The notes beneath the pieces are model-generated. The model saw nothing but the letters and a program-made list of their open reading frames with translations. It was not told the origin of the DNA and did not search any database. From a virus (taxonomy: Duplodnaviria > Caudoviricetes), in IMG/VR virus record IMGVR_UViG_3300030372_002992, positions 1 to 27,642 of that record: a stretch of DNA of 27,642 nucleotides; one strand, written 5' to 3'. The translations under genes and the position numbers were made by a program. Positions 1-27,642 of the stretch are shown piece by piece (position 1 is the first letter of the stretch; every line of letters begins with the position of its first letter).

Positions 1-110
1 TTGCTGCCACCTTATCTGCTACTGCACTCTTTAAATACCTAGTCACTTTAATGAAGCCAGTATTTAAACAAGCATGGAGCAAGATAACCAAAAAAAAAGT
101 GAGTTCATAA
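1..110 (+). CDS. 3' end of a hypothetical membrane protein (partial)
   Basis: Open frame from position 3 reads AATLSATALFKYLVTLMKPVFKQAWSKITKKKVSS* with TAA at 108-110; hydrophobic segment then basic tail. Confidence 0.55.
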   Translation, partial: AATLSATALFKYLVTLMKPVFKQAWSKITKKKVSS

Positions 111-253
111 AATTCGTTGTCCTTGTTTGGTCTGCTGGTCTCCTGACTGCAAGCTATGCGGGATGGATGGAGAAGATGGATCCTACTTATGTCGCTTCAA
201 TTCTTAGCGGCACCTTGGCAACCTTTTCAATTACAAGAGAAAAGAACAAATGA
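74..253 (+). CDS. Small two-TM membrane protein (59 aa), holin-like candidate
   Basis: Not in ORF track. MEQDNQKKSEFIKFVVLVWSAGLLTASYAGWMEKMDPTYVASILSGTLATFSITREKNK*; two hydrophobic segments; stop overlaps the next ATG (ATGA). Confidence 0.6.
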   Translation: MEQDNQKKSEFIKFVVLVWSAGLLTASYAGWMEKMDPTYVASILSGTLATFSITREKNK

Positions 254-600
254 AAAGACTTCTAGTCTTGTTACTGATTTCTGCACCTGTTTCAGCACAG
301 TCAGTTACACCTAACTTTACTCAAGGTAGTATGAACTCTACTACCACTACAACCATTGATATCGACCGTACAATTGAAACAGAAGTGTACGGAGGAGCTT
401 ATAAATCATGGTCTGGAACCAACATTACACCCAGTGGTTCAATAGACGATTCAAACACTACATTCTCACTTACTACAGCAGGCGACGACTTTCAGCTGGA
501 AATTGTAGAAAGAGCAGCGGGGATCATCGAAACAATCGACATCACCGAAACTATCGAGTCAACCTCTACCACTACTTCCTTGTCAGTGTTCTCTCAGTAA
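250..600 (+). CDS. Hypothetical exported protein, Thr/Ser-rich
   Basis: Signal-peptide-like N-terminus MKRLLVLLLISAPVSAQ; translationally coupled to the upstream ORF. Confidence 0.7.
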   Translation: MKRLLVLLLISAPVSAQSVTPNFTQGSMNSTTTTTIDIDRTIETEVYGGAYKSWSGTNITPSGSIDDSNTTFSLTTAGDDFQLEIVERAAGIIETIDITETIESTSTTTSLSVFSQ

Positions 601-1058
601 CACCTGCGTTAGCTAATGAACCAACAGTCTCCAACAGTGCAAACCCTGTAGCTGCTGCTACTGGCAACGTCACTAACCAGGCTGTTCAATTCCAAAACAA
701 CGGTGCTCCTAGCAGACAATACTTTGTCAATGGGAACTCTTGTAATGGCACGACCATGACATTCCAACCCTTTTATTTGGGTGGTGATGTCCATACTGAT
801 ACCTATCAACGCACTGGTAACTTTGGCGTTCAGATCGGTCTTTCAGTGCCCCTTGATGGCGGAATGGTTGAAACGTGTAAGCAGATAGCAAGACGACATG
901 AACAAAAGATGCGTCTTGACTACGAGCTTGTTCGCGCATTGAAGTGCACAGAAATAATGAAAAGCGGCTTTACGTTTCGTCCTGGCAGCCGAGTATCGGT
1001 TTTATGCCAAGACATCGTGCCAATTGTACTAATCGACAAAAGGGATCTCAACTGGTAA
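408..1058 (+). CDS. Hypothetical exported protein (true start probably ~550-570)
   Basis: Signal-like segment YFLVSVLSVTPALA followed by a Cys-containing domain; stop overlaps the next ATG (TAATG). Start uncertain. Confidence 0.65.
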   Translation: MVWNQHYTQWFNRRFKHYILTYYSRRRLSAGNCRKSSGDHRNNRHHRNYRVNLYHYFLVSVLSVTPALANEPTVSNSANPVAAATGNVTNQAVQFQNNGAPSRQYFVNGNSCNGTTMTFQPFYLGGDVHTDTYQRTGNFGVQIGLSVPLDGGMVETCKQIARRHEQKMRLDYELVRALKCTEIMKSGFTFRPGSRVSVLCQDIVPIVLIDKRDLNW

Positions 1059-1312
1059 TGCTAGAAGCAACAGTAACTGCTGTCATTGCTTGTATTGCAG
1101 GCGGGGCAGCACTTAATAACAGACTACACAACAGAATAGGAAATGTACATGACCGCATCAGCGGTCTTGACCGTCGTATTGACACTTTAGAGCTGACAGT
1201 AGCTCAAGAATACGTATCTAAAACTGATCTTGCCACCTTGGTATCCAGGATGGAAGACCACATGATCCGTATTGAAAACAAACTAGACCAAATCGTACTT
1301 AGAAATAGCTAA
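1058..1312 (+). CDS. Membrane-anchored coiled-coil protein
   Basis: ATG 1058 overlaps the upstream stop; N-terminal hydrophobic helix then heptad pattern (ISGLDRRIDTLEL...IENKLDQI). Confidence 0.7.
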   Translation: MLEATVTAVIACIAGGAALNNRLHNRIGNVHDRISGLDRRIDTLELTVAQEYVSKTDLATLVSRMEDHMIRIENKLDQIVLRNS

Positions 1313-1491
1313 TGTCCTACCAACTTGTTGACAACATTCGTGGCAAAGTGATGCAAGAGTTTCCTACCAAGGAACTTGCTGAAAAGGCACTTGAACGTCA
1401 ATCGACTGAAGCCAACGTATCTATCGTAGAGCCACCTAAAAAGTCCACTAAGAAAAAGAAGGTTGCTGATGTCCAAGAAGAAGGCAACTGA
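1312..1491 (+). CDS. Hypothetical protein (59 aa)
   Basis: Not in track. MSYQLVDNIRGKVMQEFPTKELAEKALERQ...VQEEGN*; TAATG coupling; fills the gap before the small terminase. Confidence 0.6.
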   Translation: MSYQLVDNIRGKVMQEFPTKELAEKALERQSTEANVSIVEPPKKSTKKKKVADVQEEGN

Positions 1492-1714
1492 AGACCAGTT
1501 TAACGAACTCCATAATTTAGTTACTAAAGAGTTTCTTGCTCGAATTAAATCTGGTGAAGCTACAACACAAGATCTAAAAGCAGCGTGTGATTGGCTGAAG
1601 ACCAATGACATCAGTGGTGTCGCTTATGACGGCAATCCGTTGTCCAAGTTAGCCAGCGTTATGCCAGAGATCGATCCTGAACTTGTACAAACGAGACTTT
1701 ATGGCAAGCGGTAA
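1469..1714 (+). CDS. Terminase small subunit (T7 gp18-like)
   Basis: KATEDQFNELH...IKSGEATTQDLKAACDWLKTNDI resembles T7-like DNA maturase A; lies upstream of the large terminase. Confidence 0.8.
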   Translation: MSKKKATEDQFNELHNLVTKEFLARIKSGEATTQDLKAACDWLKTNDISGVAYDGNPLSKLASVMPEIDPELVQTRLYGKR

Positions 1715-1964
1715 AACATCTCAGTATTACAAGAAAAACCCTGCTGCACGTAAGCGTCGTCTTAAGCAGCAGGCCAAATATAACAAGTCTAAGAAGGGAC
1801 TAAAGATACGTACAGCAGCCAACAAGTGCAATCGCAAGATGGGTACTTACGGTAATAGAGACGGTAAAGACTCAAGTCATACCGGACCTAATACTTGTAA
1901 AAAAGAATCCATGAAGATTAACCGGACTCGTCCGCGCAAAGGCAAAAAGTACGCATCTAAATGA
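1701..1964 (+). CDS. Small basic hypothetical protein
   Basis: K/R-rich with a GNRDGKDSSH motif; coupled to its neighbours. Confidence 0.65.
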   Translation: MASGKTSQYYKKNPAARKRRLKQQAKYNKSKKGLKIRTAANKCNRKMGTYGNRDGKDSSHTGPNTCKKESMKINRTRPRKGKKYASK

Positions 1965-2326
1965 CCCCTCTACTTCCAACTCCTGATCATTACCTTAACA
2001 ACCTAATAACCATGACATCCTCTGAAGCAAAGCGTCTTTGGAGGCGCAGCATTAAAGAGCATTTTGGCTGTACATGTGTTTATTGCGGAGCAACCTATGA
2101 ATTACACGAACTTACTTTGGATCACGTTCATCCTCGCACCTTTGGCGGTGAGGATATTACCAGCAATCTGGTATGCGCTTGTACTCAATGTAATCAGGAC
2201 AAAGGAAGTACACATTGGCGTTCTTGGATGAGAGGACGTTTTGGATTAAACCTTCTACGTGAAGGACTTATAAATCAACATATTAATACTGATGGCCCCA
2301 AGAATTACATCTGCGCGGGAACGTAA
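1961..2326 (+). CDS. HNH endonuclease
   Basis: CVYCG...TLDHVHP..FGG.....NLVCACTQCNQDKG: HNH motif with two CxxC pairs. Confidence 0.9.
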   Translation: MTPLLPTPDHYLNNLITMTSSEAKRLWRRSIKEHFGCTCVYCGATYELHELTLDHVHPRTFGGEDITSNLVCACTQCNQDKGSTHWRSWMRGRFGLNLLREGLINQHINTDGPKNYICAGT

Positions 2327-3101
2327 TAAGCGTTCTGCGTCTAAACGACCGACATCTTCAGCATCAAGAGCATCAAGATCAAGAGCTTCAAGCAATTCAA
2401 GTAACGTTACTAGCGACAGACTTAGAAAAGAACTTGAAGGAGTAAAGCGTCGTAATAACACCACCTCTGCACGTAATCGCGCTGCTCGTTCTAGAACTTC
2501 TACTGCGTCTACAACACAAGGTAGAGGTGTTACTCGTACTACAGGTAATGCTAGAGGAACACAAGGTCCAGCACGTGCGTCTGTACAAGGACCACGCACA
2601 CCTTCCGTACAAGGACCTTCCCGTGCAACTGGTGGTGGTTTGTTAGGCAGTCGCCAACCGCCAACAAAAACCCCTAGCCAACCTCCACGTGTAAAAGGTA
2701 CACCGGGTGTTGCTGGAGGTTCGGGATCCCTGCAAGTCAGAAACGCAATTCAAAATACTGGTAGAGGTATTAGTGTTGCCAGAGCTTTAACTTCTGGAAA
2801 TCCGTACTCTGCAACTGGACTAGCAATTGCTCATGACATCATGAATCGTGGTGTTAATCCTGGAACCTTGGAAGGCAGAACACCTGCTGAAATGGGTACA
2901 CAGCAACAAGGACCACCTGCTCCTAAAGCTAAAACTAAATCTAAACCTGCTTTTAAAGCACCTACTAAAAAACCTGCAAAAAATACAGCAGTACTATCTA
3001 AAAAAGGTGGTAAAACTGGTTCTTCAGTTAACGGACTGTTTATTGCTCATCCTTGGTCTGCTGAGCAACGCATGCGTTATGCAGCTAGAGGCGGTAAGTA
3101 A
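2292..3101 (+). CDS. Low-complexity basic (R/S/T/P/K-rich) hypothetical protein
   Basis: 269-aa ORF filling the HNH-terminase gap; repeated QGP units; probably disordered. Confidence 0.7.
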   Translation: MAPRITSARERNKRSASKRPTSSASRASRSRASSNSSNVTSDRLRKELEGVKRRNNTTSARNRAARSRTSTASTTQGRGVTRTTGNARGTQGPARASVQGPRTPSVQGPSRATGGGLLGSRQPPTKTPSQPPRVKGTPGVAGGSGSLQVRNAIQNTGRGISVARALTSGNPYSATGLAIAHDIMNRGVNPGTLEGRTPAEMGTQQQGPPAPKAKTKSKPAFKAPTKKPAKNTAVLSKKGGKTGSSVNGLFIAHPWSAEQRMRYAARGGK

Positions 3102-3104
3102 TAC

Positions 3105-4832
3105 GTGGATACCCTCGATCTACTGAGGGGTGATTTCAAGCTGTTCCTGCAAGCACTGTGGCAGCAGCTTGACCTTCCTTCGCCCACACGCGCACAGTAC
3201 GCAATTGCAGACTATCTACAACACGGTCCTAAGCGTCTACAGATTCAAGCCTTCCGAGGAGTCGGCAAAAGCTGGATTACAGGTGCCTTCGTGTTGTGGA
3301 CACTATTTAAAGATTCAGAACGGAAAATTATGATTATCTCTGCGTCTAAAGAACGTGCAGATAACATGTCTATCTTCCTACAAAAACTAATTATCGAGAC
3401 ACCTTGGCTGTCTCACCTACAACCTAAATCAGATGATAGTCGCTGGAGTCGTATTAGCTTTGATGTTAATTGTAGTCCTCACCAGGCCCCCTCAGTCAAA
3501 TCAGTAGGCATCACGGGCCAATTGACTGGATCGAGGGCAGATTTACTCGTACTTGACGATATTGAAGTTCCTGGCAACAGTCTCACTGAGATGATGAGGG
3601 AGAAACTTCTACAACTTTGTACAGAAGCTGAATCCATCTTGACACCTAAAGATGACAGTCGAATTATGTACCTCGGTACTCCTCAGACGGTCTTTACGGT
3701 CTACAGGAAGCTCGCAGAACGTAACTACAGACCCTTTGTATGGCCAGCTAGGTATCCACGTAAACTCGCTAACTACGAAGGTCTTATAGCTCCTCAACTA
3801 CAAGAAGATATTGACCAAGGCGCAGATAAATGGCAAGTAACTGACCCGGACAGATTTAATGAAGAAGATCTTATTGAGCGTGAAGCGGCAATGGGCCGAT
3901 CTAACTTCATGCTCCAATTCATGCTCGATACGTCCCTCAGTGACGCCGAGAAGTTCCCACTTAAGATGGCTGACCTTATTGTCACCTCTGTTAATCCTAA
4001 GTCCGCTCCAGATAACATCGTCTGGTGCTCAGACCCACGAAACGTCATCAAAGAATTACCGACTGTCGGACTACCTGGAGATTATTTCTACAGTCCAATG
4101 CAGCTCAGCGGAGACTGGGATCCCTACCAAGAAACAATCTGCTCAGTTGATCCGTCGGGTCGTGGCACAGATGAAACAGCAGCAGCTTATATCTCGCAGC
4201 GAAATGGTTTTCTGTACTTGCATGAAATGCGAGCTTACAGAGATGGGTACTCTGACCAAACGCTTTTGGACATTCTGAAAGGCTGCGGCAAATACGGAGT
4301 AACCAAACTAGTCATAGAAACTAACTTCGGTGACGGTATCGTCTCTGAACTATTTAAAAAACATCTCATTCAAACTAAACAAGGTATTGATGTCGAAGAA
4401 GTCCGCGCCAACGTCAGAAAAGAAGATCGTATTATCGATGCTCTGGAACCCATTCTCAACCAGCATCGTCTTGTTGTGGATCGCTCTGTTATTGATTGGG
4501 ACTACAACTCCAACAAAGACGCTCCCCCTGAACAACGGATCCTCTACATGCTCTTCTATCAGATGAGTCGTATGTGCCGTGAAAAAGGTGCAGTTAAACA
4601 TGACGACAGAATTGACTGCTTAGCTCAAGGTGTTAAATACTTCACCGACTGTATGTCTATCTCTGCCCAACAAGTCATCGCTCAACGACGACTAGATGAC
4701 TGGAATGACATGCTAAAAGAATCAATCGAACACCCTCAAGAATCAGCAAATCACCTCGTTTTTGGTATGGATAAAGACCAAAGACAAGCTGCTAGAGGAA
4801 TCTCCCAAAACGGTGTCTATACCTGGGTGTAG
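3105..4832 (+). CDS. terL: Terminase large subunit (T7 gp19-like)
   Basis: Walker A-like AFRGVGKS, Walker B LLVLDDIE, YLGTPQ, nuclease DPSGRGTDE and HDDRIDCLA. Confidence 0.97.
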   Translation: MDTLDLLRGDFKLFLQALWQQLDLPSPTRAQYAIADYLQHGPKRLQIQAFRGVGKSWITGAFVLWTLFKDSERKIMIISASKERADNMSIFLQKLIIETPWLSHLQPKSDDSRWSRISFDVNCSPHQAPSVKSVGITGQLTGSRADLLVLDDIEVPGNSLTEMMREKLLQLCTEAESILTPKDDSRIMYLGTPQTVFTVYRKLAERNYRPFVWPARYPRKLANYEGLIAPQLQEDIDQGADKWQVTDPDRFNEEDLIEREAAMGRSNFMLQFMLDTSLSDAEKFPLKMADLIVTSVNPKSAPDNIVWCSDPRNVIKELPTVGLPGDYFYSPMQLSGDWDPYQETICSVDPSGRGTDETAAAYISQRNGFLYLHEMRAYRDGYSDQTLLDILKGCGKYGVTKLVIETNFGDGIVSELFKKHLIQTKQGIDVEEVRANVRKEDRIIDALEPILNQHRLVVDRSVIDWDYNSNKDAPPEQRILYMLFYQMSRMCREKGAVKHDDRIDCLAQGVKYFTDCMSISAQQVIAQRRLDDWNDMLKESIEHPQESANHLVFGMDKDQRQAARGISQNGVYTWV

Positions 4833-5134
4833 TCGCATTGCAAATGCACTGCAACCACTGGGTTTAAAGCGGTAGGCAGTGTATACAGGGGGAAGAGAGG
4901 GTGGACTCGACCTCCTGTACTTGGGGAAGACACAATCTTCCCCTTTAGTAATGACCCCGGTAAGGTCATTCCGTAAGTACCGCCATCTGCGTTAAACCCA
5001 ACTGACACAAACTTGGGAGTGAGCGCAACAGCGCGAACGTAACTACTGGTTGATAACGAATCCTGCAAACACTGAACGTTTGTATATATACAGTTATCAA
5101 CAGACAGACCCTTTACATATACATATACATACAC

Positions 5135-5365
5135 ATGAAAAGAATACCTTTCCCCCACAATGATAAAGACTTCATTGTTGAGTATCACAAAACACGTGAA
5201 GGTCCTAATGGATTTATGTGCTACTACAAGAATGCAGCTACGTACAGATTAAATCCCTTAGATGCTTGGCGTACCTTGGGTATTGCTAAAAATACTGATA
5301 CCGGTAAAGCTCTTAAACAATGGTGTATTGATATGGACTCTGAACATAATGCTGACACTCTATAA
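5135..5365 (+). CDS. Hypothetical protein
   Basis: 76-aa ATG ORF on the coding strand, overlapping the next ORF. Confidence 0.6.
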   Translation: MKRIPFPHNDKDFIVEYHKTREGPNGFMCYYKNAATYRLNPLDAWRTLGIAKNTDTGKALKQWCIDMDSEHNADTL

Positions 5366-5546
5366 CTATGTCACTGCTTTTTACTCTGTTGTTATTGTTT
5401 CTTGCGTTCAACCTGCTAACTGGGCGTCATGTGTAGCAGTGTGGGACTGGGTTCCTCCTTATATTGAGGATTTTAAGGTTTTTGTTAGTGAGAAACCGTA
5501 CGAATGGGAGTCAAAGTACCTCTTAAATTTTGACAAAAATCTCTGA
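5349..5546 (+). CDS. Hypothetical membrane protein
   Basis: MLTLYNYVTAFYSVVIVSCVQPANWASC...; ATG 5349 preferred over the track start; last gene before the non-coding junction. Confidence 0.55.
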   Translation: MLTLYNYVTAFYSVVIVSCVQPANWASCVAVWDWVPPYIEDFKVFVSEKPYEWESKYLLNFDKNL

Positions 5547-5820
5547 AGGGGTTTAGCGCGGGTGGACGGCCGCTCAACACCCCCTGGCCCCCCTTTTTTA
5601 CCGCGCTAGATTGAGATACTGGCGTAAATTACAAGGGTTTAAGCCTTTTTTCGCTGCAATCTGCCGCGCAAAGTAATTAGTATCTCTGTATCACTCTCTC
5701 GCGATCTGTTGCGACCTCGGTATCAAATGTTTCACAGTCATCACGCTGTATCATAATTGGTTGCACATTGTATAGCTTTACCGTTGCGCGATCATTGCGT
5801 GTCAGTAAGATAAGCACAGC
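5547..5820. other. Probable genome end/terminal-repeat junction (circularly permuted assembly or concatemer)
   Basis: Long non-coding stretch between T7-type right-end genes and left-end early genes; G/C runs and an inverted pair TAGCGCGG (5554-5561)/CCGCGCTA (5601-5608). Exact ends cannot be seen. Confidence 0.55.
5784..5811 (+). promoter_or_regulatory. Putative host sigma70-type early promoter
   Basis: TTGCGC-16 nt-TAAGAT immediately upstream of a structured element and the early genes. Confidence 0.35.
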
Positions 5821-5910
5821 AACCGGCCCAGATAGTCCGCTCTGCTAGTCAGGTCTTACCTGATACGGTGCCAAGCTTACCAGCTTGGAATTGGCCGGTT
5901 CTCTTTTTTC
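5821..5910 (+). ncRNA. Candidate multibranch structured RNA or leader
   Basis: Closing stem AACCGGCC/GGCCGGTT enclosing CAGA/TCTG, TCAGGT/ACCTGA and CCAAGCT/AGCTTGG hairpins, followed by a T-tract. Confidence 0.45.
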
Positions 5911-5956
5911 ACTAACCTTTGCACTTAGCATGGGATCACACAAAGGAAAGGATCTT

Positions 5957-6109
5957 ATGGCCTACAGAGTTCAAGTACTGCACAACGGTAAATGGCAGTT
6001 CATCACCTATCCCAACGCTACTAGTTGGGAGATTGCTGTTGAACAGTTTACCTTTTATATGGAGACCTGGACCAACAAAGACTACAGAATCAAGGAGGTC
6101 AAAAAATGA
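5957..6109 (+). CDS. Small early hypothetical protein
   Basis: MAYRVQVLHNGKWQF...; AGGA-rich RBS upstream; stop overlaps the next ATG. Confidence 0.6.
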   Translation: MAYRVQVLHNGKWQFITYPNATSWEIAVEQFTFYMETWTNKDYRIKEVKK

Positions 6110-6858
6110 CTGACCTTCTCAAATTCTCACAAGGCAATGCAAAACTAAAATCAAGACTGATTCTTAGCCTGCCTGCCGGTAAAACATGCCCAGGCGCAGT
6201 GTTTTGTAAAGCGTTCGCGGTTGTTGATAACAACGGCAAGCGATCAATTCAAGACGGCAAAGACACAATCTTTCGTTGTTTTGCTGCATCTAGTGAGGTG
6301 CAATACGATGCTGTCTACAACTCAAGAGCACACAATCTCGAGCTGATCATGCAATGCATCACAGGACATGTGATCGGATCACAATCACCACACTCATTAA
6401 CTGAGTTAATCAACAACAGTTTGCAGCATTACAGAAAGAAGAACCACAAGCTAGTAAGAATTCATGAGTCTGGCGACTTCTTCAGTCCTGGTTATCTCAA
6501 GGCTTGGATTGAAGTTGCAAACATGAATCCAGATCTCAAGTTTTATTGCTATTCAAAGTCCTTGGATTTATTCATGGATGTTGCACTTCCTAGTAATTTC
6601 TTTCTTACTGCTAGTTATGGTGGCAAGTTCGATCACTTGATTGATGCTGGTCATTTCCCTAGGTATGCAAAAGTATTCGCTAACGAGCAAGAAGCGATTG
6701 ACGCTGGTTTAAGTGTTGATCATGATGATTCACACTGCTTCGCTGATGGTCCGTTTGCTTTATTAGTTCATGGCACTCAACCGAAAGGCTCTGCTATGGG
6801 CAAGGCAATACGCGAACGCCGCAAGGCAAATCAATTCAGCGGATACTCCAAACGCTAA
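6106..6858 (+). CDS. Gp88-family protein (radical-SAM-like fold)
   Basis: GNAKL...LPAGKTCPGA..C...CFA...RIHESGDFF....W...A...PD..FY.YSK pattern recalled for the phage gene product 88 family; GGAGG RBS. Confidence 0.7.
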   Translation: MTDLLKFSQGNAKLKSRLILSLPAGKTCPGAVFCKAFAVVDNNGKRSIQDGKDTIFRCFAASSEVQYDAVYNSRAHNLELIMQCITGHVIGSQSPHSLTELINNSLQHYRKKNHKLVRIHESGDFFSPGYLKAWIEVANMNPDLKFYCYSKSLDLFMDVALPSNFFLTASYGGKFDHLIDAGHFPRYAKVFANEQEAIDAGLSVDHDDSHCFADGPFALLVHGTQPKGSAMGKAIRERRKANQFSGYSKR

Positions 6859-6897
6859 TCTTTCCGCTTCAGTAGTCTTTCCACTCTTTTTTTTATC

Positions 6898-7194
6898 ATG
6901 ACTGCATCAACTTCCGACATCATTGATTTACTCTTTGATGACTTCATTGTTCCACTGCCACAAACTCCTAAAAAAGGTTTCGATCTCTCCGCTTACAACG
7001 AGATGATGAGACTTTGCATTAATGAGCTTGGCTTTACTTACAAGCAGTTGTTTGGATTGAAGTATTGGGAATTAAATAACCTGTATTTCAATGACTGTTC
7101 GGTTGTTCTTTATAAGATCACCGGCAAAAAGCGCCACTGGTTGAGAATGAAGCTCGAAGATTTCTTGACATTCATCGACCCAAATAAGGGTTAA
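6898..7194 (+). CDS. Hypothetical early protein
   Basis: 98-aa ATG ORF followed by a terminator. Confidence 0.6.
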   Translation: MTASTSDIIDLLFDDFIVPLPQTPKKGFDLSAYNEMMRLCINELGFTYKQLFGLKYWELNNLYFNDCSVVLYKITGKKRHWLRMKLEDFLTFIDPNKG

Positions 7195-7200
7195 ATTAAA

Positions 7201-7232
7201 CCGGGTTAGCATCAGCTAGCCCGGATTTTTTT
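7201..7232 (+). terminator. Rho-independent terminator
   Basis: CCGGGTTAGC-ATCA-GCTAGCCCGG then ATTTTTTT. Confidence 0.8.
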
Positions 7233-7275
7233 GAGTTCACAATCACTCACACTCACGGACGCACGGCCGCACACC

Positions 7276-7425
7276 ATGACTACTGAATCAAACAGACAGT
7301 TTGTCAACTTCTTGTTCGACAAACTATTGGCAACAGTTGACACTGACTTGATCGATACTCTCGATGAAGACGGTGTTGACAATGACTGGGAATGGCGACA
7401 GCTAGTTCTTGAATGGGAGTCTTAA
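7276..7425 (+). CDS. Small acidic hypothetical protein
   Basis: MTTESNRQFVNFLFDKLL...DTDLIDTLDEDGVDNDWEW; TAATG coupling to the next gene. Confidence 0.6.
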   Translation: MTTESNRQFVNFLFDKLLATVDTDLIDTLDEDGVDNDWEWRQLVLEWES

Positions 7426-7604
7426 TGGAACTTACTAACAAATACACCGGTGGCAAACTAAGCATCAAGGGACACATCTACGGTCAGCCGGATGTTGAAT
7501 ACATTCTAGAAGCTAATACCAATAAATACCCTCCAACACAAATCGCACGATCTTTTAACCGTGCAGAGATTGAAGCATTAAAGAGTGAACTGGAAGCAAA
7601 GTAA
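7425..7604 (+). CDS. Hypothetical early protein
   Basis: ATG 7425 overlaps the upstream TAA. Confidence 0.55.
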   Translation: MELTNKYTGGKLSIKGHIYGQPDVEYILEANTNKYPPTQIARSFNRAEIEALKSELEAK

Positions 7605-7746
7605 TCAAGGCCGCAGAACCACATGCGGGATATAAATCTGATCATGGTCACCGTCATGTACACATCTATGGACATGCGGCGTTACTCGGCACCGTAACTA
7701 TTGCTTAAAGCAGTGTCAGCGCGTGAGCGGCTGCATTAGTTACACC

Positions 7747-7792
7747 GGACGCACAGGTTTGTTTAACAGGGGTTCGATTCCCTTGGCGTCCA
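7747..7792 (+). ncRNA. tRNA-like minihelix (acceptor stem + T-arm, no D or anticodon arm)
   Basis: GGACGC/GCGTCC stem stacked on CAGGGG-TTCGATT-CCCTTG, then an unpaired A. Confidence 0.5.
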
Positions 7793-7824
7793 TTGCCATG
7801 CACTGAGCGTGGCTCAACATCAAC

Positions 7825-8142
7825 ATGTCTATTCGTCAATCCACTTCACATGATTTCTATCTGGATGTCATGAACGTCATGTATTTCGAGCACGACAGTT
7901 CTATCTACATCGATGATGCTGATGACAACTCGTTGCAAATTCATGGTGTCAGTCATGCTGATTGCATTCAAATGATTCGCAACATCCTTTGTTGCAGAGA
8001 TGCACTCGACATCAATTCATTGCCAGAACACGCTAAAAACAACTTGTTTGAGGTTTACGCAACCATTAACAGTGCACGTGAACGTGGTGAACTAGGCGCA
8101 GCTGGAACTTCACTTAAATCTAGAGTTATTACTGAGGATTGA
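7825..8142 (+). CDS. Hypothetical early protein
   Basis: 105-aa ORF; TGATG coupling to the next ORF. Confidence 0.65.
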   Translation: MSIRQSTSHDFYLDVMNVMYFEHDSSIYIDDADDNSLQIHGVSHADCIQMIRNILCCRDALDINSLPEHAKNNLFEVYATINSARERGELGAAGTSLKSRVITED

Positions 8143-8315
8143 TGAGATATCAGATCCTGTACACATATCACGGGACCAGGGTTATGCCTGGTCTCAGTAA
8201 TGTGATTGCCTGCGATTACGTGGAAGCGCGTAGTCATATGGAAGCACGGTGCAAGGGCACAGCTCTTGCCTGTGGTTATGAAGGTGTCGCTGAAGTAATC
8301 CCATTAAATGATTAA
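8142..8315 (+). CDS. Hypothetical protein (57 aa)
   Basis: Not in track. MRYQILYTYHGTRVMPG...EVIPLND*; coupled start. Confidence 0.55.
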   Translation: MRYQILYTYHGTRVMPGLSNVIACDYVEARSHMEARCKGTALACGYEGVAEVIPLND

Positions 8316-8317
8316 TC

Positions 8318-8446
8318 ATGGACACCATCATTGAAGAAAACATCGATTTTTGGTACGACTGTCTCGACGACTGTTATGCCAATGATATGCCAATCAAACT
8401 TATATGTGATTATCTCGAAGCAATTACTGATGAAGACACTGAATGA
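8318..8446 (+). CDS. Very acidic small protein (42 aa)
   Basis: Not in track. MDTIIEENIDFWYDCLDDCYANDMPIKLICDYLEAITDEDTE*; stop overlaps the next ATG. Confidence 0.55.
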   Translation: MDTIIEENIDFWYDCLDDCYANDMPIKLICDYLEAITDEDTE

Positions 8447-8643
8447 CTAAAGCTAAATCACTCGATGATGACTATTTCGTCCGCAACGCCATTTACTGCT
8501 GGCTTTATTACATGCCAGATAATCACGAAATGGTTCCAATCTACAAAAAACTTCTTACTCGGGAGAGTTTCAATGTCAAGTCCACCTCACCAAAACCAAG
8601 ACCAGCACGAAGACGAAAGTCTTCACACTCACCCGCTACGTGA
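8443..8643 (+). CDS. Hypothetical early protein
   Basis: MTKAKSLDDDYFVRNAIYCWLYY...; ATGA coupling. Confidence 0.6.
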   Translation: MTKAKSLDDDYFVRNAIYCWLYYMPDNHEMVPIYKKLLTRESFNVKSTSPKPRPARRRKSSHSPAT

Positions 8644-8806
8644 GTACAACGTGACACTTTCTAGTGGGGAATCAATGTATATCCTCGCTCGCAATGGCAT
8701 GGACGCAGCTTATAGCGCCCTGGAGTTGTCCGAAGAAAGGAACACTGACCTTATCAACATATGTATAACAGATGAATGGCAAGAAGAAGAAACCTTACTT
8801 CCCTAA
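8573..8806 (+). CDS. Hypothetical early protein
   Basis: LREYNVTLSSGESMYILA...AAYSALELSEER; start uncertain (ATG 8573 preferred). Confidence 0.55.
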   Translation: MSSPPHQNQDQHEDESLHTHPLREYNVTLSSGESMYILARNGMDAAYSALELSEERNTDLINICITDEWQEEETLLP

Positions 8807-9095
8807 TAACTGGAAAGAGTTCAAGGACGCAGACCCTGAGATGTTCCTTCCACATACCTTCTTAGAAGTTATGGACTGGAAGGTTGCAGGGTGGGAGTTA
8901 CCCAGCAGCGTTAATTGCATTATTCGCACAACTGACCTCGCTACGAAAAAGGTCAAAGAACACGTTTACAAGAGAAAAGGTGCAGCAGATAACAAGATTG
9001 TCGAACTTTTAAACACCAAAACACACGAATTCACCGTAGTCACCCATGAAGCACAGCATTACGTCGGACCAAAACCTCAAAATGATGACGATTGA
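8772..9095 (+). CDS. Conserved-looking cyanopodovirus early hypothetical protein
   Basis: KKPYFPNNW...MDWKVAGWELPSSV.CIIR...KVKEHVYK motif, recalled from T7-like cyanophage early regions. Confidence 0.7.
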   Translation: MNGKKKKPYFPNNWKEFKDADPEMFLPHTFLEVMDWKVAGWELPSSVNCIIRTTDLATKKVKEHVYKRKGAADNKIVELLNTKTHEFTVVTHEAQHYVGPKPQNDDD

Positions 9096-9216
9096 AGCCT
9101 TTAACAGGTCATGCGATACATTGGAGCATGAGGTTAACAACCATCCACATAAAGATGAACTTCTTAATCTGATGTGGGATCAAATCACAGATCTTAGTAC
9201 AACTTGTTACTTGTAA
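9082..9216 (+). CDS. Small hypothetical protein (44 aa)
   Basis: Not in track. MMTIEAFNRSCDTLEHEVNNHPHKDELLNLMWDQITDLSTTCYL*. Confidence 0.55.
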   Translation: MMTIEAFNRSCDTLEHEVNNHPHKDELLNLMWDQITDLSTTCYL

Positions 9217-9268
9217 GAATCATTTTCATGAAATAAAATGACTTAAATCCGCACTATCGGGAGCACAT

Positions 9269-9514
9269 GTGAAGCGAGTTAACTTTTCTATACCCGACCA
9301 GTGCCATACCTTGCTTAAAAGTGTTTGTGCACTTAGGGGTGTAAACATGGGTGAGTATGTTTACGAATGTGTACGTGCTGATTTTAACAAACAAGCTTTT
9401 GAAGATAAACAAGTACAGCAGATCGTACTTGCTGGCACTTATCAACCTGGAAGCAACGCATATCGTCTCAAGGAATCAATCGAGGAGGCCAACAGCCAGA
9501 GCTTCGATAAATAG
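9269..9514 (+). CDS. Ribbon-helix-helix (ParG/CopG-like) DNA-binding protein
   Basis: KRVNFSIP beta-ribbon followed by H..LK..CA..G..M.EYV helices; GTG start with GGGAG RBS. Confidence 0.7.
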   Translation: MKRVNFSIPDQCHTLLKSVCALRGVNMGEYVYECVRADFNKQAFEDKQVQQIVLAGTYQPGSNAYRLKESIEEANSQSFDK

Positions 9515-9588
9515 TGCTAATAGCTGAACCTATGCACTAAGCGCACACGTTGCGCTAACGTAGTGGTGTCCCACAACACACACGGACG

Positions 9589-9945
9589 GTGGACCCACTA
9601 CGCACACAATGTACAGACGGGCGCTTGGAGCAGATCCATAACGCCTTTGAGCTGATTCGCCTGCTGGATCGTGAGATGCCAGGCCAGGTCGTCAGTAGCT
9701 TCCTTTATGTGGCATCACATGATGGTTGTCATGCCAATGCAATGGCTGAGGCTCTTGGTTTGACTGCTGCTTCTTCAAGCCGCAACACAGACATCCTTAG
9801 TACTGGCCGCCCTGGTCGAGTTGCTGAAGGTTTAGACCTTATCACTAAAGAGAGGGACGAGACCAACAGGAGGCTTCAAATCCTCACACTCACGCCGCGT
9901 GGCAAGCAGTTAGCTCAACAAATGAAATCAATCATTTATGGCTAA
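9589..9945 (+). CDS. MarR-like winged-helix regulator
   Basis: MAEALGLTAASSSRNTDIL...LITKERDETNRR..ILTLTPRGK; upstream of and overlapping the integrase. Confidence 0.85.
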   Translation: MDPLRTQCTDGRLEQIHNAFELIRLLDREMPGQVVSSFLYVASHDGCHANAMAEALGLTAASSSRNTDILSTGRPGRVAEGLDLITKERDETNRRLQILTLTPRGKQLAQQMKSIIYG

Positions 9946-10798
9946 TCCATTTACTTGGGGTCAAGCCGTAGAAGAAACATTGCGAACACGTCCGACGTGG
10001 CGTAATGGATCAGGGCGCAAGCCTGCGATCATCAACTGCGGTCATTTCACCAGACATCAAGGTCTTTCTTTTCCTTGTAATCGAATAAACGTCACGGTCA
10101 TGGAAGACCTTGGCATCGAGCTGGAAGAGGAAGGCAAAAGTGATGCCACGATCAACCGTGTCACCTCAGCGGTTTCAACAGTGCTCAATCACTGTGCACG
10201 TCGTGACAGATGTGACAAACCTCCTGCCTTTACAAAGCGCAAGGAAGATGAGCATCGCTTGTCTTACCTATCCAAAGATCAGTTCTGGCGGCTTCACGCT
10301 GCTGCTCTGGACCCTTATGGACGCAAGGATTTGGCAGACGTGATGGCCGTTGCAGCGTTCACCGGAATGCGGCAGGGCGAGCTTTTGAAAATCAAGTGCC
10401 GTGATGTGTCACTTGGAGAGGGTCTGATCCACGTCGGTGGTCTGCCTGATCAGCGCACCAAAGCTCGTAACTACAGAGCAATTCCAATTCATGAACGTAT
10501 CAGCTCGATACTTTCTGAACGTTTGGAATATTCCAATCCAAATGTACGGATCTTTGGTGATGAGTGGTCTGACAAGGATCAACTGCTACGTGCCTTTAAA
10601 AAGGTACGCAAATATGTTGGTTATGAGGAGAGCATTGTGTTTCACACATTGCGCCATTCGTTTGCAACGTGGCATGCGGAAGCAGGTACACCAATGCGAA
10701 CATTAATGGGCCTCACTGGCCATAAGAGGGTCGAGACCGTTTTGCGTTACGCACGACACACAGATCAGGCCGCAGTCCAGGCCATGAGTGCCATTTGA
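9938..10798 (+). CDS. int: Tyrosine recombinase/integrase
   Basis: Catalytic set present: TGMRQGEL (R), TKA (K), HTLRH (HxxR), GH, RY (Y). Confidence 0.95.
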   Translation: MANPFTWGQAVEETLRTRPTWRNGSGRKPAIINCGHFTRHQGLSFPCNRINVTVMEDLGIELEEEGKSDATINRVTSAVSTVLNHCARRDRCDKPPAFTKRKEDEHRLSYLSKDQFWRLHAAALDPYGRKDLADVMAVAAFTGMRQGELLKIKCRDVSLGEGLIHVGGLPDQRTKARNYRAIPIHERISSILSERLEYSNPNVRIFGDEWSDKDQLLRAFKKVRKYVGYEESIVFHTLRHSFATWHAEAGTPMRTLMGLTGHKRVETVLRYARHTDQAAVQAMSAI

Positions 10799-10807
10799 CC
10801 TATTGAC

Positions 10808-11002
10808 ATGATAACCATTATTACTAAAATTTACGGTATCCCACACAACCCGGAGACAATGGACAACGCGACCTATTTGGTCGCAACCAGGCTTATCGAA
10901 GCCATGGAACTTGACTCTGGAGCCAAGAACGAATCGGTGAAACACTCTGATTGGTTCAACGGCCTGGTCGATCACCTAATCGAACACGAAAAGGCGATCT
11001 AG
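10808..11002 (+). CDS. Hypothetical protein between int and attP
   Basis: 64-aa ATG ORF 9 nt after the int stop; an internal ATG at 10859 with a GGAG RBS is an alternative start. Confidence 0.45.
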   Translation: MITIITKIYGIPHNPETMDNATYLVATRLIEAMELDSGAKNESVKHSDWFNGLVDHLIEHEKAI

Positions 11003-11104
11003 GCGTGACTACCACCCCTTCCTGCTACACTCGTTACAAGCAATGGCACTCCATTCTTCTCAGTCTCACAACTGTTGAATCGCTGGAATCCATTGCAGTC
11101 ACAA

Positions 11105-11146
11105 GCGGATGTGGCGGAATTGGTAGACGCGCTAGTTTCAGGTACT
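11105..11146 (+). mobile_element. Putative attP core: 5' 42 nt of tRNA-Leu(CAG)
   Basis: GCGGATGTGGCGGAATTGGTAGACGCGCTAGTTTCAGGTACT gives the acceptor 5' strand, D-arm and anticodon arm (CAG) with no T-arm or 3' strand; lies downstream of int. Confidence 0.85.
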
Positions 11147-11183
11147 GGTTGCTTCTAAGTTTCACTTAGGAAACATTTTACAC

Positions 11184-11218
11184 AAGGCTGGGCTAATCGC
11201 CTGGCCTTTCTTCTTTTT
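11184..11218 (+). terminator. Rho-independent terminator-like hairpin
   Basis: AAGGCTGGGC-TAATC-GCCTGGCCTT then TCTTCTTTTT. Confidence 0.6.
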
Positions 11219-11271
11219 GGATTATTCCACTAAGGAAGATATCTACATCCCAGTTCTAACGCGCATTCTCA

Positions 11272-13614
11272 GTGACTTTATTTGCTGATATCGGTGCTCA
11301 AATTAAGCTTGAGCGTGAACAAATCAAACGAGGATTGGAGAACCTTCACTCCAATACATCAAAGCTCGAAGACAAGAGCTATGCCAGTGCCAGTGTTTAC
11401 GGTGTCGCGTCGATTCAAGAGCTTGTTCCACTAGTAGTGAGACAGATCAATGAGACTGACAACCGCATACATGAAGGTAAAACTGGTGTTGCTTTCAAAG
11501 AAATCCATCAGTTCTTAGAACCTTTGGATGCAGAATCTGCTGCTGTGTTGGCATCAAAAATTACTTTCGACAAGGTTTTCAGTACCAAGCCGAAGGCAAA
11601 TGTGGTTGCCAATACGGCTGATGCATTGGGCTCAGCAGTGGAGCATGAGTGCATGCTTCGCCACTACGAAGCCAAGGTGCCTGGCCTGCTGCACGTCCTG
11701 CAGGAGAACTATTGGCATCGATCCTGCGGTACTGAACAAAAAGTCACAATCATCAGAACCCTGATGAACCGTTATGACGTGCCCCATTGGAAAGCGTGGG
11801 GTAGATCCAACAGGGTCAAGCTTGGTGGATGGCTACTGGACTGCGTTTGCAGAGCCAGCGGCTGGTTCACCGTTGAAATGCGTCAAGAGGGTAAAAAGCG
11901 CCAAAACTACGTGGTGCCTACCCCTGAGTTCATGGTCATCAAGGACCAGGTGATGGCCACGGCTGAGTTATTCAGCCCAATTGCTTGGCCAATGATCGTC
12001 GAACCTAACGACTGGCAGCCTGACGGAACAGGAGGCGGATACATATTGAATGAGGTGATGCACGGCAATGAAATGGTTCGCCGGGGCGATAGGCAGTGTA
12101 TACAGGGAGAAACACCAATCAACTTTCTGAACCACATTCAGAAGGTTGCATACACCCTCAATCCTTTCATTGTTGACGTTGCAAGGACGCTGCAAGAAAG
12201 GGGAATTGCGGTTGGTAAGTTCATCCCTGTTGTTGAGACACCTCTACCACCGAAGCCTGTAGACATCGCAGACAATGCGGAGTCCCGTAAGGACTACAGA
12301 AGACGTGCGGCAGAGGTCATGAATGTCAATGCACAGCAGTTTAAACGTTCATGTCGTACACGTATGACAATGAATGCTGTTGATGTATTTGAAAAGTACG
12401 AGAAGTTCCATTGTCCCTGGAGCCTGGATTACAGGGGGAGATGTTATCCAATTCCTGCATTCTTGACACCACAAGATACTGACTTCGGTAAATCACTCCT
12501 TCGTTTTCACAAACAAGCGTTGATGACACCTGAAGCGGAAGGATGGCTGGCATTTAGCGTTGCAACGACCGCAGGTCTGGATAAAGACACCATGGAGGAC
12601 AGACAGAAATGGGTCAAAGATAACCTTTGGCTCATCGAGGCTGTTGCTACTGACCCCATCGGAAACCTTTCCACTTGGGAAAGTATGGACGAGCCCTGGC
12701 AGTTTTTATCCGCATGTGATGAGTTCTATCACACCTGTATTTTGTGCGATAGAAACTACACAACTCTCCCTGTAGCCGTAGATGCCACCTGCTCTGGGCT
12801 ACAAATACTCGCAGGTTTGGCCCGTGATGCCAGCACAGCACGGTTAGTAAACGTCTTGCCTGGTGATAAACCACAAGATGCATACAAAGTTGTAGCTGAA
12901 GCAAGTATTGACTCTATTCCTGACAAGATCAAACCTTATTGGGATAGAAAATGTACAAAAAGGACGTGTCTTACGATTCCATACAACGCCAAACCCTATT
13001 CAAATCGAAGCTACATACGTGAAGCTTTAAAGGATAAAGAGGTTGAAGTTAGTAATGAAGAACTAACTGGAATTGTCAAAGGTGTCAGAGCTGCAATGGA
13101 CAAGATCGTTCCTGGTCCCATGAGGGTCATGAAATGGATTGAGAAGGAAGTCAGTAATGCCATCGATCGAGGTGACAAGGAGCTGCTGTGGGTCACACCA
13201 TCTGGGTTTGTTGTCACTCAGAAGTTGATGAAAAAGAATGTTGAACGCATCAGGCTTCAATTACTTGGTGATTGCAACATCTTCGTTGCTACTGGTGATA
13301 AAGATGAAGTTGATAAAGCACATCATAAGAACGCAACTGCACCAAATTTGATACATTCTCTCGATGCAAGTTTACTCCACTTATCTGCGCTCCGCTTCAA
13401 CGCACCGCTGGCCCTCATACACGACTCGATTCTATGTCGTGCTACTGACCTCAATATTATTTCATCCATCATTCGTGAGACATACGTTCACTTATTTGCG
13501 GAGCATGACTACTTGAAGTCATGGGGAATGCAAATCGGAGCTGAATCCGAACCACCGATTATTGGCACTCTTAATCCTGAGTCAGTAATTGAATCCACCT
13601 ATTTTTTCTGTTAA
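11272..13614 (+). CDS. T7-like single-subunit RNA polymerase (gp1)
   Basis: DYRGRCY, motif A DATCSGLQ, motif B RKCTKRTCLTIPY, APNLIHSLDA, motif C IHDS. Confidence 0.98.
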   Translation: MTLFADIGAQIKLEREQIKRGLENLHSNTSKLEDKSYASASVYGVASIQELVPLVVRQINETDNRIHEGKTGVAFKEIHQFLEPLDAESAAVLASKITFDKVFSTKPKANVVANTADALGSAVEHECMLRHYEAKVPGLLHVLQENYWHRSCGTEQKVTIIRTLMNRYDVPHWKAWGRSNRVKLGGWLLDCVCRASGWFTVEMRQEGKKRQNYVVPTPEFMVIKDQVMATAELFSPIAWPMIVEPNDWQPDGTGGGYILNEVMHGNEMVRRGDRQCIQGETPINFLNHIQKVAYTLNPFIVDVARTLQERGIAVGKFIPVVETPLPPKPVDIADNAESRKDYRRRAAEVMNVNAQQFKRSCRTRMTMNAVDVFEKYEKFHCPWSLDYRGRCYPIPAFLTPQDTDFGKSLLRFHKQALMTPEAEGWLAFSVATTAGLDKDTMEDRQKWVKDNLWLIEAVATDPIGNLSTWESMDEPWQFLSACDEFYHTCILCDRNYTTLPVAVDATCSGLQILAGLARDASTARLVNVLPGDKPQDAYKVVAEASIDSIPDKIKPYWDRKCTKRTCLTIPYNAKPYSNRSYIREALKDKEVEVSNEELTGIVKGVRAAMDKIVPGPMRVMKWIEKEVSNAIDRGDKELLWVTPSGFVVTQKLMKKNVERIRLQLLGDCNIFVATGDKDEVDKAHHKNATAPNLIHSLDASLLHLSALRFNAPLALIHDSILCRATDLNIISSIIRETYVHLFAEHDYLKSWGMQIGAESEPPIIGTLNPESVIESTYFFC

Positions 13615-14183
13615 TGACCCGAAACACATTTGTAACCGAACAGCCTGTAATCCTTGAAGGATATCAAGCTGTGATGAAACCGTCTAAGTTTGGATATTCT
13701 TTGTCTGCCATTGTTGGTCAGGACATTGTTGACCAGCTTGAAGATGACAGAGTAGAGACACTGAAATGGGCTGAGTCAAAGCTCAAGAACCCAAAGAGGT
13801 CAGTACTTAAGCCCGAACCGTGGGAAGAGGTAGCTGACGGTCAGTACAAGGTCAAGTTCTCTTGGAAAGAAGACGCCAAGCCACCCATCGTTGACACTGA
13901 AGGCACACCGATCACTGACGTTGAAGTTCCTGTTTACTCAGGCAGCAAGGTCAAGCTGGCCTTTTACCAGAAGCCATACATCCTGAAGGATGGCGTGACT
14001 TATGGGTCGAGTCTCAAGCTGAAGGCTGTCCAGATCGTATCCGTCAATGGATCTGCTGGTGTCGATGTGGGCGACATGTCTACTGAAGATGTAGCCGAGC
14101 TGTTCGGAAGCACTACTGGATACAAGGCGTCAGAGCCGAATGTCATTCCCAATGACGCCCAGGATAGTGATGACGACTTTTGA
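13614..14183 (+). CDS. ssDNA-binding protein (gp2.5-like)
   Basis: Position after RNAP; acidic C-terminus ending in F (DSDDDF). Confidence 0.9.
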   Translation: MTRNTFVTEQPVILEGYQAVMKPSKFGYSLSAIVGQDIVDQLEDDRVETLKWAESKLKNPKRSVLKPEPWEEVADGQYKVKFSWKEDAKPPIVDTEGTPITDVEVPVYSGSKVKLAFYQKPYILKDGVTYGSSLKLKAVQIVSVNGSAGVDVGDMSTEDVAELFGSTTGYKASEPNVIPNDAQDSDDDF

Positions 14184-14227
14184 GTATGAGTATCGAGACT
14201 TTGACGAACTTTATGACGACTGGATGA

Positions 14228-14581
14228 ATGGCTTTCCGCTCTGGTCTTGAGGAGCGGGTAGCTGACCTTCTAGTTGATCTGGGTGTCAAATATGAATATG
14301 AATCTACCAAGGTCGATTATGTTATATCTCATATCTATACTCCTGATTTCGTACTTCCTAACGGCGTAATCTTAGAATGTAAAGGATATTGGGATGCAGC
14401 AGACAGGCGCAAGATCAAGACAGTCAAACAACAACATCCTGAACTTGATCTTCGCATGGTGTTTCAGTCACCCTTCAATACGATCAGCAAGAAATCAAAG
14501 ACTACTTACTCCAAATACTGCGAAAAATTAAACATTCCCTGGTGTTCTTTTGCAAGCATACCAATCAAATGGCTCATCTGA
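14228..14581 (+). CDS. Endonuclease I / Holliday junction resolvase (gp3-like)
   Basis: FRSGLE, YTPDF, ECKG, DRRK motifs. Confidence 0.95.
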   Translation: MAFRSGLEERVADLLVDLGVKYEYESTKVDYVISHIYTPDFVLPNGVILECKGYWDAADRRKIKTVKQQHPELDLRMVFQSPFNTISKKSKTTYSKYCEKLNIPWCSFASIPIKWLI

Positions 14582-16160
14582 GTCTGAATTTGTAAGACAC
14601 ATACCGTGTCCTGAATGTGGCTCGTCTGATGCGAACAGTATCTATTCAGACGGCCACCAACACTGTCACAAGTGTGGTTATCACACATTTGCTGACTCCA
14701 CCGTTTCTCACAATCATCACGTGCATCATGTACAACTTGAAGGATCAGCCGGAAGACTGCAATCCAGAAACATTTCAGAAAAGACTTGTGAACTATTCAA
14801 AACCTACAAAGATGGTAGCGGCCTCTTACGCCACTATTATTTCGACAGTTCTGGCAAGGTTGTCGGAGCAAAAGTAAGAACAAAAGACAAACAGTTCAGA
14901 TGTGAAGGTGAAGTGTCATCCCTGTTCGGGATGCAGAACTTCCGTCACAAGACCACTAGCAGGGCCTCGAAGCTCGTTGTTGCCGAGGGCGAGATGGACT
15001 GCATGGCAATCTGGGAGGCACAACCAAATTGGGATGTGGTCTCCATTCCCAATGGTGCTCCAGCTGCAAAGAAAGCATTCCAAAAGAACTACGAGTGGAT
15101 CAACCACTACGACAAAGTAGTCATCTTCTTTGACAACGATGAGGCAGGCCAGAAGGGCGCTAAAGAAGCAGCCAGTGTGTTACCACCTGGCAAGGCTTAC
15201 ATCGGCTTTCTAGAGGATTACAAGGACGCCTGTGATGCTTTAGCTGACACTAACAGTGAAGCAATCAGAGCTGTTTGTAATTACAACCATACCCAATACC
15301 AACCTGACGGCATCGTTGATGCCAAAACACTCCTTGATCTCGTTACCACACCCTCACCACCAGCAGACCATGACTACCCCTTTAAAGGACTCAACAACCT
15401 CTTACATGGGATCCGATACGGAGAGCTTGTCACGATTACTGCAGGCTCTGGGGTCGGAAAAAGTTCCATTCTCAGAGAAATATGTGCTGACCTTCTCCGT
15501 AAGGGAGAGCGGTGCTCTTTCCTGGCGCTTGAAGAATCTAATCGAAGAACAGCACTCGGACTCATGTCTGTCGCCGCTCGAAAGTCTTTACACCTCGGGG
15601 AACAACAACGAAGCGAGCTAGTTGAGATCTTTGATAGCACAATTGCTAACTGGAACTTACATCTCTTCGATGGCTTCGGGTCCTACGACCCAGACCATGT
15701 GTATAACCGCATTGAGTACATGGCGGCTGGCCTTGAATCAAAGGTCATCTTCCTTGATCACTTAAGCATTTTGTTGTCTGGTCTAGAAGGCGATGAACGC
15801 CTGATGATTGACCGCACGATGACAAAACTCAGATCACTAGTTGAACGAACAGGTATCGCTTTATTCCTTGTATGTCATACATCATCCCCACCTAATGGAC
15901 AATCACACGAAGAGGGTGGACGTGTACAACTTCGTTCTCTCAGAGGCTCCAGAAGTATTGGCCAATTGTCAGACAGCGTTATTGCACTCGAAAGAGATCA
16001 ACAGAACGACGCTAAATGCAATGCTACAACAGTGCGAGTCCTTAAAAATCGCTATTCAGGCGAAGTTGGTGAAGCTTGCCAACTGATATACGACCTTGAT
16101 ACTTGTAAATTTAATGAAATTGAAGCAGAACCAGAGTTCGACGCAACAACAGATTTCTAA
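14550..16160 (+). CDS. Primase/helicase (gp4-like)
   Basis: Zn finger CPECGSSD...HCHKC, TOPRIM EGEMD/FDNDEAG, Walker A GSGVGKS, LDH, LRGS, KNR. Start uncertain (TTG). Confidence 0.97.
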   Translation: MQAYQSNGSSESEFVRHIPCPECGSSDANSIYSDGHQHCHKCGYHTFADSTVSHNHHVHHVQLEGSAGRLQSRNISEKTCELFKTYKDGSGLLRHYYFDSSGKVVGAKVRTKDKQFRCEGEVSSLFGMQNFRHKTTSRASKLVVAEGEMDCMAIWEAQPNWDVVSIPNGAPAAKKAFQKNYEWINHYDKVVIFFDNDEAGQKGAKEAASVLPPGKAYIGFLEDYKDACDALADTNSEAIRAVCNYNHTQYQPDGIVDAKTLLDLVTTPSPPADHDYPFKGLNNLLHGIRYGELVTITAGSGVGKSSILREICADLLRKGERCSFLALEESNRRTALGLMSVAARKSLHLGEQQRSELVEIFDSTIANWNLHLFDGFGSYDPDHVYNRIEYMAAGLESKVIFLDHLSILLSGLEGDERLMIDRTMTKLRSLVERTGIALFLVCHTSSPPNGQSHEEGGRVQLRSLRGSRSIGQLSDSVIALERDQQNDAKCNATTVRVLKNRYSGEVGEACQLIYDLDTCKFNEIEAEPEFDATTDF

Positions 16161-16326
16161 TCTGCAGCGATCGATCCAACAACAAATCTGGAAAGCAGAA
16201 CAGGATGCTTACTTGAAACGACCTAATCCACCTACACCTGAAGCAGTACAGAAAGCTCAGTTTGTAGATAAAACCTACCACTGGAACAATGCTGGTATTC
16301 GACCTAGAAACCGACGGACTACTTGA
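16096..16326 (+). CDS. Hypothetical protein
   Basis: LKRPNPPTPEAV.KAQFVDKTY.W; fills the gap between helicase and polymerase; start uncertain. Confidence 0.55.
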   Translation: MILVNLMKLKQNQSSTQQQISNLQRSIQQQIWKAEQDAYLKRPNPPTPEAVQKAQFVDKTYHWNNAGIRPRNRRTT

Positions 16327-16810
16327 TGATGTTACCCAAGTCCACTGTCTTGTTATCTACGACAGCGAGGCTGACCAAACAGTACATTACAACGATCAGG
16401 GAAACGAAGAACCGATTGTTCGAGGAGTTCAGAGACTGGAGGATGCTGACATTATTGTCGGTCATAATGTTTTGGGCTATGACCTACCCGTATTACATAA
16501 AATTTATCCCTGGTTTGATCCAAAAGCATTAGTCATTGACACATTATTGCTCTCACGTTTGTACTACACCGACAGATTGGAACAAGACTTTGGACGTAAA
16601 GATGATCGTCCAAACATGCCTTTACAACTTTATGGGCGACATAGCTTAGAAAGTTACGGGCACCGAATGAAAGAGTACAAAGGTGAGTTTGGAAAGACAA
16701 CTGACTGGCAGCAGTGGTCACCAGAGATGGAGACGTACTGCGCCCAAGACGTAAAAGTTACCACCAGATTATGCGACCACTTCCACAAATTCCTCAGTGG
16801 GTGCTACTAG
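16289..16810 (+). CDS. DNA polymerase A, 3'-5' exonuclease part (split gene, ORF1)
   Basis: ExoI FDLETDG, ExoII GHNVLGYD, ExoIII YCAQDV; ends at TAG 16808-16810. Confidence 0.92.
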   Translation: MLVFDLETDGLLDDVTQVHCLVIYDSEADQTVHYNDQGNEEPIVRGVQRLEDADIIVGHNVLGYDLPVLHKIYPWFDPKALVIDTLLLSRLYYTDRLEQDFGRKDDRPNMPLQLYGRHSLESYGHRMKEYKGEFGKTTDWQQWSPEMETYCAQDVKVTTRLCDHFHKFLSGCY

Positions 16811-18102
16811 AGCACGACGTTGCTCGGATACTTACACAACAAGAACTACATGGATGGTATTTTGATGAACGCGCTGCATGGGAACTTGCATCGTCTCTCA
16901 GAAAAAGGCTTGAACAAACTTCTCAACTATTACATAACAGGCACCCTTTCGTTGCCGGACCACTATTCACTCCTAAACGAGATAATCGGACCCAAGGCTA
17001 TGTCAAAGGCACTGGTTGTACCGAAAAACACGAACACTGCGGCACTCTTGTAGATATAGAACAGTGTTCATTTACACGTTTAAAGGAAACTAGTACAACA
17101 AGTCGAGATCATATTTCATGGATTCTAAAGACACACTACGGTTGGAAACCAACCCAGTTCGCAAAGAAGACAAAGAAACCGATCATCGACGAGGTGATAC
17201 TCAAAGAGATCGGGACAGAAATAGCACTGCAGTTTCTGACATGTCTCGATATTACGAAGAAATTGGGGATGATCTCAGAAGGCGTGAACGCATGGCTGAA
17301 GCTATGTACGAGTGCTAGTCGGATACACCACCACTGTTCAGTTGCAACTAATACGCACAGATGTGCCCACCGAAAACCAAATTTGGCGCAATGCCCAAGT
17401 GATCATGAATTCAGAGAACTCTTCCAAGCAACACCAGGACAACTCATGGTTGGTGCCGACCTTGCTGGGATTGAATTGCGCATGCTATCTAACTATCTTA
17501 GTAGGTATGATGGCGGTCGCTATGCAGATATCCTCCTCAATGGAGACATTCACCAAGTTAATGCCGACGCCATCGGGGTTACTCGGAGACAAGTCAAAAC
17601 AATTTCCTACGCCTTCATCTACGGTGCCGGAAATGCCAAAATTGGGTATTCCTATGATGCCCAATTAAGTGAAAAACAAGCTACAAAGAAAGGCAAAGAA
17701 ATTAGAGAAGCGTTTGTCAACGCTATTGATGGACTTGCGGAACTATTGGAAGCGGTCAAAAAGAAAGCTTCGGAGAAAGGGTTTCTTCTGAGCATCGATA
17801 AACGGCCAATCAAAGTAGACAGTCCTCACAAAGCTCTTAACTACCTTTTGCAATCATCCTCTGCAGTCGTTGCAAAGCGTTGGATGTTAATTAACAACGA
17901 AACTATTAAATCCACTGGGTTGTGTGCATCACAGCTCGCATTTATACATGACGAATTACAGTACGAGTGTGCCCCAGAGCACGCCGGAGACTTATCAACA
18001 TCCTTGGTATACGCAGCAGCAGCTGCTGGAGAGTACTACAACCTCAGAATCCCCATCGCAGCAGAAGCAAAAACCGGAAAAAGCTGGGCTGACGTTCACT
18101 GA
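16771..18102 (+). CDS. DNA polymerase A, polymerase part (split gene, ORF2)
   Basis: Motif A DLAGIELR, motif B RRQVKTISYAFIYG, motif C IHDE; likely ATG 16771 (MRPLPQIPQW), overlapping ORF1 by 40 nt in another frame. Confidence 0.92.
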   Translation: MRPLPQIPQWVLLEHDVARILTQQELHGWYFDERAAWELASSLRKRLEQTSQLLHNRHPFVAGPLFTPKRDNRTQGYVKGTGCTEKHEHCGTLVDIEQCSFTRLKETSTTSRDHISWILKTHYGWKPTQFAKKTKKPIIDEVILKEIGTEIALQFLTCLDITKKLGMISEGVNAWLKLCTSASRIHHHCSVATNTHRCAHRKPNLAQCPSDHEFRELFQATPGQLMVGADLAGIELRMLSNYLSRYDGGRYADILLNGDIHQVNADAIGVTRRQVKTISYAFIYGAGNAKIGYSYDAQLSEKQATKKGKEIREAFVNAIDGLAELLEAVKKKASEKGFLLSIDKRPIKVDSPHKALNYLLQSSSAVVAKRWMLINNETIKSTGLCASQLAFIHDELQYECAPEHAGDLSTSLVYAAAAAGEYYNLRIPIAAEAKTGKSWADVH

Positions 18103-18424
18103 TACCAACCGTTTAGGTGATTATTACGAGCAATTGGTGCAGCTAAAAGCTTGGGCAAAAGGTGCTGAAGTATTTCCAAATAAGGGTTGTACAGGCAAGA
18201 TCGACATGGTTCTGAAGATCAACGGTAATCTTTACGAGATCGATGTCAAGGCTGAAAAATATGATTATCTGACTGGTAATTGGAAGTCACGTGGTAAGCC
18301 TGTACCTGATGGTGTCTACGTAGTCCTGGTTCGTGCTGAAGATTATTCTATTCGATGGTCTAATTTAAAGTCAGGTTCTAGAACTCCAAAATGTCCGCCT
18401 GGTTTGGAGGACTTCTGGAATTGA
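18089..18424 (+). CDS. PD-(D/E)XK-type endonuclease-like protein (start unclear)
   Basis: GDYYE...W.KGAEVF.N.GCTGKIDMV......YEIDVK fits E...D...(E/D)xK; no ATG before the first motif (in-frame CTG at 18089). Confidence 0.6.
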   Translation: MTFTDTNRLGDYYEQLVQLKAWAKGAEVFPNKGCTGKIDMVLKINGNLYEIDVKAEKYDYLTGNWKSRGKPVPDGVYVVLVRAEDYSIRWSNLKSGSRTPKCPPGLEDFWN

Positions 18425-19188
18425 AATTACTTATTGACGCAGACTACATTGTCTACAAAGCTTGTGCTGGAGCTGAAGACGAGATTGATTGGGGCGGTGA
18501 TGTAATCACTGTTACCAGTAAATTCTCAGAAGCTTATAAGAACGTTTGTAGGGACATCACAAAGATCCAGGCACAGTTCATGTGGGACACACCAGAAGTG
18601 GTGCTGTTCTTCAGTGACTCATTAAATTTCAGGAAAAAAATTTACCCCGATTACAAGGGACATCGAAATAGAAAGAAGCCCTGCGGTTACAAACGTGTCA
18701 TCAGGGAACTTGACAAGCATTACATGGTTGAGCTGATGGAGGAGCTGGAAGCTGACGATGCCATGGGTATCTACGCCACAGCTAATCCAGGCCACATCAT
18801 TTGCTCGCCGGACAAGGACATGCGTCAAATCCCTGGCAGGCTCTACGACATGAAAGAGACAACGCTGATTGACCCTGTAGAAGGTGCTCGATGGCATCTA
18901 ATTCAGACAATTGCAGGTGACCAGACCGATGGATACTCCGGCGTCCCTGGCTATGGAGTCAAGCGTGCTGTCAGTTTGTTTGAAGAGAATGGATATTCCT
19001 GGGAGACAGTTGTTGATGCCTTTGCCGAGAAAGAACTCGATGAGGATGTCGCACTAATGAATGCACGACTTGCTCGCATCCTTACATGTAAAGACTATGA
19101 CCCGCTTAATAGAAGAGTCATTCCTTGGACCCCCACCCCCGGTTACCGAGTTGACTATGGAACAGAAGTTCAAGATGAGAAGGCTTGA
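18421..19188 (+). CDS. 5'-3' exonuclease (gp6-like)
   Basis: LLIDAD, YKGHR, LEADD, DKD, GDQTDGYSGVPG; TTG start overlaps the upstream TGA. Confidence 0.95.
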   Translation: MKLLIDADYIVYKACAGAEDEIDWGGDVITVTSKFSEAYKNVCRDITKIQAQFMWDTPEVVLFFSDSLNFRKKIYPDYKGHRNRKKPCGYKRVIRELDKHYMVELMEELEADDAMGIYATANPGHIICSPDKDMRQIPGRLYDMKETTLIDPVEGARWHLIQTIAGDQTDGYSGVPGYGVKRAVSLFEENGYSWETVVDAFAEKELDEDVALMNARLARILTCKDYDPLNRRVIPWTPTPGYRVDYGTEVQDEKA

Positions 19189-19366
19189 TGATCTACTACC
19201 CAAAGCAGACAAAGAAGATTTAATTACTATCCTTACTTCCTTACAACATCAGAATTTTGTTCTGTGTAATACCGTATCAAACCTAGTTAAAGAATGGCCA
19301 CTTCACCCCATTACTACACCAGAGGTTCCATCGAATGCTGGGACTTCATCAGAGACCAAGAGCTGA
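19097..19366 (+). CDS. nblA: Phycobilisome degradation protein NblA (viral)
   Basis: ELTMEQKFKMRRL...DKEDLITILTSLQHQNFVL.N.V.NLVKEW matches the NblA pattern LSLEQQF..R; overlaps the exonuclease 3' end out of frame. Start uncertain. Confidence 0.8.
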   Translation: MTRLIEESFLGPPPPVTELTMEQKFKMRRLDDLLPKADKEDLITILTSLQHQNFVLCNTVSNLVKEWPLHPITTPEVPSNAGTSSETKS

Positions 19367-19554
19367 ACTACCACCTGGGCTGTGCTGTTAAGTACATCTG
19401 CCGAGCAGGCTGGAAAGACAGCAAAGAAGAAGATCTAAAAAAAGCAATCCACTATCTACAAAATGAGCTACAGCACACATATGCAGAGTCAGAGCTTGAT
19501 GGATCAAGCCGAGGCGTTCCGAGCAGCGTATTCCCTCTCGAAGATTGGACGTGA
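19294..19554 (+). CDS. DUF3310 / T7 gp1.7-like protein
   Basis: SPHYYTRGSIECWDFI...YHLGCAVKYICRAG.K...EDLKKAIHYL. Confidence 0.85.
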   Translation: MATSPHYYTRGSIECWDFIRDQELNYHLGCAVKYICRAGWKDSKEEDLKKAIHYLQNELQHTYAESELDGSSRGVPSSVFPLEDWT

Positions 19555-19840
19555 AGCACGCAAAGTACAGAAGGCATTGATCGATGAAGAGTGGAGTGAA
19601 TTCCACGAAGCCTTTTACTTTGAAGATGAGTGTGATCAGTTGAAGGAGCTAGCGGATCTCGTATTTGTTTGCTACCAGATGGCTGCATCACAGGAGTGGG
19701 ATCTTGATGAGGCTATGCGTCGTGTGTACGCATCAAACATGTCCAAACTTGGTGAAGATGGGAAACCTATCTACCGAGGTGATGGCAAGGTGCTGAAAGG
19801 ACCTAACTACAAACCACCAACACTTACAGACCTAGTTTAA
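19463..19840 (+). CDS. MazG-like NTP pyrophosphohydrolase
   Basis: LIDEEWSEF...KELADLVFV...SNMSKL...DGKVLKGPNY. Confidence 0.85.
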   Translation: MSYSTHMQSQSLMDQAEAFRAAYSLSKIGREARKVQKALIDEEWSEFHEAFYFEDECDQLKELADLVFVCYQMAASQEWDLDEAMRRVYASNMSKLGEDGKPIYRGDGKVLKGPNYKPPTLTDLV

Positions 19841-19842
19841 TA

Positions 19843-21219
19843 ATGACTACATCACTTATCTCACGTACTGGACGTGTACAATCGTGGCTCGATAACCCTG
19901 AGTCACGTCTTCCAGTTTCATGCACTGTCTTCGTCGTTGAAGACTCAATGGAGGGACCAAATGGAATCGAAGCGAGCTGGCGTTTTGCGTCACATGCTCT
20001 TAGAAATGGAGCGGGCTGCGCAATCCACCTGTCAAAACTCAGACCCAAAGGAACTGAATCTCGTAAGGGAGATGATGTCCTCGTTGCATCAGGTCCAGTC
20101 TCATTCGGAAAGATCTATTCAACACTGAACGAGATCTTACGTAGAGGTGGAACCTACAGAAATGGTGCGATAGTTTTACATATTTCGGCGGATCATCCCG
20201 ACGCTTTGGAGTTCATCACTACACCACGTAGTGAGTTGCCTTGGGTAAAACGCTGCATCAACATCACACCAGAGATGTGGGAAGCATGCGAGTTCAAAGA
20301 AGAACTGCTGTTCGGTATCAAATCTGGTGACATCTGGTTAAACAAAATCCGTCATGATCTACAAGGAAATCGAATCTATGGGAACGTATGTCTTGAGGTG
20401 TACTTGCCAAGTCGCGGCACCTGTCTCTTGCAGCATGTCGCTCTCTCTGCCTGTGAATTTGACAACATTCCAAGAGCTTTCCGTGAAGGGATGCAAGAAC
20501 TGTGCACACTCCATGGTCGAACTGGTGTTGGCGATTCAGGAGAGTATCTCCCAAGCGAGACTGACAGACAAGTCGGACTCGGGATGCTTGGACTTGCCAA
20601 TCTCCTACGGCGGTACGGCATAACCTACGAACAGTTTGGTATTGCACTAGATCAAGTAAATGGTGGTGATGTTGTACAAACACCTGCCTTTGCTTTGGCT
20701 AGTCAGTTCAAGACTGGTATTACAGAAGCTGCTGCTATTGCACGTAGCCACAACATGGTGCGAGCCTTTGCTATTGCACCGACTGCTAGCTGCAGTTACA
20801 GGAGCAAAGACCTAGATGGGTTTACTGCAACACCAGAAATTGCACCACCTATCAGCCGGACAGTGGACCGTGACAGCGGAACGTTCGGGGTACAAACATA
20901 TGATTACGGTGACGTTGAGATCGCATCAGAGGTTGGCTGGGACGCTTACAAGCGTGTAGCTGATGGTCTGATGGTGATGCTTAGCGACACAGGGCTTCTT
21001 CATGGGTATAGCTTCAACAGTTGGAGTGATGTTGTCACGTACGACAACGCCTTTATCGAAGAGTGGCTACGGTCCCCACAAACGAGCCTCTACTACAGCC
21101 TCCAAGTCATGGGAGATGTACAAGATAAATCTGATGCGTACGCTGCATTGAAAGACGACGACATAGAACATTATCTGGAGGACATTCTAAATGAACCACA
21201 ATGTGACTGTCAGGAATGA
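19843..21219 (+). CDS. nrdA: Ribonucleotide reductase large subunit, minimal (cyanophage clade, class O-slash-like)
   Basis: PVSCTV, NVCLE (N-x-C-x-E), APTASCS, SLYY pair, C-terminal CDC; only 458 aa with no ATP cone. Confidence 0.9.
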   Translation: MTTSLISRTGRVQSWLDNPESRLPVSCTVFVVEDSMEGPNGIEASWRFASHALRNGAGCAIHLSKLRPKGTESRKGDDVLVASGPVSFGKIYSTLNEILRRGGTYRNGAIVLHISADHPDALEFITTPRSELPWVKRCINITPEMWEACEFKEELLFGIKSGDIWLNKIRHDLQGNRIYGNVCLEVYLPSRGTCLLQHVALSACEFDNIPRAFREGMQELCTLHGRTGVGDSGEYLPSETDRQVGLGMLGLANLLRRYGITYEQFGIALDQVNGGDVVQTPAFALASQFKTGITEAAAIARSHNMVRAFAIAPTASCSYRSKDLDGFTATPEIAPPISRTVDRDSGTFGVQTYDYGDVEIASEVGWDAYKRVADGLMVMLSDTGLLHGYSFNSWSDVVTYDNAFIEEWLRSPQTSLYYSLQVMGDVQDKSDAYAALKDDDIEHYLEDILNEPQCDCQE

Positions 21220-21656
21220 ATCCTTATCAAAAACTAATGGCGCGGAAGCGCAAATGGACACCAGTCCAAACAGACGCCGGAGCTTGCAAGGAGGGTGCGG
21301 AGGAGACTCTGTACCGTGCACTTGCTCTACGGCACATGGAACTACCTGTGGGGGATTTCATCACTGATGCTCTTACCACTGAAATACCAGAAGTCGCCAG
21401 AGAAATACTCATCTCAAATGTACGGGATGAAGAGAACCACGACGTGGCACTTGGTTACATCGCCAATGCTTTCGGCGTTGATCAAAAGGCGGAGGCGGAA
21501 GCGATCAGGCTACGGGATGCGTGGACTTCGCATCCAGATCACACGATCGTCAAAGCAATGGTTGCCGAGCGTGCAATTTTCTTTGTACTACTCCCATTCT
21601 TTAGAGCTAATGGTGACCCTGGTATGCGAACGGTGTCTGCGGACATCAGTAGAGAT
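21216..21656 (+). CDS. nrdB: RNR small (ferritin-like) subunit, exon 1
   Basis: DEENH and AERAIF ligand motifs; ends ...SADISRD at the predicted 5' splice site. Confidence 0.88.
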
Positions 21657-21891
21657 TGATTTGTTGGTCTCTACTATAAAAAACTAGGTGAATTGCTGGA
21701 ACTCCACCTTAATGGACAATCAGCAGCCAAGCCAACCTACAAGTTGGAAGGTTCAACGACTAACTCCCGAGTGGCAACACAGTAATGGAGACACGAGTGC
21801 CTAGCACCTTAATGGTGAAGATATAGTCTGAACTGCATCAATGGTAAAGATGCAGATGCAAGAGATAAAGAGCTTTTGCGATAACAAATTG
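21657..21891 (+). ncRNA. Group I self-splicing intron, 235 nt, no ORF
   Basis: P AATTGCTGGAA, Q AATCAGCAGC, R GTTCAACGACTA, S AAGATATAGTCT; P1 AGAGAT/GTCTCT with U-G at the splice site; P3 CTAGGT/GCCTAG; terminal G; splicing restores D|EQIH in frame. Confidence 0.93.
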
Positions 21892-22167
21892 GAACAAATA
21901 CACGTGGCAACCAACAGCCTCGTATGCAAGGAGCTGGGGCTTGAAGCGTCACCTTCCTTGGACCGATTGAGAAAGGCGACGATCAACTGGGTGATGCAAC
22001 CTCTGAAGGTTGGAGCATCTGATAAAAAACTAGACAAAAAATTTTGGTTAGATCAGAGCGACAATCTTATGTATCAGGGTAAAGCACCTGAACTTTCTTT
22101 CACCAAAGCAGCTCGGATGCCTGCCTTCTTTGAGCACAGCAATGTCAATCTACCCCAATACGCTTGA
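21892..22167 (+). CDS. nrdB: RNR small subunit, exon 2
   Basis: Begins EQIHVATN, completing DExxH; spliced protein is 238 aa ending PQYA. Confidence 0.88.
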   Translation, partial: EQIHVATNSLVCKELGLEASPSLDRLRKATINWVMQPLKVGASDKKLDKKFWLDQSDNLMYQGKAPELSFTKAARMPAFFEHSNVNLPQYA

Positions 22168-22324
22168 GCCTATCTTTGGCCCAGAACTTCGATCAATTAT
22201 CGAAGAGTTAAATGAATTCTATCCACCCGTTACTCCTACACCAGACTGGACCGAACGTCAGATCATGTATCGAGCTGGACAACGTTCAGTCGTGGAGTGG
22301 TTAATCCAACGAATAGAAAACTAA
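22142..22324 (+). CDS. Conserved hypothetical protein upstream of the virion genes
   Basis: YPPVTPTP......IMYRAGQRSVVEWL motif, recalled from T7-like phages at this position. Confidence 0.7.
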   Translation: MSIYPNTLEPIFGPELRSIIEELNEFYPPVTPTPDWTERQIMYRAGQRSVVEWLIQRIEN

Positions 22325-22569
22325 TGTGTTTTAATAACAACCAACCTACTCCTCAGATTAGTAGACCTGCAGCTCCGCCTCCGGTAAAGCCACTGCAGAT
22401 TGCAAAAACTTCTAAGCTTGATCCTAGACGTGTTGAGCCTGAAAAGAAAAAGCCAGTATCTTACGGAGCCAAGAGTCTTCGTGATACTAATAAAGTAGCC
22501 AAGCGTGATGCTGCTTCACTTTTGATTCCTCTAAATAGTGGGGATTCAAAAGGAGGTATTAACGCATGA
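22324..22569 (+). CDS. Small virion-associated protein (gp6.7/7.3 position)
   Basis: MC- start, Pro-rich, ends LLIPLN..GGINA just before the portal; TAATG coupling. Confidence 0.6.
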   Translation: MCFNNNQPTPQISRPAAPPPVKPLQIAKTSKLDPRRVEPEKKKPVSYGAKSLRDTNKVAKRDAASLLIPLNSGDSKGGINA

Positions 22570-24137
22570 GTACCGCACGTGAAAGGTACAGCAAGCTAAG
22601 TTCTAACCGACATCAATTCTTAGACACAGCTGTAGAGTGCTCCAAACTTACATTGCCTTATCTCATCTCACGTGATGACGAGGCAAGAAACCATAAGACA
22701 ATTGTCACTCCTTGGCAATCAGTAGGTAGCAAATCAGTAGTGACTTTGGCCGCGAAGCTAATGCTTGCATTGCTTCCTCCGCAGACCACCTTCTTTAAGT
22801 TACAAATTAGAGAAGACAAACTGGGTGAAGAGATCACACCTGAAATTAAAAGTGAACTCGACCTGTCTTTTTCCAAGATGGAACGAACCATCATGGAATC
22901 AATTGCTGCTTCTAATGATCGTGTGGTAGTGCATCAAGCACTCAAGCATCTGATCGTTGCTGGTAATGCACTGATCTTCATGGGTAAGGATGGTCTGAAG
23001 CACTACCCACTTAATCGTTATGTCGTCAACCGTGATGGCAATGGTGAGGTGTTGGAGATCGTCACCAAGGAATCAGTTAGTAAAGAACTTCTCAACATGA
23101 AGAAGTTCGAGCCTACACCAGGCAATGTTCAGGACGAAAGTTCACAGCATGCTGATGAGGTAGATGTCTATACACACGTCAAGCTAGACAATGGTCGTTG
23201 GCGTTGGCATCAAGAATGCATGGGTAAAGTTATGGACGGTACTAAAAGTACTGCTCCTAAAAACTCAAGCCCATGGCTCGTACTTAGGTTCAACACCTGC
23301 GATGGTGAGGACTATGGTCGTGGTCGTGTCGAAGAATTCCTTGGAGATTTCCGTAGCCTTGAAGCACTCAGCCAGGCCCTGGTCGAAGGTTCAGCTGCGG
23401 CGGCTAAGGTTGTATTCCTTGTAAGCCCGTCGGCCACTACTAAGCCTCAGACATTGGCTCAGGCTGGTAACGGTGCAATCATCCAAGGCAGGCAAGAGGA
23501 TGTCACTGTCGTCACTACTGGTGGCAAGACAGCTGACTTTGCTACAGCTGCCAACCTTGCTCAACAACTTGAGCGGAGGATTGGAGAGGCGTTCTTACAG
23601 TTGAACATCCGACAGTCAGAAAGAACTACTGCTGAAGAAGTACGCCTTACACAACTTGAACTAGAACAACAACTCGGTGGCCTTTTCAGTCTTTTGACTG
23701 TCGAGTTCCTTGTCCCTTACTTAAACAGAATCATGATGGTTCTGCAGCGTAACGGACAGCTACCAAAGATCCCTAAAGAGTTTGTCAGCCCAACTATTGT
23801 CGCTGGTGTTAATGCTTTGGGTCGTGGTCAGGACCGCGAAAGCTTGACAACGTTTATCTCAACCATTGCTCAGACACTTGGTCCTGAAGCATTGATGAAG
23901 TACATCGATCCAACTGAAGCGATCAAGCGACTAGCTGCTTCACAAGGTATTGATTACCTGGGATTGATCAAACGTGAAGAACAGATCCAGCAGGAGATGC
24001 AACAGCAACAACAGATGGCACAGCAACAGTCCCTTGTGGATCAAGCTGGTCAGCTAGCTAGTGCACCAATGATGGATCCATCTAAGCAACCACAACAAGA
24101 ACAACAAGAACAACAACTACCACCACAAGATGACTAA
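22566..24137 (+). CDS. Portal (head-tail connector, gp8-like)
   Basis: TLPYL, WQSVG, LAAKLMLALLPP, EDYGRG.VEE, ERTTAEEVR; GGAGG RBS. Confidence 0.97.
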   Translation: MSTARERYSKLSSNRHQFLDTAVECSKLTLPYLISRDDEARNHKTIVTPWQSVGSKSVVTLAAKLMLALLPPQTTFFKLQIREDKLGEEITPEIKSELDLSFSKMERTIMESIAASNDRVVVHQALKHLIVAGNALIFMGKDGLKHYPLNRYVVNRDGNGEVLEIVTKESVSKELLNMKKFEPTPGNVQDESSQHADEVDVYTHVKLDNGRWRWHQECMGKVMDGTKSTAPKNSSPWLVLRFNTCDGEDYGRGRVEEFLGDFRSLEALSQALVEGSAAAAKVVFLVSPSATTKPQTLAQAGNGAIIQGRQEDVTVVTTGGKTADFATAANLAQQLERRIGEAFLQLNIRQSERTTAEEVRLTQLELEQQLGGLFSLLTVEFLVPYLNRIMMVLQRNGQLPKIPKEFVSPTIVAGVNALGRGQDRESLTTFISTIAQTLGPEALMKYIDPTEAIKRLAASQGIDYLGLIKREEQIQQEMQQQQQMAQQQSLVDQAGQLASAPMMDPSKQPQQEQQEQQLPPQDD

Positions 24138-24882
24138 TACTTTTTCAATGAATGAGGCTGAAGCAGACGCTCCAGTGCTAAATGCTGATGAGCAAGAGTC
24201 ACTTGCTATTGGCGAAGAGATGCAAGCCGCTGATGATCAACTGCTTGCTGGTAAATATAAAAGTGTTCAAGACCTAGAGAAAGGTTATCTTGAAGCACAG
24301 AAGATGTTAGGTGACAGGTCTGCTGAAGAGGAGACTGTCGAAGAGGAACCTTCTGAGTCTTCACCTACTGACTATCTTAATGCAGCAGCATCTGAATATG
24401 GCGAAAACGGTGAGTTGTCTGAAGAGACAATGAATCAGCTTACCTCCATGTCTAGTGAAGAACTCATTGCTGCTTACATCGATTCACAAACTAATCAACC
24501 GCAAGGTCAAGGCGTTGCCCTTAGCGATCGTCAAGTTCAATCTATTAAACAGACTGTTGGTGGTGATGAACAGTACGATGCATTGGTTGGTTGGGCTGGT
24601 GAAAATCTAGATAGTTCTTCTATTGATGCATTTGATTCATTAGTTGAATCTGGTAATGCCAAAGCAATTGAACTTGCAGTCGCTGGACTTAACGCAATGT
24701 ACGAAGCACAGAATGGAAGTGATGGACAAATGATTACTGGTAAAGCACCGTCTACTAGTGGTGATCGTTTCCGTAGCCAACAAGAAGTTGTGGCTGCAAT
24801 GACCGATCCTCGTTACGACAATGACCCTGCATATCGTCAGGAGATCATTGAAAAGCTAGATCGATCTGACAATTTCTTTTAA
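24130..24882 (+). CDS. Capsid scaffolding protein (gp9-like)
   Basis: Acidic; LLAGKYKS, VGG..QY, C-terminal AMTDPRYDNDPAYR. Confidence 0.92.
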   Translation: MTNTFSMNEAEADAPVLNADEQESLAIGEEMQAADDQLLAGKYKSVQDLEKGYLEAQKMLGDRSAEEETVEEEPSESSPTDYLNAAASEYGENGELSEETMNQLTSMSSEELIAAYIDSQTNQPQGQGVALSDRQVQSIKQTVGGDEQYDALVGWAGENLDSSSIDAFDSLVESGNAKAIELAVAGLNAMYEAQNGSDGQMITGKAPSTSGDRFRSQQEVVAAMTDPRYDNDPAYRQEIIEKLDRSDNFF

Positions 24883-25052
24883 TGAACGACACACAAATTT
24901 GGGCTAAAGAACCACGAATGTATACCGAAGAAGTAACCGTGACACACAACGAAAAAGCTGAGATGCTGAATGGTCGCCTTGCAATGCTTGGCGTCATCGC
25001 AGCTATTGGCGCATACGCAATGACTGGACAACTTATCCCTGGAGTTTTCTAA
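24882..25052 (+). CDS. hli: High-light-inducible protein (56 aa)
   Basis: Not in track. AEMLNGRLAMLG chlorophyll-binding motif and TGQLIPGVF end. Confidence 0.95.
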   Translation: MNDTQIWAKEPRMYTEEVTVTHNEKAEMLNGRLAMLGVIAAIGAYAMTGQLIPGVF

Positions 25053-25141
25053 TGCCTTACGGACCTGGAACATACGGAACTAAAAAAGGACGCCCGCCTC
25101 TAAAAAAAAAGGGAGCCAAAAACGGTGGTAAAAAAAAGTAG
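25052..25141 (+). CDS. Small basic peptide (29 aa)
   Basis: MPYGPGTYGTKKGRPPLKKKGAKNGGKKK*; TAATG coupling to hli. Confidence 0.6.
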   Translation: MPYGPGTYGTKKGRPPLKKKGAKNGGKKK

Positions 25142-25166
25142 TACACGTAATGTTGGTTTAAAGATT

Positions 25167-25316
25167 ATGGCTAAGCAAGGTCTTTATGCAAACATCCACG
25201 CTAAGCGTAAACGCATTGCTGCTGGCAGTGGAGAAAGAATGAGAAAGCCTGGGTCTGCTGGCGCACCTACGGCAAAGAACTTTAAACGCGCCGCAAAAAC
25301 TGCAAAAAAAAAGTAA
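25167..25316 (+). CDS. Small basic phage protein (49 aa)
   Basis: MAKQGLYANIHAKRKRI..GSGE.MRKPGS.GAPTA..FK motif recalled from marine phages. Confidence 0.7.
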   Translation: MAKQGLYANIHAKRKRIAAGSGERMRKPGSAGAPTAKNFKRAAKTAKKK

Positions 25317-25326
25317 CTCTAATTTA

Positions 25327-25677
25327 ATGAAATCTATTATCGCAACTGGTATCCTCCTCGGCCTTGGCACTGCTGCTGTGGCTGGTCCTTATGTGAATAT
25401 CGAGAACAACGCTGGTCTGACTGGATCTGACTTCCTTGGTCATACCACTGACTTCCACCTCGGCTATGAAGATGCAGGTAAGTCTGGCTCTTGGTATATC
25501 CAAGCTGGCCCTTCTGTCTCTGTAGACGATGGTGGCGAAGCAGACACCAAGCCTACCGGTAAGGTCGGTGGCTCAGTCAATGCAACTGACAAAGTCTCTG
25601 TCTATGGAGAGTTGGCTGCGGCATTTGATGATGTTAATAACTACGCTACGAAGCTTGGCGTTAAGTACAGCTTCTAA
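25327..25677 (+). CDS. Outer-membrane beta-barrel-like protein
   Basis: Signal peptide (…TAAVA-GPY), amphipathic strands, C-terminal KLGVKYSF (terminal Phe). Confidence 0.75.
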   Translation: MKSIIATGILLGLGTAAVAGPYVNIENNAGLTGSDFLGHTTDFHLGYEDAGKSGSWYIQAGPSVSVDDGGEADTKPTGKVGGSVNATDKVSVYGELAAAFDDVNNYATKLGVKYSF

Positions 25678-25720
25678 GTAACAATTGTGGTGGGTGGGTA
25701 GGTTACTTTGTTTTATTTAA

Positions 25721-26800
25721 ATGGCTTCTACAAGTATTTCACAAGGTAGGAGTAGTGCCTGGGAAGAGTTTTGTTCTTGGGTGACTTCTACAAATAACCG
25801 TCTTTATGTCGGGTGGTTTGGGACACTGATGATTCCGTGTCTTCTTACAGCCACCACTTGCTTCATCATCGCCTTCATTGCAGCACCTCCTGTTGATATT
25901 GATGGCATCCGTGAGCCCGTTGCTGGCTCTTTAATTTATGGAAACAACATCATCTCCGGCGCTGTCGTGCCTAGCAGCAACGCCATCGGTCTGCACCTGT
26001 ACCCAGTGTGGGAAGCGGGTTCTCTTGACGAATGGCTTTATAACGGCGGACCGTACCAGCTCGTGGTGTTCCACTTTCTGCTCGGTATCGTCGCTTACAT
26101 GGGACGCGAATGGGAACTTAGTTACCGATTAGGAATGAGGCCCTGGATTTGTGTTGCATACAGTGCACCGGTCGCTGCGGCTGCTGCTGTCTTTCTTGTT
26201 TATCCCCTTGGACAAGGTTCCTTCTCTGACGGCATGCCGCTGGGCATCTCCGGCACCTTCAACTTCATGTTGGTGTTCCAGGCTGAGCACAACATCCTGA
26301 TGCACCCCTTCCACATGCTTGGTGTGGCTGGCGTCTTCGGTGGGGCTCTGTTCTCAGCTATGCACGGCTCTCTGGTCACGTCGTCCCTCGTTCGTGAAAC
26401 GACTGAAAAAGAAAGTCTCAACTATGGCTACAAGTTTGGTCAAGAAGAGGAGACGTATAACATCGTCGCTGCGCATGGTTATTTTGGACGTTTGATTTTC
26501 CAATATGCTTCATTTAATAATAGCCGTTCACTCCACTTCTTCCTTGCAGCTTGGCCTGTCGTCGGCATTTGGTTTACAGCTCTGGGTGTTAGCACTATGG
26601 CTTTTAATCTTAACGGTCTTAACTTTAACCAGTCCGTCTTGACCAAACAGGGTCAGGTTGTAAACACCTGGGCTGATGTCTTGAATAGAGCTGACCTTGG
26701 ACTTGAGGTTATGCACGAAAGAAATGCACATAACTTCCCGCTTGATCTAGCAGCTAACAACATCGTGCCTATCGCACTGAAGACACCTGCTATTGGTTAA
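25721..26800 (+). CDS. psbA: Photosystem II D1 protein
   Basis: [44 protein letters not shown]; GREWELS (Glu130 form); uninterrupted. Confidence 0.99.
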
Positions 26801-26809
26801 GCATCCCGT

Positions 26810-27037
26810 CCGTTCATCTTCTTCTTTATGGAATACGAGATTACAGTTAACGATGCTTACGTTGAACTTATGCACAAAGCTGTCAGCCATTACCTTAAGT
26901 TCTGGCCTGGTGGTGAACCTGGTGAGCAAGAAGCTTTAAAGGTTCTTCTAGCACAACTTGATAGATTGAAACTTGAAGTCTTGTTTGACACTATGTAGAA
27001 GACGCATGCTACCCAAGGCATGGAACGGGGTCTTGGG
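26810..27037 (+). promoter_or_regulatory. Glutamine-II (Downstream-peptide) riboswitch with a large P2-loop insertion
   Basis: P1 CCGTTC/GAACGG, P2 TCTTCT/AGAAGA, CGCA, pseudoknot CCCAAGGC/GTCTTGGG; directly upstream of a YRG peptide ORF. Confidence 0.75.
26828..26998 (+). CDS. Hypothetical protein (56 aa) nested in the riboswitch P2 loop
   Basis: Not in track. MEYEITVNDAYVELMHKAVSHYLKFWPGGEPGEQEALKVLLAQLDRLKLEVLFDTM*; phage-like codon use. Confidence 0.7.
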   Translation: MEYEITVNDAYVELMHKAVSHYLKFWPGGEPGEQEALKVLLAQLDRLKLEVLFDTM

Positions 27038-27058
27038 ATCTCTTCGGAGGTAAACACA

Positions 27059-27154
27059 ATGACGAAACTTGAACTCAAGCAACGTGTCCGTGAGCAGCAG
27101 CAAGCTGCAAAGGAACTGAAGCTCAAGTATCGCGGTGTCGCATACACACGATGA
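27059..27154 (+). CDS. DUF4278-like small peptide (31 aa)
   Basis: MTKLELKQRVREQQQAAKELKLKYRGVAYTR*; L.YRGV.Y motif; GGAGG RBS inside an ATCTC-TTCG-GAGGT hairpin. Confidence 0.8.
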   Translation: MTKLELKQRVREQQQAAKELKLKYRGVAYTR

Positions 27155-27314
27155 TCCGTTAAAGCGGGTGGCAGGGTGCGAACCCCTGCCCATCAATTGG
27201 CTTTGGCCCGGTAAGCCGGATACCCTTAGCCGTCTAGACGGTGGGATAGACCACAACTTACAACTGAATAACTCTGAACGTTCAGAGAGTTAATGATAAA
27301 CACTCTCTTTAAAA

Positions 27315-27642
27315 ATGGCACAACAAACTTCTGATCTGACTACTTCGCTAACACAGGTAGGTCAGTCTAATCTTTCCGGTGATAAGCGAGCTTTGTATTT
27401 GAAGCTCTTCTCTGGCGAGATGTTCAAAGGCTTCCAGCACAATGCTATCGCTCGCGATCTTGTGATGAAGCGTACACTTAAGAACGGCAAGTCATTGCAG
27501 TTCATCTACACGGGTCGTACAAAAGCCGAGTACCATACTCCTGGCAACGCAATCCTCGGTAACTCCGACGGTGCGCCTCCCGTGGCCGAGAAGACCATCA
27601 CGGTTGACGATCTTCTCATCTCCAGTGCATTCGTCTACGATT
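27315..27642 (+). CDS. Major capsid protein (gp10-like), 5' part
   Basis: ALYLKLFSGEMFKGF...RTLKNGKSLQF..TGR...YHTPG...EKTITVDDLL; runs off the window end. Confidence 0.95.
   Translation, partial: MAQQTSDLTTSLTQVGQSNLSGDKRALYLKLFSGEMFKGFQHNAIARDLVMKRTLKNGKSLQFIYTGRTKAEYHTPGNAILGNSDGAPPVAEKTITVDDLLISSAFVYD

Follow-up and report, generated by a model that had tools for sequence, protein, structure and literature searches.

The window analysed here, one stretch of 27,642 nucleotides, is a 27.6-kb fragment of a T7-like cyanopodovirus with portal, scaffold, hli, outer-membrane-like, psbA and capsid genes. Downstream of psbA, whose TAA stop ends at 26800, we confirmed a glutamine-II aptamer (RF01704) whose two halves lie on either side of a 56-codon PHROG-628 gene. 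The closest cultured matches for this nested-gene region are S-RIP2 and KBS-P-1A, at ~75% identity. The locus comprises the following features:

25721..26800, plus strand: psbA (D1), the upstream gene, which is context and no fixed part of the element (Pfam Photo_RC, E 1e-90).
26811..26816, plus strand: 5' side of the pseudoknot helix that binds the ligand (C1-C5 and A6 as numbered in PMC6698751), placed by sequence, by mapping of the crystal construct and as the best matrix match.
26817..26822, plus strand: 5' arm of the variable stem, which closes the loop with the gene; it pairs with 26997-27002 and covaries across lineages.
26828..26998, plus strand: nested 56-codon gene of the PHROG 628 family (phrog_628, E 5.9e-10, residues 3-54).
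26835..26984, plus strand: predicted extension of the stem within the coding sequence, 26835-26854 pairing with 26965-26984 (ViennaRNA, 25 C).
26997..27006, plus strand: 3' arm of the variable stem, overlapping the TAG, and the linker C17-G18-C19-A20 (27003-27006), placed by sequence and crystal contacts.
27012..27037, plus strand: 3' aptamer half, an 8-bp stem (27012-19/27030-37) around A33..G42 (27020-29), within an RF01704 match at 26979-27037.
27038..27051, plus strand: UUCG hairpin over the GGAGG ribosome-binding site of the peptide (sequence; free and aptamer-constrained folds).
27059..27154, plus strand: gene for a 31-aa DUF4278-like (IF17-like, YRGV) peptide (Pfam DUF4278, E 0.0016).

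The motif coordinates of the original prediction, which was made from the sequence alone, all agree with the sequence: CCGTTC lies at 26810-15, A at 26816, TCTTCT at 26817-22, AGAAGA at 26997-27002 and CGCA at 27003-06, and CCCAAGGC at 27012-19 pairs with GTCTTGGG at 27030-37 through eight pairs, one of them G-U, enclosing GAACGG at 27023-28. In the crystal mapping, C1-C5 correspond to 26811-15, A6 to 26816, C17-G18-C19 to 27003-05 and A33-G42 to 27020-29, and every ligand-contacting base of the crystal structure is present in the window (C1, G18, C19, C39, G40, G41, A33-G42). The structural passages of PMC6698751 have G18 and C19 contacting glutamine and G41 pairing with C19; they name the variable stem P1 (it is the P2 of Weinberg/Ames and the P1 of Huang et al.) and call 'PK' the helix to which the original prediction gave the name P1. 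Of the six pairs proposed for that helix the inner five hold, and the sixth, C26810-G27028, is probably absent because G41 (27028) pairs with C19 (27005) in the crystal.

The window thereby has the pseudoknot helix CGUUC/GAACG with C19:G41 and A33:G42, a covarying variable stem directly 3' of A6, a covarying second stem around the 3' strand of the binding helix (27012-19/27030-37) and a position 5' of a short DUF4278/IF17-like ORF, the last on a weak Pfam match (19.2 bits, under the 25.3 cut-off). The GGAGG of this ORF lies at 27046-50 and its ATG at 27059, and the hairpin over the ribosome-binding site resembles one that follows the short-loop allele of S-RIP2. The departure is in the loop on the variable stem, which measures 174 nt in the window; the consensus drawing in the supplements of PMC2864571 gives variable lengths of 6-24 and 2-5 nt, and the first rows of the alignment there leave less than about 90 columns for the loop.

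The assignment of glutamine-II architecture was upheld by both halves. With an E-value threshold, RF01704 matches 26979-27037 over model positions 10-60 (28.1 bits, E 8.8e-5), the 5' arm in this local match being false, so the 3' half alone scores in Rfam, and at the gathering cut-off of 33 bits Rfam gives no match at the nested locus of the window. The true 5' half (26805-26819) is the best site on both strands of the 27.6-kb window for a matrix made from 31 short-loop viral 5' halves; it reaches 20.5 bits, the next site 13.1, and the 5th-25th percentile of the 31 halves themselves spans 18.9-21.4 bits. The Rfam cut-off was missed by nine of 11 nested loci and passed marginally by two (33.6 and 35.2, over a local stretch of ~50 nt). 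Because the element lies outside the compact size of the family and below the Rfam cut-off, we describe it as a glutamine-II-like variant and not as a plain member.

The nested ORF, from ATG at 26828 to TAG at 26996-98, is a gene under purifying selection, as had been proposed: it has homologs (221 representatives at E<=0.001), and dN/dS is about 0.1, with 0.12 in the window's lineage (29 distinct sequences, pooled Nei-Gojobori) and 0.10, 0.12 and 0.07 in three further nested lineages (29, 17 and 15 sequences; dS 0.7-1.0). AlphaFold predicts a two-helix hairpin from a 40-sequence alignment (pLDDT 89, helices 9-25 and 31-55). A PDB search at E<=0.001 returned no match for the protein, Pfam has no family for it, and only uncharacterised cyanophage proteins match it in BFVD, the ESM Atlas (best 0.89) and the homolog searches. 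In front of the nested AUG, the window lacks a Shine-Dalgarno site. In RNA runs, one contig of a relative (X4, 26826-27178) spans the nested ORF, the 3' half and the peptide, and another (X5, 26656-26877) the end of psbA and the 5' half; these contigs are no proof of transcription, because the shares are small (best 0.24) and DNA carry-over is possible.

We also considered a self-splicing intron or mobile element at this place and rejected it, with no Rfam intron match at E<=10 in 26600-27400 and no Pfam or PDB match; four metatranscriptome assemblies contained no joint that skips the ORF, a weak result, on contigs only, against excision as an intron. Separately, two nested copies carry internal deletions (L484, L487) and one an in-frame stop (L033), with both aptamer halves kept; these lesions may be real gene decay or assembly errors.

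The nested layout is real and widespread in T7-like cyanophages. All three core pieces are kept in 52 of the 56 closest protein-selected loci with 5' flank (L001-L033, L035, L310-L331), the other four being one truncated locus, L317 without its 3' half, L323, which has decayed, and L327, where the gene is free. A 5' flank is available for 34 of the 35 close loci, and the 5' half is present in all 34. Outside this count, 25 more distant loci comprise 10 nested and 14 free genes and one adjacent arrangement, L332, in which the PHROG-628 gene lies directly 5' of an intact short-loop glutamine-II aptamer (1435-1700), possibly a pre-insertion or escaped state. In L317 and L323 the 3' aptamer half and the peptide are deleted (around 1450-1750); L323 has in addition a decayed 5' half and linker, and its terminal Asp-Ala has become Gly-Thr.

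Pattern searches gave a similar picture. A pattern for the 3' half only had 120 matches in 5 of the 64 parts of IMG/VR (about 1900 estimated overall), of which 97 have the 5' half no more than 40 nt away, 4 have it at 41-56 nt, 15 at 160-186 nt and 1 farther off, while 3 lack it. All 15 long inserts encode the PHROG-628 family, and the nested layout makes up an estimated 14% of viral glutamine-II motifs. A second pattern, specific for a gap of 156-186 nt, had 119 matches (about 270 stretches estimated in IMG/VR), of which 117 hold a PHROG-628 ORF, and the remaining two are short aptamers caught through an upstream look-alike. Searched across the entire collection, the neighbouring gap classes had 6 and 4 matches, among which are two shortened copies of the nested gene. 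The 117 nested proteins form five clusters at 60% identity, nesting holds across proteins down to about 30% identity, and a Y[RK]G peptide lies behind 114 of the 117 loci. T7-like markers occur in 78 of the 79 nested loci longer than 1.5 kb.

Among cultured phages, S-SBP1 has the nested layout around gp32 with a YRGV peptide behind; this peptide gene carries no annotation in the S-SBP1 GenBank record (MT424636; L477 1665-1770). The loop-size polymorphism anticipated by the original prediction was found in S-RIP2, which has a short-loop allele (56.1 bits) at the locus where others have nested alleles. In GTDB the nested pattern had 12 matches, of which 9 are due to chance and 3 are truly nested; these 3 sit in marine MAGs outside the cyanobacteria, on contigs that we read as phage. 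In its strict form the pattern had no match in any cyanobacterial genome there. A pattern for nesting in the glutamine-I aptamer of T4-like phages had 120 matches, none with a true 3' half, a result that bears neither way on such nesting. Intermediate loops exist as well, since four glutamine-II aptamers (L054, L060, L078 and L082) carry non-coding inserts of 42-56 nt in the same variable stem, three of them with a common CAGGACAAG motif.

The aptamer is being maintained, and the expected covariation of the stem was observed. In the closing stem, our search pattern dictates the first pair and half of the second but leaves the third pair free; all 51 distinct arm pairs nevertheless keep this third pair, with C-G in 29, U-A in 18, U-G in 3 and G-C in 1. 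Positions 3-6 of the closing stem form a mean of 3.10 pairs, compared with 2.11+-0.13 in permuted arms (0/5000), relatedness being left in this comparison. Along a 36-row protein tree, 9 and 8 changes fall on the two bases of the free pair, 11 jointly; for four independent pairs the partner follows in 3.2 and never in the opposite direction, numbers too few for significance. In L010 and L019, which belong to the lineage of the window, TAG has become TAA together with a C to T change on the 5' arm, a compensatory step from C-G to U-A. In the second stem, each of the six inner pairs survives in 37-40 of the 40 distinct arm pairs, with at most six pair types.

Folding predictions extend this stem into the gene. 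The first and last codons are predicted to form a long helix that buries the nested AUG: all 37 nested domains are predicted closed, with a median of 13.6 pairs between the first and last 20 nt (25 C), and in 36 of them the AUG pairs with the 3' end of the gene. Among controls, 133 random windows have a median of 0.7 end-to-end pairs (95th percentile 9.4) and 14 free homologs have 0-9.4. When codons were redrawn from phage usage with the protein and the outer 6 nt fixed (40 draws each), the natural extension exceeded the recoded median in 22 of 23 sequences and lay in the top 5% in 18; the window itself has 12.6 expected pairs against a median of 5.8, and one of its 40 recodings was as high. 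Shuffling of interior synonymous codons barely altered closure, and the folding signal sits at the ends of the gene.

The binding linker is also coding, because the ORF stops at or past GACGCA (GAC-GCA, Asp-Ala) in 97 of 117 loci; in the window's lineage (17/117) the stop falls just before this linker. The drift of these two residues in L323 after loss of the 3' half, a single case, suggests that the Asp-Ala codons are held by the RNA and not by the protein.

We consider that the locus is likely, if not by much, a two-output translational switch, with glutamine shutting down the nested gene and switching on the DUF4278-like peptide. The ends of the gene would zip into the long helix, bringing the aptamer halves together and burying the nested AUG. 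At high host glutamine, ligand and Mg2+ would lock the pseudoknot helix onto the stem, with the nested gene off and the peptide on. At low glutamine, ribosomes would engage the nested AUG ahead of stem closure, or in its place, and melt the helix, and in most lineages they would traverse the binding linker and keep the sensor open. Initiation at 26828 would place a ribosome over the 5' strand of the binding helix, which lies 13 nt upstream, and elongation would melt the stem; folding and translation would therefore be mutually exclusive. Likewise, since the ends of the nested gene pair into one stem, nitrogen sensing and nested translation would compete on the mRNA.

The glutamine-II class binds glutamine (Kd 190 uM), and a two-piece RNA, cut elsewhere, still binds, according to the binding data in PMC6698751. 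The direction of the proposed switch is borrowed from a Prochlorococcus MED4 reporter, for which the relevant section of PMC6212724 describes an output that rose on addition of ammonium. Coupling between aptamer folding and nested translation had been suggested through ribosomes terminating on the nested ORF. The conflict between the two stands, and the route by termination only gives way to a more direct one, because a buried AUG and an ORF that runs through the GACGCA linker (97/117) would couple them at initiation as well. More broadly, we put at even chances the larger reading in which a riboswitch regulates a gene inside its own aptamer, one binding event has opposite outputs, the start codon, last codons and pocket are dual-coded, and T7-like cyanophages choose between two small effectors by host nitrogen.

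Several computed properties speak against such a switch. The long helix is predicted to close without ligand, with a probability near 1 in the isolated domain, so the AUG is possibly buried whatever the glutamine level, and rescue of folding may be all that the helix does. Because of a TCT repeat in the window, the closing stem can also pair 3 nt out of register, and this alternative is favoured by 0.9 kcal/mol over the aptamer register, which has a probability of ~0.4; constraining the RNA to the aptamer helices costs 6.5 kcal/mol, with the energies of pseudoknot and ligand not yet counted. The UUCG hairpin over the peptide ribosome-binding site is present in both computed folds, free and aptamer-constrained, which leaves the switching-on of the peptide by ligand without explanation; termination of the nested ORF near the peptide could also couple the two positively.

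Closure without ligand, the competing register, the folding cost and the persistent hairpin together make a tolerated, compensated insertion the main rival, which we regard as possible but doubtful. The gene would have landed in a variable loop and the helix evolved only to keep the aptamer serving the peptide, with nested output governed by kinetics, through ribosomes that load ahead of transcription of the 3' arm or through coupling to the upstream gene, and little dependent on glutamine. The loop is indeed the variable part of the family, non-coding viral examples having as many as 56 nt between their halves, and short loops account for about 84% of viral motifs (97/116 with a 5' half within 300 nt, an unbiased sample). 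Moreover, the PHROG-628 gene also exists as free copies, among others in T4-like phages, so riboswitch control is dispensable for the protein. On the other hand, a single gene family occupies the loop in 117 of 117 true cases, in searches whose patterns favour podovirus-type motifs, the AUG lies in or beside the stem in every lineage, and nesting persists to about 30% protein identity, with the adjacent arrangement seen only once (L332).

An improbable alternative is that of a hitch-hiking cassette, in which the riboswitch halves act as recombination arms, the gene spreads through podoviruses by converting short-loop alleles, and the structure persists only through selection against phages whose switch is dead. 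The short-loop allele of S-RIP2 and the nested alleles have a common junction sequence at the same locus, upstream genes vary, and the cassette is found at two genome positions. Furthermore, two types of 3' half and two types of peptide assort freely with near-identical nested proteins, and this free assortment of the flanks suggests recombinational spread via the conserved halves. In none of 200 bootstrap trees (58 columns) do the nested proteins form one clade; however, a single origin of nesting is not rejected on the same 58 columns (AU p 0.08 and 0.25), no nuclease or mobility feature was found, and dN/dS of 0.07-0.12 indicates a protein that is useful or at least selected. Such spread would be compatible with both the switch and the insertion, and it accounts for distribution but not for function.

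That the insertion destroyed ligand sensing, the halves persisting as translation signals or by recent descent, is very improbable: the window and nine of 11 nested loci fall under the Rfam cut-off and two cases are degenerate (L317, L323), but the core bases have been retained despite divergence at synonymous sites (dS 0.7-1.0), both stems covary, and only loci without their 3' half show decay.

Homing-endonuclease ORFs lie in peripheral loops of group I introns, for example phage T4 td/I-TevI; they are looped out of a structured RNA, with the start hidden in a hairpin and ends that overlap the structure. Those arrangements join a ribozyme to a selfish nuclease, whereas the window joins a metabolite sensor to a small helical protein. 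The T4-like cyanophage genes of PHROG 628 / T4-GC 876 (Syn9 gp7, S-SM1 gene 8) belong to the same family as the nested gene, with the WPGGxPxEQ motif and the same predicted fold, but they are free-standing, behind baseplate gp53 in six of the seven records examined, and the aptamer halves are absent in all seven.

As far as the relevant parts of PMC2864571, PMC6212724 and PMC6698751 / PDB 6QN3 describe it, the glutamine-II class (Downstream-peptide motif, RF01704) has the same order of elements, contact bases, both stems and a YRG peptide behind. In contrast, the variable stem of the window closes a 174-nt loop with a whole selected gene that extends the stem, and the element would control a gene inside itself plus one behind. 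The engineered two-piece glutamine-II RNA in PMC6698751 likewise assembles its core from separated halves on ligand binding; as presented there, it is artificial, acts in trans, is cut between A20 and U21 and has no gene inside.

The literature that we searched, mostly outside subscription journals, holds no description of a gene inside this or any other riboswitch aptamer, and the layout is apparently undescribed in print. The portions of PMC12379486, PMC9964418, PMC9004378, PMC9602691, PMC12695635 and 10.1101/2025.10.05.680603 that bear on the subject deal with glutamine riboswitches in phages or synthetic theophylline switches, without nesting, and no nesting is reported in the passages of PMC7885011 on the topic.

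If the proposed switch is true, the locus would represent a novel layout for regulation, in which the sensor RNA encloses the gene that it controls, and it suggests that lytic cyanophages read host nitrogen status post-transcriptionally. Standard covariance-model scans miss the nested form, an estimated one in seven viral glutamine-II motifs. The locus also gives a first handle on PHROG 628, a widespread cyanophage family of no assigned function, and a natural aptamer kept intact around a coding insert of 160-190 nt is useful for RNA design. The layout is testable in culture with S-SBP1 on Synechococcus WH7803, for which an infection transcriptome is published.

The suggested coupling to capsid or psbA expression found no support. 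The capsid gene starts ~280 nt further on in the window, behind a separate conserved structured element; the next gene is capsid in 67 of 117 nested loci and endonuclease/primase in 11, and the directly upstream gene varies among relatives of the window locus. In scans for transcriptional control, counts of promoters and terminators were at chance level.

Elsewhere in the window, a group I intron (21647-21885, plus strand; RF00028, 74.8 bits) interrupts the ribonucleotide reductase beta gene, whose halves are the ORFs 21216-21659 and 21841-22167; the intron measures ~230 nt, with no endonuclease ORF apparent. The structured element between peptide and capsid gene (about 27165-27256, plus strand) consists of a T-loop-like hairpin, a multi-stem part with GATACC and a final hairpin. 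It has no Rfam match at E<=10, shows compensatory changes in 14 of 20 predicted pairs (15 sequences), and occurs in 62 of the 117 nested loci and in many cultured podoviruses. Finally, a near-palindromic hairpin in the region of 27280-27295 (plus strand), just 5' of the capsid start, has counterparts in S-RIP2 and S-SBP1.
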